A DNA stretch of 64,000 bases from an uncultured Acidobacteriota bacterium (lineage in GTDB: Bacteria; Acidobacteriota; Thermoanaerobaculia; Multivoradales; JAHEKO01). The position numbers were made by a program, and so were the translations under genes. Numbering within the stretch: position 1 is the stretch's first letter; each line of letters opens with the position of its first letter. Under the pieces are notes generated by a model. The model saw nothing but the letters and a program-made list of their open reading frames with translations, was not told the DNA's origin and searched no databases. Of this stretch, positions 1 through 64,000 are shown in pieces. The DNA lies in assembly GCA_963713825.1 (NCBI GenBank), contig CAVQNG010000003.1, forward strand, positions 640,001 to 704,000, given 5' to 3'.

Positions 1-61
1 GAACTCTCGGTTTGCGCTGCAGAGACTCGCGAGTCGAAGTTCTGCTTTCTCTGCTACAGGG

Positions 62-3000
62 GTGGCGGCTCCGGGCACCGGTGCGATCACAGGGACTGTA
101 ACGGAAGTGGGTAGCGGCACGCCCCTGTCGGGGACCTATGTCGAGATCTACAACTCGTCCGGCTCCTATGTCGAGGCCACCTTCACCAATGGTTCAGGGG
201 TGTACACCTCGACAACCGGACTCGATACCGGTGACTACTACGCCCGGACCTACAACCAGAGTGGCCACATCGATGAGCTCTACGACGATATTCAGTGTGT
301 TGGTTGGTGCACGGTTACCACTGGTACTCCGGTAGGCGTGACCGACGGGCTGACGACCAGCGGCATCGATTTCGCTCTGACCCCTGGCGGCCGCACTTCC
401 GGCACGGTCACCGAGGAGGTCGGCTTCAGTGGGATCTCCGGGGTCTATGTCGATATCTACGACTCGACTGGCAGGTACGTATCCGAGGGCTATACCGACG
501 GGGCCGGCAACTACATCAGCGATGCCGGACTCCCGACGGGTAACTACTATGCCCGCACCTATAACGGCGACGGCTATATCGACGAGCTCTATGACGACAT
601 TCAGTGCGTGGGTAACTGCGACAAGACCAGCGGTACGCCCATCGCTGTAACCATCGGCGTCGAAACCACCGGCATCGATTTCGAGCTCGCGGAAGGCGGC
701 CTGATCTCAGGGTCCGTCGAGGATGGCAGCACCCACCTCCCGATCTCTTCCGCCTGGGTGAACGTCTACAACAGCAGCGGCAACTACGTCTCTACCGAGT
801 ACCCGGATGGGGCTGGGATCTACACCTCGGAAACGGGTCTGCCTACAGGCACCTACTACGCTCGCACCAACAACGATGACGGCTACCTCAACGAGCTCTA
901 CGATGACATCCTCTGCACCAACGACTGTACTGTGACCACTGGAACGCCCATCGCCGTCACGAAGGGAGCCACGACCTCGGGCATCGACTTCGAGCTCGTG
1001 AAGGGTGGCGCCATCGAGGGAACGGTCACTGAAGAGGGAACCGGAACACCTCTGGACAGCGGCTTCATCAGGATCTACAACGCCTCCGGAGACTATCTCG
1101 CCAGTTCCTACCCTGACGGCGCCGGGAACTACAAGACCTCCGCCGGTCTGGTCTCTGGCACCTACTACGCTCTGACCCGGAGCTTCGAGGGCTACCTCCA
1201 TGAGCTCTACGACGACCTGCCCTGCTACTTCGGGTGCACCGTGACGGACGGAACACCCATCAACGTCACCGCCGGCAGCACGACCTCCAACATCGACTTC
1301 GCCCTGGTCCAGGGTGGCCTAATCGCCGGCACCGTCACGGAGGACGGCACCAGCAACGGGCTCGATGAAGGCTATGTCGGGATCTACGATGCGTCCGGAG
1401 ACTGGACAATTGATACCTATCCAGAGGCAAACGGCGACTACGTTACTTATGCAGGTCTCCCCGCCGGCACCTATTACGCTCGTACCTGGAGCTTCGAGGG
1501 ATATTTCGAGGAGCTGTACGACGACATTCCCTGCGACGGCGGCTGCACTGTCACCGATGGGACTCCGATTGTCGTCACTGCAGGCAACACCACTTCCAAC
1601 ATCGACTTCGCTCTTCTCGAGGGCGGCTCGATCACCGGCACCGTGACAGAACAGGGTACCTCCACGAAGCTCGCCAACATCGACGTGAACATCTACGACA
1701 GCGGGGGAACCTGGGTCGCCGAGGGCTGGACGGACGCCAACGGTGACTATGCAAGCTCGGTGGGCCTGACGACCGGTACCTACTACGCCAGGACCTACAA
1801 CTCGGACAGCTACATCAACGAGCTCTACGACGATCTGCCCTGCGCCGGCGGCTGCACTGTCACCGATGGCACGCCGATCGCCGTCACCATCGGAACAACC
1901 ACTTCGGGCATCGACTTCGCGCTGGTGAAGGGCGGGACCATCTCCGGCACAGTTACCGCCGACGGCTCGGGAACCCCTCTCGACAGCGGTTACGTCAGAA
2001 TCTACGACTCGAGCTCCAACTCTCTGTTCAGGGCCTACCCGAACACCTCCGGCGTCTATGAGACCGACACAGGACTCCCGTCGGGCACCTACTATGCCAA
2101 GGCGCAGAGTTTCGAGGGCTATGTGACCGAGCTCTACGATGACATCCCCTGCGCCTTCGGATGCACCGCCACCGACGGCACTCCGATCGCTGTCACAGGG
2201 GGTGCTACCACAGCCGACATCGACTTCGCGCTCGACGCAGAGGCTTCGATCTCCGGTGCGGTCACCGACGACACCACCCACGCTGGTCTCGATACTGGCT
2301 ATCTCTACTTCTACGATGCGAGTGGGAATTCGCTGACGAGCGTCAATCCGGACGCCAATGGCGATTACAGTCTCGGGGGCCTCCCTGGCGGCACCTTCTA
2401 CGCTAGAACCTTCAGCTTCGAGACCTACTATGAAGAGCTCTACGACGACATCGACTGTTCCGACGGCTGCACGATCACCGATGGCACGCCGATCGTGGTC
2501 ACGGCAGGCGCCACGACGAGCGGAATCGACTTCGAGCTCACCAAAGGAGGCTCCATCTCCGGCACCGTCACCGAGGGCAGCGGCCACGCCGGCCTCGACA
2601 CCGGAAGGGTCGACATTTACGCCGACAACGGGGACTGGGTTGCCCGAGGGTACCCGGACGTCTCTGGTTTCTATACCTCAACCAAGCCCCTGGCTGCTGG
2701 TACCTATTTCGCTCGGACCTACAGCTTCGAGGGTTACCAAGACGAGCTCTATGACGACATCTCCTGTGTGGGCGGCTGCACGATCACTTCGGGCACCCCC
2801 ATCGTCGTCACTGCGGGCGCAACGACGAGCGGGATCGACTTCGAGCTGGATGTCGGAGGCTTCATCTCAGGCACCATCACCGACGACACCTCCCACGACC
2901 CGCTCGATACGGGATACGTCGACATCTACAACGCTGCAGGAAGCTGGGTGTCCAGCGCCTATCCCAATGCCTCTGGAGACTACATCTCGAACAACGCCCT

Positions 3001-3535
3001 CCCCACCGGCTCCTACTACGCCCGCACGGGGAGTTTCGAAGGCTACTTCAACGAGCTCTACGACAACCTTCCGTGTAACGACGGGTGCACCGCGACCGAC
3101 GGAACGCCCATCCTGGTCACAGCCGGCCTGACCACCTCGAGCATCGACTTCGAGCTCGCTGCGGGAGGGCTGATTTCCGGGACGGTCACCGACGCTAGGA
3201 CCGGATCGCCACTGGATTTCGGGCGGGTCTCCATCTACAACGCCACCGGCGGCTACGTGACCAGGGGCTATCCCGATTCGTCGGGGGACTACACCGTGCA
3301 GAAAGCGCTCGAGGCGGGCACCTACTACGCCCGCACCTCGAGCTTTGAGGACTACTTCGAGGAACTCTACTCGGAGATCTCCTGTGCGCTGGACTGCACG
3401 ATCACGAATGGCACGCCGATCTCGGTGACCCTCGGCTCCGAGACGACCGGCATCGACTTCACCCTGGACCGGTCGGTCTTCGCCGATGGTTTCGAGTCGG
3501 GCAACCTGTCCTCCTGGTCCGCGACTGTGCAGTAG
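62..3535 (+). CDS. Large secreted/surface protein with 11 tandem ~103-aa carboxypeptidase-regulatory-like (transthyretin-fold) repeats and a C-terminal FADGFESG tail; probably 5'-truncated by the window edge
   Basis: Repeat G.I.GTVT...YYART....Y..ELYDD..CxxxC...GTPI.VT.G.TTSGIDF.L occurs 11 times; the frame is open back to position 2; ends VFADGFESGNLSSWSATVQ. Confidence 0.88.
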   Translation: MAAPGTGAITGTVTEVGSGTPLSGTYVEIYNSSGSYVEATFTNGSGVYTSTTGLDTGDYYARTYNQSGHIDELYDDIQCVGWCTVTTGTPVGVTDGLTTSGIDFALTPGGRTSGTVTEEVGFSGISGVYVDIYDSTGRYVSEGYTDGAGNYISDAGLPTGNYYARTYNGDGYIDELYDDIQCVGNCDKTSGTPIAVTIGVETTGIDFELAEGGLISGSVEDGSTHLPISSAWVNVYNSSGNYVSTEYPDGAGIYTSETGLPTGTYYARTNNDDGYLNELYDDILCTNDCTVTTGTPIAVTKGATTSGIDFELVKGGAIEGTVTEEGTGTPLDSGFIRIYNASGDYLASSYPDGAGNYKTSAGLVSGTYYALTRSFEGYLHELYDDLPCYFGCTVTDGTPINVTAGSTTSNIDFALVQGGLIAGTVTEDGTSNGLDEGYVGIYDASGDWTIDTYPEANGDYVTYAGLPAGTYYARTWSFEGYFEELYDDIPCDGGCTVTDGTPIVVTAGNTTSNIDFALLEGGSITGTVTEQGTSTKLANIDVNIYDSGGTWVAEGWTDANGDYASSVGLTTGTYYARTYNSDSYINELYDDLPCAGGCTVTDGTPIAVTIGTTTSGIDFALVKGGTISGTVTADGSGTPLDSGYVRIYDSSSNSLFRAYPNTSGVYETDTGLPSGTYYAKAQSFEGYVTELYDDIPCAFGCTATDGTPIAVTGGATTADIDFALDAEASISGAVTDDTTHAGLDTGYLYFYDASGNSLTSVNPDANGDYSLGGLPGGTFYARTFSFETYYEELYDDIDCSDGCTITDGTPIVVTAGATTSGIDFELTKGGSISGTVTEGSGHAGLDTGRVDIYADNGDWVARGYPDVSGFYTSTKPLAAGTYFARTYSFEGYQDELYDDISCVGGCTITSGTPIVVTAGATTSGIDFELDVGGFISGTITDDTSHDPLDTGYVDIYNAAGSWVSSAYPNASGDYISNNALPTGSYYARTGSFEGYFNELYDNLPCNDGCTATDGTPILVTAGLTTSSIDFELAAGGLISGTVTDARTGSPLDFGRVSIYNATGGYVTRGYPDSSGDYTVQKALEAGTYYARTSSFEDYFEELYSEISCALDCTITNGTPISVTLGSETTGIDFTLDRSVFADGFESGNLSSWSATVQ

Positions 3536-3542
3536 CCGGAGA

Positions 3543-3743
3543 TCAGTCGTGGTGATCGGCCGGGCTCAGGTTCTCGGCGCCGGGTAGGAGACCGATCAAC
3601 TGGGACGGGTCGTGGATCAGGATCGGCAGATGCTGTGGACAGATCCAGAGTGGTGAGTCCTGGTATTCCAGGTGGACCAACGGTGTCTCATCGGTGCCTC
3701 GCTTACAGGCCAGGCATTGCTTGTCGCTAGCTTCGTTCGTCAT
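3543..3743 (-). CDS. Small (66 aa) putative Zn-binding protein
   Basis: ATG at 3743 with AAGGAG RBS; CLAC...CPQH motif; directly downstream of the polyferredoxin. Confidence 0.7.
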   Translation of the reverse strand: MTNEASDKQCLACKRGTDETPLVHLEYQDSPLWICPQHLPILIHDPSQLIGLLPGAENLSPADHHD

Positions 3744-3789
3744 GAGCTTCTCCTTTTGGATTTCGAGACTCTCGCTTTGACCGGAGAGC

Positions 3790-4878
3790 TCATTCCGCCT
3801 GAGTACCCTGCACGTTGGAAGATCCCGGATGGCCGTACGCAGGGTCGTCCATGTTCTGGATCCGATGGACATACTCTTCGTCGCTGATGTCGTTGGCCCA
3901 CTGGCCGGTCAGTCGCGCCGCCGAGTACCCAATCACGAACAGCATCAGAATCGCCGCAGCATAGGCCGGGATGCTCATTCGGCGACCGGCCGCCTTGAGG
4001 GCGAGCGCATCGTCAACCGGGCAGACCGCCACACAGTCCACACAACCGGTGCATTCCACGCTGCGAACTACCGTTGATCTCGAAATGGGAAGCCGCGACA
4101 TGCACACCTTGTCGCACAGGCTGCAATCGATGCACTTGTCCGCGTTGCGCTCTACCCTCACTGGCGAGAGCCATGAGAAAAACCCAAGAAGGGCGCCGTA
4201 GGGACACCCATATCGGCACCAGAAACCCTGGATGAAGACCGAGCCCACCGCCAACCCAACCATAACGACGATCCCGACCTGGCCCAGATTGAGGAAGAAC
4301 AGACCCATCTTGATGTCCGCTACCTTGTTATAGGGCGACTCGATGAAGGCCTGTAGCGCCGCGCCGCTCATGGTGAAGATGGCCCAAACGAAAAATCCCA
4401 GAATCAGGTACTTGAGGCTCTGCAACGTCCAGTCGAGCCACTTCCAGGGACGGAAGTTGTGGCCGCAGATCTTGCGTCCCAGTTTGGCCAGGTACTCGGA
4501 CAGCATCCCGACCGGACAGATCCACGAGCAGAAGGACTTGCGAAGCAGCAAAGCCATGAGCAGGACGACGAGTACGAGGATCGTCGCCGCCGGATGAATG
4601 CGATTGAGCGTCCCCTGATAGACCCAGTCGAGAATCCCCATCAGCCCGCTGATGGGCAGGAAGCCCTCGACCCCTGGTGGGCGCTGCGGTAGTGGCAACT
4701 GTCCAGCTTTCGCCGCCAGATAGAAGCGAGTGAGCTGGAAGCCCAGCAAGACACAGATCCCGGCAAAAAGCCACTGCACCAGCAGACGAATGCGATAGGT
4801 CCGATGGCGCTTGGGTCCGGAAAGGCCAAACAGCCAATCGCTAGCCCTATCTTTCAGTGCACTCTGTTGTTTCTGCAT
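3790..4878 (-). CDS. Membrane polyferredoxin, 4Fe-4S binding (NapH/MauN/YccM family)
   Basis: Two CxxxCP motifs (FCSWICP, WCRYGCP), two CxxCxxCxxxC clusters and TM helices; GGAGGAG RBS. Confidence 0.88.
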   Translation of the reverse strand: MQKQQSALKDRASDWLFGLSGPKRHRTYRIRLLVQWLFAGICVLLGFQLTRFYLAAKAGQLPLPQRPPGVEGFLPISGLMGILDWVYQGTLNRIHPAATILVLVVLLMALLLRKSFCSWICPVGMLSEYLAKLGRKICGHNFRPWKWLDWTLQSLKYLILGFFVWAIFTMSGAALQAFIESPYNKVADIKMGLFFLNLGQVGIVVMVGLAVGSVFIQGFWCRYGCPYGALLGFFSWLSPVRVERNADKCIDCSLCDKVCMSRLPISRSTVVRSVECTGCVDCVAVCPVDDALALKAAGRRMSIPAYAAAILMLFVIGYSAARLTGQWANDISDEEYVHRIQNMDDPAYGHPGSSNVQGTQAE

Positions 4879-5112
4879 TTCACACTTCTCCTCCGCTGTC
4901 GGGCACCCTCGAGGCCAGGGGCCACACGTCGGCGAGTCGTCTTGGTCAGGTGCGCTTCGAGGCCAGCGGTGAGCGACTCCAACAGCGTTCTGAAACAGCC
5001 TAGCCGATTCTGCACGCCACCGAAATGACGAATATCAGGTCTCTCGGGCTAGCCTACGGACCTACGAACCACGGCCGGTTGTCGCTACAATCACCCGCAG
5101 GAGGTGGGGTGC

Positions 5113-5439
5113 ATGACAGAAACGAAGAAGATTCCCGAGACCTACCTACGCTTTCGCAAGAATTACCCGGAGATCGCTTCCAATTACGAGGCGCTTGGCA
5201 AGAGCGTCAACGAGTTGGGCGCGCTCGACGCCAGAACCGCGGCGCTCGTCAAACTCGCGCTGGCGGTTTCCCGACAGCGTGAGGGAGGCGTTCATTCCGC
5301 GGCGCGCAAGGCGTCCGACGTCGGGCTCGAGCCCGACGAGATGCGACAGGTGGCGCTGATGGCCATCACAACCATCGGGTTTTCCTCTGCAATGGCGGCC
5401 TATACCTGGATCGAGGACGTCGTCGGCACCAAAGAATAG
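5113..5439 (+). CDS. Carboxymuconolactone decarboxylase (CMD/AhpD-like) family protein
   Basis: ALDARTAALVKLALAV...GGVHSAARKA...G...DEMRQV pattern; GGAGG RBS; TACAAT upstream. Confidence 0.85.
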   Translation: MTETKKIPETYLRFRKNYPEIASNYEALGKSVNELGALDARTAALVKLALAVSRQREGGVHSAARKASDVGLEPDEMRQVALMAITTIGFSSAMAAYTWIEDVVGTKE

Positions 5440-5475
5440 GGCCTCGCCGCCCCACTGCCTCGAGGCCCAGCTGCC

Positions 5476-6219
<744 letters not shown>

Positions 6220-6240
6220 TCCCTCCAGCTGACCGTGGCC

Positions 6241-6633
6241 TCAATCCTGACGAGTGGCGTGGATGAGCGCCTCCATGTGGTCCAGATAGCGCTCGAGCGC
6301 TCGTCGCCCCTTCTGGGTCAGCTCGAACTCGGTCCTCGGATAGCGACCCACGAAGCTCTTCTTGCAGTCCACGTAGCCCGCCTCTTCCAGTTTGCGGGCG
6401 TGCACGCTCAGGTTACCGTCGGTCGTTTGTAACAACTCTTTCAATTCGGAGAAGGTCAGAGAGCTGTTGACGGTCAGGGCGCTCATCATGCCCAATCTCA
6501 CCCGCTCGTAAACGAGCCGGTCGAAATCTCGTGCCGTCGGATCCGCCAGATAGCCGGCCAGGCCCTCGAGGTTCTTCTTGGCCTTCTGCCGATGGTCTTC
6601 TGCCGTGTGCCTAGCCACTTGTCTCTTAGCCAC
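6241..6633 (-). CDS. Winged-helix transcriptional regulator (HTH_34/ArsR-MarR-like)
   Basis: RVRLGMMSAL...LTFSELKELLQTTDGNLSVHARKLEEAGYV...LTQKGRRALERYL. Confidence 0.9.
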   Translation of the reverse strand: MAKRQVARHTAEDHRQKAKKNLEGLAGYLADPTARDFDRLVYERVRLGMMSALTVNSSLTFSELKELLQTTDGNLSVHARKLEEAGYVDCKKSFVGRYPRTEFELTQKGRRALERYLDHMEALIHATRQD

Positions 6634-7240
6634 CGTAGCGCCTCGCGATGATCGCTCCGAACAGGATGTGAAATCCGCCGAACCCGGCCACCAGCAGGAG
6701 GTTGGCCCACGACACCGGCGCCCAGAGAGTCAGCGCGCCGAGTGCCATGAAGCAGAGCCCCATGATGGGGACGGGCCGGACTGAAAAGGTGCCACCGCTG
6801 ACGACACCACTGCCGTAGAGGAGCAACCAGAGCCCCGGGATCCAGCGGGCGGTCGCCGAGTCGCCAAGCGCCACTGTCAGGATGACCGCCGCTACCAGCG
6901 GCGGCGTGACGCTGAACAGGAACCGCCGGCCCACACCCTGCGACAGGCTGACTCCAAGCCCCTTCGCTTTCCGAGCCATGAACCAGCCGCCCACCATCAG
7001 TGCAACGACGGCATCGCCAACCCAGATGGCCAGCCAGTGCTCAGCCAGCGGGGGGGTGGCGGCCAGAAGGCCAGCGATGATCGCCGTGCAACCGATCACG
7101 ATCGCCCCCCAACCGGGAACCGAGGTGAAGGCGGCCGACGACTCCATCGCAAGCCGAATGAAGCGCAGGTTGTCCATGGCATGCGAATGCATGTCCACGG
7201 GTTCCTTTTCTCTCGGCGGTATCGGTGCAGCAGCTCGCAT
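6626..7240 (-). CDS. Conserved membrane protein (about 6 TM), first gene of the wHTH-uppS operon
   Basis: AMDNLRFIR..ME N-terminus, hydrophobic helices and GFGGFHILFG C-terminus; overlaps the regulator start; start codon uncertain. Confidence 0.8.
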   Translation of the reverse strand: MRAAAPIPPREKEPVDMHSHAMDNLRFIRLAMESSAAFTSVPGWGAIVIGCTAIIAGLLAATPPLAEHWLAIWVGDAVVALMVGGWFMARKAKGLGVSLSQGVGRRFLFSVTPPLVAAVILTVALGDSATARWIPGLWLLLYGSGVVSGGTFSVRPVPIMGLCFMALGALTLWAPVSWANLLLVAGFGGFHILFGAIIARRYGG

Positions 7241-7248
7241 GGCGCGCA

Positions 7249-7297
7249 ACGGTAGTGGATCGATTCCGTCTTGTCAAGTACTTTACAACAAAAAGCA
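7249..7297 (-). promoter_or_regulatory. Sigma70-like promoter (TTGACA-17-TACCGT) with an adjacent TRCTTT-N7-AAAGYA palindromic operator
   Basis: tgtcaa at 7272-7277, acggta at 7249-7254, tactttacaacaaaaagca at 7279-7297. Confidence 0.5.
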
Positions 7298-7426
7298 TAG
7301 ATTCGCACCTGTGCATGAATCGATATACGCGCCAGCCTCGTCGGCTCGCCACGAGTCGCTCTCGAACCCGGTCCGTCGATGCTAGGATCGCTGCGTTTCC
7401 TGCCTGCCAGGTACGAAAGGAGAGCG

Positions 7427-9394
7427 GTGGAAGGATCGATCGATTACGAGCAAGTAGGGCTGCGGGTCGGGTTGGAGGTTCACCAGCAGCTCCTCACCGA
7501 CCAGAAGATGTTCTGCCGGTGTCCTGCGGGGCTCTACACAGAGACTCATGACGGCGTCATGTTGCGCCACATGCGCCCCACGCTGTCCGAGTTGGGCGAG
7601 TACGACGGCACGGCTCTGATGGAGTTCAAGACGAAGAAGAACATCGTCTATCTCCTCCACAAGAGCAACGTCTGCACCTATGAGATGGACGACACACCCC
7701 CCTTCATCGTCAATCGGCGGGCCATCGACATCGCCATCGAACAGTGCCTGATGCTGGGCTGCGATGTCGTAGACGAGGTTCACATCGCCCGCAAGCAGTA
7801 CCTCGACGGGTCGATTCCCACCGGCTTTCAGCGTACGGCCATCGTCGGTGTCAATGGCCGTCTGCCCTTTCGCGGTCGCGAGTTGACGGTCATCCAGGTG
7901 AGTGTCGAAGAGGACAGCTGCCGCGAAGTCCAGGACAGGGGACACCTGGCGGTCTGGCGCACCGATCGATTGGGCATGCCCCTGATTGAAACGGTCACTG
8001 GGCCAGAGCTCACGACGCCGGAAGAGGTGGAGGAGGCCATTCTGCTCATCGGGCGCGTCTGCCGCTCCACCGGCCATGTTCGTGTCGGCATGGGGGCTAG
8101 TCGCCAGGATGTCAATGTCTCCGTCAGGGGTGGCCGCAGAGTGGAGATCAAAGGCGTCCCCAAGGCCAGTCATGCCCGCCAATTGGTCCACAGCGAAGCC
8201 GTGCGACAGGTCGAGCTACTCAAACTGCGCGACGAGTTGCATCGTCGCGGTTTCGAGAAGCCCTCCGATATCGTCATGGAACACGTCGACATCACGACTC
8301 TCGTCGCCGACTTCCAACTCGATTCCCTGCAACGGGACAACTGGCAGCGCTTCGTCGAAGCTGAAGAGATGCGACGGGGCATGGAGCTGGCTGAAGGCCC
8401 TTTCAGCGTGCGAGCCATCCGCCTGCCGCGCCTTGCCGGCACGATCGGACGACCCTGTCAACCAGGCAGGACTTTCGCGCACGAGCTGGCGGGGCGCGTC
8501 AGGGTCATCGCCACCCTCGATCAGCCACCGATCCTTGTCGACTCTGACGACTGGCCTGACTATCCGGGCGGCATCGAAGAGTTGGAGGAGATCCGCCAGG
8601 CAGCCGCCTGCACCCCCGAAGATGCGCTGGTGGTGGTGTGGGGCATCGAAAGCGACACCATTACTGCCGCCAAGGAGATCCAGCTGCGCTTCGCGGAGGC
8701 CACCGAGGGCATCCCTCACGAGACGCGCCAGGCGCTCGACGACGGCTGCACCGACTTCGAGCGCATCCTCCCCGGCCCCGACCGCATGTATCCGGACACC
8801 GACAGCCCCGCCCAACTCGTCACTCGCGAGCGCGTACACGGCCTGAAGGTCGATCTACCCGAGCCGCCTTGGCAACGAGAGGAGCGCTACAGCGCCGCCG
8901 GTGTATCGACCCCGACGATCCACTTCCTGATTCGGCGAGGTGGAGCCGGCTTGGTGGATCGGGTCGTCGAGGACACCGGATTCGACCTGCGGCGAGCCTG
9001 CCTCTTCTTTGGTGAGGAGCTCAAGGGCCTGCGACGCTCGAGCCTCGCCGTGGACAAGATCACCGAGAATCGGTGGTGTGATCTCTTCGCGCACCTCCAG
9101 AAGCAGCCGGTGCTCTGGGAAGTCCGCCGACAGCTGGTGGAAGGCCTGGTGTACGAGCCCAAAGCCTCCGTCGATGCAGTGATCGCTGCGGATCACCTCG
9201 GTGAGGAGCCGGCTGGCTGGCAGGCAGACGTGACCAAAGCCATGAAAACCACCGCCGCCCGAGGACTCGAAGGGGACAAGCTCGTCGGCACGGTCATGGG
9301 GCTGGTCCTGAGCACCCTGCGTGGCCGAGTGCCGGCAGTGCGAGTCCTCCACGTGATTGACGAGCTGCAAGCGAGGAAGAACGAGAATGACTGA
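7427..9394 (+). CDS. gatE: Glu-tRNA(Gln) amidotransferase subunit E (archaeal type)
   Basis: GTG start with AAGGAG RBS; IDYEQVGLRVGLEVHQQL, RHMRPTLSELGEYD, DGSIPTGFQRT, EEDS, DRLGMPLIE, RQDVNVS, VEIKGV and RMYPDTD; central insertion domain. Confidence 0.95.
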   Translation: MEGSIDYEQVGLRVGLEVHQQLLTDQKMFCRCPAGLYTETHDGVMLRHMRPTLSELGEYDGTALMEFKTKKNIVYLLHKSNVCTYEMDDTPPFIVNRRAIDIAIEQCLMLGCDVVDEVHIARKQYLDGSIPTGFQRTAIVGVNGRLPFRGRELTVIQVSVEEDSCREVQDRGHLAVWRTDRLGMPLIETVTGPELTTPEEVEEAILLIGRVCRSTGHVRVGMGASRQDVNVSVRGGRRVEIKGVPKASHARQLVHSEAVRQVELLKLRDELHRRGFEKPSDIVMEHVDITTLVADFQLDSLQRDNWQRFVEAEEMRRGMELAEGPFSVRAIRLPRLAGTIGRPCQPGRTFAHELAGRVRVIATLDQPPILVDSDDWPDYPGGIEELEEIRQAAACTPEDALVVVWGIESDTITAAKEIQLRFAEATEGIPHETRQALDDGCTDFERILPGPDRMYPDTDSPAQLVTRERVHGLKVDLPEPPWQREERYSAAGVSTPTIHFLIRRGGAGLVDRVVEDTGFDLRRACLFFGEELKGLRRSSLAVDKITENRWCDLFAHLQKQPVLWEVRRQLVEGLVYEPKASVDAVIAADHLGEEPAGWQADVTKAMKTTAARGLEGDKLVGTVMGLVLSTLRGRVPAVRVLHVIDELQARKNEND

Positions 9395-10781
9395 GACGAA
9401 CGATCCTCTGAAGGGCTATCGTGGCAGAGCGCGGGAACGGCTGCAAGAGTGGGGGGTACGAGTGTGGAGCGAGGTCCGCATCCGCAACGACGAAGACAGC
9501 ACCTTCGAAGGCGTCATCCTGCCTCGCAGCGAGACCTCTGACGATCTGCACGTTGTCCTGAAACTGGCGACAGGCTACAACGTCGGTCTCCATATCGATC
9601 GCATCCGCGAGGTCGAGGAGTTGGGATTCAAGGAGGCCGTCTACAAGATTCCGGAACAGGAGTTTCCTCACAGCCCCGACCTGCCGAAGGTCACCCTTCT
9701 GGGCACCGGCGGCACCATCGCCTCCCGCCTGGATTATCGAACAGGAGCGGTCATTCCGGCTTTCACCCCTGGTGAGCTTTACGGCGCCGTTCCCGAGTTG
9801 GCAGATCTCTGCAACCTGACGACCCGAAAGATCTTCGGGGTCTTCTCCGAGAACATGGGCTGGGAGGAGTACGCCACCCTGGCGCAGGCCATCGGCGACG
9901 AGATCGAGGCCGGCGTCGACGGCGTCGTCATCGGGCACGGCACCGACACCATGGGCCACACCGCCGCTGTGCTCAGTTTCATGGTCCAGAACAGCCCTGT
10001 TCCCATCGTCGTGGTAGGGAGCCAGAGAAGCTCCGATCGCCCCTCGAGCGACGCAGCGCTGAACCTGATCCACGCCGTGCGCTCGGCGGCCTACGGAGAC
10101 ATCGCTGAAGTCCAGATCTGTATGTTCGGTCCGACTTCCGACCAATACGGCTTACTGCATCGCGGCACCCGCTGTCGCAAAATGCACAGCTCGTATCGCA
10201 GCACCTTTCGCACCGTCGGCGATATTCCCCTTTGCCGGGTAAGCGCCACCGACTTCGGCACGCTGACCCATGAGTACCTACCCCGCAATCCTCACAGACG
10301 GGTGAAGATCGACCCTCGCTACGACGATCGTGTAACGATTCTCTACTACTATCCGGGAATGAAGGCCGATGTCGTGGATGCCCTGGTCGAACAGGACTAC
10401 AAGGGCATTGTCATCGCCGGCACCGGTCTCGGCCACGTCAACAAACCGGTCTTTCCGGCGCTCGAGCGAGCCATCGCCAAAGGTGTCCACGTAGTCATGA
10501 CCGTACAGACTCTCTGGGGCTATGCCCAAATGTACGTCTATGACACGGGTCGCGACCTGCTGGACATCGGCGTCGTGCCGCTCGACAACATGCTGCCGGA
10601 AACGGCACTCATGAAGCTGGGGTGGGTGCTGGGTCATACCCACGATCACGACGAGGTGCGGGAGATGATGCGGCACTCCTACAGCCATGAAATCACCGAA
10701 CGGGAACCCCACAATGGGTATCTCATCCTGCAGGGAGGCCTCCCCGAGACCGAGGAATACATCCTCAGTCAGTGGAAGTAG
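9387..10781 (+). CDS. gatD: Glu-tRNA(Gln) amidotransferase subunit D (asparaginase-like glutaminase)
   Basis: GatD N-terminal domain (FEGVILPR...VLKLATGYNVG), TGGTIASRLDYRTGAV, HGTDTM, GSQRSSDRPSSD, RKMHSSYR, GTGLGHV; overlaps the gatE stop. Confidence 0.95.
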   Translation: MTETNDPLKGYRGRARERLQEWGVRVWSEVRIRNDEDSTFEGVILPRSETSDDLHVVLKLATGYNVGLHIDRIREVEELGFKEAVYKIPEQEFPHSPDLPKVTLLGTGGTIASRLDYRTGAVIPAFTPGELYGAVPELADLCNLTTRKIFGVFSENMGWEEYATLAQAIGDEIEAGVDGVVIGHGTDTMGHTAAVLSFMVQNSPVPIVVVGSQRSSDRPSSDAALNLIHAVRSAAYGDIAEVQICMFGPTSDQYGLLHRGTRCRKMHSSYRSTFRTVGDIPLCRVSATDFGTLTHEYLPRNPHRRVKIDPRYDDRVTILYYYPGMKADVVDALVEQDYKGIVIAGTGLGHVNKPVFPALERAIAKGVHVVMTVQTLWGYAQMYVYDTGRDLLDIGVVPLDNMLPETALMKLGWVLGHTHDHDEVREMMRHSYSHEITEREPHNGYLILQGGLPETEEYILSQWK

Positions 10782-10797
10782 GAATTTTCCTCAGAAC

Positions 10798-13032
10798 TCA
10801 ATCTTGGATCGTGAACTTTGTGGTGCGGGTCTGGGCGGTGTCATTTCCCGGCCCGTTAGCCCTGACTTCGAGTCGGTAGTCACCCGCTTCCAACCCTTGC
10901 GTCGAGAAGGTGCCGGGAATCCACCGAGTGCCACCGAAACCGGTTGGCAGGGATTCGTGCCAGCGCACCTCTGGCGTCTCGACCGGCTCGCCGCCCAGAG
11001 TCAGGATCCGGGCCTCGATACCTGGGCGTACGTTTCCCGAGGTCAAAACCGGTACCAGAATCGAGGCCTGAGTGCCGGTTCCCAGCGCCGGGCTCACCCA
11101 GGGCATGAACCGGCTCTCACCAGCAACCAGGAGATCGCCGCTCCCGGCGCTCTGGGTTGAAGGGTCCGTCACCATGAGCCACTGTCCAGAGTCGTCGACA
11201 AACAAGGGGGCGCCAACATGAAGCGCCAGCTCTGGCGCCTCGGGGACCAACAACCGGGTCGTCGATAACGAAACTTCGCCACTCCTCAGGTTGCGAACCA
11301 TGACTCGGAGCTGGTAATCACCCGGAGGCAAGTCGAGCTCGCCGAAAAACCGCACTCCTCCATTGCCCAGGTGCTTCTCCAACTCCCCCAGGTCGAGCTG
11401 AAAACCACTGGCGAAGAAGCCCTGTACTTTCCAGTCCCCGTCGATGGCAAAAACCTGGATCTCGAGAGCCGACTTGTCTTTGCTCCGCTTGCGCTCCGGC
11501 GAAAGGTCTTCCCATGGCAGATCCACCAGCACTGGCACACGCCAGCGACCGTCCTCCAGCACCAAGGGCTCAGCGAGCGTGGCAATCTGCAGCTCCTCGA
11601 CCTCTTCGGCGGTCAGCACCATCTCGGCGGCATCGACGCGCCACTCCGACAATAATCGGTCCCGAGTCGGTTCGGGTGCATAGTAGCCCGGCCGATGAAA
11701 AATCTTGGCGCGGCGCAGGGGGGTCGCGAGCCGCACCTCGATCTCGTGATACTGCCCATCCCATTCCAGGTCCTGCGGCTGAAAGCTCAAGACGTAGCTC
11801 GCCCCGGTTCGCCGCAGCACCCGTGCTGTGGCCTGGCTGAGGTCGTTGAAGTTCTCCTGCAGCTCACCCCCTGTCTCCTTGGCCAGGTAGAGCAAGGAAT
11901 CGGCAGAGTAACCTCGCCGCTGTCGGGCCTCGGGAATCCCGCTCACATCCACGGCATAGACAGTCCAGCCGCTATTGCGAATGCCGCGGAGCAGCTCCTG
12001 AAGGTAGCCGAGACCCAGGGCGTCCCTCAAGAGACTGTTGTCGAAGCCCTCGGACAAGAGAACGAACTGCTTCTCGCCCGTGATCTCTCTCAGTAGCGTG
12101 AAGAGCTCCGCCAGAGACCGAGACATCGCTCGCAGATTGCTCATGTCGGGCCCACCAGCAAGCTGCGGCGCCAGGTCGATTGGCTTCTGCGCGGCAATCT
12201 GAACCCATCGGACCTCTTTCTTGTAGGCACCGACTGACCCGCCCTGCTCCCCCGCGCCCGGGACCTCCGGGCCGCCACTCGTCGGCACGGCGATGGCTAC
12301 GGAGGGACTCACCAGGGCCAGAGCCGCCGTCGCACCGAGCTCCTCGGTCAGGCGTTGAAAGACCTGCACCGAAGAATCCGCAGCCCCGTCGTTGGCGCCG
12401 AAGCGAAGCTGATTCAGGTGCTCGATGATCGAGCGCTGTGCCTGTCGATCTGCTTCCAGGATCGCTCCGACCAGATCGAGGGCGGCCGATAGCTCCTCCG
12501 GTTCGTTGGTAAAGCCGATCAGAAGAGTCAGACCCGAGAGCTTGCCATAGGTGGCGACTGCCACCCGATCCATGGGATGAAGCTGGCTCGAGGCCATTTT
12601 CCGGACCGCCTTCAGGGAACGCGCGAGATACTGCCGGCGAGTGCTGCTGAAATCGAAGAGGACCAAGAGGCGGCGACCTGCCGCCCGAGTCTCCAGAGGC
12701 TCGCTTGTCGGCGGCAGGCTCTCGAACCGAGCCAGCACCTGTGACTCGAAGGCCGTGATCTCCTGCAACTCTCCCTGGTCGTAGATCTCGAAGTCGTCCT
12801 TCGTCAGCCCGGCGATCGGCTCACCCTTGACGAGAACTCGGACCGGAACCTCCACAACCGTCACTTCAAGTGTTTCGGAGTACTGATCCGAGGACAGAGG
12901 TGAATCCTCAGGGGTCACCTGGGCGTCGAGCAGAGCGGGCAACACCCCGGCTGAGATGCAAAGTGCACCGAGTCCTATCGTGACCACATCTCTCCACCTA
13001 GATCCCATATCAGCTGGCTTCATGCAATCCAT
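10798..13032 (-). CDS. Acidobacterial VWA-related domain protein (secreted)
   Basis: VVEVPVRVLVKGEPIAGLTKDDFEIYDQG, K..VLLSEGF, LAKETGG, YVLSFQP..DGQYHEIEVRL and HRPGYYAP. Confidence 0.85.
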   Translation of the reverse strand: MDCMKPADMGSRWRDVVTIGLGALCISAGVLPALLDAQVTPEDSPLSSDQYSETLEVTVVEVPVRVLVKGEPIAGLTKDDFEIYDQGELQEITAFESQVLARFESLPPTSEPLETRAAGRRLLVLFDFSSTRRQYLARSLKAVRKMASSQLHPMDRVAVATYGKLSGLTLLIGFTNEPEELSAALDLVGAILEADRQAQRSIIEHLNQLRFGANDGAADSSVQVFQRLTEELGATAALALVSPSVAIAVPTSGGPEVPGAGEQGGSVGAYKKEVRWVQIAAQKPIDLAPQLAGGPDMSNLRAMSRSLAELFTLLREITGEKQFVLLSEGFDNSLLRDALGLGYLQELLRGIRNSGWTVYAVDVSGIPEARQRRGYSADSLLYLAKETGGELQENFNDLSQATARVLRRTGASYVLSFQPQDLEWDGQYHEIEVRLATPLRRAKIFHRPGYYAPEPTRDRLLSEWRVDAAEMVLTAEEVEELQIATLAEPLVLEDGRWRVPVLVDLPWEDLSPERKRSKDKSALEIQVFAIDGDWKVQGFFASGFQLDLGELEKHLGNGGVRFFGELDLPPGDYQLRVMVRNLRSGEVSLSTTRLLVPEAPELALHVGAPLFVDDSGQWLMVTDPSTQSAGSGDLLVAGESRFMPWVSPALGTGTQASILVPVLTSGNVRPGIEARILTLGGEPVETPEVRWHESLPTGFGGTRWIPGTFSTQGLEAGDYRLEVRANGPGNDTAQTRTTKFTIQD

Positions 13033-13101
13033 GGGCCGGCCTCCTCACCAAACCTATACCCCTCCCAGGAGGACCAGCTCCACGCGGAGTAGAATGAGAG
13101 C

Positions 13102-13371
13102 ATGAAGACCATCGTCAACAAGACGCCGTCACCGGTTCGGGTGCCGTTGCCCAGGGGAAAGGTCCTCCACCTCGGACCGCTCAAGAGCGGTCAGGTCTCT
13201 CACAAGGTTCTCGATCATGAACCCCTTCGCGAGATGATCGAAGCAGGCCAGATCGAGATCCAGGGCGACGGCCCGGGGGTGGACGCGACTCACGAGCGTT
13301 CGAGAGGTCCCAACGTGAAGACTCGGGGGCATCACCCTGCTACCAGCTCGCCGGTCAAAGGCGACCGCTAG
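13102..13371 (+). CDS. Small hypothetical protein, possibly leaderless
   Basis: ORF with typical composition; TAGAAT ends 6 nt before the ATG. Confidence 0.6.
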   Translation: MKTIVNKTPSPVRVPLPRGKVLHLGPLKSGQVSHKVLDHEPLREMIEAGQIEIQGDGPGVDATHERSRGPNVKTRGHHPATSSPVKGDR

Positions 13372-13383
13372 CCACCCTGACCG

Positions 13384-13767
13384 CTAGCCACGACGAGCCA
13401 TCACCAGAAGCGCGCCGGTGATGTAGGCAATGACCCACCAGCTGTAGGCGAGGCGTGAGTAGCGGTGCAGCCAGTCGGGAACGAGGGCTTCCCCCGCCTC
13501 GAGGCGATACCTCCAGGCAAAGAAGGTCTCGAGCAACATCGCCGCCAACGACGAGTAGCCGAGAAACCCATGGGCCGTAAACGGACCCTTCGAGGAGCCT
13601 GTGATCATGCAGGCCGTGGCGATGATGTCGAAGGTCACCCCCGCTGTCAGAAAGACAAGCACGCGCTTGGTGATGCGGCGGCCGCGCTGCTCCGAAACGA
13701 TGCCGATGGTGTAGAAGATCAGCGCCAAATTGACGATCAGGGTGCCAGCCATCAGTACGGGGCTCAT
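13384..13767 (-). CDS. Small 4-TM protein (TIGR03987/HsmA-like)
   Basis: LALIFYTIG..SE, G..FD..AT.CM, HGFLG...LAAML pattern; GGAG RBS. Confidence 0.7.
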   Translation of the reverse strand: MSPVLMAGTLIVNLALIFYTIGIVSEQRGRRITKRVLVFLTAGVTFDIIATACMITGSSKGPFTAHGFLGYSSLAAMLLETFFAWRYRLEAGEALVPDWLHRYSRLAYSWWVIAYITGALLVMARRG

Positions 13768-13823
13768 CGTGGGTCTCCTGGGAACTTGCGGACTTGGGGG
13801 CTTAGGGGCTGCAACAGCGTGGC

Positions 13824-14294
13824 CTACTCCTTCTTGCCGAAGAAAGCTGCGACAAGAAGACAGGCGCCGATCAGCACGAGAATGAGCTGCCAGTTCTCGA
13901 ATAGATAGGAGGCCACGTCATCCGTCTGGGGAATCGAAGTGAGAATCAGGGCGGCACCCGGAATCAGGGGCCAGAACTGTCGCCGCTTCTCAATCAGAAA
14001 GCCCAGTACCCAGATCGCGACAAATCCCAATCCCAGGCCGAGAAGCGTGCTGTCGGCCGAGGGGTCGATCCACCCCTCTCCAGTGCTTCCCAGACCCAGG
14101 CCGAGGAGCAGGCAACCGGGGATCAGCAGCCCGAACTGTCGCTTGTAGAAGTAGCCACCCAGAAAAGCGGCACCAAGGATGAGCAGCACCGCCTCATCCC
14201 CGATGCTGGTGTAGTGTTGCTGAAGATAAAGGCCTACTCCGACAACGATCAGAACCAAGCCGGCCCCGATCCGTCGTTGCCTCAAGTCGCCCAT
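13824..14294 (-). CDS. Hypothetical membrane protein (LiaF/DUF5668-like)
   Basis: Multiple TM helices with GLLIPG and WPLIPG repeats. Confidence 0.7.
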   Translation of the reverse strand: MGDLRQRRIGAGLVLIVVGVGLYLQQHYTSIGDEAVLLILGAAFLGGYFYKRQFGLLIPGCLLLGLGLGSTGEGWIDPSADSTLLGLGLGFVAIWVLGFLIEKRRQFWPLIPGAALILTSIPQTDDVASYLFENWQLILVLIGACLLVAAFFGKKE

Positions 14295-14301
14295 CGCCAG
14301 C

Positions 14302-14835
14302 CTAGTCGACGGCCGTGATCGTCACGGGAACAGCCAGCTTCTCCCATCGAAGCACCACGTCGGACTCATCGATCTCGAACATCATGCTCTCGACGAATTC
14401 CGCGGCTTCCGGCTCCACCGTCACCCTGAGGGCATCCTCACCTTCGTCGTATTTCATAGCGCCCCATTGCTCCGGCACCTTGTTGAAGATGACCACCCAC
14501 TCGGACTCACCCGGGATCGTGAACAGGCCATAGGTACCGGCGGCAAGCGCTTTGCCCTCGACCATCACGTCCTTGTTGATGGAGATCGTGGTGGCCTCGT
14601 TGGCACCGGTCCGCCAGACCTTGTCGTAGGGAACCAGACCTCCCCAGATGGCGCGGCTCTTGACGTTCGGGCTACCGTACTCCAGTGTCACGTCGATCCC
14701 ATCGACGCTGCCTTCGGTCTTGCCGTTCTTGCTCGCCCGATCCGCGTCGTCTCCCCTCTCGGCCATCGACGGAACGACTGCCAACAGCGAGATCATCACC
14801 AGGACCACAAAGATACTGCTCTTACTGCACCGCAT
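14302..14835 (-). CDS. DUF2911 domain secreted protein
   Basis: Signal peptide; YGSPNVKSRAIWGGLVPYDKVWRTGANEATT and GTYGLFTIPG. Confidence 0.9.
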   Translation of the reverse strand: MRCSKSSIFVVLVMISLLAVVPSMAERGDDADRASKNGKTEGSVDGIDVTLEYGSPNVKSRAIWGGLVPYDKVWRTGANEATTISINKDVMVEGKALAAGTYGLFTIPGESEWVVIFNKVPEQWGAMKYDEGEDALRVTVEPEAAEFVESMMFEIDESDVVLRWEKLAVPVTITAVD

Positions 14836-14948
14836 ACGACACCTCCTGGGCGTTCAACCCTAGCTTTCTTGAATGTTTCGATTGGTATTCGGCTCTTAGC
14901 TGCTGTCAGTGTAACCTAGGACCGCCTCGAATCCCACCGGAGAATCCA

Positions 14949-16259
14949 ATGCCCGTCAGACTCAAGATCGGATTCAGCCTGGCCGCGCTGCTTGCGCTGT
15001 CGCTCGCCGCCTGCCAGTCGGTCGAGCCACTAGGAGATTCCATGGACGAGATCGCGGAGTCCTTCGTCAAATTGGTACTGGCAGTCGGCCAGCACGACGT
15101 CGACTACGTCGATGCCTACTTCGGGCCCGAAGAATGGCGAACCGAGGCCCAGGAGTCAGCCCTGAGCTTGGAGGAAGTTCGACAGCGAGCGATTGCCGCC
15201 ATGGAGGCCCTACAGTCGCTCGACTCGGAGCCCGATGACGACCTTGCAGCAGCTCGCCGTCTCTTTATGGGCAAGAGCCTCGAATCGCTCATCGCGCGGG
15301 TCGATCTGCTCGCCGACAAACCGATGACGTTCGATCAAGAGTCGGTCGCCCTCTACGACGCTGCGGCCCCAACCCTTTCTGCCGAGCACTTTCAAGCAAT
15401 CCTGGCCCAACTCGGTGCGCGTTTGCCCGGTGAGGGCCCTATCCTCGAGCGTTTCGAAGCCTTCAGAAAGGACTACATCATCCCGCCCGAGCGCCTCGAT
15501 GACGTATTCCAGGCAGCTATCGATGCCTGCCGTCAGGAGACCCGCAAGCACATCGATCTGCCCAAGGACGAGAGCTTCACAGTCGAATACGTGACGGACA
15601 AGTCCTGGAGCGGTTACAACTGGTACAAGGGTGGCTACCAGAGCCTCATCCAGGTCAACACCGATCTGCCCATCTACATCGATCGCGCCCTCGATCTCGC
15701 CTGTCATGAGGGCTACCCGGGCCATCATGTCTACAACCTCCTGCTGGAACGGGAGATGGTCGAGAAGCGCGGTTGGATGGAGTTCACGATCTACCCGCTT
15801 TTCAGCCCCCGCTCCTTCCTGGCAGAGGGCACAGCCAACTTCGGTATCGATGTGACCTTTCCCTCGGACAAGCGTCTCGAGCTCGAAGAGACGGTCCTCT
15901 TTCCGCTGGCCGGCCTCGACCCTGGCCGAGCTGGCGAGTACTACGAGGTTCAGGATCTCGCCAAACAGCTGGGGTTCGCCGGCAATGAGGCCGCACGCGG
16001 CTATCTGGATGGAACCATGGACGCCGAGCAGGCGGTCGATTGGCTGACGACCTACTCCTTGATGAGTCGCCCCCGTGCCGAGCAGCGCCTGCGCTTCATC
16101 GAGCAGTATCGGAGCTATGTGATCAACTACAACCTTGGCCAGGAGATGGTTGCTCGGCACATCGAGAGCCATGGAGGCACCCCGGATCAGCCCGAGGAGC
16201 GGTGGCGGCTGTTCACCAATCTGATCTCGAGGCCGGCGGTGGCCTCGGAGCTCGACTGA
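14949..16259 (+). CDS. Lipoprotein, DUF885-like zinc metallopeptidase fold
   Basis: Lipobox LAAC; HEGYPGHH and downstream AEGTANF; YRSYVINY; GGAG RBS. Confidence 0.8.
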   Translation: MPVRLKIGFSLAALLALSLAACQSVEPLGDSMDEIAESFVKLVLAVGQHDVDYVDAYFGPEEWRTEAQESALSLEEVRQRAIAAMEALQSLDSEPDDDLAAARRLFMGKSLESLIARVDLLADKPMTFDQESVALYDAAAPTLSAEHFQAILAQLGARLPGEGPILERFEAFRKDYIIPPERLDDVFQAAIDACRQETRKHIDLPKDESFTVEYVTDKSWSGYNWYKGGYQSLIQVNTDLPIYIDRALDLACHEGYPGHHVYNLLLEREMVEKRGWMEFTIYPLFSPRSFLAEGTANFGIDVTFPSDKRLELEETVLFPLAGLDPGRAGEYYEVQDLAKQLGFAGNEAARGYLDGTMDAEQAVDWLTTYSLMSRPRAEQRLRFIEQYRSYVINYNLGQEMVARHIESHGGTPDQPEERWRLFTNLISRPAVASELD

Positions 16260-16282
16260 GAGAATCGTCAGCAATTCGAGTC

Positions 16283-16492
16283 ATGCCACAACCGACCGAC
16301 AGCTACGGCGAATTCGAAGTCAGCGAGCTCTACTGCGCCAAGTGCAAGCGGGCAACGCCCGTGCGCAAGCGTTTGCTCCTGGTACTGCCCTCCGGTAACA
16401 AGTTCGACTATCTCTGCTCGGTCTGCGGTAACTCGGTCGGCTCCAAGATGGACGACGACACCTCCTCCTTTACCATCCTGCCGCCCAAGTGA
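16283..16492 (+). CDS. Small Zn-ribbon protein
   Basis: CAKC...CSVC pairs with PVRKRLLLVLP. Confidence 0.7.
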   Translation: MPQPTDSYGEFEVSELYCAKCKRATPVRKRLLLVLPSGNKFDYLCSVCGNSVGSKMDDDTSSFTILPPK

Positions 16493-16513
16493 TCGAGCGA
16501 CTCGCCTTCCATG

Positions 16514-16678
16514 AGAGGCCCGTCCGGGTGGTTCGCAGGGGGACGGCGTCGGCTACTCAGACTGCGGCGGGGGGCCGCCACCTCGTCTCGTCATCGCGCC
16601 CCATCTCCTGTGCCCTATCAAGGTCCTTGCGCCGCGCTCGACTCGGCGCCCCCTAGCGAACCACCCGAACGAACCTCT
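16514..16678. repeat. MITE/REP-like element with ~29-bp imperfect terminal inverted repeats
   Basis: agaggcccgtccgggtggttcgcaggggg (16514-16542) vs ccccctagcgaaccacccgaacgaacctct (16649-16678); partial arm copy at 20093-20114. Confidence 0.6.
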
Positions 16679-16938
16679 GGCGCAGCTGAAGGCAGTAGGG
16701 GCGTAGGGGGTGAGTCAGCAATCCGATTCGTGCTGTGTCTCGAAGGTGGTAGATCGGGCCATGGGTCTCCCTCGTCGGAGGGGCATGGTCGGGTGAGGCC
16801 GCAGACGGGGGAGATCCCTGGGTCGATCGGCCCTCTCAGCTCCAAGCCCTCAAGGACCGGCTGGAGCAAGCGACGGCCGCCTCACCCTCAAGCCCTCAAA
16901 GAACGCCCGGAGGTACGACGGGCGCCTCAACCCCCTTC

Positions 16939-19645
16939 TCAGTCCACGATGACGCGGAAGCCGATGTAGGCGGGGTCGGGAGGCTCGGTTTCGGAGGCGC
17001 GGTCCGCGCTCGGCCCGACTGCCTCGCCTTCACCATTCCCATTGGTTGCCCACTCTGCTGCATTGCCGTCGAGATCGAAGATCGGGTCATGGCCCGATCC
17101 TGCCAGACTGCCCACCGGCTTCAGGAGCGAAAGATCCGGATGTGCGGCCAAGGCCTCTAGAATCGCGGCTCGATCTTCCGGGTTCGGACTGTAGTCGGCC
17201 CATCGATCCAGGGTGTTGCCGGAGGTCCCTGCAATTGCCATGAGCTTCTTGGCTTCGGCGACTGCAGGCAGGCGAAAGGGCTGACCCGTGATTCCGGTCA
17301 ACCAGCTCGCATACTCGACCGCCTGAGCATGGGAGACTCCTGTCATCGGCAAGTTCTCCTCTCCCGGCCGACATCTCGGTGGTCGGATCGAACGCTGCAT
17401 ATTGCGCCCGGGTGACTTCGAAACGCCCCACCTCCACGCCGTTGAAACTGACGGTCTCAGGCGTTGGCTTACCGCCCTTCTCCAGGCCATAGGCGTGATC
17501 CATCCGGGCCGCACCGCCCGTCGCCAACAGACCAGCCAACGGGGAGTTCTCCTTGATCGCGCCGCCGCCCTCTTCGTCCACACCAAACAGGTGGAGATCG
17601 AACCAAGCGAGATCCTCTTCGATCTTGCGCCGCTGATGGGCGGGCTTTTGCAGGCTGTGCGGCTCATCCGGATAAAGCAGGAGCTTGGTCGGCGCCTTGC
17701 CTTCCTGTTGGAGCACCCGAAAGAGAGACCACGACTGGTGCGGTGGCACATTGCGATCAGCCGTGCCGGTGTGAACCAGGGTCGGCGTGGTCACCTCGTG
17801 CAATCGGAAGAACGGTGACTTTTCCAGATAGACCTCCGGTTTCTCCCACGGAGTACCACCGAAATAGTAGTTATCGAAGGCTGCCCCGAAATCGACGTTT
17901 GCCCAATCCGAGAACCACTCCACGTCCGCCGCGCCGATGATGGCTGCCCGATAGCGTCGAGTCTCCGTGATGAGTGCCGCCGTCAAGATTCCCCCGTTGC
18001 TCCAGCCACTGGACGCCAGCCTGTCCGCATCGACCAGACCGCTTCGAAGCACCGCGTCGACCCCGAGTTCGATGTCGGGAACCTCGAGATCGTAGTATTT
18101 GCCCTCGCCGATCGACTCCACCCAGTCGAGGCCATAGTTCGAGCTGCCGTGGTAGTTGACCTGCAGCACGAAGGCGCCCCTCTGACGCCACAGAATGTTG
18201 GGGTCGTGCCAGTCGGAATCCCAGGTGTCCCGATCGACACCGGTCGGTCCGCCATGGATATCGAGGAGCAGAGGGTACTTCCTACCTTCCTCCCAGCCGA
18301 GCGGATAGTGGAGGAGACCCTCCACCTCCTCGCCCAGTGCCCCCTTCCAACGAAGCACTTCGGTGCGACCGGTGGTCTTTCCGGCGAAACTCGGATTGAG
18401 ATCGCTGAGCCTCTGAACCTGTTCGACCCGGGCACCATTCAACACGGCTCCGTACCACTGCCCAGGCACGTTCGCTGTCGAGTACTCGTAGGCAATTCGG
18501 GACCCGTCGGGAGAAGCAATCAGCCTGTCCAGATTCGAAATGTGTTCCCCCGTCAGATCGGTTCGGTTCCAATCGGCCCCATGGCGATCGATCCGGGCCG
18601 CCCGGTAACGCACTCCGTCGGCTAGCAGCACCAACACACCACCCTCTATCGCCTCGTAGCTTCGTCCCACCCCCGAGGGCCAGTCCATTACCACGCGCTC
18701 GGGCTCGCCGGTGTCCAGAGGGTAGTACCAGAGCTCATCGATCGTCGCCGTTCTATAGGTTGGATGGCGAGTGAAACGATCGGTGAAGTAGAAGCCCATT
18801 GAATCCGGCGCCCATTGAATTGCGTTCAGAAGCAACCGTCCATCGACCAATAGGCGTTTCTCCTCGCCCGTCGCCAAATCGACGAGCCGAGCCCGAGGAG
18901 GAGTCTTCTGATCGAACTCGTACGACAGGCTCTGATGCGCCGTTAAGACTGCATGGCGACCGTCTGGGGATACTGCCAGCTCGTTGATCCAATCGCTGTT
19001 GCGCGTCAGTGGTTCGACGTCCGCCCCGCCGAGCCACACCTTGAAGAGACGAACTGGTGGCGTATGCTCCGCGTCGTCCACGATCTGGGAGGTGTCCTTG
19101 GCTTTCTTGCGCTGCTGCTCCCAAAGGCTCGGCGCTTCCTGAGCCGCGATCACCAGGGTCTCATCGTCCACCCAGCCGAAGTCCTCGACACTGCGTTCCA
19201 AGCGTGTCACCGGCCTTGCCTCGCCACCCGAGAGCGCCAGCGCCCAGAGCTGGGTCTTACCCGTCTTGCCTTCCTCTCCGCCGGGTACCGAGCGGTTCGA
19301 CAGAAACGCTACGTGGCGGCCGTCAGGTGAGAACGCCGGGCTGGAGACTCTCTCCTGGCCCCGGGTCAGCTGAACCCGGGAACCGTTCTCCAGTCGACTC
19401 AGCCAGAGCCTCGAGACCTCCTTTTCCTCATCACCGACCTTTTCGACGGACTTCTTGACCCAGACCGCGACACTGCCATCCGGAGACAGTTTCCATCCTT
19501 CGGAGGATTCCGCCAGGACCAGGTCCTCCACGGTCCAGAGCTCTGGCCGCCCGACGTCGCTCCACGCAGGGGTGGACCAGAGCAGGACGATCGCCAGCAA
19601 CGCAGGCCTGATCAACCATCCAACGACAGATACAGAACGTGACAT
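16939..19645 (-). CDS. S9 family (acylaminoacyl/dipeptidyl) peptidase fused to a C-terminal FGE-sulfatase-like domain; one frameshift near 17365
   Basis: Signal peptide, PD40 propeller, IHGGP, GWSNGG, DRNVP, PDEPH; then GRFEVTRAQY / NLPMTGVS...FRLP...DLDGNAAEW...IGFRV split across two frames. Confidence 0.85.
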
Positions 19646-19812
19646 GGTGATCCCTCCTCAAGAGACACACAAAACGACAACAGCGACAATCTACCACCGG
19701 CCAACTCGGAGCCGCGCAGGGCGGAAGGCCAGGCATGCCCCCAAAAAGACGGCGCGAAGACCACAGCTGGAAACAGGCGCAGTGACGATGAAGGGTTTGG
19801 GAGCTGAGTTCC

Positions 19813-20047
19813 GAGCCCCTCGTCGGTGGTATTGGGCCACGCACGAGGCTCTCCCCCGTCGTCCTGGGCCTCCGGCTGGAGACCTCGTACGCGGCCTTGC
19901 ACCTCTGTTAGCTCGAGTCCTCATTGCCTCAGGGCCCCAAGGCCTCACTGCCTTGGCCGCTGCCAGGGGTTCGGCGTGGGGACCTCCATGGGGGTTCTTG
20001 CAGCGGAAGGGAGGATAGCCCCCTGGGGGCCCCACGTCGAACCCCCT
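19813..20047. repeat. Cluster of long intergenic hairpins (REP/BIME-like or structured leader)
   Basis: Stems 19835-19854/19878-19896 and 19965-19994/20019-20047; alternative partner at 19813-19829. Confidence 0.5.
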
Positions 20048-20124
20048 CACCATCAGGTCCATTGCCCAGGTCCCAAGCCCCAGGACGCTTTCGCGGGCCA
20101 CCCGGACGAATCTCAGAACGGCGG

Positions 20125-21018
20125 CTAGCTGGTGGGCCCTGCGCCCGCGGACTCTGGGGCGGGCGGTTCTTCGATGGTGATGGTGTAGCCCTCACGGAGG
20201 CGCTCGAAGAAGAGCTCGTCGACCTCGCGGCGTCGGGTGGAGAGGAACTCGTCACGAACACTGGGGCTCACCTCCTCGAACGGCGGCAGGTAGGCCTCCT
20301 GGCGACCCTCGACCCGAACCACGTGGATCCCATAGCCCGACTGCACGGGCCCTTCCCAGTTGCCGGGCGCCAATTCGAAGATGGCTTCGGCGAACTGGTT
20401 CCCGAAGTTGCGAGCCACGCCTTGCTGCGTCAGGTCGGCATAGTGGCTCTGCAGCATGAACCGGTCGCCTTCCTGGGTTGGATCGGCCCCTCCCCGCAAG
20501 TCGGCCAGAACCTCGTCCGCGTCATCGAAGACATCCTCGCCCCGCTGATCCAGGTTCAGATAGACGTGAGTGAAGGTCAGGGTGGCCGGCACCTCGAAAT
20601 CTTCGGCGTTCTCCTCGAAAAAAGTGCGCAACTCGGCGGCGCCAGGCTCACCCTGGGTCGCCAGGTCCTGAGCCAGGAACTCGATCTTCTGCGCCAGGCG
20701 TCGTCGAACCACCATGTCGTCCCTGTCCAGACCCATGGCCAGGGCCTCGCGGTACAGAACCTCTTCTCGAATGAAGCTCTGGATCAAGCCCTCGAGTTCC
20801 TGCGGTGTCGGCGGCCGCCTCCACTGCTTCTCCCACATCGACGCCAAGAGCTCGACCTGCTGACTCGAGATGACAATCTCCTTGCTCTCGGTCTCCTGCT
20901 TTTCACCGAAGACTGTGTACAACCCGAACAGAATCAGGCCGAGGACCAGAAACTGGAAAAGGGGCTGACGAAGGATCGATCGCTGGTGCGGTGCTTCGTC
21001 TCCGCCCATGCTGGTCAC
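20125..21018 (-). CDS. PpiC-type (Rotamase_2) peptidyl-prolyl isomerase, membrane anchored
   Basis: RQPLFQFLVLG, REEVLYREALAMGLDRDDMVVRRRLAQK, FGNQFAEAIF, WEGPVQSGYGIH; GTGA overlap with the upstream gene. Confidence 0.85.
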   Translation of the reverse strand: MTSMGGDEAPHQRSILRQPLFQFLVLGLILFGLYTVFGEKQETESKEIVISSQQVELLASMWEKQWRRPPTPQELEGLIQSFIREEVLYREALAMGLDRDDMVVRRRLAQKIEFLAQDLATQGEPGAAELRTFFEENAEDFEVPATLTFTHVYLNLDQRGEDVFDDADEVLADLRGGADPTQEGDRFMLQSHYADLTQQGVARNFGNQFAEAIFELAPGNWEGPVQSGYGIHVVRVEGRQEAYLPPFEEVSPSVRDEFLSTRRREVDELFFERLREGYTITIEEPPAPESAGAGPTS

Positions 21019-23228
21019 CGTATGCGTTCCTCGTCGAAGAGCTCGATCGTATGGATCTTCCAAGTGTTGTCCACGGGCAGCAGCTTCACCCGAGCGTCGT
21101 ACCGGTTCTGGCGGAAGTGGCGGTGGCCAAAATGTGTGACTGTGCCACCTACAACCCAAACAGCATCTGCCACGAAACCTCCATTCTCAGCCGGAAGAAC
21201 CTCGCGCACCTCCGGGACCTCCACCGTTTCGACGCGGGCGCGTGCTCCGCCTCGTTCTTCCATCTCGAGAGACCGACGGTGCTCGAGGTAGATCTCGGAC
21301 AGGGTGTCGCCGGTAACGCTGACAGCCAGGCGATCATAGGCGTCGGATTCCTCGCGAAACTCGAAGGCCCGATACACATTGGGCAACACGCCGGCCAGGA
21401 TGCGCCGCGCTTCTCCCGTCGAGGGCGCCGCGCCCAGTGAGGAGGGGAGTGCGAAGGCTATCTCCACCATGGGTGCCACGACGAGGCCGATTGCCAGTGC
21501 CACTCTCGCGAGGGCGAATCGGGTCGCAGACTGCTTGCCCCTCATCGCGGTTACGAACAGAACCATCGAGACAATCCACAGGGGCACGGCCAGGAACGGT
21601 ATCGGGATCTCCAACGGTTCGATGGCTACGGCGTTGACAACCGGAATCGGATCTTCACTCAGGTTGTTCTGCCACTCGAGTGTCGGCGCTTCGGGGGTCA
21701 GGGTCTGGGTCTGGGAGAACTCCGGGTCACTGACCGTGGCCGGGATCTCGGACATGGCACCTTCGAACGACTCCCAGCGCAGGGTCACCTCATCGGGAGT
21801 GCGTGGTGTCAGGTAGACCAAGGTGACGCCGATGAACGCTTCGGCGATCACCTCGGGAACCGGCTCGGGGCGAGGCAGCACTCCCTGGGTTCCAACCGTG
21901 AGGAAGTCCACCCGGTCGACAATCGGCGCCGCACTGTTGCCATCGATCGTGACAGTTGCCAGAGGTACGACCACCGCCTGAAGCCGCTCCTTGACGTTGC
22001 CCTGCTCCTCGATCCCTAGCCTTCCCGTCGCAGCGATCTCGACCTCCTCGGCCACGTCCTTCAGTCGGACCAGAACTTCGTGCCTGACCTCGAACGCCTC
22101 GACGGCGAGAAAGCTCTGCACCGCAGCTTGGGAAGTCTGCTGGGCGACGCGCCGGGAACCCGGCATGGCAGTGCCGGAGCCCGTTCCCGTCGAGACGGGC
22201 AGTCGATTCGTGTCCAAGCCCGGTTCGGCCTCGACCGTCGGAGGACTCAGAACCAATACCAGAGCCGCGGCCACTGCCGTTCCACCCACTGCATAGCTCA
22301 GGGTTCGACCTAGCCGAACGGACCAGAAACGATCGGCCACGAGCAGCACGAGCCAAGCGGTGCCCAAGGCCAGAATAAGCAACGCGGCATCCATTCCGAC
22401 GACGGCGAGAACCCAGTACAACCACTCGATCCCTTCGAAGCTCGGAGGCGCTGGCAACATGGAGCCGAGCCCCAGACCATGGAGCAGACCGCCAACGAGG
22501 GCGATCCCCCTCAGCTGGCGCCTTTCCCCGGCCGACCGCAGGGATTCACTCGCCAGGAGGACCGCCGCTATTGCAACGCCTCCCTCTGCCAAGACGACAG
22601 GCAGAGACCAGCCCAGGAATGCTGAGAGGACCACCACCACGATCTGGCCCGCGGCAAAGGCCGTGGCGAGACGGACCGAGGTACGAACCCCTCCTACGAG
22701 GGCGACGGCCAACCAGAAGGCGATATGCACCCAGGCGTCGAAGAAATGGCGCACCCCCTGCATCACCGCACGACGAATGTTGGGCCAGAGATTGGCGGTC
22801 AAACCCGCATCGATCTCTGGAACGTCCCACCACATCTCGCCCTCGGCGAGAAGGTGCACCAGCTGCTCTCCCGAAAGGAAATCGACCCGCATGACGGTCG
22901 TCTGACCGGCGTTGACCAGCCGATACTGGATACCGATCCTGTGCCCGGCCAAACCGTCAGGGCAACGGTAGACCTGCCTGTTCAACCAAGCGGCGGGCTG
23001 TTCCTGCAACACCCGCTCGCCCCTGGTGCGACAGGACTCGGGCAGTAACGGCTCGGGCATCGCCTGAACCGGGTAGAGCTTGGGAACCTGCCACTGCACC
23101 AGAAAGGTGTTCGGCTCCTGCTCTTTCGCCTGCAGGTTGACAGGCTGCACGATGTCCGCCGCGGCGTGTCCAGCCACGAACAGCAACAGCGCCAGGGCAC
23201 AGAGGGATGCTCGATCCAGCCATCGCAT
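21015..23228 (-). CDS. HupE/UreJ-like membrane protein fused to an uncharacterised periplasmic C-terminal module
   Basis: Signal peptide; GVRHFF..WVHIAF, ATAFAAG, GGLLHGLGLG; C-terminal NVYRAFEFREE...GTVTHFGHRHFRQNRY. Confidence 0.75.
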   Translation of the reverse strand: MRWLDRASLCALALLLFVAGHAAADIVQPVNLQAKEQEPNTFLVQWQVPKLYPVQAMPEPLLPESCRTRGERVLQEQPAAWLNRQVYRCPDGLAGHRIGIQYRLVNAGQTTVMRVDFLSGEQLVHLLAEGEMWWDVPEIDAGLTANLWPNIRRAVMQGVRHFFDAWVHIAFWLAVALVGGVRTSVRLATAFAAGQIVVVVLSAFLGWSLPVVLAEGGVAIAAVLLASESLRSAGERRQLRGIALVGGLLHGLGLGSMLPAPPSFEGIEWLYWVLAVVGMDAALLILALGTAWLVLLVADRFWSVRLGRTLSYAVGGTAVAAALVLVLSPPTVEAEPGLDTNRLPVSTGTGSGTAMPGSRRVAQQTSQAAVQSFLAVEAFEVRHEVLVRLKDVAEEVEIAATGRLGIEEQGNVKERLQAVVVPLATVTIDGNSAAPIVDRVDFLTVGTQGVLPRPEPVPEVIAEAFIGVTLVYLTPRTPDEVTLRWESFEGAMSEIPATVSDPEFSQTQTLTPEAPTLEWQNNLSEDPIPVVNAVAIEPLEIPIPFLAVPLWIVSMVLFVTAMRGKQSATRFALARVALAIGLVVAPMVEIAFALPSSLGAAPSTGEARRILAGVLPNVYRAFEFREESDAYDRLAVSVTGDTLSEIYLEHRRSLEMEERGGARARVETVEVPEVREVLPAENGGFVADAVWVVGGTVTHFGHRHFRQNRYDARVKLLPVDNTWKIHTIELFDEERIR

Positions 23229-23253
23229 AAGCAGTGGAATTTTACCTCAGCGA

Positions 23254-25191
23254 CTACTGGCCAGCACCTTCACTCGCTGCCGCCTGCGGTGCACTCGGCG
23301 GTCCCGCCCACGGCACCGTCTGCTCCTCGTACCACTGCAGGGGCTTGCGCAGGCGGAAGTCGTTCTTCTCCCCACGCATGTCCAGAGCAAACGGAATGCC
23401 GTGAAATTTCGTGTAGAGGATCCCTTTGGCTTTCTTGTCTTGGATCTGGAGGTTCGCCTTCAGCTTGAGACCCTCGCTGTCGATATCGAAATTCTCGATC
23501 TCCAGTCTATTGGCGGCCACCTCGAGATCCGCTTCGGCCTCCAGGTCCTCGAAGTTGAGAATGCCCTTGAGTCGATCGAAGATCTTCTTTTCCTGCCCGA
23601 GGATCGCGATCAGCGGCCTGGTGTCCTTCATCCTGATCTCGGCGCTACAGAAGATCTCTCCGGGATCCTTCAAATGCAGCCAACCTTCGGTCATGTCGAG
23701 ATGGAAATACCAGTTCGTGTCGGACTTCTTTCCGTCCTCGAAGGAGACCATGTCGATCTTCAAACCGCTGTCGGTGAAATCGAACCTCTGGTCGCGCACA
23801 TCATCGGTGGCGACATTCAGGTCCAGGGACAGGTCACCCTTCATGGCCACCTCTCCGTAAGAGGCGTCGATCCCCTTCCCATGGACGTCGATCGTGGCCT
23901 CCCCCCCATTTTCGCGAGTGAGGGTCGCGTGGGTTTCAACCAGGACTTCGCCAGAATCGAGAGTGAAATCGTCGACGGCCGGAATCGGAAAGCGGGTGAT
24001 GTCCGCGACGTGCGCATTGGTCAGATCGAGAGAGATCGCCTCGAGGGACGAGGCGAGCCCTTCAACGCCGCCAGAGATGTCGAGCTCCCCCGCGTCCGCA
24101 TGCAGCTCTAGCTCGGCCCCTGCGAGCAGGGGCTCAGGGACCTCCCGGTCGGCGACCGCCACATCGCTCAGGGTCACAGCCACTCTCGTCGCAACCCCCT
24201 CCTCCGCCTGCTCGACTTTCGATTGAACCAAGAGTTGGCCAGTCGCTCGCCAGTCCATCATGTCCACCCAGCCCCCTTCGGCGCTGAATGTCATCTCCGT
24301 CCCGGGCGCCAGGATGCCCTGCTCGATCTGGATCGAGCTGTCGATCTGACCCCCCGAGCTATCGACCTCGACGGCTTCGATATTGGCGAGAAGACTATTG
24401 ATCAGGGCCGCGCCCCTGGAGGTTCCCGACAGATTCACTGTACCCGTGAGCGATTTCAAGATGTCGAGGCCCTTGGCATCCTTGGGGAGAAACGGTTCCA
24501 TTCGGGCATCGATGCCGAGCTGCAACTCCTGGATCACCGGGTTTCCCATGGTGAGGAACTCCGCCTCGGTGAGATCCATGCGGACACGCTTCATCGACAG
24601 GGCACCACCACCCAACTCGATGCTCATGTCTGCATCGATGCTTCCTTGCGCAGTGAGCCGCATCGCGAGGATCCAGAGTTGCTCGAACTCGTCGATGTGG
24701 ACGTCGTGAAGGACGATCTTCCATGGGCTCTTCTCTTTCTTCTTTTGCTGCTTCGGAGGAAAGGGCGGCTCATCCACAGCGAGTCCCGGAATCTCTGGAG
24801 CGAACTCGGCTGTCTTCAACGGTGGATCCTCGGGGAGTTGCCGCTTGCGGAGGCGAAAGTCGAGACCCGAGCCGTCGAAGCTGTAAGTCTTGAAAGTTTT
24901 TGTGGCAAGAGCCAGCAGGCTCATGTGGACACGACCGCCTGTCAGCTCCACATACCACTGCTGTTTCCGACTCTGGCCGCGAACGGACAGGCCCTCCAGA
25001 TGGATGATGCCCGGGATCAGCGTACGGGCCTCGTCCCACTGGACCTGCATCTTCTCGGGCTTGTTGTTGATCTTGGCCGTAACCCACTCCGAGCCCAGTG
25101 CCCAGTTGGCGCCAAAGAACCAGATCAGCTCGATGCCAACCACCACGACGATCACAGAGATCCAGAACTTCCGAGATCTCAGAATTCCCAT
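23254..25191 (-). CDS. Large membrane-anchored beta-rich protein (AsmA/DUF748-like)
   Basis: N-terminal TM anchor followed by repeated amphipathic beta strands. Confidence 0.6.
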   Translation of the reverse strand: MGILRSRKFWISVIVVVVGIELIWFFGANWALGSEWVTAKINNKPEKMQVQWDEARTLIPGIIHLEGLSVRGQSRKQQWYVELTGGRVHMSLLALATKTFKTYSFDGSGLDFRLRKRQLPEDPPLKTAEFAPEIPGLAVDEPPFPPKQQKKKEKSPWKIVLHDVHIDEFEQLWILAMRLTAQGSIDADMSIELGGGALSMKRVRMDLTEAEFLTMGNPVIQELQLGIDARMEPFLPKDAKGLDILKSLTGTVNLSGTSRGAALINSLLANIEAVEVDSSGGQIDSSIQIEQGILAPGTEMTFSAEGGWVDMMDWRATGQLLVQSKVEQAEEGVATRVAVTLSDVAVADREVPEPLLAGAELELHADAGELDISGGVEGLASSLEAISLDLTNAHVADITRFPIPAVDDFTLDSGEVLVETHATLTRENGGEATIDVHGKGIDASYGEVAMKGDLSLDLNVATDDVRDQRFDFTDSGLKIDMVSFEDGKKSDTNWYFHLDMTEGWLHLKDPGEIFCSAEIRMKDTRPLIAILGQEKKIFDRLKGILNFEDLEAEADLEVAANRLEIENFDIDSEGLKLKANLQIQDKKAKGILYTKFHGIPFALDMRGEKNDFRLRKPLQWYEEQTVPWAGPPSAPQAAASEGAGQ

Positions 25192-25369
25192 AACGTTCCC
25201 CTCCTTCGTGTCCAGTCCTGCTTCTCCCCGATGATATCCGGGTGTTCCCGAGCCTATTCGGCGACGGGATTGAGTGGCGGTAGAGGATCCTGTCGACCAA
25301 ACCTCTTTGCATCACCCTCGAGGAATGTTCGCCTGCCGCGCCGTACGGCTTTGTAGAACTCCGACCCCG

Positions 25370-25529
25370 ACCAAGCCGACATGGCTGCCGAATTTTCGAT
25401 GGTCATCGTCACGCGGCGCTCGAAAGAGTCACCCACTCGCAGCCCGTCTGTAAACCGGCTGTACTGTTCGCTCATCGTCAGGCGCGGCGTCGATAGCACC
25501 AAACCGTGGCCCTCGGCTCCGCTCGGCAA
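25370..25529 (-). pseudogene. Possible internal fragment of a BatD-like protein
   Basis: LTMSEQYS...GLRVGDSFERRVTMTIENSAAM resembles the BatD LKVGD..TR.IT segment; no proper start or end. Confidence 0.3.
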
Positions 25530-25559
25530 GCGAGCCTCGAGAGCGACGGGCTTCCTGCG

Positions 25560-26213
25560 TTAGAGCTCTGTTCGACGCCAGGCGCTGGCCAGGCTGTCGG
25601 CATACTCGTTCCAGCGGTAGCCGTTGTGCGCTGCGATCCACTCGAGCCTGCACCCCGGGTGACGGCGGTAGAGGGCCAGCAGCTCCTTGACCAGATCGAG
25701 GTTCTTGAGCGGGCTTCCCTTGCGCTTCCAACCCTTGCGCTCCCACCCCGGCGCCCACTTGGTGATCGTGTCCAGACAGAGCTTGCTGTCGGTGTATACG
25801 GTGATCTCGGCCTTCTCGGGCAGAGCCTTGAAGGCCGCGATCAGCGCGGTCAGCTCCATCCGGTTGTTCGTTGTCTCCGGATCGTGTCCATGAGCCTGGT
25901 CGCGAATCTCGCCATCCTCGACCCAGACCATGCCCCAGCCGCCCGGACCAGGATTGGGGTGCGAGCCGCCATCGGTGAAGACGCCGGTCTCCGGACCCTC
26001 GGCGTAGCGCTCCAAGACCTCCTCGAGGGTCAGGTTCTCTTCGCGAGTCGCCGACCTCGGGCGAGTCCGCGACGTGGCGGACTTGGCAGTCTTCTTCTTC
26101 CGGTTCGGTGAGTGCTCGCGGCAGTACTTCGGTGTCCACCCCGGGTACTTGTCCAGAGCTGCCTGAGGAACATCGATGGACTGGCCACAGACGGTGCACT
26201 TGAATTTGGGCAT
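25560..26213 (-). CDS. rnhA: Ribonuclease HI with an N-terminal Zn-ribbon extension
   Basis: FTDGGSHPNPGPGGWG, TTNNRMEL, YTDSK, KNLDL, WIAAH...NEYADSLA; N-terminal CTVC...CREH. Confidence 0.92.
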   Translation of the reverse strand: MPKFKCTVCGQSIDVPQAALDKYPGWTPKYCREHSPNRKKKTAKSATSRTRPRSATREENLTLEEVLERYAEGPETGVFTDGGSHPNPGPGGWGMVWVEDGEIRDQAHGHDPETTNNRMELTALIAAFKALPEKAEITVYTDSKLCLDTITKWAPGWERKGWKRKGSPLKNLDLVKELLALYRRHPGCRLEWIAAHNGYRWNEYADSLASAWRRTEL

Positions 26214-26284
26214 GGGCTCAGGTAGAGAACCGGGCCGCATCCGGTGAGTACGGATGCGACCCGGCGTTGTCGTTCAGCGCGGCG

Positions 26285-27838
26285 TTACTTGTCGCCCGCG
26301 CCACGGGTAATAGATTCCATGACCCGATCGAGGTTGAAGCTGCCGGGCTTCTGCCGCGGCGGAAACTCGCGGAAGCTCTGCAGCCACTGGCCAACATAGG
26401 CGGCGGAAGGCGCAATCACGAACATGTGATCTACCCACCACTTGTCGTAGCCGATCGCTTCATGCTCGGCGCGCTCGAACGGATCCATGCGCAGGTTCGC
26501 CACCATCGGCGCGCGCAGGGCGGTAAACGGATTGCGCCAGACGTCGATTCCCTCGGCCTCCTGCTTCAGAAATGTGATCTTCCAGTTGTTGTAGCGCAGC
26601 GCCGCAACGTTGCCGTCATCGGTCCAGTACAGGAACTCCTTGCGCGGCCAATCACCCTCTCCCTTGAGCGCGGGCAGTAGGTCATAGCCGTCGAGATGCA
26701 CCTTGTAGGTCATGTCGCCGACCCCCTTGCCCTTCAGCAAGTCTTCTTTCACGGATGTGTCGCCCGCCGCCGCGAGCAGCGTGGGCAGCATGTCCTCATG
26801 CGCGCCGATCTCGTTGATGACGGTGCCGGGCTCGATGACGCCGGGCCAGCGAATCGCGGTCGGCACACGGAAACCACCTTCCCACTGCGTGGCCTTCTCG
26901 TTGCGGAACATCGTCGTGCCACCGTCGGGCCAGGAGAAGAACTCCGCGCCGTTGTCCGTGGAGTACATGACGATCGTGTTGTCCGCCACGCCCAGTTCAT
27001 CCAGCTTGGCGAGCAGCTGACCGACCATGCCATCGTGCTCGACCATGCCGTCGGCGTAAACACCTAGACCGGTCTTGCCGTCGGACTCGGGCTTCAAGTG
27101 CGTCCAGATGTGCATGCGGGTGCTGTTCCACCAGACGAAAAACGGCTTGTCAGCCTGGACCGCCCGGTCCATGAAGCCCAGCGCGGCCGTTGTAACTTCC
27201 TCGTCCACCGTTTCCATGCGCTTCTTCGTCAGCGGGCCGGTATCTTCGATCTTGCCGTCCGCATAGGAGTGGATCACTCCGCGTGGACCGAACTTCTCGC
27301 TGAAGCTCTTGCCGTCCGGGAACATGAAGTCGCTTGGATAGTCCGGGTTCTCCGGCTCCTCTTCGGCGTTCAGGTGGTAGAGATTGCCGAAGAACTCATC
27401 GAAGCCGTGGTTCGTCGGCAGCATTTCGTCGCGGTCGCCGAGGTGGTTCTTGCCGAACTGACCGGTCATGTAGCCGTGCTCCTTGAGCAGCCCGGCGATG
27501 GTTGGGTCTTCCTTTCTCATCCCTTCCGGGGCGCCGGGGAGTCCGACCTTGGTCAGGCCAGTGCGCATCGGTGACTGGCCGGTGATGAAAGCTGCGCGGC
27601 CGGCCGTGCAGCTCTGCTGGCCATACCAGTCGGTGAACACGGCACCTTCCTGGGCGATGCGATCGATATTGGGCGTCTTGTAGCCCATCATCCCCATGTT
27701 GTAAGCGGAAACGTTGAACTGACCTATGTCGTCACCCCAGATAACGAGGATGTTCGGCTTGTCCTGGGCTATTGCCGCAGTGGCCGCGACAAGACCCGCC
27801 ACGAGGACCACAGCCATTATGAAGTTATTGCGTTTCAT
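26285..27838 (-). CDS. Secreted arylsulfatase (Cys-type, formylglycine dependent)
   Basis: Signal peptide; KPNILVIWGDD, SCTAGRAAFITG, GKNHLG, STDNG; AAGGAG RBS. Confidence 0.93.
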   Translation of the reverse strand: MKRNNFIMAVVLVAGLVAATAAIAQDKPNILVIWGDDIGQFNVSAYNMGMMGYKTPNIDRIAQEGAVFTDWYGQQSCTAGRAAFITGQSPMRTGLTKVGLPGAPEGMRKEDPTIAGLLKEHGYMTGQFGKNHLGDRDEMLPTNHGFDEFFGNLYHLNAEEEPENPDYPSDFMFPDGKSFSEKFGPRGVIHSYADGKIEDTGPLTKKRMETVDEEVTTAALGFMDRAVQADKPFFVWWNSTRMHIWTHLKPESDGKTGLGVYADGMVEHDGMVGQLLAKLDELGVADNTIVMYSTDNGAEFFSWPDGGTTMFRNEKATQWEGGFRVPTAIRWPGVIEPGTVINEIGAHEDMLPTLLAAAGDTSVKEDLLKGKGVGDMTYKVHLDGYDLLPALKGEGDWPRKEFLYWTDDGNVAALRYNNWKITFLKQEAEGIDVWRNPFTALRAPMVANLRMDPFERAEHEAIGYDKWWVDHMFVIAPSAAYVGQWLQSFREFPPRQKPGSFNLDRVMESITRGAGDK

Positions 27839-27934
27839 TCAGATGTCTCCTTTCAAATCAACTGACTTCCTTGACTTCTTCTGAGATCGAGCCTGCTGCA
27901 TCTGCGTGATGCAGAAACTCGGAGCATACTGTTG

Positions 27935-28281
27935 TCAACGCTGGCAGGAGATGCCTTCGTCGCTGCGGGTCTCTCGGATTTCGAGAATCGCCTGGTCCGC
28001 CGCGACGCTCGCCTGCTGAACGGTGTCGACATCGTCGTCGAGGTCGACTAGTTCAGCGAACAGGCTCTCCGCTGCGGCCTGGTCTTTGGTGTCGACGGCT
28101 ACGAGAGCCTCGAGCCAGTAGCCAGCGAGAGCGAAGTCCGGGTTCTCCGACGTGGCCCCAGCCTTGGCGAGCAGCTCCGCACGATCGTGCTGGCAGTCCA
28201 CCAGGGCATCGAGTGCATTGGTGTTGTCCTGGCCGATGGCCGCGATCCACTCTTCCTCGGTCTGCGGCAGATCGTAGGGCT
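27935..28281 (-). pseudogene. 5'-truncated copy of the 3' half of the glycine-zipper gene at 35658-36290
   Basis: Translates YDLPQTEEEWIAAIGQDN...ISCQR with a TAG immediately upstream; DNA paralogous to 35658-36005. Confidence 0.7.
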
Positions 28282-28302
28282 ATAGCGGCCAGGCGTTTCA
28301 TG

Positions 28303-28358
28303 AAAAGAGGCGACAGGCACCGATTTCCCGGCAGGAATCTGGTGCCTGTCACCTCTTT
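28303..28358. repeat. REP-like palindrome, possibly acting as terminator of the DUF4136 gene
   Basis: aaagaggcgacaggcacc...ggtgcctgtcacctcttt; lone arm ggtgacaggcac at about 52008-52019. Confidence 0.65.
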
Positions 28359-28365
28359 CGCCACA

Positions 28366-28947
28366 TCACTTTCCCTTGCGATACATCGAGTCGAACTTCT
28401 TGCCGATCTTCTCGACGGCCTTCTCGATCTGCTTGGCCTCTTTCTCGGGCTTGTCCTTGACCACTGCCTCGGCCGTGCCGCGGAAGATCGCCTTGTTTGT
28501 CTTGGCGTCCCAGATGTCGATGATCAGGGTGCCGCGCTCGTAGGTGTGGGAGGTCGTTGTCGAGGGGCCCATCCCCATACCGATGCCACCGTAGCCATCC
28601 CAGTAGGGATCCCACCCCCAGTCATCACCGTAGCCGTAGCCCATGTGGCTGGTGTTGAACTGAACCTCTTCCTTCGAGCTGGTGTGATAGGTGACCCAGA
28701 GGTCAGGGCTTTGGACGTCCTCCGCGAGGCCACCACTCTTGAGCTGGGCCTCGATGGTGTTCTCGACCCGCTCGTGCATCAACGGTGACTCCTCGGTCAG
28801 AGAGGCTTCGGTGGGCGCCTTCCAGGCGAAGGTTTTGTACTGACTGAAGTCCACCGACTTGTCGTAGTCCACGTAGACCTGCTGGGCCAAGGCGGGCAAG
28901 GCCAGAAGAGTTGCGACAACAAGCACTCCCAAGATTCGCTGTTTCAC
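28366..28947 (-). CDS. DUF4136 domain secreted protein
   Basis: VDYDKSVDFSQYKTFAW and YERGTLIIDIWDAKTNKAIFRG; AAGGAG RBS. Confidence 0.9.
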   Translation of the reverse strand: MKQRILGVLVVATLLALPALAQQVYVDYDKSVDFSQYKTFAWKAPTEASLTEESPLMHERVENTIEAQLKSGGLAEDVQSPDLWVTYHTSSKEEVQFNTSHMGYGYGDDWGWDPYWDGYGGIGMGMGPSTTTSHTYERGTLIIDIWDAKTNKAIFRGTAEAVVKDKPEKEAKQIEKAVEKIGKKFDSMYRKGK

Positions 28948-29168
28948 TTCTTTCTCCTTTTGAAAAACTTTGATCCATCGTCACCCCAGGGACCCAACTG
29001 TCCGATCGCCAATGCGATCCGTTGGGCTCGGGCCTGAGTGAAGAAGTCCATTAGCGGATCGTGTCCGATTTCAAGATCCAACACCTTGATCAGATCGAAG
29101 CGATTCCCATCGCGTTTCCTCCTATGGACCCTGCACGGCAATAGCAGCCTTCGTTCCTGATTCCTGAC

Positions 29169-29320
29169 CCGAGATTTCCCATTTGGCTCTCAGACGAGCC
29201 TCTCCGACGCGGGATGGGAAGCGAGAATACCACGTTCCCTGCGGCGTCTTCGGCGAGACTGCCTCCGGCGGGCGGAGCCGGGAGATGCGGCGGAGGATTG
29301 CCCGGAAGAGCCGCTGAATC
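29169..29320 (-). mobile_element. IS1380-family 3' remnant (transposase tail plus right IR)
   Basis: Minus-strand RLFRAILRRISRLRPP tail followed by gagccaaatgggaaatctcgg; same end inverted at 31241-31261. Confidence 0.6.
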
Positions 29321-29442
29321 CCCGTCGTCTGTCCTCGGTGGGCTGCTGAACTACCCCTTCCGGGAGGCTGTGTCAGGCGCGGGCCGATTATCAGCACCCC
29401 ACCCCGACGGAAGTAGTTGCACCCTGCTGTCGTCCACGGCCA

Positions 29443-29477
29443 TCAGTTGTAGTTCAGTGTTACCAAAACTGTTACCT
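29443..29477 (+). repeat. 35-bp direct repeat, copy 1 (contains tandem TGTTACC-N5-TGTTACC; integrase arm-type site or iteron)
   Basis: tcagttgtagttcagtgttaccaaaactgttacct; 32/35 identical to 29709-29743. Confidence 0.8.
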
Positions 29478-29548
29478 GGCGCCACGAACGATGCCTAGCT
29501 CAAGCTCGCCAGGAACGCTTAATGCCTTTTGTTTTGTTGAAGTTAAGC

Positions 29549-29606
29549 TGGTGCCGGAGGCGGGATTCGAACCCACAACTCCTTGCGGAGGGGGGATTTT
29601 AGGTCC
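29549..29606 (-). tRNA. 3' half of tRNA-Leu(TAA) (att-site remnant, not a full tRNA)
   Basis: Minus strand gga-cctaaaa-tcccc, long variable arm ctcc-gcaa-ggag, T-arm gtggg-ttcgaat-cccgc, ctccggc-A-CCA; no D-arm or 5' acceptor strand upstream. Confidence 0.85.
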
Positions 29607-29708
29607 TTTGAAAACTCACAATCCACAACAGATGACAGCACGCAACCACAACAAAACAGGCGACTTACGCCGGCAGGCGTAAATGCAGTCTGCTGTCATT
29701 TGTGGCCT

Positions 29709-29743
29709 TCAGTTGTACTTCATTGTTACCAAAATTGTTACCT
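29709..29743 (+). repeat. 35-bp direct repeat, copy 2
   Basis: tcagttgtacttcattgttaccaaaattgttacct. Confidence 0.8.
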
Positions 29744-29844
29744 CTCTGTTATCGGGTGCTGTCGTTGATGGCTGCCTTGAGCCAGTCGAAGCGCCTCTCG
29801 TCTCTCGAGTCCGTGGACGCTCTGTCGGCCGGTGCGCTCGGTTC

Positions 29845-30717
29845 ATGCCACGCCTCTTGGTCCTCACCACTCTCCCCCATCGCCGGCCTAAGAGCCATCA
29901 ATTCGAGCGAGTCAACGGTCGGCACTCCCTTCGTATGTGTGCTCCTCGACTGGTGGGGCTACCCTACGGTTCGTATCCCCGGCTGCTTCTCGTCTACCTG
30001 ACCACTGAAGCGGTTCGTACCAAGAGCCCAGAGATCTATCTCGGCGCTACACCCAACGGTCTGGCTCGCAAGCTCGCTCTGTCGACTATTAGTGGGCCAC
30101 GAGGCACCGCGCAGCGGCTCGCGGATCAGCTCCGCCGGCTCCTATCGACACGATGGGGCTGGCGATCGTATGAGGACACTTGCACCGGGGCCCGAAGTCA
30201 ACGCTTCGTATCCACATCCAATCCGTCCTTGCAAGCACTCGCCTCAAGCCTTCTCTTGCGTCGATCGACTTGGGATCCCAGGGTGGTTCTCGACCGTCAC
30301 TTCTTCAGGGAGATCACCCGTTCCGCGGTCCCCGTGGATCTGCGAGCGATCCGCCGCTTGCGCGGCTCACCCCTGGCAATCGACCTCTACGTGTGGCTTA
30401 CCTACCGGATGAGCTATCTAAGAAAGCCGACGTCGATTCCCTGGGAGAGTCTCGAGGCCCAGTTCGGAGCCGACTATTCCCGCCGGCGAGACTTCCGGCG
30501 CAAGGCCTTGGTGCATCTCGAAGATGTCCTTCGGGTCTACCCCACTGCCCGACTTGGCCAGGTTGATTCCGGACTGCTTCTCCATCCATCTCCTCCGCAC
30601 GTCCCGCCCTCGAAGGGCCCCCTTTCCCTACCATTCACTCATCCGTCTGGGAATTGGGGACTTCTTCCAGGGGAAAGAGAATCCTCCTCGATTGGGATCC
30701 CGGCAATGAACCAATGA
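29845..30717 (+). CDS. repA: Plasmid replication initiator RepA (RepA_C, IncW/pBBR1-like); start uncertain (frame open from 29683), possibly degenerate
   Basis: LPHR, GLPYGSYPRLLLVYLTTEAVRTKS, AVPVDLRAI, SPLAIDLYVWLTYR, IPWESLEAQFG, LRVYP, PSPPHV. Confidence 0.85.
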   Translation: MPRLLVLTTLPHRRPKSHQFERVNGRHSLRMCAPRLVGLPYGSYPRLLLVYLTTEAVRTKSPEIYLGATPNGLARKLALSTISGPRGTAQRLADQLRRLLSTRWGWRSYEDTCTGARSQRFVSTSNPSLQALASSLLLRRSTWDPRVVLDRHFFREITRSAVPVDLRAIRRLRGSPLAIDLYVWLTYRMSYLRKPTSIPWESLEAQFGADYSRRRDFRRKALVHLEDVLRVYPTARLGQVDSGLLLHPSPPHVPPSKGPLSLPFTHPSGNWGLLPGERESSSIGIPAMNQ

Positions 30718-30720
30718 ATC

Positions 30721-30864
30721 TCAAGGCGGATGAGGTTTTGACCAGGGACACCTACAGAGTTGACTCGTTTCCCGCAGCCAGGCGGGCTGGCAAACTCGAC
30801 GGACCCAGACTCCTGGCCTCACCAGCCACCCACTTCAAGGCAGACGGGGTTTTGACGAGGGACA
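30721..30864 (-). repeat. Two 30-bp direct repeats (30721-30750, 30835-30864) reading TGTCCCT.GTCAAAACC on the minus strand; probable transposon ends
   Basis: 26/30 identical; the second copy sits exactly where IS6 transposase similarity stops. Confidence 0.6.
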
Positions 30865-31106
30865 GCTTGAGCTTTCGAGCGTACTGAGCACCAAACTTCC
30901 GAGACCACTGTCGGATGGTCTCGTAGGACACGATGACGCCCCGCTTGGCGAGGAGGTCTTCGACATCTCGGAAGCTCAAACAGAATCGGTAGTAGAGCCA
31001 AACAGCGTGGCTGATGACCTCGGGCGGGAACCGGTATTCGCGGTAGCTCGGTGTTTTGGCGTTCATCGGCGCAGTCTGCCAGGCAACGCCTCAACTTGAC
31101 ACTACC
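30865..31106 (-). mobile_element. Truncated IS6-family element (left IR plus transposase N-terminus)
   Basis: GGTAGTGTCAAGTT end at 31093-31106; YRFPPEVISHAVWLYYRFCLSFRDVEDLLAKRGVIVSYETIRQW. Confidence 0.9.
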
Positions 31107-31261
31107 GTGCAAACCGTCGGACCAGCGGTTTTCCCGCCTCTGGAGGCGCTTTGGGAGACTCGCTGGGGGCGGGCTCGTCCGAGACACGGCGGGGAGTTCG
31201 GTAGTATGGCCTCCAATCCTGGGTCTGGAACTGGAAGAGGGAGCCAAATGGCAAATCTCGG
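31107..31261 (+). mobile_element. Second IS1380-family right-end remnant
   Basis: gagccaaatggcaaatctcgg at 31241-31261, 20/21 identical to the inverted copy at 29169-29189. Confidence 0.5.
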
Positions 31262-31423
31262 ATTAGACGAAGGCTGGTATACCGCGTTTCGAGCCTCAGA
31301 GAGGTCACGTGGGTTCGAATCGCGTTTAGGACACAAATACACACCAAGATTGGGTACACGAAGATGGTGTATCTGAATTTGACTGGTTGAGTGCGCTCGG
31401 CGGAGGCCTCGGAAGGGAGTGCA

Positions 31424-32446
31424 ATGTCGATGAACAAGTCGGAAGAAGAGCCGGTCCCGATCGGCGCGGGACGGGGGGCGCACTACTGGGGTCGCTTCTA
31501 TGCCCTGCTCAGCATCGCGGCGATCGTGGCGACGATCGGACTCCTTTCCAACTCCGGTGCGATCGTCATTGCCGGCATGCTCCTCGCGCCGCTGATGGAG
31601 CCGATCCTCGGGATCTCCTCCACGCTGGTTCAGGGCTATCTCGGACGGGTTGTTCGCCTGCTCGGTGCAACGCTCGTGGCCGCGATCGTCACGGTCGCCT
31701 GGGGCTACGTCATCCTGGTGGTCTTCGACATCCCAAGTGGCGTGGAGATCCCCTCCGAGGTGATGTCGCGTACCAGTCCGGGCCTCCCGGATCTCCTCGT
31801 GGCGCTCGTGGCCGGCATCGCTGGGTCCTACGTACAGATGCGCCGCGAGGAGGCTGGCCTGCTACCGGGCGTCGCCATCGGCGTATCCCTCGTGCCGCCG
31901 CTGGCGGCTTCGGGGATGCTGCTGTACTTCGACCAGCCCGCGCTCGCCGGGGAGGCGGCACTGCTCTTCCTCACCAACCTCGCCGCCATCGTGCTTTCGG
32001 CCTGTGCCGTGTTCTTCGCCCTCGGCCTGCGCCCCGCCCGCAGTGGACGCGGTAAGCCGCTGGCCGTCTGGCTCGGCACCGCCGCGTCCCTCCTGGTCGT
32101 CGTCGTGATTGCCGGGCACCTGACGGACAGGACCCTGCATCACCTCCGCGAAGCCCATGAGGAGCAGCGGATCACGACGGTCGTCAAGGACTGGGCGGGC
32201 AGTCACCCCGTCGAGATTCACAAGATCGACGTGAGAGACGACATCGTCGAGATCCGACTTCTCTTCGGGGTTCCCTGGACCGGGGCGGATGAACTGGTCG
32301 CTCCTGGAGCGCTCGTGTCGAAGTCGCTATCCATTGTGACCCTGAGAGACCGCATCGCCTCGACGTTGGAGCGCAGCGTCACCATCCTGCTCAGTGGCCA
32401 GATTGTCTTCGAGGAATCGATGGAGGCAGTACCTCCGAGGCCGTGA
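31424..32446 (+). CDS. DUF389 (TIGR00341-like) membrane protein
   Basis: IGLLSNSGAIVIAGMLLAPLM, EVMSRTSP, GVAIGVSLVPPL, LFLTNLAAI. Confidence 0.88.
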   Translation: MSMNKSEEEPVPIGAGRGAHYWGRFYALLSIAAIVATIGLLSNSGAIVIAGMLLAPLMEPILGISSTLVQGYLGRVVRLLGATLVAAIVTVAWGYVILVVFDIPSGVEIPSEVMSRTSPGLPDLLVALVAGIAGSYVQMRREEAGLLPGVAIGVSLVPPLAASGMLLYFDQPALAGEAALLFLTNLAAIVLSACAVFFALGLRPARSGRGKPLAVWLGTAASLLVVVVIAGHLTDRTLHHLREAHEEQRITTVVKDWAGSHPVEIHKIDVRDDIVEIRLLFGVPWTGADELVAPGALVSKSLSIVTLRDRIASTLERSVTILLSGQIVFEESMEAVPPRP

Positions 32447-32744
32447 AACTCGAACCCTGTTTCGGCTGCGGGGCCTCAGTGCCCTCGATCGACGGGCCAA
32501 CACATCGCTACATGCTCTCTTCGCCTGGCTGTTGGGCATCTTGATGTGCCGCTGGATGTGGTCCTCCACCCGGTCGCCCCGTTCCGCCCAAGACGCGACC
32601 GAAAACCAGCAAGTGGCGAGTAGCCTGTCTTCAACCTTCGCTTACTACGCAGGTCTTAAGAACTGTCGCCAGTTCCTGGGTTGGGGTTTGCCCTTGGCCA
32701 ACCGGGAATCGTCTGACAAAAATGAACCGACCAAGGAGAACACC

Positions 32745-33053
32745 ATGAAACGTCGAACAATCCATTGCTTACTCGCCGTCCTCACGCTGTCCCTCATGCT
32801 GGTGGGTTCCGCCACCGCAGGCGAAGACAGAATCGCCCGTTCCAGGTCTGCCGCACCAGCCTCCATCAGCGACGACGCGACCGTGATGGAAGGCGACGGC
32901 ATGATTCTCCATGAAGGCAGCAATGGCTGGACATGCAGGCCCGATACGATGCCCAACGACGGCGCCCCGATGTGTAATGACGCAATGTGGACTGAAACCT
33001 GGCAGCCGCCGTTCGGATCTGGATCTCCGATCTGTTCTCTTGGTTGCGGTTAG
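32745..33053 (+). pseudogene. 3'-truncated secreted hypothetical protein
   Basis: AAGGAG RBS and signal peptide; SAAPASISDDATV...GSNGWTC...PMCND motif, after which the coding pattern ends abruptly. Confidence 0.55.
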
Positions 33054-33616
33054 CCCACGTCGGTGACGAATCCGTACGAGCCCACAAGAATCGCAAACAG
33101 AATCCAGGCCACGACAGTCAACACGGCGTGGACTGTTGTGCTGGCTGTTACCGCCAGGGTCACGGTGACGGCCAGAAGAGAAGCAGCCACTCGAGGATCG
33201 GATCAAGTTGGCCGAAAATCACCGGGTAGATCGACATCCCCCACACCACGGCCACCGACATGGTGGCAAAAAAGCTGCGGTGGACTCGGTAGTAGTACTG
33301 TCGTGAGTCGAGATCCGGTCGGAGCCGAGGTCTGGAATCAGGATGTTGGTGGCAGCGGACAGCGCCACTGGTCCGCCAAGAAGAAAGAGATAGGTGAGAT
33401 AGTTCCAGTTTGTGCCAGCCGGAATTCCCGGAAGCTCCACCAGACGTGAAAATAGAGTAACAGCAACAGCGAGAGCCAAGCGCCGTGCAGCCAGTAGGGC
33501 CGTACCTGAGCCCGGTGCTTGACCATCTCACCTACCGCGGTGATCAGACGCACCACGCCCATGCCCAAGAGGACCGCGAACATGACAGCGAGGAATGGAA
33601 ATGCGGACACGGTCAT
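33050..33616 (-). pseudogene. Multi-TM hypothetical membrane protein split by about 3 frameshifts
   Basis: Consecutive frames give FAVLLGMGVVRL...YWLH..W...WW / WNYLTYLFLL..P / YYYRVHRSFF / terminal TM helix. Confidence 0.65.
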
Positions 33617-33639
33617 CGACTACCGATGATAGCTCACCA

Positions 33640-33849
33640 GTGGTGGATGAGCTTATACAACGAGCGCCGACCGCACTCGTCGCTCGACGACCGGACGCCC
33701 GAGGAGGCGTACACTGACGACGGGGCTGCTCGGAGACCGGGGCTTCGCCCCGCCGCCTCGCAGCCCAAAGAGGAAGCAGCCTGAATCATGAACCCGCATC
33801 CCCACCTTAGCTGTCACTGAAAACTGTCCGAAGGATGGGGTCCACCTCT
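33640..33849 (+). mobile_element. IS3-family 3' remnant
   Basis: YNERRPHSSLDDRTPEEAY integrase tail; right end ctgtccgaaggatggggtccacctct. Confidence 0.85.
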
Positions 33850-33976
33850 GTAGTACATCGCCTCGATTTGACCGTTTGCCGAGATGCCCTAGATGGCGAT
33901 GATAAAACAACGTCAAAAATCTTATGCATCACTTCTCTCCGCAATCAAAAAGCAAGATCTCGATTGGTGCATTAAC

Positions 33977-34008
33977 CGAAAAAGGCCGTCCAGAGACGGA
34001 CTTTTTCG
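33977..34008 (-). terminator. Rho-independent terminator (bidirectional type) after the second sulfatase
   Basis: cgaaaaaggccgtc-caga-gacggactttttcg hairpin with A/T tracts on both sides. Confidence 0.7.
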
Positions 34009-34027
34009 TTACTTGCTGTTTGCACTG

Positions 34028-35580
34028 CTAGTGCCTGGTGCCCTTATTCATTTCTTCGATCTGTTGCTGCATCTTCGTCAAATTGAACGAACCTGGTGTC
34101 TGGCTGGGCGGGTAGTCCTTGAAGGTCATGAGGAACTCCCCAACCTTTGCGGCGCTTGGCGCAATGGCAAAAGCGTGATCCAGCCACCAGTCGTAATAGG
34201 TGTTCGAGTTTTCCTGGGCTCTTTCATACGGATCGCGTCGCAGATTGAAAATCAATGGGGCGCGCAACGTACAAATGGTTCCAGCCAGAGAGCCATTGTT
34301 TTAGCACGCATCACCTGGAAGGTAATCTTCCAGTCGTTCCAGCGGGCAGCAACAATCTCGCCGACATCATTTACATAGACGAACTCATGGCGTGGCGACT
34401 CTTTCACCTTGCCCGTCAGGTAATCGAGCTGGTTATAGCCATCAATGAAGTTTTTGTAAGTGCGACCATTGAGCTCTACACCCTTCAAAAGCTTTTCCTT
34501 GATGTCGGGCGCACCGGCGATAGCAGCAAAGGTAGGCAGCCAATCTTCGTGTGAAACAATACCATTGAGGGTTACGCCTGCAGGGAAATGACCGGGCCAA
34601 CATATAAAGGCAGGCACACGGTAAGCACCTTCCCAGTTGGTGTTCTTTTCACTGCGGAATGGCGTGGTGCCTGCATCGGGCCAGGAATTGTAGTGCACGC
34701 CGTTATCGGTGGAATACTGAACAATCGTGTTATCGGCAACACCCAGCTCATCCAGTAACTTGAGGAACTCGCCAACATGCATGTCGTGTTCAACCATGCC
34801 GTCACCGTATTCATTTTGCCCCGAAATACCTATATGTTCTTCCTTTAAGTGGGTGCGAAAGTGCATGCGCGTGCCATTCCACCAAACAAAAAATGGTATG
34901 TCAGCTTTGACCTGCTCTGTAATAAACTTCTTAGCGGCAGCTACCGTTTCATCATCAATGGTTTCCATGCGTTTTATGGTCAGCGGGCCAGTGTCTTCAA
35001 TCTTTTGCCCACCCTTGCCATCAGCCCAAGAATGGATCACCCCGCGCGGGCCAAACTTTTTGCGAAACTCAGGATTTTTCGGATAGTCTCTGTGCTCCGG
35101 CTCTTCTTCGGCATTCAAATGATAGAGATTGCCCATGAATTCGTCGAAGCCGTGCATCGTCGGCAGATGCTCATCGAGATCGCCTAAGTGATTTTTGCCA
35201 AACTGGCCGGTGGCGTAGCCCTGGCTTTTTAGTACCGTGGCCATCGTCATATCCGTTTTCTGCCAACCTTCCTTCGCACCGGGTAAACCGACCTGGTCAT
35301 ACCATTCGGTTAGGGACACTACCACAGAAAAAGCCGCTCTACCTGCCGAGCAACTTCGTGAGCGTAATAGTCAGTGAAACCTATGCCTTCTTTGGCGATA
35401 CGGTCAATGTTGGGCGTCATATAACCATCATGCCGCGATTGTTATAGCTGATATTCTCCATGCCAATGTCATCGCCCCAGATCACCAGGATATTCGGCTT
35501 CTCCTGGGCCATGGCTCCTTGTACGTCAGGGCCAACACCAAAAGGAACAATGCAGCTGCTACGAATTTGCTTTGTCGCAT
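34028..35580 (-). pseudogene. Second arylsulfatase, multiply frameshifted, AT-richer than its surroundings
   Basis: EKPNILVIWGDDIG, TPNIDRIAKEG, SCSAGRAAF (out of frame), GKNHLG, STDNG and FNLRRDPYERA lie in different frames. Confidence 0.85.
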
Positions 35581-35657
35581 CCAACCTCTCCTCTTCTGTC
35601 CATTGACTTGTCTTGATGCAATCGCGTCACACATTTACAGGTGCTTCGTACCACTCC

Positions 35658-36290
35658 TCAACGCTCGCAGGAGATCTCTTCAGCGCTGCGGGTCTCTCGG
35701 ATCTTGAGAATCGCCTGGTCCGCCGCGACGCTCGCCTGCTGAACGGTGTCGACGTCGTCGTCGAGGTCGGTCAGACCGGCGAACAGGGGCTCGTTGGCGG
35801 TCTTCTGGTCCTGCTGGTCGACCGCAACAAGAGCTTCGATCCAATCGCCCCGCGAGAGCGAAGTCCGGGTTCTCCGACGTGGCCCCAGCCTTGGCGAGCA
35901 GCTCCGCACGATCGTGCTGGCAATCGACTAGGGCATCGAGTGCATTGGTGTTGTCCTGGCCGATGGCCGCGATCCACTCTTCCTCGGTCTGCGGCAGATC
36001 GTAGGCCTGACCCTCGGCTTCCTTCTGGCGCAGCTCCTCGAGCTAGCCTTGTTTGCCTTTTTCTTCTTGTTGGAGTCGGAGATGGCGCACCCCACGGCGC
36101 GCGCGGCCGCGCCCACTGCGGCACCGACCACCGCTCCGCCAAGGTCACCCCCCACCAACAGACCGAGAATCGCCCCGCCGGCTGCCCCTCGGCCGGCCCA
36201 GCGGCCGGTGCCACTTTTGGCGGGACGTCTGGGTGTGCTCGCCAGGGCGACCATGAGGGCAAGACTCGTCAGTTTCTTAGCTCGGTTCAT
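35658..36290 (-). pseudogene. Glycine-zipper (lipo)protein, frameshifted
   Basis: GRGAAGGAILGLLVGGDLGGAVVGAAVGA zipper; 3' half duplicated at 27935-28281. Confidence 0.65.
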
Positions 36291-36383
36291 ACGGAGATCC
36301 TTCCCATGAATGACTCTTTGTGTAACGAGCGAATGGTCCCGTGAGACAACGACCTCGTACGGGGGCTGCATCCTATCAGAGGT

Positions 36384-36423
36384 GCTTGATGTCGTGATGT
36401 TATAGAGCTTGATGCTATGATGT
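36384..36423 (+). promoter_or_regulatory. TA-operon promoter/operator: two GCTTGATG...TGATGT direct repeats, extended -10 (TGcTATGAT), leaderless start
   Basis: Repeats at 36384-36400 and 36407-36423; TATGAT ends 6 nt before the ATG at 36428; no SD. Confidence 0.6.
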
Positions 36424-36427
36424 CACC

Positions 36428-36693
36428 ATGAGAACAACGGTGCGAATCGAAGACGATCTGCTTCTCGAGCTCAAAGACAAAGCCGCCCAAGAGAGATCCT
36501 CTCTTGCCAGGGTCTTCAACCAGGCCCTGCGAGCCGGGCTGCGAGCTGAGCAGAAGACCAAGAAACCCCGCCCTGGTTACCACGGAAGACTCATTCGTTG
36601 GGTGTCCCCCGAGTCGACCTCACCAAGGCACTGTCTCTTTCCACGCAACTGGAAGACGACGAAGCTCTTCGCAAGGTGCAGCTGCGCAAATGA
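36428..36693 (+). CDS. vapB: RHH/CopG-type antitoxin (VapB-like), one frameshift
   Basis: MRTTVRIEDDLL..LK..A...SL.RVFNQALRAGL; second frame gives VDLTKALSLSTQLEDDE, ending in an ATGA overlap. Confidence 0.75.
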
Positions 36694-37116
36694 AGCTGCT
36701 CGACCTCAACGTCCTTCTCTACGTCGTCAACGAAGATGCGGTTCACCACCAGGTGTCTCTGACTGGTGAAGAGACTCTGCAGGGAGATGAGCCCGTGGGC
36801 CTCGCATGGGTGGTTCTGCTCGGCTTTCTTCGACTGAGTACGAACCCGGCTATCTTTCCTTCTCCTCTAGATTCCGAAACCGCGCTTGCCAAGGTCGGAA
36901 CCTGGTTGTCTCTCGACCAGGCTCGCCTTGTCCGGGAGAGCGACGACCACTGGCATATCCTCTGTGGCCTTCTTGCCGAAACTGGCAGCGCCGGAAACCT
37001 GACAACGGATGGGCACCTGGCCGCTCTGGCCATCAGTCATGGTGCGACCCTCGTCTCCTTCGACAACGACTTCGCGCCGCTTCCCAGGTCTGCGTTGGGA
37101 GAGCCCTTCCAGCTAG
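36690..37116 (+). CDS. vapC: PIN-domain toxin VapC, frameshift near the C-terminus
   Basis: LLDLNVLLY, GFLRLSTNP, GNLTTDGHLAALAISHG, SFDNDF followed by RFPGLRW in the next frame. Confidence 0.85.
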
Positions 37117-37152
37117 ATACCGACTCAACTCGCCAGCGACGCTCCAGCCTTA

Positions 37153-37540
37153 CTACGGCGTGTACCAGATCGGACTCGTATCGGCCCGATCCTGGTGGCT
37201 CAGCGGACATCGTCGGGCATCGTGATGCCGAAGAACTGCGCATCGAAGGCCTGCCAGGTCGGGTCGGGATCTCGAGCACGCAAGAGTAGTAGAAGGCACT
37301 GTGCTTCGGATTGAAGTCAGGGTCCTTCCAGACCGTGATGAGCGCGGGTCGCCGATGGTGTTGGTCCAGGTAGCGTTCTCGATGTCGACCGTGTTGCCCA
37401 CCAGTGGCAGGTTGCCTTGTGCGTCGAGTGAGCGCCGATCGGCATCGCCCCAAGCGACGTTGTAGACCTTCTCCTGGGTCTTGCCACTCCTGTCCACCCA
37501 CCCCTTAACGATCTGGATCCGATCGAGATTAGCACTGGTG
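37153..37540 (-). pseudogene. C-terminal fragment of a DUF3604 protein
   Basis: ANLDRIQIVKGW, VGNTVD...WTNTIG, WKDPDFNP..AFYY, VLEIPT, TSPIWYTP across several frames. Confidence 0.8.
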
Positions 37541-37555
37541 GGATGCTTACACCCT

Positions 37556-38374
37556 CTAGCGGGTCCCTCCCGGAATCCGCACCGGAAACGTGAACCCGAT
37601 CCGCGCGACCCAGTCAGGAGCCCCGTCGGGCTTGACTACGTTGGCGTAGGCCTGCAAGGACACATTCATCCTCGCTGGATCGAACTCGAAGCTCCTGCCG
37701 ATGCCACCGCCCAGCGGCACGAGCCATCTCTGCCCCGAGGCGGCGTTCCAGTTCGCCGTGATGATGGGTGCGGAGACGAAGAACCATTTCCCGCCGAGGG
37801 TACGTCGGACCAGCCCTCGCGCCAGCAGCTGATGAATGTCCGCCCGGTCGGAATCGCCGGCGAACGACCATCGATTGGCGGCGAGTACCCCGAACCGCCA
37901 GGCGCCGACCTGGTGGCCGAGGCGCACCGCCGGCCCCGCCTGCCACTTGCCGCTGCCCAGACGATCGTCGGTCGCGATGGGAATACCGACGGCCACCCCC
38001 ACACCCCACATCGAACCCTCGGATGTCGTTCGCGTGTAGAAGACGGCGTCGGTGAGATCACCGAGGCCGAAGACCTTGGGTCCGGGAATCGGTTCCGGGT
38101 TGCCGGGAACACCGGGTATTCCTCCCGGCGCATCCGCGATCGTCACCATCGCGACGTTGACCAACTTCCAATCTTCGCGGACAACAATGGAGTTGACGGG
38201 AATCACTCGTCCGATGATGGCGTCGCCGTTGTCGGCTCCGAAGTCGGATTCGATCTCGAACGGCAGCAAAAAGACGCGTCCCACGGCCTCCTGCGCCACC
38301 ACCGCAGCCGCCCACATCCCAACGACTGCCATCACCAGGAGGACTCTCGTCGAGCTCTTTCGTGCCAAGATCAT
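37556..38374 (-). CDS. Putative outer-membrane beta-barrel ('neuromedin U'/MetA-pathway-like)
   Basis: Signal peptide; FGLGD, PIATDDRLGSGKWQAGP, PIITANW, WLVPLGGGIG; alternating C-terminal strand. Confidence 0.7.
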   Translation of the reverse strand: MILARKSSTRVLLVMAVVGMWAAAVVAQEAVGRVFLLPFEIESDFGADNGDAIIGRVIPVNSIVVREDWKLVNVAMVTIADAPGGIPGVPGNPEPIPGPKVFGLGDLTDAVFYTRTTSEGSMWGVGVAVGIPIATDDRLGSGKWQAGPAVRLGHQVGAWRFGVLAANRWSFAGDSDRADIHQLLARGLVRRTLGGKWFFVSAPIITANWNAASGQRWLVPLGGGIGRSFEFDPARMNVSLQAYANVVKPDGAPDWVARIGFTFPVRIPGGTR

Positions 38375-38418
38375 TTTCCTCGAATACCCTCAGCTCCTCG
38401 ACTGCGATTCGATACGTC

Positions 38419-39282
38419 TTACTCTGTCACCCACTCGTGAGCGTCGTGGAATCTGAACTCGACGAGGAATCGTAGATCATTGACAGTACCTTCGGCGGGC
38501 CGCACGAGATTGTGAAAAAACTGCAAACCAAGGTTCATCTGTGCCCAGCCGAGCTCGAAGTGTCGCTGTACGCCACCGCCCACAGGGAGATACAACTTAT
38601 CACCCGACGGTTTGTTCCAGTACACCTGGATGCCGTAGGGAACGTGCGTCAGGTCCCAGTGCTCGCTCACCGAATAGAAGGCAAACGGCTTGATCATGAG
38701 CATGTTGACGCTTTTGCGATCCTCATCGCCGGCAACCGACCAGACCTGGAGCGCGATGGCGCCGGCGAACCAGCGGCCGCTCTCGTACTCGTAATCGAAG
38801 CTGGGTCCGAGTGACCACTTGCCGCTGCCGAGGGTATCGTCCGAGGCGGTCGGGAACTGAGCCGCCACCCCAGGCGCGAAATGGTGTTTTCCGTGGTGTT
38901 CACTCTTCTTCGAAAACCAGAACGCGGTGAGCAAGTCGGTGATGCCATCGGCGGCCGCGGTGCCCGCATCCGGATTACCCGCCGGTTGACCCGGTATGCC
39001 GCGGCCGTACTCCGCCACCTCGAAGTACGAGATGTTCTTGATCTCGAGGCTCTTCAGGCTGAGCTTGCTCTCGAACTCCATTCCCAGCGTGGTCGCGTCG
39101 TCGCTCTCGTCCTGCAGGAAGCTGCGAAAGATCCAGTTGGCGTAGCGGTTGAGTCGGAGTCCCCTCGCGTCGGTGTCTACTGCCTCGCCATGCTCCTCCT
39201 GCGCTAGAAGAGGTTTCTCGGCGCCGACGATCAGCAGGACGACAGCGATGGCGATGAGCACGACAAGGCTTCTCGAGTTCAT
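38419..39282 (-). CDS. Paralogous putative outer-membrane beta-barrel
   Basis: Signal peptide; GITD, FPTASDDTLGSGKWSLGP, LPVGGGV, LRFLVEFRF. Confidence 0.7.
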   Translation of the reverse strand: MNSRSLVVLIAIAVVLLIVGAEKPLLAQEEHGEAVDTDARGLRLNRYANWIFRSFLQDESDDATTLGMEFESKLSLKSLEIKNISYFEVAEYGRGIPGQPAGNPDAGTAAADGITDLLTAFWFSKKSEHHGKHHFAPGVAAQFPTASDDTLGSGKWSLGPSFDYEYESGRWFAGAIALQVWSVAGDEDRKSVNMLMIKPFAFYSVSEHWDLTHVPYGIQVYWNKPSGDKLYLPVGGGVQRHFELGWAQMNLGLQFFHNLVRPAEGTVNDLRFLVEFRFHDAHEWVTE

Positions 39283-39548
39283 GTCAGGGTTCTCCCAGCA
39301 GCAGCTCGACTCGTTTCACTCGCCTCGCCCTTGAAGAAAGGCAGAAAGTCGTAGCCGTCAAGTCCAATGCGCATGGTCGCGCGGTCCTCATCCGAGATGT
39401 CGGAGCCCGCTTCGGCACTCTCATCCTCGTCTGCCGTTTCCTTCTGGTTGTCCGCCTGAGCTGCAGCGACCCCCGGCAGGCTGGGCGCGAGCAGGAGGGT
39501 CAGCCCTAGAATCCCGACCCCTCGTTGGTTGAAGACTTTCATGTTCAC
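39279..39548 (-). pseudogene. Chimeric relic: signal peptide joined to a sulfatase C-terminal fragment
   Basis: AAGGA RBS and signal peptide; LDGYDFLPFFKGE matches HLDGYDLLPALKGE of the 26285-27838 sulfatase. Confidence 0.5.
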
Positions 39549-39752
39549 TGTCCTATTCCTTGAGTCTCCGCCCGCCGTCGACGGGAGAGGCCTGTGATTA
39601 TCCCCTGCCGCCCCAGGCGTACTGATAGGCGATGGAGATTGTATCGTGGTCCCCGCAGGCTCTTCGCGTTACCGCAGAGCCCAGTCCAAAGACGATGCCC
39701 TAAGAGGCTGTGACCGGGTAGGCCAGCGACCAGCGAAAACGCCAGTTGCTCT

Positions 39753-39787
39753 GAAGGGTCTAAAGAAACCCGTTTCTCTAGACCTTC
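39753..39787. repeat. Intergenic palindrome (REP-like or terminator)
   Basis: gaagggtctaaagaaac-cc-gtttctctagaccttc. Confidence 0.45.
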
Positions 39788-39811
39788 GAAGATGAACCCC
39801 TCGCCACGCGC

Positions 39812-40432
39812 TCACTCCGGGGCGTCCGCGGTAGAAGGTCCGCTCGGCGAGGGGTCTTTCTTCGCCAACAGCGCCTCCGTCCCCACTCCCCAATTCAGGG
39901 GCCAGCCCAGGGCATCAGACATCGAGCACTCGAGACGTTCGAGCTTGGTCGGACTGACGATCTGGAGGAATCCCATTCCCGGAGCCGGGGCCATCGGCGC
40001 GAACACAGTCAGATCTCCATCCGGCAGCTCTTCGACAATGGCCACGAGCATTCGGGAGTCGGGGGCTACAGTCATGAGTGCCGGCTGGAGACCCTCCTGC
40101 TCTTCGCCCGAGAGCCGCTGCGACAGGCTCTTGAGGAGTGCATAGGGAGGGAACTTGCCCATGACGGTGTCCTCGAACCACCGCCCGAAACGACGAGCGA
40201 GGGTGGTGTGGGCAACCTGAGCCACCAGGATGCAGAGCACGATGAGGACGAGGAAGGCAAAGAGACGCTGCATGCCTTCTCTGCGAATCAGGCTCCCGGG
40301 CATCACGTCGACGATCGGCTGCGTCAAAGAAAGGAGCAGGTCGACCAGCTGACCCAGCAACAGGTACGCGATCAGAAACGGAAGGAGGATGAAAAAGCCC
40401 CGCATGGTCTTCGCTACGATTGATTCCTTCAT
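39812..40432 (-). CDS. DUF502 domain membrane protein
   Basis: GFFILLPF, FE..M.KFPPY..LK, VFAPMAPAPGMG. Confidence 0.8.
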   Translation of the reverse strand: MKESIVAKTMRGFFILLPFLIAYLLLGQLVDLLLSLTQPIVDVMPGSLIRREGMQRLFAFLVLIVLCILVAQVAHTTLARRFGRWFEDTVMGKFPPYALLKSLSQRLSGEEQEGLQPALMTVAPDSRMLVAIVEELPDGDLTVFAPMAPAPGMGFLQIVSPTKLERLECSMSDALGWPLNWGVGTEALLAKKDPSPSGPSTADAPE

Positions 40433-40469
40433 TTCCCCAATCTCCTCTCTGGCTCAATTCGGCAACCGG

Positions 40470-40556
40470 AAGGCGAGGCCCGTCCCGCAGCGCCTCGAGC
40501 GTGATCTCCGCTCCTGCGGTCGGCGTAGCATAGTCGTTGACCAGGAGGATCTTCAT
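40470..40556 (-). pseudogene. N-terminal stub of a GT4 glycosyltransferase
   Basis: MKILLVNDYATPTAGAEITL..L..G start typical of GT4; continuity lost after about 28 codons. Confidence 0.5.
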
Positions 40557-40581
40557 CCTGCCGGCACCATGAGGCGCAATC

Positions 40582-41637
40582 TCAACCGCCTCCAGCCTCC
40601 GTCTCGATCGGAATGGTCCTGGACTCCGCTGCCGACCGCATCGCTGCATCCAACAAAGACAGACCACGAAGACCGTCTGCAAGATCCGGTCTTGCTGGGC
40701 GGCCTTCTCGGGCCGCTCGAGAGAATTCGTTCAGGGCCTCCGAGTAGCTCGCCTCGGGTACCCCACCGCGGAGCTTGCGCTGCCAATAGGAGAGGTCAGC
40801 CAGCGCCCCCACGGCATTCGATACCCGGAGCAGTCGTACCCGATCGAGCGTAGTCGGATGTACCTCTATTCGATCGCTGCGATAGCGATCGATGACGATC
40901 CTGCCGGCGTCGCCATAGATCTCGATGCGGTCGTCCTCCACCGAGCTGATCGTGGCCAGGATATGAACGGCTACGCCGCCCTCCATCTCCAGCCGAACCG
41001 TCGCCGTATCGTCCTCGGAATGAACCGATCGCAGGTGGCACGAGATGGCCAGTGGTCGGGATTGCAGTAGCCATGGCAGCAGATCGAGATGGTGCGACGC
41101 CAGGTCCAGCAACGCTCCGCCTCCGGTCTCCCGCTGCCGTTTCCAGTCGGGCAGATCCCGCAAGGGGGTGGAGAAGACGGTCTGCACGGCTACTACCCGG
41201 CCGATCCGCCCCTTGGCTACCAACCTGCGCGCCTCCCCTTGCATGCTGCCGAAGCGGTAGTTGTGCCCGATCATGCCGGTCGTTCCCGCCGCCTTCCATG
41301 CCGCGACGACCTCCCGCGCGGCCGCCAGAGTCGGAGCCAGGGGTTTCTCCAGATAGACGTGCAATCCCCTGGCGAAGGCTGCGGCGGCGGCGCCAGCGTG
41401 CAGTGCGTTCGGCAGGGTAATCACCACGGCGTCGAGCTGGACCTCGTCAAGAAGCGTCTCGATCCCATCGAATACCGCGGCAGCAGGAAGACAACGGCTC
41501 ACCTCTTCCCGCCGGGCGGCGTCCGTCTCGGCTATCGCAACTACATCGACGCCCTCGAGTCCCGTCAGCACCGGCAGATGGATGTGCTCGGCCACCCGAC
41601 CGTAGCCCAGCAGGGCAACTCTGAGTTTGCTCTCCAC
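40582..41637 (-). CDS. Gfo/Idh/MocA family oxidoreductase
   Basis: VALLGYGRVA, HVYLEKPLA, GHNYRF, GGGALLDLASHHLD. Confidence 0.92.
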   Translation of the reverse strand: MESKLRVALLGYGRVAEHIHLPVLTGLEGVDVVAIAETDAARREEVSRCLPAAAVFDGIETLLDEVQLDAVVITLPNALHAGAAAAAFARGLHVYLEKPLAPTLAAAREVVAAWKAAGTTGMIGHNYRFGSMQGEARRLVAKGRIGRVVAVQTVFSTPLRDLPDWKRQRETGGGALLDLASHHLDLLPWLLQSRPLAISCHLRSVHSEDDTATVRLEMEGGVAVHILATISSVEDDRIEIYGDAGRIVIDRYRSDRIEVHPTTLDRVRLLRVSNAVGALADLSYWQRKLRGGVPEASYSEALNEFSRAAREGRPARPDLADGLRGLSLLDAAMRSAAESRTIPIETEAGGG

Positions 41638-41775
41638 TATGCTCGACTCCTATCAAGGGCTGTTCGGCGACCTTGCATTTCGAAGAACCCTATACTCCCA
41701 TGGCCGAACGCTCACGTGGAGAAAGGGCATCCGCGAGCTCGAGACCGGGTCCCCGCCACCTATACTTGGCGCTCG

Positions 41776-43245
41776 ATGACTGCCACACCGCAGCCTCCGA
41801 TCGACTCCCAACCCCGATCGCGAAAGAGGACCCGACTCATGGCCATCGCGTTGCTGTTCTTCCACATTCTCGGGGCGATCTCCTCCATGCACGCCATCAT
41901 GAGCACCAGGACGTCCCAGGGAGCCGTCGCCTGGGTTGTCTCTCTCAATACGTTCCCCTTTGTCGCTGTACCCGCCTACTGGGTTCTCGGCCGCAACAAG
42001 TTCCAGGGCTATGTCACCGCCCGGCAACTGGTCGACGAGGAGCTCGTCCAGGTGGCGCCCGAAACCGTAGCTCACGTCGAGGAGTTCATGGTCTCTCGCG
42101 ACGAGCTCACTCCCGGCCTGAGGATGGTCGACACTCTCACCGACATGCCGTTCACCACGGGCAACGACGTCGAGCTCCTGATCGACGGGGATGCAACATT
42201 CGACAGCATTCTCGAGGGCATCGCGGGTGCCAAGGACTATGTCCTGTTTCAGTTCTACATCATCAAGGAAGACGAGTCGGCACCGCATCAAGGATCTCTT
42301 GATCAGAGGGCCAACCAGGGAGTGCGGGTCTTCTTCCTTTTCGACGAGGTCGGCAGCAGCAAGTTGTCGCGGAGGTACCAGAACGAGCTTCGCGAGGCCG
42401 GGGTCGAAGTCTCGGCTTTCAACACGACCCAGGGGCGCCGTAATCGGTTTCAGCTCAACTTTCGCAATCACCGCAAGATCGTGGTCGTGGATGGGCATAC
42501 CGCCTGGATCGGGGGGCACAACGTCGGTGACGAATACCTGGGGAGAGATCCGAAGTTCGGGCACTGGCGCGACACCCACGTGCGCCTGGAGGGACCCGCT
42601 GTCATCGGTGCACAGATTTCTTTCGCCGAGGACTGGTACTGGGCCACCCGCAGGTCCCTCGCTCTCGACTGGCTGCCCGACCCTTCGTCGACCGGCGACC
42701 GCAAGATACTGGTGATACCCACCTCACCTGCCGACACCAGGGAGACGGCTTCGTTGATGTTCATCCAGGCCATCTCCAGCGCCGTGGAACGGGTCTGGAT
42801 CGCCAGTCCCTATTTCGTACCCGACGAAGGCGTGCTCAAAGCACTCGAGTTGGCCGATCTGCGAGGGGTCGACGTGCGAATCCTGATTCCCGATGAGCCC
42901 GATCACATGCTGGTCTACCTCGCGGCCTTTACATTCGTCGATGAGCTCGCCAACACCGGCATCGGCTTCTATCGCTACACCGCCGGCTTCCTGCACCAGA
43001 AGGTCGTTCTCGTCGACGACCACATTGCGGTCGTCGGCACGGCCAACCTCGACAATCGGTCTTTGCGCCTCAACTTCGAGGTCTCGACCTTGGTGGTGGA
43101 TCCTCCGTTCGCGAGCCAGGTGGCTGCGATGCTCGAAGAGGACTTCGCCAAGTCGCGCAAGATGAGCCCCGGCGCATTTCGCGAGAGGCCCTTCTGGTTT
43201 CGGTTCGCGGCCCGGGCCGCCCGGCTTACTGCGCCGATTCTCTAG
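41776..43245 (+). CDS. cls: Cardiolipin synthase (short compensated frameshift near 42270-42310)
   Basis: N-terminal TM pair; RNHRKIVVVDG and LHQKVVLVDD HKD motifs; WRDTH, SPYFVP, GTANLDNRS. Confidence 0.93.
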   Translation: MTATPQPPIDSQPRSRKRTRLMAIALLFFHILGAISSMHAIMSTRTSQGAVAWVVSLNTFPFVAVPAYWVLGRNKFQGYVTARQLVDEELVQVAPETVAHVEEFMVSRDELTPGLRMVDTLTDMPFTTGNDVELLIDGDATFDSILEGIAGAKDYVLFQFYIIKEDESAPHQGSLDQRANQGVRVFFLFDEVGSSKLSRRYQNELREAGVEVSAFNTTQGRRNRFQLNFRNHRKIVVVDGHTAWIGGHNVGDEYLGRDPKFGHWRDTHVRLEGPAVIGAQISFAEDWYWATRRSLALDWLPDPSSTGDRKILVIPTSPADTRETASLMFIQAISSAVERVWIASPYFVPDEGVLKALELADLRGVDVRILIPDEPDHMLVYLAAFTFVDELANTGIGFYRYTAGFLHQKVVLVDDHIAVVGTANLDNRSLRLNFEVSTLVVDPPFASQVAAMLEEDFAKSRKMSPGAFRERPFWFRFAARAARLTAPIL

Positions 43246-43254
43246 CGCCAGCCC

Positions 43255-44003
43255 TCAGTCGAGAACGAGCCTCGAATTGAGAGGCTGGATGGGCCGATTG
43301 TTGTCGAAGCCCAACAGGTCATGGTAGTGCTGGATCTGCGCGGGCGAGGCGATTACCGGCTGCTTGAGGACGATCCACTTCACTCCCTCCGTACAGGGAG
43401 GCGTGGTCAGGGAGCCGTTGTAGAGGAAGTAGTCTGACCGACCCTTGACCAGTTCGTTGATATCCACTGGGTCTGCGAAGGGGTCCTCGCCGCGCGCGGC
43501 CCTGAACGAGGGCAGCTGGTTCAAGCAGGTCATTGGACTCGCCCTCCTGGAAGAGCAGACCGACGACAACATAATCTCCCTTCTTATTCTGGTGAACGAA
43601 ATGCGTCTCCATCGGGAAGGCCTCGCCGTCGACCAGGTGCTCGCTCGGGCTGTGAAAATGAAACTGCTTGAGCTCGAACCGGTCGTCTTTGATGAGGATG
43701 TAGTTGCCGGGTCTCACATTCTCTTGGATGGCGTGCCCGGTGTTGACCTCGACGAGATTGCCGGGGTTGGTGTAGTCGAAGATCAACTCGGGTAGATCGG
43801 CGTCAGATGGGCCACAAGGTCGATCGGAGACTGGTTCCTCCCCTTGGCGCACATGTCGAATTCCTCCGCCAGCTCGCCCCAGTGCTCCGGTCCCTCCTCG
43901 CCCTCGTAGGTCCAGTGGGCGCCTTCGCTTGCCCAGGCAGATGAGGTACAGCAGCGATCGCGGTCAGCAGCATGAAACACAGCAACGCGGGTATGTAACG
44001 CAT
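43255..44003 (-). CDS. Alpha-class carbonic anhydrase, split by about 3 frameshifts (indel artefact or pseudogene)
   Basis: [63 protein letters not shown]. Confidence 0.88.
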
Positions 44004-44071
44004 CAAGGAATTCCCTCTCACGGCTAGCTGTGGTTCGAGATCGCACCAGGTGTCGTAGCCCAGCCGAAAGT

Positions 44072-44876
44072 CTATCCGAGTCGCTGGCGAAGGAAATCCA
44101 CCATTGCGGCAGTGACCGCCTCGGGTTGCTCGAGGGTCGAGAGGTGACCAGCGCGCGGGATCTCGACCAGCTTCGAGTCGGGCAATCCCGCATCGATCTT
44201 CTTCGACAGTCGCGCGGGCAGAGAGCGATCCTCGGAGCCGAAAATGACCAGGGAGGGAACCTCGATCTCGCCCAGGCGGGCGACGACCGAGTCCCGGCGC
44301 ATCAGCATCTCCAGAAGTGGCGCATCGACTCCAGGTCGGCCGCGGCAAAGCGGCTCCTCCATTCCTCCACCAGTTGTCGGTTCTCGCGGCAGGTCGTAGG
44401 ACCGAACATCCCCTTCGACAATGGCGGGCAAGAAAGGGACGCAAACCCACCAGGCGGGTCGCCCGCTCCCATGGGCCGGTTCTTGATCTTGATCCAGGCC
44501 CGCTCGGCGCCGGCATCGGTATCGAGGAGGATCAGTGCGCGGACGCGCTCCGGGTAGCGGAGAGCGCGCTCGCATCGCGGTCATTCCGCCGACCGACAGT
44601 CCGGCCCAGACCGCCCGTTCGATCTCGAGGTGATCCAGAAGGGCCACGCGAATCCTCGACCAGGTCGTAGACCTCGAAGTCTTCCCGTACCGGACTGCTC
44701 CGCCCGTGGCCCTCGGTAGTCGACGTTGATCACCCGGTGGGACTCGGCCAGCTCGGGCACCTGCTCGCGCCACATCTCTCCCGAGCAGAAGAAGCTGTGA
44801 CCCAGCAGAATGGCCGGCTCCCGAGCCGATCTCTTCGTAGAAGATCTGCTGATGCCTGAGGTTCTAGGAACGGCAT
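44072..44876 (-). pseudogene. Alpha/beta hydrolase (PcaD-like), multiply frameshifted
   Basis: LLGHSF, DYRG, GLSVGG nucleophile elbow, [14 protein letters not shown]. Confidence 0.75.
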
Positions 44877-44924
44877 GGAAGCTGGACCAGCAGTCTACAG
44901 CAACCGTCGGAGTCTGAGCTTCGG

Positions 44925-46821
44925 CTAGCTCGGATCCTCGGCCGCCGTACTCCTCGCGCAGGGATTCCGTGTCCCAACCCTTGTCCCGGGTATCACCGGA
45001 GTCTTCCAGGTCGCCCAGCAGGAGGGTCTCGAGATCGCCGATGCGCTGGCGGGCGGTATGGATGTAGAGCTTGCGATCGTGGCGCATCTCGGCCAGCTCC
45101 CGCACCGCTGCCTCGTCATGCAGACGGAACTTCTGCGCTGCCCGAAAGGCCTGATAAGCCCTTCTCCCGAGAAGTCGAAGTGCTTCGACCCCGGTCCTCA
45201 AGCCGCTGTCGAGCTTCTCGCGATAGACGTGGTCGACACCCGCTTCGAGCAGATCGTAGGCCTCGCGACGACCTCCAGCTCGGGCGAGGAGGACGAGATG
45301 AGGGAAGTGTTTGCGGACCGTTTCGACAAGCTCCATCCGCTTGTCGTGGGAGTCGAGAGCCAGCACCAGGAGCTTCGCCTGATCGGCCCCCGCCGCCTTC
45401 AGCAGGTCGAAGCGGGAGGCATCTCCATAGAAGACCTTCAGACCCAGCTTGCGAAGCAGATCGACGCGATCCGAGTCGTACTCGAGAACCGTCGTTCCCA
45501 CCCCGTTGGCGCGGAGCAGGCGCCCCACGATGCTGCCGAAGCTGCCAAAGCCGGCGATGATCACGGGGTTTTCCTCGTCGATGACGTCGGCCTCCCGATC
45601 CTCCCTCTCCCGGGTACCGAAACGAGGCAGCACGATCTTCTCGTTGAGCAGCATCAGGATCGGTGTCGCGGCCATGGTCAGGGCGGCGACCGCCATCAGG
45701 GTGGAGGCCAAGCTCGATTCCACGACGCCCTCGCGGACGGCGAATGAGAACAATACGAAGGCGAACTCACCACCTTGCGCTAGCGAAAAGGAGAAGACCA
45801 GGTTCTGATCCAGGCTCATCTTGAAGACTCGCCCCAGCACCAGCAGAATCGCGAGCTTCACGACGATCAGCACGACCATCAGAGAGACGACGAGACCCAG
45901 CCGCTGCGAGATCAGTCCAAAGTCGATCGCCGCACCGACCGAGATGAAGAAGAGGCCCAACAGCAGCCCCTTGAACGGCTCGATATCGCTTTCGAGCTCA
46001 TGCCGATACTCACTGCGCGCCAGGATCACGCCGGCCAGAAACGTCCCCAGCGCCGGGCTGACCCCGACCTTGCTCATCAGCATGGCCGTTGCGATGACCA
46101 GCAGAAGGGCTGCCGCTGTGAAGAGCTCACGCATCCCGGTGCGGGCGATGAATCGGAAGAACGGCTGCAGCAGATATCGCCCCAGCAGGATGATCGAGGC
46201 CACGGCGGCGACGACCACCAGCGTTTCGGCCCAACCCGGCAGGCCCTCGACCCAGGTCGTGTCATGCCCGCCAGTTCCGGAGCCATGGGTCCGTGCGGCC
46301 GACGTCGCCAAGAGCGGCAGCAAAGCCAGAATCGGTATGACGGCGATGTCCTGGAAGAGCAGCACCGAAAAAGCGCTCTGGCCGCCTGAAGTTCGCAGTA
46401 GGCCCTTCTCCCGCAGGGTTTGCAGCACGATGGCAGTCGAGGAAAGAGCGAGTATCACACCGATTGCCAAAGCCTCGCGCCAGGTCAAATCGAAGACCAG
46501 ACCGATGACAGTCAATACTCCGGCGGTCAACACAACTTGGGAGCCACCCAGGCCGAGGATCGGCGCCCGCAAGCTCCAGACGCGGCTGGGCTCGAGCTCC
46601 AGGCCGATCAAAAAGAGCATCAGGACCACACCGAACTCGGCGAAGTGCAGAACGTCCTGGCCTTCCTCCCCAACCAGCCCCAAAACGAAGGGCCCGATGG
46701 CTACACCGGCCAGCAGATAGCCCAACACCGAGCCCAAACCCAGGCGCTTGGCAATCGGCACCGACACAACGGCGGCCGTCAGATAGATCAGGGCCTGGAG
46801 GAAGAAGCCCTCGCCGTACAT
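44925..46821 (-). CDS. kefC: CPA2 K+ efflux antiporter (KefB/KefC-like) with TrkA-N domain; 3' end probably frameshifted
   Basis: AEFGVVLMLFLIGLEL, LSSTAIV, LLFQDIAVIP, HELESDIEPFKGLLLGLFF, IIAGFGSFG, FYGDASR; TAG at 44925-44927 in the adjacent frame. Confidence 0.88.
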
Positions 46822-47438
46822 CAGATCTCCTCTCCTGCGCCTCGCAGCAACTGGTTCAGATTCCAGTTGATGCGCGGCAGGTCATCCAGGCCATCCAACT
46901 TGACGCGTTCCTCACGCAGCGCCTCGACAAGTCGCCGATAGTCGTCTGCATGGGATCGGACCTCCTCGGCGGTCATTCCGTGCGTTCCGTGCACGACGAA
47001 AGGAGGCAGGTACTCCACGCCGCACAGTCGGAAGGTCTGCGCGATCGGTGTCAGGAACTGGCGCATGGTGAATCGATTGTGCCCGGCGGGTTCGTACGCT
47101 GGCTCACCGCCTCCGGTGGTGACGACGCTCAAGGCCCGTTTGCCTTCCAACATTCTGCCCTCGGAGCCGTAGGCCCAGCCATGCTCCAGCACGAGATCCT
47201 GCCACTCCTTGAGCAATGCCGGAGTGCTGTACCAGAAGAAGGGGTGCTGCAAGACAATCAGATCGTGCTCGACCAGGAGCGCCTGCTCTCTTCGCACGTC
47301 GATATCGAATTCCGGATAAGTCTCATAGAGATCGTGGAAAGTCACGCCTGGCAGGTCCCGCACCGCCGCCATCAGTTTGCGATTGACACGGGACTTCTCC
47401 AGCGCCGGATGCGCAAAAAGGACCAGTATCCTGTTCAT
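46821..47438 (-). CDS. kefF: KefF/KefG-like NAD(P)H oxidoreductase (Flavodoxin_2)
   Basis: ILVLFAHP, HDLYETYP, QHPFFWYSTPALLKEWQDLVL, TTGG; abuts the kefC start. Confidence 0.88.
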   Translation of the reverse strand: MNRILVLFAHPALEKSRVNRKLMAAVRDLPGVTFHDLYETYPEFDIDVRREQALLVEHDLIVLQHPFFWYSTPALLKEWQDLVLEHGWAYGSEGRMLEGKRALSVVTTGGGEPAYEPAGHNRFTMRQFLTPIAQTFRLCGVEYLPPFVVHGTHGMTAEEVRSHADDYRRLVEALREERVKLDGLDDLPRINWNLNQLLRGAGEEI

Positions 47439-47586
47439 GCTGCGGTCTCCACCGTCTCGCTGGCGGGAAGGATACCGGATTCTGACCCGGTTGCCCTTTC
47501 GTGCGCCATCGGAACGGGGACGCACACTGCCTCCGGTCGCTCCGGCCGCGTTCTGAGAGCAGGAATCTCGCTCCGACCATCAATTT

Positions 47587-48553
47587 CTATCGGATCAGGT
47601 GCGTGTCTCGTTGACCGAGACCCAGTTGTACCAGAAGGTGTCGAATCCGGTGAGCTTTCGGCTCCACTGCCTCGCCCGCTCGTCGCCAGCGCCAGGAGAT
47701 CCCTCGCTTACTTGGCCTGGTACGACCAGGGATCCCGGAACGATCCAGGCCTCGGGAAGACTCGAAGATGGCGGCCTTTTTGCCCCGATAGAGGAAGAGT
47801 CGCTGGTCGCCCCAGCCCTCGACTTCGAGGACCTTGCCTCCCGCAAAGGCGGTATGAGGCACGGCATAGGGCTCGTCGTCCCTCCAGAAGGAGTAGATGG
47901 AATCTTTCGGCGCCAGCCGATGGTCGTCGATCTCGAGATCGCGGAAGGTGCCTTCGGAGTCGAAATAGTTGTCATAGGGGTTGTTCTCGATGTGCTCCTC
48001 ACCGTCGACGGAAAGCACCAGGGTGTCTGGATGGCGCCGGCGCCAGTCCTTCCAGGTGACCTTCTCGCCCCGGGGAAACTCCACCAGCTCGACGCCGTCC
48101 AGCTCTCCGCCGATGGCGTCGGAGGTCATGATCGACCACCAGCTGTCCGTCTCGCGATCCCGCATCACCAGGGAGGCATCCATCAGCGCCCCCGAGGCCT
48201 CGAAGTTCAGTTCCTTCTCTCCTACTTTGCGGTCGTAGACTACGGCCGTGTTGGCGAGCGGTCACCACACGGCAGCGAACGAGTTTTCGCCGATCCTGTC
48301 GTTCACCACTTCGTGCCGGTTGAGCAGGTTCAGGCTGTAGGCGCGAGCCTGCCCATCGATCTCCACTCCCAGGATCCAGGCGTCGTCCGCGATCTCCGCT
48401 TCCCCGGCGCTGACGAACTCTGGATTGAAGATCGCGGCGATCTTGCCCCGCTCGAGGATTTGCTCCACTCCCTCCGGCAGCTCGTCAGCCAGGCATCGCA
48501 CTCCCCAGACCGGCGCCCAGGCCAAGCAGGGCAAGCATCGTTCGTTTGCGCAT
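47587..48553 (-). CDS. DUF3179 family secreted protein, probable selenoprotein (Sec at TGA 48262-48264); frameshifts near both ends
   Basis: IAAIFNPEF, ARAYSL.LL..HEVVND...AAVW-TGA-PLANTAVVYDR, FEASGAL, LVMRDRETDSWWS; in frame across the TGA. Confidence 0.8.
48230..48248 (-). promoter_or_regulatory. Bacterial SECIS-like hairpin
   Basis: CGG-C-CGUA-GUC-UACG-A-CCG at +14 to +32 after the UGA; loop G at +22, U at +23. Confidence 0.65.
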
Positions 48554-48667
48554 CGCTCTCTCCAATTGCAATCCCCTCCGTTCGCCCACACTGCAGTCTA
48601 CGGCTGCAGTGCCTGAGCAGATCTCAAAGGTGGCCAATCCTACTCCGGGAGGGGTGCCCTGTCAGTG

Positions 48668-48716
48668 GCCAAAAAGCTCCACTAGACAGCCAAAATCAAC
48701 ATCTCGACGGCCAAAA
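48668..48716. promoter_or_regulatory. Three GCCAAAA direct repeats at an exact 21-bp period upstream of the DUF3179 promoter
   Basis: Repeats start at 48668, 48689 and 48710; TAGGAT -10-like hexamer on the minus strand at about 48637-48642. Confidence 0.45.
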
Positions 48717-48723
48717 TGACAAA

Positions 48724-48743
48724 GGCCGGCTTTCTAGCCGGCC
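48724..48743 (-). terminator. Terminator hairpin downstream of the PDZ gene
   Basis: Minus strand ggccggct-agaa-agccggcc followed by tttgtcatttt. Confidence 0.55.
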
Positions 48744-48756
48744 GTCCCTCTCTGCA

Positions 48757-48810
48757 TGTAGGGGAGAGCCTTGCGCCCTCCCACGGGCGGGGGCAAGCCC
48801 CGCCCCTACA
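48757..48810. repeat. GTAG-type REP doublet (inverted pair)
   Basis: tgtaggggagagccttgcgccctccc-ac-gggcgggggcaagccccgcccctaca. Confidence 0.8.
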
Positions 48811-48819
48811 TTGTTTGTA

Positions 48820-48859
48820 GCCTCAGTGCCTCAGTGCCTCAATGCCCCATTGCCTCAAT
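48820..48859 (+). repeat. Five tandem 8-bp units (GCCTCAGT-like)
   Basis: gcctcagt gcctcagt gcctcaat gccccatt gcctcaat; a degenerate run also lies near 19920-19955. Confidence 0.65.
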
Positions 48860-49346
48860 CCACGTGCTCCGAGTACTCCTCTCCGTGGTAGTGAAGGACG
48901 TGCTCGCCGATCCACTTCGCCAGGATCTCCTCGGGCATTGGCTCCAGAGTTACAGTGATGTCCTGACCCTTTCCGTCACGCTCGATGCCGAAGGTCGCCA
49001 TGCGACCGGGACGAAACGCCTTGTACTCCTGCTTGAGCTTCTCTTCGTTGGCCTCGTCATAGGGCACGCCATTGAGCGAGGTCAGAAGGTCACCCTTCTT
49101 CAAGCCCGCCTCTTCCGCTGGACTATTGGGAGAAACCCACGTCAGTACGACGCCTCCGGCCTCCTCGCTCGCCTCCATGTTGATACCGACCCAGCCCCGC
49201 TCAGAGAACTGCTCCTTCATCGCTCGCACACACTCCTCGACTTCATTCGGGCACTGCTGCCCTTTCTTGCTCTCATCCCCTGCGAAGACCGCTGGGGCCA
49301 CCAGAATCGCTGTCACTGCCATTAGGGGAAGCCATGTCTTTCTCAT
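48855..49346 (-). CDS. Secreted PDZ-domain protein
   Basis: Signal peptide; GWVGINM, VSPNSPAEEAGLKKGDLLTSLNG; GGAGG RBS. Confidence 0.85.
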   Translation of the reverse strand: MRKTWLPLMAVTAILVAPAVFAGDESKKGQQCPNEVEECVRAMKEQFSERGWVGINMEASEEAGGVVLTWVSPNSPAEEAGLKKGDLLTSLNGVPYDEANEEKLKQEYKAFRPGRMATFGIERDGKGQDITVTLEPMPEEILAKWIGEHVLHYHGEEYSEHVD

Positions 49347-49380
49347 CGAGTGCTACCTCCAGATCCTCACCGCTCGCAGA

Positions 49381-49668
49381 TCAGATGCAAGTACTGTAAG
49401 GATCGTCCGTGAGCTGGCAATCCGACGTATCCGTGGTGAAGCCCAACGCCGGCATGAAGCTGGGAAAGACGGATATGTCGTCGAGGGCGTTTCCACCGCC
49501 ACCCTGAGGTTGCGCCGGTGCATTCGCCTGTTGTTCCACCACCGGCGTAGAAACCTGACTATCGAGCACCGAGGCCGGGATGCCGGTCTCCTCACCCGCG
49601 CAGCCCGCCCCCGAAATCAAGAGCAAAGCGAGAGCGAGACCACCGACGTATCGGTACACGTAAACCAT
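49381..49668 (-). CDS. Small hypothetical lipoprotein
   Basis: Hydrophobic stretch plus GAGC lipobox; C-terminal Cys pair; ECF-like promoter upstream. Confidence 0.45.
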   Translation of the reverse strand: MVYVYRYVGGLALALLLISGAGCAGEETGIPASVLDSQVSTPVVEQQANAPAQPQGGGGNALDDISVFPSFMPALGFTTDTSDCQLTDDPYSTCI

Positions 49669-49684
49669 GTCGTACCAATGATAG

Positions 49685-49711
49685 TACGGGCCCGAGCCGG
49701 ATAGGGTTGCA
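49685..49711 (-). promoter_or_regulatory. ECF-sigma-like promoter TGCAAC-N17-CGTA
   Basis: gttgca at 49706-49711 and tacg at 49685-49688 on the plus strand. Confidence 0.4.
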
Positions 49712-49799
49712 TAGGACAAACGGCTCAGGGAGATGCAGGGAAACGCGTACCGCTCCGAGTTGGAACCAGATCTCCACCTGGCTACAGCAACTCGATCAG

Positions 49800-51200
49800 C
49801 TACGGGGCGGCCGTGGCGGACCAGGCGCTCGTATCGCCACTCTCGAAGTCATCGGCGAAAAGCGGCCCCAAATACACGAAGGTTCCTTCGTTATCGTAGC
49901 CGTTGAACGATGGGCAGCCCACAGCCGCCGTCACCCCATCCAAAGCTATTGCGTTGCCACCCGAGCATGCACCCACCGGTGGCAGGTCCGGGATCGTCAG
50001 GGACCCCGCGAGAATCCAGGTTTCGATCGTCGCTCCCATGTCGTACAGGAAGACGGCGCCATCGGTTCCGACACCCGGTGCTCCGACGGCCAGGATTTGG
50101 TTCGACAGAGCCACCGAAGTGCCGAAACAGGCACCCTGTCCGAGGCCCGTGGGCTCGATGACTGCAGACTCGGTGATCGGGGAGGCCACACCGAAGTCGA
50201 AGACCAGGACAAGACCCGCGTTGAACGCGACCTGGTCGGAAAGCGGAAAACCGATCGCTGCAGCAGCAACGATGACGCTCGGATTGTATTCCGCCGCCAC
50301 CGACACACCTTGCCCTACACCAACTTCAGGAGCCGACGGCTGCATGGTCATGGCCAGGTTGTACTTGTACCAGCCAGCCGGCTGTTGGTTGGCCGCCACG
50401 ATCACATACGCGCCGCCGCCATTGAATCCCGTCCCGTCCAGACCCTCGGTTCCAACAACGACATAGTCCGAGGCCATCGCCAGAGAGACGCCCATCCGAT
50501 CACCGTTCACCAGTCCAAAGAACTCCTCGGTGCGGCCCCATGTCGATGGGTCACCGGTGGGCTGAAAGATCGAGACCGAACCCTGTTGTGACCCACTCCC
50601 TGCCGGATCCCGGTTCTGCGGTGCGCCCACGGCAGCCACGAAGACCTTGTCATCCTTCGGGGAATTGGCCGGCTCGAAATAGTCGATCGCGACGGAGGTC
50701 CCGAACAGGTCGCCTGCCTGGGGCTCGTCCTGGACCAGCGTCGCGTCGAACTCCCAAGAACCGCCGCCCATGCGCTTGAAGATGTAGGCGGAGCCACCAG
50801 CTCCCGGAGCACCGACGATCAGATAGTCGACGTCGACGTCACCGAGAGCCACTCCGACCGAGGACCCGAACTCCTCGAAGGCGGCCTCGCTGGGCGACGT
50901 CAGCTGCTGCTTCTCGACCCAGCCACCTCCCTCACGCTGGAATACATACACGGCACCGGTGTCGAAAACCATGGGATCCGTCGCTGAGTCTTCACCAGGT
51001 GCGCCGATGACCAATACCTCGCCATCGAGCGCGACCGCGGCGCCAAAGTCAATTTGCGAACCGTTGGTGACAGGATTCGCGGCCTTCACCCGCACCGGGA
51101 TCTGGTCGAGGATGTCTTGCGCGCCCTGACCCATGACCTGCTGGCCCTGCAGGAGCGAGTAGAGGACGAGCGTCGCGACCCACCGTAGTGACGCCTTCAT
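49800..51200 (-). CDS. Secreted FG-GAP repeat (integrin-alpha-like beta-propeller) protein with a FADDFESG tail
   Basis: Repeated FG.SVA.....VGAP...G.VYVF units; GGAGG RBS; ends LFADDFESGDTSAWSATAAP. Confidence 0.88.
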   Translation of the reverse strand: MKASLRWVATLVLYSLLQGQQVMGQGAQDILDQIPVRVKAANPVTNGSQIDFGAAVALDGEVLVIGAPGEDSATDPMVFDTGAVYVFQREGGGWVEKQQLTSPSEAAFEEFGSSVGVALGDVDVDYLIVGAPGAGGSAYIFKRMGGGSWEFDATLVQDEPQAGDLFGTSVAIDYFEPANSPKDDKVFVAAVGAPQNRDPAGSGSQQGSVSIFQPTGDPSTWGRTEEFFGLVNGDRMGVSLAMASDYVVVGTEGLDGTGFNGGGAYVIVAANQQPAGWYKYNLAMTMQPSAPEVGVGQGVSVAAEYNPSVIVAAAAIGFPLSDQVAFNAGLVLVFDFGVASPITESAVIEPTGLGQGACFGTSVALSNQILAVGAPGVGTDGAVFLYDMGATIETWILAGSLTIPDLPPVGACSGGNAIALDGVTAAVGCPSFNGYDNEGTFVYLGPLFADDFESGDTSAWSATAAP

Positions 51201-51431
51201 GAGCACCTCCCGAGATTGTGGTGGCGTGATCATACACAATCCGACGGCTCGCGCTCAGTCACTGTCGAGAATCGCGGACTCGGCTATGACGGACGACATG
51301 ATGCCTCAGCAGAATAGGAAGTCGGGTTGCAGCACCGCGGGGTGTCGGGCTGTAGAGTGGCTACCAGCCCCATCCCACCCTCCTGCTTCGTTGGTTGAGT
51401 GGCCGGCGGCACCCAATCGCCAGGCGGTTGT

Positions 51432-51926
51432 TCAGAGCCTAAGCAGCAGGATGAGGAGCAGGACAGATACCAGGCTCGCCAAGCCCGTCCTTATCGAGTT
51501 CCAGGTGTTCCATCGCACTTCGAAGTCTTGGCGGGCCGCCGCCTGCGCCGTCTCGTCCATGGCGTCGATCTCGAGAGCTTGCACTGAGTTGTTCAACGGA
51601 ACGTTGATGGTGACAGTCGGCACCTGAACGCCAAAAAGGTACACGAGAGCCGCCACGATGATGAGCAGACGCCCTGTTGCATCCAGTTGTCCGAAGCCAA
51701 GCGCGGCCGCAGCCAGCAAGGCGATCACCGAACCCATCCAGACCAAGAGAAATAGCGGCTGGTTGTTCTGGATGACCCGATCCATCACCTGGAAGGCTCG
51801 GAGAAACTCCCCGTCTCCCAGGTGCCCGATGCCAGGCATCACTACCACAGCGAACGCGAATACGAACCCTGCCACCAGGGAACATAGGAGGGTCGCCACA
51901 ATCAGAGTGAGCTGAAAAATCCCCAT
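51432..51926 (-). CDS. DUF1772 (anthrone-oxygenase-like) membrane protein
   Basis: AGFVFAFAVVVMPG, FQVMDRVI, T.TINVPLNN, WNTWNSIRT; GAGGAGG RBS. Confidence 0.88.
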   Translation of the reverse strand: MGIFQLTLIVATLLCSLVAGFVFAFAVVVMPGIGHLGDGEFLRAFQVMDRVIQNNQPLFLLVWMGSVIALLAAAALGFGQLDATGRLLIIVAALVYLFGVQVPTVTINVPLNNSVQALEIDAMDETAQAAARQDFEVRWNTWNSIRTGLASLVSVLLLILLLRL

Positions 51927-52160
51927 TCTTTCGTCCTCCTCTCAGTGCAGAAGGTACTATTACATCATCACCTCACAACGGCTGTCGGCCCGCCTCTGGC
52001 CCAAATCGGTGACAGGCACGTCATTGGCCGAGGCGAGTGCGCTACCGTCCCTCAAGACGGAGAGCGGCTGCAGGGAAGCTCCAGCACCGGATGGGCCGAG
52101 ATCGAGATCTTGATAGCGCGTTGCCTCGACCAGGATCCGGGCCATGAGGCCGAGGGCTGT

Positions 52161-53879
52161 CTATTGGGTGGCCCAGAGGGGGATGGTGGACAGGTCGAGG
52201 CCCAGCAGGCGGGAGGAAACGAGAAAGAAGAGCGTCGCGATGACGACCACGCCAATCAAGTTGAGGAGCAATCCTGCCCGAACCATGTCACGAATCTCCA
52301 CCTCCCCCGACGCGAACACGATGGCGTTCGGCGGCGTAGCGATCGGCAGCATGAACGCACAGCTCGCCGACAAGGTCGCCGGCAGCATGAGCAATAGCGG
52401 ATGAACTCCCATGGCGGTAGCGGTGCCGGCGAGAATCGGCAGCAAGACCTCGGTGGTCGCGGTATTGGAGGTGACCTCGGTCAGAAAGGTCAGTAGCAGA
52501 CAGGTTGCAATCACCAAGAAGAATGGCGGCAGGCCACCGACCTGCCTGGCAAACGAGGCCGCGAAGTACTCCGCCAGCCCCGACTCCTTGAATGCCAGCG
52601 CCAGCGCGAAACCGCCGCCGAAGAGCAGGAGAATCCCCCACGGCAACTGAACGGCCGTGTCCCAGTCCATCAGGGCCGGGCGCCGACCATCCGGCTGCCG
52701 CTCTCCCGGTATCAGGAAGGTGAGCAGCGCCATGCCCATGGCGACGGTCGCGTCGTGAAGATGACCGGCTGCAAACCTGCCTGGCAGCCAGGCCTCGACA
52801 AGGCAGGCCCAACCCGGAATTCGGAAGGTCCCTAGATCGAGATCCCCGCGGGTGATCCACAGCAAAGCGGTGATGACGAAGATCCACAGCATGCGGCGCT
52901 CGGCGCCGCTCATGGTTCCCAACGCCCTGATCTCCTCAGCGATCACTCCCGGACCCGAGGAGCTCGAGCCTCTCGGAGCTCGACACCCGAAGAGGCGGAC
53001 AAGAAGAATCCAAGCGATGGGAAGAAGGACGATCACGACGGGTAGAATGGCGAAAAACCAGCTACCAAATGAGATGGTTGGCGCCTCAGGGAAGAGAATC
53101 TCCGAGATTCTCAGAAACGAGATGTTCGGCGGTGTTCCGATGGGAGTGGCCAGGCCACCGATCGAGGCGGAGTAGGCAATGCCGAGTAGCAGGGCTGGTG
53201 CAAAGCCCTTGCCGCGGTCCCCATCGACCTCGCGCAGCGATGCGACCACAGCCAGGGCGATGGGCAGCATCATGAGGCTAGTCGCCGTGTTCGAGATCCA
53301 CATCGACAGAAAGGCTGTCGCCACCATGAATCCAAGGACCATTCGGGACGGATTGGTACCGAAGATCTGAACGATGTGCAACGCAATGCGTCGGTGCAGG
53401 CCCCAGCGCTGGATTCCCAGAGCCAGGATGAAGCCACCCATAAACAAGAAGATGATCTCGCTGGCATAGTTGACGGCCGTTTGCTTGCTCGTCAGCACCC
53501 CAAAAACCGGGAACAGGACGAGCGGCAACAGAGAGGTGGCGGGGATGGGTATCGCTACCGTGATCCACCACGAGGCCATCAGGACCGCGGTTGCCAGAGT
53601 GGCCCGGGCCACACGTGGCATCTCGCTCAAGGCTGGCGCCAAGACCACCGCAGCGGCAACGCAGAGAAGCACGGCCGCAACGAGGACCGACTTCCGATGC
53701 TGGCGCCGATAGATCAGCAGCGCCAATGCAACCAGCACCATCGCGGGAACGGTCCACACGAGAGGGCGGGCCCAGGCAGCGGCGAGCCACGGCGCCAACA
53801 GGACGCCCGCAAACCCGCAGAGCCCAACCAGGAGCCCGACCGACTTGCCGAGGGGGTTTGGCTCCCCTATCCGTGCCAT
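52161..53879 (-). CDS. SLC13/DASS family Na+:anion (sulfate/dicarboxylate) symporter
   Basis: IFLFMGGF, LSMWISNTAT, SIGGLATPIGTPPN, TEVTSNTAT, SCAFMLPIATPPNAIV. Confidence 0.92.
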   Translation of the reverse strand: MARIGEPNPLGKSVGLLVGLCGFAGVLLAPWLAAAWARPLVWTVPAMVLVALALLIYRRQHRKSVLVAAVLLCVAAAVVLAPALSEMPRVARATLATAVLMASWWITVAIPIPATSLLPLVLFPVFGVLTSKQTAVNYASEIIFLFMGGFILALGIQRWGLHRRIALHIVQIFGTNPSRMVLGFMVATAFLSMWISNTATSLMMLPIALAVVASLREVDGDRGKGFAPALLLGIAYSASIGGLATPIGTPPNISFLRISEILFPEAPTISFGSWFFAILPVVIVLLPIAWILLVRLFGCRAPRGSSSSGPGVIAEEIRALGTMSGAERRMLWIFVITALLWITRGDLDLGTFRIPGWACLVEAWLPGRFAAGHLHDATVAMGMALLTFLIPGERQPDGRRPALMDWDTAVQLPWGILLLFGGGFALALAFKESGLAEYFAASFARQVGGLPPFFLVIATCLLLTFLTEVTSNTATTEVLLPILAGTATAMGVHPLLLMLPATLSASCAFMLPIATPPNAIVFASGEVEIRDMVRAGLLLNLIGVVVIATLFFLVSSRLLGLDLSTIPLWATQ

Positions 53880-53944
53880 GGACGAAGGATACTAGGTAAC
53901 TAACCAACCGCGGCCGTGCAATCGCCCCTAGGCAGCTCAGCCAA

Positions 53945-53979
53945 TTGACAGATCGCTAGTTTTTGAGTACTCTAAAACT
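53945..53979 (+). promoter_or_regulatory. Sigma70 promoter (TTGACA-17-TACTCT) overlapped by a DtxR/MntR-type palindromic operator
   Basis: agtttttgagtactctaaaact (53958-53979) is a near-perfect palindrome directly upstream of the DtxR gene. Confidence 0.75.
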
Positions 53980-54021
53980 CGGCGCTTCGACACCGATTCA
54001 TTCAACGTCATCGAAACGATC

Positions 54022-55056
54022 ATGATCAATCCGTACCTCGCACTTCTGTGGGTGATCGGCCTGACCTTGCTGGCTGTCTACCTCCTGCGGCCCGATCGCG
54101 GCCTGCTCTGGAAGCTCCTTCGAGCCTCGAAGGCGACCGAGCGGGTGCTCATCGAAGATGCGCTCAAACACCTGTTCGACTGCGAGTACCGACAACAAGT
54201 GGGCACACTGCAAAGCCTGGCCGGCGTCTTGGCCATCTCGGGCAACCGCGCTGCCGAGCTCCTAGCGAGCCTCGAAGAGCAGGGGCTCGTCTCCTCCGGC
54301 GAAGGAGGCTACCTGCTGACCACCAAAGGCCGGCGACACGCTCTGCAGGTCATCCGCATCCACCGCCTCTGGGAGCGGTACTTCTCGGACGAGACCGGCT
54401 TGGAGCCCCGCGCCTGGCACCAGGAAGCCGAGTTTCGAGAGCACACCACGACTCCGGCCGAAGCGGAGGCCCTGGCCGCCAAAATGGGTGATCCCCCCTT
54501 CGATCCGCACGGCGACCCCATTCCCACGGCCACCGGCGAAATGCCGCCCCAGCAGGGCAGGGCGCTGACCGAGCTGCCGGTTGGGGAGCTGGCCGAGATC
54601 ATCCATATCGAGGATGAGCCCGAGGCGGTCTACGCTCAGCTGTTGGCCGAGGGCCTCCACCCTGGAATGAGGGTCCGAGTTAACGAATCGACGCCGCGGC
54701 GCATACGGTTCGAAGCCAACGCCGAAGAGATCGTCCTGGCACCGGTCCTGGCAGCAAATCTCTCGGTGGCTCCGTTGCCAGAAGAAGTCGAGATGCCAGG
54801 ACCCTTCGAGCGACTCTCGGGGCTGCCGTTGGGCGAGCAGGCTCGGGTCGTCGCCATCGCGCCAACACTGCGTGCCCCCGAGAGACGACGGATGCTGGAC
54901 CTCGGCCTGATACCGGGCACGGTCGTCGGAGCCGAGCTGCGCAGTCCCAGTGGTGATCCCACCGGATACCGCATTCGTGGCGCCGTCATCGCCTTGCGAC
55001 GAGACCAGGCCGACCAGATCCAGATCGAGCGGCTCGAGGCGGGCGCCACCTCATGA
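54022..55056 (+). CDS. DtxR/MntR-family metal-dependent regulator with an N-terminal TM helix and two FeoA domains
   Basis: [31 protein letters not shown]; two FeoA-like units (GLHPG; [11 protein letters not shown]...[17 protein letters not shown]). Confidence 0.88.
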
Positions 55057-57311
55057 GCCACTCTCCTGCCGACTGCGCCACCTGCCCGGCCCATAACCTT
55101 CCCAACTTGGTGAAGCTGGGCGTGGACATGGAGAACTGGGACTACGTCGTGGCCTTGGCCGGCAATCCGAACACTGGCAAGAGCACGGTCTTCAACGCCC
55201 TGACCGGATTACGACAGCACACCGGCAACTGGCCCGGCAAGACGGTGGCACGAGCCGAAGGTGGCTTCTCGATCGGGGAAGCGCGCTACAAGCTCGTGGA
55301 TCTGCCCGGGACCTACTCTCTGCTGTCCACCAGCGTGGATGAAGAGATCGCCCGCGATTTCATTCTCTTCGGTAAGCCCGACGTCACGGTCATCGTGGTG
55401 GATGCGACCCGATTGGAGCGCAACCTGAACCTGGTGCTCCAGGTTCTGGAGATCACCGATCGTGCAGTCGTTTGCCTCAATTTGATGGATGAAGCAAGGC
55501 GCAAGGGGCTGGAGATCGACGACCGCCGACTGGCGCGCGATCTGGGGGTGCCTGTCGTTCCCACGTCGGCTCGGTATGGAGAGGGTCTCGAGGAGCTGAA
55601 CCGGGTCGTCGCAGAGATCGCCAGCGGCCAGCTGGTAGGCAAGCCCCGCAGGGTGGGTGGGCAGTCTTCCGCCCTCAAGAAGGCGGTGGGGCAGTTGACC
55701 AGGGAAGTCGAAAAGGCCTACCCCGGCCTGCCGAATGCGCAGTGGGTGGCACTGCGCCTGCTGGATGGTGACGCGAGAATTGCCGAGGCCTTCCGTACCG
55801 GCGAGCTCGGTGAGCTCCAGGAGCCGCATCTACTCTCGGAAATCGCGACCGGGGCTGCCCCGCAGCCAGCTTCCTTTCCGGACAACGCTCGACCTGACAC
55901 AGAAGAGATCTTCGCTCTAGCGGCGAGCCTTCGATGGCAGGTTGGCAAGGACTTTCACCAAGAGTTGATGGAGCTCATCTACACGGAGGCTGCCGGCTTG
56001 GCCGATCGGGCCGTTCATCGAACGGGTGAGAAGCCCCGCTTCGACCTGGACCGGGCGATCGACCGCCTGGTGACCAGTCGCGTTCTGGGCTTTCCCTTGA
56101 TGCTGGCTCTCCTTACCGGGGTGTTCTGGATCACGATTGCCGGTGCCAACGTACCGTCGAAGATGCTGGCAACCCTGTTTCTCGACAAGCTGCACCCTAT
56201 GCTGAAAACTGCAGCGACCGCCGTCGGAATGCCCTGGTGGCTCGACGGTCTCTTGATCGACGGGATGTACATGGCAACGGCCTGGGTCGTCAGCGTCATG
56301 CTGCCACCGATGGCGATCTTCTTTCCGCTGTTCACCCTGCTGGAGGATTTCGGCTATCTGCCGCGCGTCGCCTTCAATCTAGACAAGACCTTCAACCGGG
56401 TAGGGGCCCACGGCAAGCAAGCGCTGACCATGGCCATGGGCTGGGGCTGCAATGCCGCCGCCATCGTCTCGACCCGCATCATCGACAGCCCCAGAGAGCG
56501 GCTCATCGCGATCATTACCAACAATTTCGCGCTTTGTAACGGCCGCTGGCCAACCCAGATCCTGATTGCCTCGATCTTCATCGGCGGACTGGCGCCTGCC
56601 TATCTCGCCGGCCTCATCTCGGCCCTGGCGGTGGTCTCCGTCGCGGTCTTGGGAGTGGTCCTGACGTTCGCCACCTCCTGGCTGCTTTCCCGCACCGTTC
56701 TGCGCGGCGAGGTCTCCACGTTCAATCTGGAGCTTCCTCCCTACCGCCCCCCCCGTTTCTGGCAGACGATCTACACCTCGATGATCGATCGAACGCTGGT
56801 CGTACTCTGGCGCGCCGTGATCTTCGCCCTACCGGCCGGAGCCGTCATCTGGCTGCTCTCGAACATCCAGGTCTCCGGGACGAGCCTGGCGCAACACATC
56901 ATCGGAGCCATCGATCCCTTCGGCCTCGTCGTGGGGTTGAGCGGCATCATACTGCTGGCCTACATCATCGCGATTCCCGCCAACGAGATCGTCATCCCGA
57001 CCATTCTCATGCTCACCGTGTTGGTGACCGGCGTGGAGGGTGTCGGAGCCGGCACCGGGGTCATGTTCGAGCTCGACAGCCTGGAGGCTACGACCCGACT
57101 GCTCCAGGCCGGGGGATTCACCCTGCTCATGGCCGTCAACCTGATGCTCTTCAGCCTGGTCCATAATCCCTGCTCCACGACGCTCTACACCATCTACAGG
57201 GAAACCCGCAGCGCCAAATGGACCACGGTCTCGGCGCTCCTACCCCTCGGCATGGGCTTTGTGCTCTGCTTCGTCGTCACCCAGATCTGGCGTATCGTTG
57301 CCGGCTCCTGA
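55053..57311 (+). CDS. feoB: Ferrous iron transporter FeoB
   Basis: [49 protein letters not shown]; ATGA overlap. Confidence 0.95.
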
Positions 57312-57413
57312 CCCCCGCCCGGAGAGCCCCGACAGACTCTAGGACTCCACAAAGAAGGTCCAGGGGGGCGTGCTATTCTGATTTCGGTCGCACCCCCGAA
57401 TCCCACAGCCGAC

Positions 57414-59291
57414 GTGCGTATCGCCTTGAACAGCGAGACTCCAGCCACCAGCAATCTCACCCACTTGTCGCTGCGCCTGGCGACACTGCTGGGACTCGGC
57501 CTGACTCTAGCCCTGGCAACGGTCTGGGGCACGAAACCGCTGATTCACGACGATCTCTTCTTCCATCTGTCGACCGGCGACTTCGTCGTCGAGAACCACA
57601 GCGTTCCCACCACCGATTCCTTCTCCTTCACCCGCACGGGTGAGCCCTGGGTCAGTCACGAATGGGGCTTCGGCCTATTGGCCTACGGTGCCCATGCCTT
57701 GGGCGGGGACCGGGGGCTGGTTGTGCTCAAAGGCCTACTCGTCCTGACTATCGCGGTCCTGTTGTTCCTGCTCATGCTCCGGATGGCTGGTCGAGACCGC
57801 TCGAAGTTCGCCGTCTATCTCGTCCCCCTGCTGGCTCTTGGATTGTGGTCGATCGAGGATCAGTTGGTGCTGCGCCCCTCGCTCGTGAGCTGTCTGCTCC
57901 TGCTGGTGTTGCTTCACCTGCTTCTGACGTTCGATCGGGCCGCCAACGGGTGGGTCTTCGGCGGCATCGTCGGCCTGTTCCTGCTGTGGGGAAATCTGCA
58001 CAGCGAAGTGCTTTTCGGTCTCTTCGTGCTGGGCCTCATCATGCTGGAAGCCGTGCTGGGGAGACTGCCGGTGCTCGCAGGCTCATCCTGGGGGTCCTTG
58101 CTTCGAGCCTCGCCAGATAGGCCTTACGTACGGCTTTTCGGACTCTCGGCCCTTGCCACCCTGATCAATCCAAATGGTGTTCAGGTTCTGCTCTATCCCT
58201 TTCGCGTGGTGCGCTTTCTCTCCCTGGGCGGAATGGACCTCGAAATGGGCCATTTCACCGGCGCGACCCCCGAATCACAGCCCGCTTTCTTTCTGTTGCT
58301 CATCCTGCTTCTGGTGGCTCTCCTGCCGCTGCGCGAGCAGCTGCGCAAGGTCTCCCTGACCCAGGTCGCCGCGGTCGGCGTCTTTCTACTGCTCTCCTTG
58401 AGCTCTCACCGCTTCATCTTCTACTTCACCTTGCTGGCCCTGCCCACGATGGCCATGCTCTTCGAGCCGGCCATGCGATGGCTGGATAACTCGAAGCACT
58501 ACCGGCTGATTCGCAACGGCCTGCGCGCAGCGGTCCTGGTACTCGTAGGAGGTGCCCTCGTTACCAGTTGGCAAAGCATCCCTGAAGGGTCGTCGGTCTC
58601 GAGGCATTTCCCCGGCGGTGCCGTCCGCTTTCTCCAGGAGGAGGGGGTGAGTGGGAGGATTTTCAATCACCAGAACTACGGTGGATACCTTCACTGGACA
58701 CTGCAGAAACCCATCTTCTGGGATGGGCGGGCCCTTCTGTTCGAGCCGCTGATGCGTCGACTCCCCGGCACTCCTTTGGAGGAGGCCACCGCAGAATGGA
58801 ACCTCAGCCATCTCCTGATCACCGAGCACGAATTCAAGGACCTTGCCGTGCAGTTGACCAGGGATCGCTGGGGTCTCGTCTACTGGGACGACTTCGCAGC
58901 CCTCTATCTGCGACGGCTACCCCGATTCGAGGCCTTGCTCGAGAGTCGCGAGCTGACGGTCCTGCCACCCTTCGGTGGCGTGACGGGACTCAATCTGATC
59001 GCAAGAGACTCCACCGCGGCTGCGGCGGCACGGCGGGAGTTGGATCAGGTCCTCGCATTCGAGCCTCAGTCCCAAAGGGCCCTCTACCTCGAGGGGTTGA
59101 TCAGCTACTACCGCCAGGAGCTTTACCGGGCCGAGGAAGAGCTCGCGGCAGCAGCGGCCATCGGCCCGAACTCCTATGTCCTGTCCAGTCTGGCCGACGT
59201 CCTGGCGGAGACCGGCCGCGGCGAGGAGGCGACGCGCCTGCGGCGCCAAGCCATCGATGTCGATTCGAGCCCTGTTTCCAACAAGGAGTGA
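57414..59291 (+). CDS. Polytopic membrane protein (GT-C-like) with a C-terminal TPR-like region
   Basis: DDLFFHL..G...P.TDSFSFT.....W..HEW, LRP, WGNLH, INPNG, FN...YGGYL...IFWDGR. Confidence 0.7.
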   Translation: MRIALNSETPATSNLTHLSLRLATLLGLGLTLALATVWGTKPLIHDDLFFHLSTGDFVVENHSVPTTDSFSFTRTGEPWVSHEWGFGLLAYGAHALGGDRGLVVLKGLLVLTIAVLLFLLMLRMAGRDRSKFAVYLVPLLALGLWSIEDQLVLRPSLVSCLLLLVLLHLLLTFDRAANGWVFGGIVGLFLLWGNLHSEVLFGLFVLGLIMLEAVLGRLPVLAGSSWGSLLRASPDRPYVRLFGLSALATLINPNGVQVLLYPFRVVRFLSLGGMDLEMGHFTGATPESQPAFFLLLILLLVALLPLREQLRKVSLTQVAAVGVFLLLSLSSHRFIFYFTLLALPTMAMLFEPAMRWLDNSKHYRLIRNGLRAAVLVLVGGALVTSWQSIPEGSSVSRHFPGGAVRFLQEEGVSGRIFNHQNYGGYLHWTLQKPIFWDGRALLFEPLMRRLPGTPLEEATAEWNLSHLLITEHEFKDLAVQLTRDRWGLVYWDDFAALYLRRLPRFEALLESRELTVLPPFGGVTGLNLIARDSTAAAAARRELDQVLAFEPQSQRALYLEGLISYYRQELYRAEEELAAAAAIGPNSYVLSSLADVLAETGRGEEATRLRRQAIDVDSSPVSNKE

Positions 59292-59294
59292 GCC

Positions 59295-59794
59295 ATGATG
59301 CGAATATTCTTTCTGGTGACCTTCGTAGCCAATATCGTGTTGACCCTGGTGTCGTGGGTGATCCTGCCCGACACCGTGGCGATCCACTTCCGGCACGATG
59401 GCATGCCCGATGGTTGGTCCCCTGTCTGGTTTCACGTTCTCATCTTCCTGGGAATGCAACTCGTCCTGTTCGTGACGATCTATCTCGGCTCCAAGCTCAA
59501 ACTCGGACTTCCTCGCGCTGGGCGAACCTGCCCAACAAGGACTACTGGCTGCGGGAAGAGAATCTGCCCAAGGCACAGGAGGTGGTCAGATCGACGATGC
59601 TGGAGTTCGGCACCGCCATGATGCTCTTTCTCTTCGTCGTCGGCATCCTGACGCTCAAAGCCAACCTCTCGGACCCCGTCAGGCTAAGCAACGAGTTCTT
59701 CTGGCCGAGCTTCGTCCTGTTCATGGCCTTCGTGGTCTATTGGTGCGCGAAGCTCCTCTTCCTGTTTCGGGTACCAAGAGAAGATCTCTCCTGA
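59295..59794 (+). CDS. DUF1648 membrane protein, one frameshift near 59515
   Basis: LPDTVAIHFRHDGMPDGW followed by NLPNKDYW in the next frame; AAGGAG RBS. Confidence 0.75.
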
Positions 59795-59859
59795 CGCCGA
59801 GATCGACCATCGGGTGCCCGAAGCCGCCCCGGCTGGCATCGCTGAATGACGGCTGGAGG

Positions 59860-60711
59860 TTACTGCGAGAACGGCCCCACAAGCTGCAGCGTCATTCGAC
59901 GCACGACCTGAGCGAGAGCGAAGCGACGGTACTCGGCGGTTGACCGCACGTCGTCAATGGGCCTGACAGCTTGCGCTGCCAGATGGCCGGCGAGGTCGGC
60001 GACTTCCGTCTTCGCGGTCCTGCCCACCATCGCCTCTTCGACCTCGGTCAACCGAACGGGAGTCTCCGCAACGCTGCCGGCCGCCAGCCGATACTCGGCA
60101 ATCACGCCTTCGCTGACGCTGGCCAGCAGGGCCACCACGACTTTGCTGATCGCCTGCGCTTCCCGCGTTCCCACCTTACGAAAGAACTGTGTCGCCCCGG
60201 CTGGGGGCTGCGGCAGTTCGACCCAACCGATGATCTCTCCGGGAGCTAGCGCGGTCTGCCGATACCCGAGATGAAAATTGCGATAGGGCACGGTGCGCCT
60301 GCCCTCTGGACCCACGAGGACGACCTGGGCATCCAGGACCAACAGCACCGGCAGTGAGTCTCCGGCCGGGCTGGCGTTGGCCATGTTGCCACCGAGACTG
60401 GCCCGGTTCTGGATCTGCCAACCGCCGATTCTGGACGCTGCCTCTGCCAGCGCCGGAAAGCTCTGTCGCACCTCTGGAGAATCACGGATTTCTGAGAAAG
60501 GAGTGACGGCTCCGATCTCCAGCACCCCGTTCCGCCATCGAATACCGCGCAGCTCCGCGATCCCCTGCAGGTCGACGACTCCCGGCAATTCGAGTCGCTC
60601 TTCCGGCTCGCTGACCATGAGATCCGTACAGCCTGCCAGCGGGCGAAGATTCGGCTGCTCCGCCAGCCGTTCCAGAGCCTCGTCCAGCGATCTCGGGGCA
60701 AAGGCCTTCAC
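59860..60711 (-). CDS. Xanthine dehydrogenase family FAD-binding subunit
   Basis: PRSLDEAL, LAGCTDL, QIQNRASLGGNMANASPAGD, PIDDVRSTAEYR. Confidence 0.92.
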   Translation of the reverse strand: MKAFAPRSLDEALERLAEQPNLRPLAGCTDLMVSEPEERLELPGVVDLQGIAELRGIRWRNGVLEIGAVTPFSEIRDSPEVRQSFPALAEAASRIGGWQIQNRASLGGNMANASPAGDSLPVLLVLDAQVVLVGPEGRRTVPYRNFHLGYRQTALAPGEIIGWVELPQPPAGATQFFRKVGTREAQAISKVVVALLASVSEGVIAEYRLAAGSVAETPVRLTEVEEAMVGRTAKTEVADLAGHLAAQAVRPIDDVRSTAEYRRFALAQVVRRMTLQLVGPFSQ

Positions 60712-61166
60712 TCTTCGTCCTCCGTCTCACGCGCGAAGGCCCGATGGATCCCTTCGTAGCCCGTGCACCGACAGAGATTCCCCGCCAGTGCCGCCTGCAC
60801 TTCCTGCCGGCTGGGATCAGGATTGTCGCGTAGCAGTGCCCATGCCGTGACAATGATGCCCGGGGTGCAAGCACCACACTGCACACCACCGTCGCTGACG
60901 AAGCCTTCGAGAAAGGCTTGGGCCTCGGGCGCAGCAAGACCCTCCACCGTTTCGATCGTCGCCTCGGCGCACTGGATCCGGGGGATGAGGCAGGAGAGCA
61001 CCGGTTCGCCGTTCATCAGCACCGTGCACGCCCCGCACTCGCCCTCGCCACAACCCTCCTTGGTGCCGATCAGATCGAGCTCGTCTCGTAGGATGTCCAA
61101 AAGACGTGCCATGGGGTGGCCCTCGACGACGATCGCCTCACCATTGACGACAAGCTCGGTCTTCAT
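60708..61166 (-). CDS. Xanthine dehydrogenase family 2Fe-2S subunit
   Basis: GTKEGCGEGECGACTV, QCGACTPG, GNLCRCTGY. Confidence 0.94.
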   Translation of the reverse strand: MKTELVVNGEAIVVEGHPMARLLDILRDELDLIGTKEGCGEGECGACTVLMNGEPVLSCLIPRIQCAEATIETVEGLAAPEAQAFLEGFVSDGGVQCGACTPGIIVTAWALLRDNPDPSRQEVQAALAGNLCRCTGYEGIHRAFARETEDEE

Positions 61167-63466
61167 CGTCCTTGCCCTCTGCCACTTTCCGGATCCTCGG
61201 GAGGAGCGGACACCCGCCGCCGGGCCGACGATAGGGCGAGTAGACGCTCTGGCGTGGCCGGTATCGCGTCGACCTCGATACCCGTGGCGTTCTCGACCGC
61301 CGAAACGGCCGCTGGAGCACCACCGTCCATCGGCAATTCACCCACGCCTTTGGCCCCGAAAGCACCACCTTTCCAGGGCTTCTCCAACAGAAATACCTCC
61401 ATCTCGGGGCTGTCCCTGATGGTGGGGATGATGTAGGTGGCGAGCCGGTCGTTCAGATAGCGCCCCTGCTCCAACTTGACCTCCTCCAGCAGCCCCCACG
61501 CCACGGCCTGCAGGGTGCCGCCCTCGACCTGGCCGACGCAGAGCTTTTCGTGCAGAACGCGCCCGACTTCGCAGACGGCGGTGACCTTCTTTGGGCGCAC
61601 CTCGAGGGTGTCAGGGTCCACCTCGACTTCCACCACGTCGGCCCCGAATGCGTAAGTCGGATAGGCAACCCCCTGGTAGGTCTCCTCGTCGAAGACCTGC
61701 CACTCTGGAGGCTCATGGCGGCGCGATACGACCAGGGGCTCCATCGCCTCGGCATAGCACTTTGCGACTTCTCGGAACGACCAGCTCCTGCCGCTCTCGC
61801 TATGCACAACGCCGTCCTCGACGGCGGGAATCGATCCCTCGTTCTGACGGTCGGACCACCAGGCCAGAACGCGATCCCGAACTTCGCTCACCACGAAAGC
61901 GACCTCGCTACCCACCACCATCGAAGTGCGCGACGCGACGCTGGGACCGGAATCGGGGACCCTGGAGGTATCCGGAGGTGCCAACACCACATCGTGCACG
62001 CTCAGACCGCTGGCCTCGGCTGCCATCATCGGAAAGACCGTGTCACAGCCCTGTCCCATCTCCACCGCTGCCGTGCGCACCTCGACCCTTCCATCCTCGA
62101 GCAGGGCACCCTCGATGACCGACTGCAGAACCCGTTCGCCGTTGCCGGTAAATCCTGCACCATGGAAATAGAGGCTCAAGCCCACACCCGGCGACGGTTC
62201 ACCATCGCGGTGGGTCGCGCGTTGCGCTTCGAGATGCTGCCAACGCTGCTGGAAATCGGTCTCCCGAGCTGCTTTCTCGAGACAGAGACGAGCCGAGCAG
62301 CTCTCATCCATCCTCTGACCCGTCGGCAGCCTGTCGCCTTCCTCCAGCACGTTTCGGAGCCGGATCTCCAGTGGGTCGAGGCCCAGGCGCCGGCCGATCC
62401 GGTCCATCTGTCGCTCGGCGGCGAACTGCACCTGGGGGGCTCCGAAACCGCGAAAGGCGCCGTTGGGTGGTGTGTTCGTGCGCAGCACTTTGCCCCGAAT
62501 GTGGACGTTAGGGCACCGATAGGGGCCGACGGCGTGCAGCACGGCTCGTGAAAGGACCACCGGGGAGAGGGTTCTGAAGGCCCCTCCATCCAGCAGTACA
62601 TCGATCTCCATGGCCCGCAGGCGGCCTGCGGAATCGACCGCGGCTCGATGGGTCACCATCGAAGGGTGCCGTTTGGTCGTGCCCACGATGTCTTCATGGC
62701 GGTCGTAGGCGATACGAACAGGGTTACCGCATGCCTTCGCGAGGAGCGCCGCGTGCAGGGCGATGACGCTCGGGAAATCCTCCTTGCCTCCGAAGCCGCC
62801 GCCAACCGGTGTCGCCTTGACGACGACCCTGTCGGCTGCCAACCGCAGGGCGTGGACGAGCGAACGATGCACGAAGTAGGGGCACTGCATGGAGCCCTCT
62901 GCGATCAGGGTTCCATCGGCCTCCCACCAGGCACTCATGACCTGGCACTCGATATAGATGTGCTCCTGGTGCCCCGTGCGATAGGTGCCCTCCACCAAGA
63001 GGTGTGCCTTTGCAAGCTCCTTCCCGGCATTGCCACTCTCGAGCTCCAGGCTGTAGAGGGGCTCCTGTCGGCCCGCGGCCGAGAAATCCAAAACGGGCTC
63101 GATGGGCTCGTAGTCCACCTCGATGGCGGCCAGTGCCTGGCGGGCGGCCAGTCGCGTCGGTGCTGCCACGACCGCTACAGGCTCTCCTACGTGTTGGACG
63201 AGGTCCGCCGCCAGCACGGGCCATTCATCATCGAGGAGCTGTACGCCGTTCGGTCCAGGCAGATCGCCGGCGGTGACACAGACGGCTCCAGTCGGGGCTC
63301 GCTCGGGGTGCCACCGCAGTCGGCGAATACGCGCATGGGGATGCGGGCTTCGCAGTGTGGCGCCGTGCCACATGCCCGCTGCGGGCAGATCGTTGGCGTA
63401 GCGCAGGGTCCCACCCACCTTCGAGGCGCCGTCGGGGCGGGGTGGGCTCGAACCGAGAGTGCTCAC
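61163..63466 (-). CDS. Xanthine dehydrogenase family molybdopterin-binding subunit
   Basis: RSPHPHA, QEHIYIE, GGGFGGK, AFRGFGAPQ, EMGQG, VASRT, GQVEGG, AKGVGE. Confidence 0.94.
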   Translation of the reverse strand: MSTLGSSPPRPDGASKVGGTLRYANDLPAAGMWHGATLRSPHPHARIRRLRWHPERAPTGAVCVTAGDLPGPNGVQLLDDEWPVLAADLVQHVGEPVAVVAAPTRLAARQALAAIEVDYEPIEPVLDFSAAGRQEPLYSLELESGNAGKELAKAHLLVEGTYRTGHQEHIYIECQVMSAWWEADGTLIAEGSMQCPYFVHRSLVHALRLAADRVVVKATPVGGGFGGKEDFPSVIALHAALLAKACGNPVRIAYDRHEDIVGTTKRHPSMVTHRAAVDSAGRLRAMEIDVLLDGGAFRTLSPVVLSRAVLHAVGPYRCPNVHIRGKVLRTNTPPNGAFRGFGAPQVQFAAERQMDRIGRRLGLDPLEIRLRNVLEEGDRLPTGQRMDESCSARLCLEKAARETDFQQRWQHLEAQRATHRDGEPSPGVGLSLYFHGAGFTGNGERVLQSVIEGALLEDGRVEVRTAAVEMGQGCDTVFPMMAAEASGLSVHDVVLAPPDTSRVPDSGPSVASRTSMVVGSEVAFVVSEVRDRVLAWWSDRQNEGSIPAVEDGVVHSESGRSWSFREVAKCYAEAMEPLVVSRRHEPPEWQVFDEETYQGVAYPTYAFGADVVEVEVDPDTLEVRPKKVTAVCEVGRVLHEKLCVGQVEGGTLQAVAWGLLEEVKLEQGRYLNDRLATYIIPTIRDSPEMEVFLLEKPWKGGAFGAKGVGELPMDGGAPAAVSAVENATGIEVDAIPATPERLLALSSARRRVSAPPEDPESGRGQGR

Positions 63467-64000
63467 GCCGCCAGGCTCCTGGCAAGATACCGCCCGGCGC
63501 CACGCTCTACCGCCAAGTCACCATCCTGGAATTGGATGCGCCCCGCGGCGATTACGGCTGAAGGCAGACCGGTGACGCTAAAGCCTTCGAAGATGCTGCG
63601 ATCGCAGCGCTGGTGGTGCGTGGCGGCTGAAATAACGCCGGTCGCCTCCGGATCCCATACAACCAGGTCCGCGTCGGCGCCGACCGAGATCGAGCCCTTG
63701 CGCGGATAGAGGCCGAAGAGCTGAGCGGGACGGGTAGAGACCAGGTCCACGAACTGCTGCAGTCCGATACGTCCTTGCCTCACACCATAGGAGTAGAGCA
63801 ATGCCAAGCGGTGCTCGACACCTGCGGCGCCTCCCGGGATCTGTCGAAAGTCGTTGCGACCCAGGTCCTTCTGCCCCTTCAGATTGAAGGGACAATGGTC
63901 GGTGCCCACGACTTGGAGAGCTCCGGTCCGCAAGGCCTCCCAGAGAGCTTGCTGATGCTCAGCCGATCGAATCGGCGGCGCGATGACGTAGGCGGCTGCC
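63463..64000 (-). CDS. hydA: Dihydropyrimidinase / D-hydantoinase (3' part; gene starts beyond the window)
   Basis: YVIAPPIR, VGTDHCPF, IPGGAAGVEHR, FGLYPRKG, GADADLVVWDP, SIFEG. Confidence 0.88.
   Translation of the reverse strand, partial: AAAYVIAPPIRSAEHQQALWEALRTGALQVVGTDHCPFNLKGQKDLGRNDFRQIPGGAAGVEHRLALLYSYGVRQGRIGLQQFVDLVSTRPAQLFGLYPRKGSISVGADADLVVWDPEATGVISAATHHQRCDRSIFEGFSVTGLPSAVIAAGRIQFQDGDLAVERGAGRYLARSLAA

Follow-up and report, generated by a model that had tools for sequence, protein, structure and literature searches.

A sediment bacterium that, among named genomes, is most closely related to Thermoanaerobaculia (Acidobacteriota) MAGs encodes both subunits of the tRNA-dependent amidotransferase GatDE as an intact pair of genes under strong purifying selection, in a genome that also contains the direct synthetases GlnRS and AsnRS. 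In passages of four papers (PMC2330236, PMC8007984, PMC9499178, PMC2811023) GatDE is called an 'archaeal signature protein' or is said to occur 'only in archaea' or 'exclusively in archaea'. The host cassette is no lone transfer but a member of a clade that moves between bacterial phyla. We give about even credence to the reading that it functions as a Glu-tRNA(Gln) amidotransferase that has been re-tuned to the tRNA-Gln of bacteria and would provide an accessory route beside GlnRS.

The gatE-gatD cassette

The cassette was found in the 64-kb window (the whole stretch of DNA that was analysed, 64,000 nucleotides), and its features are collected in Table 1. An earlier note, made from the letters of the window, had described intact, overlapping gatE and gatD genes with a bacterial Shine-Dalgarno sequence. 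Both open reading frames were recovered on the forward strand as described, with an overlap of 8 nt (ATGACTGA). The gatE start given there is correct: an alternative ATG at 7379 (671 aa) was rejected because it has no Shine-Dalgarno sequence and relatives begin at the GTG, and the resulting 655 aa equal the length in the close relatives P0002-P0005. Every GatE and GatD motif named in the note was located. A search of 7000-11200 for promoter-like and terminator-like sites found none, and no tRNA gene was found within the window.

Table 1. Coordinates of the gatE-gatD cassette and of its sequence elements in the window
Feature	Coordinates	Strand	Description
Shine-Dalgarno-like AAGGAG	7417-7422	+	4 nt 5' of the gatE GTG; direct sequence reading
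gatE	7427-9394	+	655 aa; GTG start 7427, TGA stop 9392-9394; tRNA-dependent kinase/amidotransferase subunit
GatE His19	7481-7483	+	equivalent to M. thermautotrophicus His15, Mg2+ ligand; 2d6f_C alignment
GatE Glu161	7907-7909	+	equivalent to M. thermautotrophicus Glu157, Mg2+ ligand; 2d6f_C alignment
GatE Glu188	7988-7990	+	equivalent to M. thermautotrophicus Glu184, Mg2+ ligand; 2d6f_C alignment
GatE cradle loop GHVRVG	8072-8089	+	position of the GatB 3-10 turn; mapped by eye
GatE C-terminal tail	9149-9391	+	YqeY-like region in archaeal GatE; conserved LRGRVP 9317-9334
gatD	9387-10781	+	464 aa; ATG start 9387; asparaginase-type glutaminase subunit
GatD TGGT	9705-9716	+	residues 107-110
GatD HGTDT	9936-9950	+	residues 184-188
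GatD RKMH	10176-10187	+	residues 264-267

In profile searches GatE scored above the curated cut-offs of NF003107 (462.3 bits, cut-off 456) and TIGR00134 (401.9 bits, cut-off 319.55), whereas GatB models reached merely 58-120 bits (cut-offs 315-680). A tree rooted with five GatB sequences placed the host protein with GatE (support 100), so that the note was right to call the enzyme a genuine GatDE. The Pfam GatB_N match extends over residues 29-484 for a model of only 277 positions, which indicates a large insert inside GatE. This insert aligns with 1zq1_C and 2d6f_C and is the AspRS-like insertion that is absent from GatB. GatE can be aligned over its full length to these two archaeal chains, and the top Foldseek matches of its AlphaFold2 model (pLDDT 94.5) are 1zq1_C and 2d6f_C/D (TM 0.80-0.82 on target), accompanied by weak matches to AspRS. 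His15, Glu157 and Glu184 of M. thermautotrophicus GatE are described as Mg2+ ligands in passages of PMC2330236. The corresponding host residues lie in the motifs EVHQQ (17-21), EEDS (161-164) and LIE (186-188) and are invariant in all 69 aligned bacterial and archaeal GatE sequences, among which 52 positions are invariant in total.

GatD likewise exceeded the cut-offs of TIGR02153 (494.7 bits, cut-off 324) and NF003217 (492.2 bits, cut-off 310). GatD_N (PF18195) and the N- and C-terminal asparaginase domains (PF00710, PF17763) were all found above their gathering scores, and the protein aligns over its full length to 1zq1_A (408.8 bits). The motifs TGGT, HGTDT and RKMH, as well as SDRPSSDA, align with this chain. 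Their putative roles (Thr nucleophile; Thr-Lys-Asp triad) follow in part what PMC2330236 states on asparaginase-type active-site roles in GatD.

When compared with the two nearest relatives, gatE has a dN/dS of 0.10-0.12 and gatD one of 0.04. When the neighbour families of 81 loci were compared, with a GC3 filter against long antisense ORFs, gatD was immediately 3' of gatE in 77 loci and the remaining four stop at a contig edge. No other conserved neighbour was found in these loci; each other family occurs in at most 8 of the 81, and those are close relatives. Contigs from RNA libraries match gatE at 7801-8146 and gatD at 10271-10420 and 10511-10660 with 0-2 differences. They cover just 6 and 4 of 30 bins and may reflect DNA carry-over, and so give a weak hint of transcription. 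In run X2 a single contig has a skip joint at 7650-7790, one side of which is 26 letters long; it was set aside as probably derived from another organism.

Integrity of the locus and inventory of the host

It is hardly credible that archaeal DNA was mis-binned or mis-joined into a bacterial assembly here, or that the cassette is a decaying passenger; no evidence in favour of such an artefact was found. The cassette is situated 647 kb into a contig of 1.9 Mb, and its GC content of 0.623 against 0.617 for the contig bears out the host-like composition reported previously. Its neighbouring genes on both sides recur in four other assemblies (L034, L035, L038, L039). Contigs from other sequencing runs span 7112-7515, 9134-9632 and 10577-10848 and thereby bridge the borders, where the note had asked for read continuity to be confirmed; no chimera was seen. 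Additionally, GatE is present in three single-contig genomes (G226, G259, G468), the dN/dS values argue against decay, and the host protein falls within a bacterial clade with 29-36% identity to the aligned archaeal sequences.

The inventory of gatCAB, glnS and gltX that the note had proposed was carried out. The host encodes a full-length GlnRS (781.5 bits, equivalog cut-off 425.8), AsnRS, AsnB (423.8 bits), glutamine synthetase and an AsnA-like protein that scores just under its cut-off (291.9 against 292.8 bits). GatCAB was not found in the host genome. Since GlnRS, AsnRS and AsnB are present and GatCAB is absent, GatDE is dispensable by inventory, which sharpens the question of its function. 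A need for GatDE in Gln or Asn biosynthesis was ruled out by the glutamine synthetase, AsnB and the AsnA-like gene. The host has a single GluRS of bacterial type, encoded next to glnS.

Distribution and phylogeny

GatE was found in 65 of 401 sampled Acidobacteriota genomes. It occurs in 42 of the 95 genomes that lack GatB and in 23 of the 306 that have it, counts that come from non-independent kin and so do not amount to a statistical test. This enrichment is the pattern expected of an enzyme that assumes the Glu-AdT task; 53 of the 95 GatB-lacking genomes have neither enzyme. All 65 GatE-bearing genomes contain GlnRS or GatB (GlnRS in 61), and therefore GatDE is never the sole route by inventory in the Acidobacteriota sample. 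AsnRS is present in every one of the 42 genomes with GatE and without GatB. Among 50 GatE genomes picked from many phyla, 47 encode GlnRS.

The host GatE belongs to a tight, multi-phylum bacterial clade, here called the crown clade, that is reached by a long stem (0.41-0.46 changes per site) and is itself nested in a larger and more diverse bacterial GatE clade. In the GatB-rooted quick tree all bacterial GatE form a single clade that arises within archaeal GatE, a topology consistent with an old inter-domain transfer. The neighbour of the bacterial clade is a representative whose cluster includes a protein from a Heimdallarchaeota MAG. The old transfer proposed in the note thus fits the tree, but this copy is not isolated and sits in a large bacterial clade spreading across phyla.

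tRNA-Gln and the recognition elements of GatE

Both host tRNA-Gln genes have U1-A72, G2, G3 and the discriminator G73, which we take to be the identity set of E. coli GlnRS. The U1-A72 pair expected by the note for a bacterial host is therefore present. Across four GatE-bearing genomes six of seven tRNA-Gln genes have U1-A72 and none has A1-U72; the boundaries of the seventh, which lies in a 14-tRNA array of G259, are uncertain, and its pair was read as C1/U72. The note had also raised the possibility of a re-tuned tRNA-Gln. This does not hold, as a relative that lacks GatE (G019) has a tRNA-Gln 96% identical to that of the host, and so any adaptation must be the enzyme's. In relatives without any amidotransferase both tRNA-Gln and GlnRS are near-identical to those of the host.

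PMC2811023 describes bacterial GatB as reading the first tRNA base pair with a 3-10 turn, and places the corresponding GatE loop beside the 1-72 pair. This cradle loop is GHVRVG in 13 of 15 crown sequences, GKVKRG in most archaeal GatE, and GKVR(R/T)G in most other bacterial GatE. The GXXAXGX motif of the GatE tail, known from the same paper (PMC2811023), is not kept: mapping by eye gives GDKLVGT in the host against GMGAMGL in 1zq1_C, and most bacterial GatE have Arg-rich residues at this position.

The note took the divergent C-terminal tail as a sign of changed specificity. The tail is divergent, with an identity of 0.32 within the crown clade (across phyla), 0.33 within archaea and 0.20 within other bacteria, but since it is the least conserved segment of every GatE group its divergence is weak evidence for such a change. 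The cradle domain has an identity of 0.86 across phyla inside the crown clade, and the near-invariant change of its loop would be the better lead on specificity. In GatE a YqeY-like tail is the part that reads the D-loop of the tRNA. PF02637 was undetected in the host tail and is missing from most crown relatives too; NCBIfam and PDB alignments nevertheless extend to the C-terminus. AlphaFold2 predicts confident helices in the tail, and archaeal tails have the LRGRVP stretch as well. The tail is given as unresolved in earlier crystal structures in passages of PMC2811023.

Comparison with known amidotransferases

The host enzyme has the same two subunits and domain order as archaeal GatDE (M. 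thermautotrophicus, 2D6F; Pyrococcus abyssi, 1ZQ1): cradle, AspRS-like insertion, helical part and tail in GatE, and N-domain and type I asparaginase in GatD. The Mg2+ ligands and asparaginase motifs also match. It differs in that GatE identity is just 33-35%, in the loop sequence and the loss of GXXAXGX, and in a bacterial host that has GlnRS and U1-A72 in place of the archaeal A1-U72 tRNA-Gln. The host genes form an overlapping two-gene cassette that is mobile between phyla, and unlike in the archaeal indirect pathway the formation of Gln-tRNA(Gln) does not depend on GatDE alone.

Bacterial GatCAB, like GatDE, combines a kinase step with amidation of Glu or Asp on tRNA. In the host, by contrast, the asparaginase-type GatD takes the place of the amidase GatA as glutaminase, and GatC is absent. 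GatB and GatE are treated as paralogs, and GatCAB as reading U1-A72, in passages of PMC2330236 and PMC2811023.

In Bdellovibrio, Deinococcus and Thermus the amidotransferase supplies asparagine biosynthesis, whereas the host enzyme is GatDE and no such biosynthetic need is visible. The likeness lies in the coexistence of an amidotransferase with both direct synthetases, which PMC4206432 notes for GatCAB alongside GlnRS and AsnRS in those three genera.

Proposed role and alternatives

For the re-tuned Glu-tRNA(Gln) amidotransferase we infer the following substrate, use of U1-A72 and physiological role. GatD would free ammonia from Gln or Asn, and GatE would phosphorylate the side-chain carboxyl of Glu on tRNA-Gln and then amidate it to give Gln-tRNA(Gln). 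The enzyme would have to take the ordinary bacterial U1-A72 tRNA-Gln, having adapted itself while the tRNA remained unchanged. Because GlnRS is present, GatDE would be accessory and not the main route. Its Glu-tRNA(Gln) would most likely come from a GluRS that does not fully discriminate, and GatDE would act as a fidelity or back-up route. The loss of GatCAB may have been permitted by this accessory role or may have preceded it. We also entertain, tentatively and with some doubt, the proposal that bacterial GatDE, above all that of the crown clade, is a horizontally mobile accessory module with an undescribed role that is not essential for translation, and that its whole lineage in bacteria goes back to a single ancient transfer whose donor was an Asgard-related archaeon. 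Such a module could serve in the rescue or fidelity of mischarged Glu-tRNA(Gln), in a bypass under GlnRS starvation or inhibition, or in the amidation of another aminoacyl-tRNA.

A changed substrate or new role, especially for crown GatDE, seems to us unlikely, although several observations point that way. Candidates are Asp-tRNA(Asn), Glu on another tRNA, a non-translational aminoacyl-tRNA, or a tRNA-gated asparaginase/glutaminase activity. GatDE is dispensable by inventory in each of the 65 GatE-bearing Acidobacteriota genomes and in 49 of the 50 picked multi-phylum genomes, the stem of the crown clade is long, and the self-contained cassette moves between phyla. Next to the 1-72 pair the loop has become fixed in an altered form, and the tail no longer has GXXAXGX; these two changes would also be compatible with a different substrate. 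Set against this are a catalytic pocket that is invariant with archaeal GatE and the retention of the AspRS-like insertion, which passages of PMC2330236 model as clashing with a class II AspRS. The cassette has no conserved neighbour in the form of a synthetase paralog, a tRNA gene or a biosynthetic cluster, the window itself has no tRNA gene, and with AsnRS and AsnB present Asn formation is independent of GatDE. That GatDE is instead the main route to Gln-tRNA(Gln), with the annotated GlnRS doing something else or serving one isoacceptor, we consider very improbable. This is suggested by a crown-clade MAG labelled Fermentibacteria (G074), which has AsnRS, lacks GlnRS, GatB and GatA, and may be incomplete; there GatDE would be the sole route. 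The host tRNA-Gln as a BLAST query found no match in G074. In the host, the score and full length of GlnRS, the U1, G2, G3 and G73 of both tRNA-Gln genes, and the near-identical tRNA-Gln and GlnRS of amidotransferase-free relatives speak against it.

For the accessory route, GluRS was compared among 41 sequences from single-GluRS genomes, the flagged G113 being excluded: 18 from GatE-only genomes, 13 from genomes without an amidotransferase and 10 from genomes with GatB and without GlnRS. No column separates these classes, and phylogeny confounds the comparison. Where the GatB-only set deviates, the GatE-only set resembles the set without amidotransferase, and relatives with and without GatE share their GluRS subtypes. 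Some genomes of each class have two full-length GluRS copies, and the second copy is not linked to GatE. A rule based on Arg358 of Thermus GluRS, which we take to be a discrimination residue, was abandoned: the guessed Arg is also present in the enzymes of T. maritima and M. tuberculosis, organisms without GlnRS, and the Thermus chain was not among the chains aligned.

The existence, beside GlnRS, of a bacterial GatDE lineage that is large, old and actively exchanged makes several ideas built on an archaea-only GatDE newly testable. These concern the co-evolution of GatDE with the tRNA-Gln of archaea, the lack of GlnRS in that domain, and whether LUCA possessed both amidotransferases. If tRNA-Gln is its substrate, bacterial GatDE acts on a U1-A72 tRNA, which raises the questions of what GatE requires to switch from A1-U72 to U1-A72, why an amidotransferase is retained with both direct synthetases, and whether GatDE eased the loss of GatCAB in bacteria. 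Should the mobile-module proposal be true, GatDE would lose its status as an archaeal signature and would represent a third organisation of Gln-tRNA formation in bacteria. Our literature searches found no paper describing or testing bacterial GatDE; the automatic pipelines that annotate MAG genes already apply the names GatD and GatE.

The gatE and gatD genes and their products

Two overlapping open reading frames were read on the forward strand of the window, and the cassette that they form is predicted to encode a working tRNA-dependent amidotransferase because its catalytic machinery, the obligatory pairing of its two genes and the strong selection acting on them all point to one. The gatE product scored 462.3 bits with NF003107 (cut-off 456) and 401.9 bits with TIGR00134 (cut-off 319.55), and the GatB models gave merely 58-120 bits on the same protein. 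The gatD product exceeded both curated GatD models (494.7 bits vs 324 and 492.2 bits vs 310). Pfam places GatB_N in the gatE product, and GatD_N and both asparaginase domains in the gatD product. The coordinates that an earlier note had assigned to the two genes are borne out by the GTG start at 7427 behind AAGGAG and by the 655 aa length of the relatives, and all of the GatE and GatD motifs that it had listed were found in the two proteins.

Each protein can be aligned over its full length with the solved chains of Pyrococcus abyssi and Methanothermobacter thermautotrophicus GatDE. The Mg2+ ligands of GatE are given in a passage of PMC2330236 as His15, Glu157 and Glu184, which correspond in the alignment to the solved chain to His19, Glu161 and Glu188 of the window protein; these three residues belong to the 52 positions without variation across 69 aligned GatE sequences from bacteria and archaea. 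An AlphaFold2 model of GatE built from the 69-sequence alignment has a pLDDT of 94.5, and its top PDB matches are GatE chains (TM 0.80-0.82 on target) followed by GatB chains. In comparison with the two nearest relatives, gatE has a dN/dS of 0.10-0.12 and gatD one of 0.04. Additionally, RNA-library contigs with 0-2 differences map within gatE and gatD, which is a weak hint that the cassette is transcribed.

Features of the GatDE cassette and adjacent genes (window positions)
Feature	Position	Strand	Remarks
207-aa membrane protein	6626-7249	-	upstream of gatE; kept beside cassette in close relatives only
Shine-Dalgarno-like AAGGAG	four bases before GTG 7427	+	read from sequence
gatE	7427 (GTG) to TGA 9392-9394	+	655 aa, length as in close relatives
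gatD	ATG 9387 (within final codons of gatE) to 10781	+	overlaps gatE
744-aa protein	10798-13032	-	downstream of gatD; kept beside cassette in close relatives only

Bacterial host and integrity of the assembly

The host contig (G000:C3, with the window at 640001-704000) is 1.9 Mb long and belongs to an assembly of 5.42 Mb (96% complete, 0.27% contamination), and the GC content of the cassette is 0.623 vs 0.617 for the contig. The flanking genes are bacterial and encode an undecaprenyl-diphosphate synthase, a winged-helix regulator, a membrane protein and large CarboxypepD_reg-repeat proteins; Pfam gave no match at E <= 1e-5 for the 744-aa (10798-13032) and 207-aa (6626-7249) proteins. Three upstream genes (5476-6219, 6241-6633 and 6626-7249) and the downstream gene (10798-13032) are kept around the cassette in four other assemblies (loci L034, L035, L038 and L039). 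Among named records, those nearest to the window GatE (83-87% identity) come from MAGs with the label Thermoanaerobaculia or Acidobacteriota.

At least 14 DNA runs, spread over 10 studies, each contain half or more of the sampled words, and one of these runs may be the window's own source; every run with an organism label is labelled as a sediment or salt-marsh metagenome, and four runs are unlabelled. Contigs of one run (X1) span 7112-7515 and 9134-9632 with zero differences, and a contig of another (X2) spans 10577-10848 with 21 differences. A chimeric join at the cassette is ruled out for practical purposes by the shared flanks in four assemblies and these bridging contigs.

Distribution and phylogeny of bacterial GatE

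GatE was found above the cut-off in 8 of 41 relatives (the host counted), made up of all six members of the genus plus one genome each from another genus of the family and another family of the order. An even sample of Acidobacteriota gave 65 holders among 401 genomes (43/227 genera), including the single-contig genomes G226, G259 and G468, which may come from isolates; these tallies, like those of GatB and GlnRS given below, count three genomes flagged as unpublished (G113, G138 and G239), all without GatE, and these three enter no other result. The protein database holds more than 120 clusters with 64-88% identity to the window GatE, and the few source names in them are Acidobacteriota, Vicinamibacterales, Candidatus Eisenbacteria and Pseudomonadota MAGs. 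Of 467 stretches that matched the search pattern in a one-genome-per-species collection, 377 encode a relative. The top 80 of these 377 (61-87% identity) all come from MAGs, with the labels Thermoanaerobaculia, Holophagae, Vicinamibacterales, Sulfomarinibacteraceae, Myxococcota/Deltaproteobacteria, Planctomycetota, Gammaproteobacteria (Woeseiaceae, Chromatiales), Ignavibacteria, Eisenbacteria, Fermentibacteria and Riflebacteria.

The gatD gene directly follows gatE at 77 of 81 loci, the remaining four reaching a contig end, and no other neighbour family is common to more than 8 of the 81. GatD is 74-82% identical across loci of differing phylum labels (66-69% at two loci with ~80 gatD residues before the contig end). 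Three assemblies carry two GatE copies: one MAG with L036 and L088 (87% and 76% identical to the window), another with L077 and L090 (64% and 62%), and genome G005, in which two differing copies lie on two contigs. These could be strain mixtures in bins or true paralogs.

A representative search returned 614 GatE-like cluster representatives at E <= 1e-30. A FastTree phylogeny with 151 rows, which combined the window, 107 representatives of 590-720 aa and 43 out of 74 full-length proteins from the loci (Acidobacteriota thinned to every third row, the rest used in full), divides into two halves (support 99). The archaeal half holds representatives with the cluster names Heimdallarchaeota, Thermoprotei and Methanofastidiosum. 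The second half contains a tight multi-phylum crown clade (45 rows, support 100, stem 0.46) with the window and every named bacterial locus inside, nested among representatives that are 43-56% identical to the query. A profile built from 30 of these intermediates matched MAG proteins of Calditrichia, KSB1, Clostridiales, Aminicenantes, Latescibacteria, Krumholzibacteria and Desulfaltia, although most matches are nameless, and one intermediate is itself named candidate division CSSED10-310; as far as names reach, the intermediates are therefore bacterial too.

A quick IQ-TREE search (LG+C20 PMSF, SH-aLRT only) was rooted on 5 GatB sequences and included 15 crown, 17 other bacterial and 17 archaeal rows. 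A single clade (support 100) takes in all 32 bacterial GatE rows; it is sister to a Heimdallarchaeota-cluster representative (support 96) within the archaeal sequences, in a tree that has a long outgroup branch and archaeal rows drawn from the 150 most query-like representatives. Branching within the crown clade mixes phyla (Eisenbacteria with Ignavibacteria, Planctomycetota with Myxococcota, a Holophagae-labelled row with a Thermoanaerobaculia row), and therefore the cassette is exchanged among bacteria. The inter-domain transfer proposed in the earlier note agrees with a bacterial clade inside archaeal GatE, but the crown cassette has also moved between bacteria.

Co-occurrence with other routes to Gln-tRNA and Asn-tRNA

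In the host genome gatB has no match apart from gatE itself, gatC has no match, and nothing reaches the gatA cut-off (the best hit is an amidase, 187.7 bits). GlnRS (781.5 bits), a single GluRS, AsnRS (477.2 bits), AsnB (423.8 bits) and glutamine synthetase (462.8 bits) are present, and an AsnA-like gene (G000:C3:1350941-1351912, outside the window) scored 291.9 bits, just below the cut-off of 292.8. Both tRNA-Gln genes (UUG and CUG) have U1-A72 and the discriminator G73. This inventory, part of which the earlier note had proposed as a check, indicates that an amidotransferase is not visibly needed for Gln-tRNA, Asn-tRNA, free Gln or free Asn. The AsnA-like gene lies in a 571-aa open frame, much longer than the 330-position model. 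The gltX (GluRS) and glnS (GlnRS) genes are adjacent on one strand with glnS directly downstream (G000:C3:122692-126003, outside the window), and tRNA-Gln(CUG) lies ~3.5 kb upstream of them (C3:119078-119151). Judged from coordinates, the same adjacency occurs in many Acidobacteriota with or without GatE (e.g. G017, G106, G134, G140, G147, G168, G319 and G443).

Fifty genomes were chosen from the 80 named loci so as to be diverse and to have long contigs. GlnRS was above the cut-off in 45 of them, with contig-end fragments in 2 more, and GatB was found in 25. GlnRS and GatB occur together in 23, GlnRS only in 24, GatB only in 2 (Ignavibacteria) and neither in 1. The last is G074, a Fermentibacteria-labelled and possibly incomplete MAG, which is without GlnRS, GatB and GatA and has AsnRS. 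In the Acidobacteriota sample GatB is present in 306/401 genomes and GlnRS in 280/401. Cross-reading of the lists for the 65 GatE holders gave 42 with GlnRS only, 19 with GlnRS and GatB, 4 with GatB only (G102, G120 and G136 of one family, and G150) and none with neither. AsnRS is present in 42/42 holders without GatB and in 4/4 without GlnRS. GatE occurs in 42 of 95 genomes without GatB vs 23 of 306 with it, to be read as a pattern and not as a statistical test since related genomes are not independent; the other 53 GatB-lacking genomes lack GatE as well.

tRNA recognition elements

Passages of PMC2330236 and PMC9499178 describe archaeal GatDE as reading A1-U72 and the D-loop of tRNA-Gln. According to parts of PMC2811023, a 3-10 turn of bacterial GatB reads U1-A72, a short, conserved, positively charged loop replaces this turn in GatE, and the GXXAXGX motif of the GatE tail sits where GatB has a Lys-rich motif. 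Most of the 17 archaeal rows have GKVKRG as this loop and most of the 17 other bacterial rows have GKVR(R/T)G; among 15 crown rows drawn from different phylum/class labels, 13 carry GHVRVG. In place of GXXAXGX the window has GDKLVGT, and most bacterial rows are rich in Arg there. Cross-phylum identity in the crown clade is 0.86 and 0.78 for the cradle parts, 0.56 for the insertion, 0.56 for the helical part and 0.32 for the tail. Conservation of the tail is likewise the lowest of all parts in the bacterial intermediates (0.20) and near the lowest in archaea (0.33). Its divergence in the window is therefore nothing special and is weak evidence for the changed specificity that the earlier note had suggested.

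U1-A72 is found in 6 of 7 tRNA-Gln genes from four GatE-bearing genomes and A1-U72 in none; the remaining gene belongs to a 14-tRNA array of G259, and its first pair was taken as C1/U72, although the boundaries of this gene are uncertain. In the GatE-lacking relative G019, tRNA-Gln shares 96% identity with that of the host. If tRNA-Gln is the substrate, the enzyme would have adapted and the tRNA did not, because tRNA-Gln stays U1-A72 and is near-identical in G019. Of the three possibilities that the earlier note had raised, a re-tuned tRNA thus falls away and an altered enzyme holds only on that condition. The G259 array packs 14 tRNA genes into ~1.6 kb of a single-contig, GatE-bearing genome (L165, G259:C1:2942270-2945339) and may be a mobile-element tRNA array. 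In the host, tRNA-Glu(CUC) (G000:C3:1145266-1145341, outside the window) has by eye an apparent G1-U72 wobble pair and tRNA-Glu(UUC) has G1-C72; this could bear on how an amidotransferase tells tRNA-Glu from tRNA-Gln. A 93-nt 'tRNA-Glu(CTC)' called by ARAGORN (G000:C14:13574-13666, outside the window) does not have an ordinary tRNA look and is probably a false positive.

Function of bacterial GatDE

No paper on bacterial GatDE was found among open papers and preprints. The enrichment of GatE where GatCAB is missing, together with G074 and its lack of another route, points to the classical Glu-tRNA(Gln) reaction, and the constant companionship of GlnRS and the 53 GatB-lacking genomes without GatE suggest that GatDE is accessory. 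We favour a Glu-tRNA(Gln) amidotransferase re-tuned to U1-A72 that converts mischarged Glu-tRNA(Gln) or backs up GlnRS, a reading to which we give about an even chance. A GluRS that does not fully discriminate would form Glu-tRNA(Gln), and GatDE would convert it or act as a back-up for GlnRS; comparisons of GluRS sequences yielded no signature by which a relaxed host GluRS could be told from a strict one.

It is rather unlikely that GatDE has instead changed its substrate or taken on a non-translational role. Such a change would fit the altered cradle loop, the loss of GXXAXGX, the long branch leading to the crown clade and an inventory in which GatDE is dispensable, but nothing positive speaks for it, as no conserved partner gene was found at 81 loci and no tRNA lies beside the cassette. 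The family of G102, G120 and G136 is suited to asking which amidotransferase serves tRNA-Gln. These three Acidobacteriota genomes carry GatDE, GatCAB, AsnRS and two full-length GluRS and are without GlnRS, an archaeal-like combination of two amidotransferases found here in bacteria.
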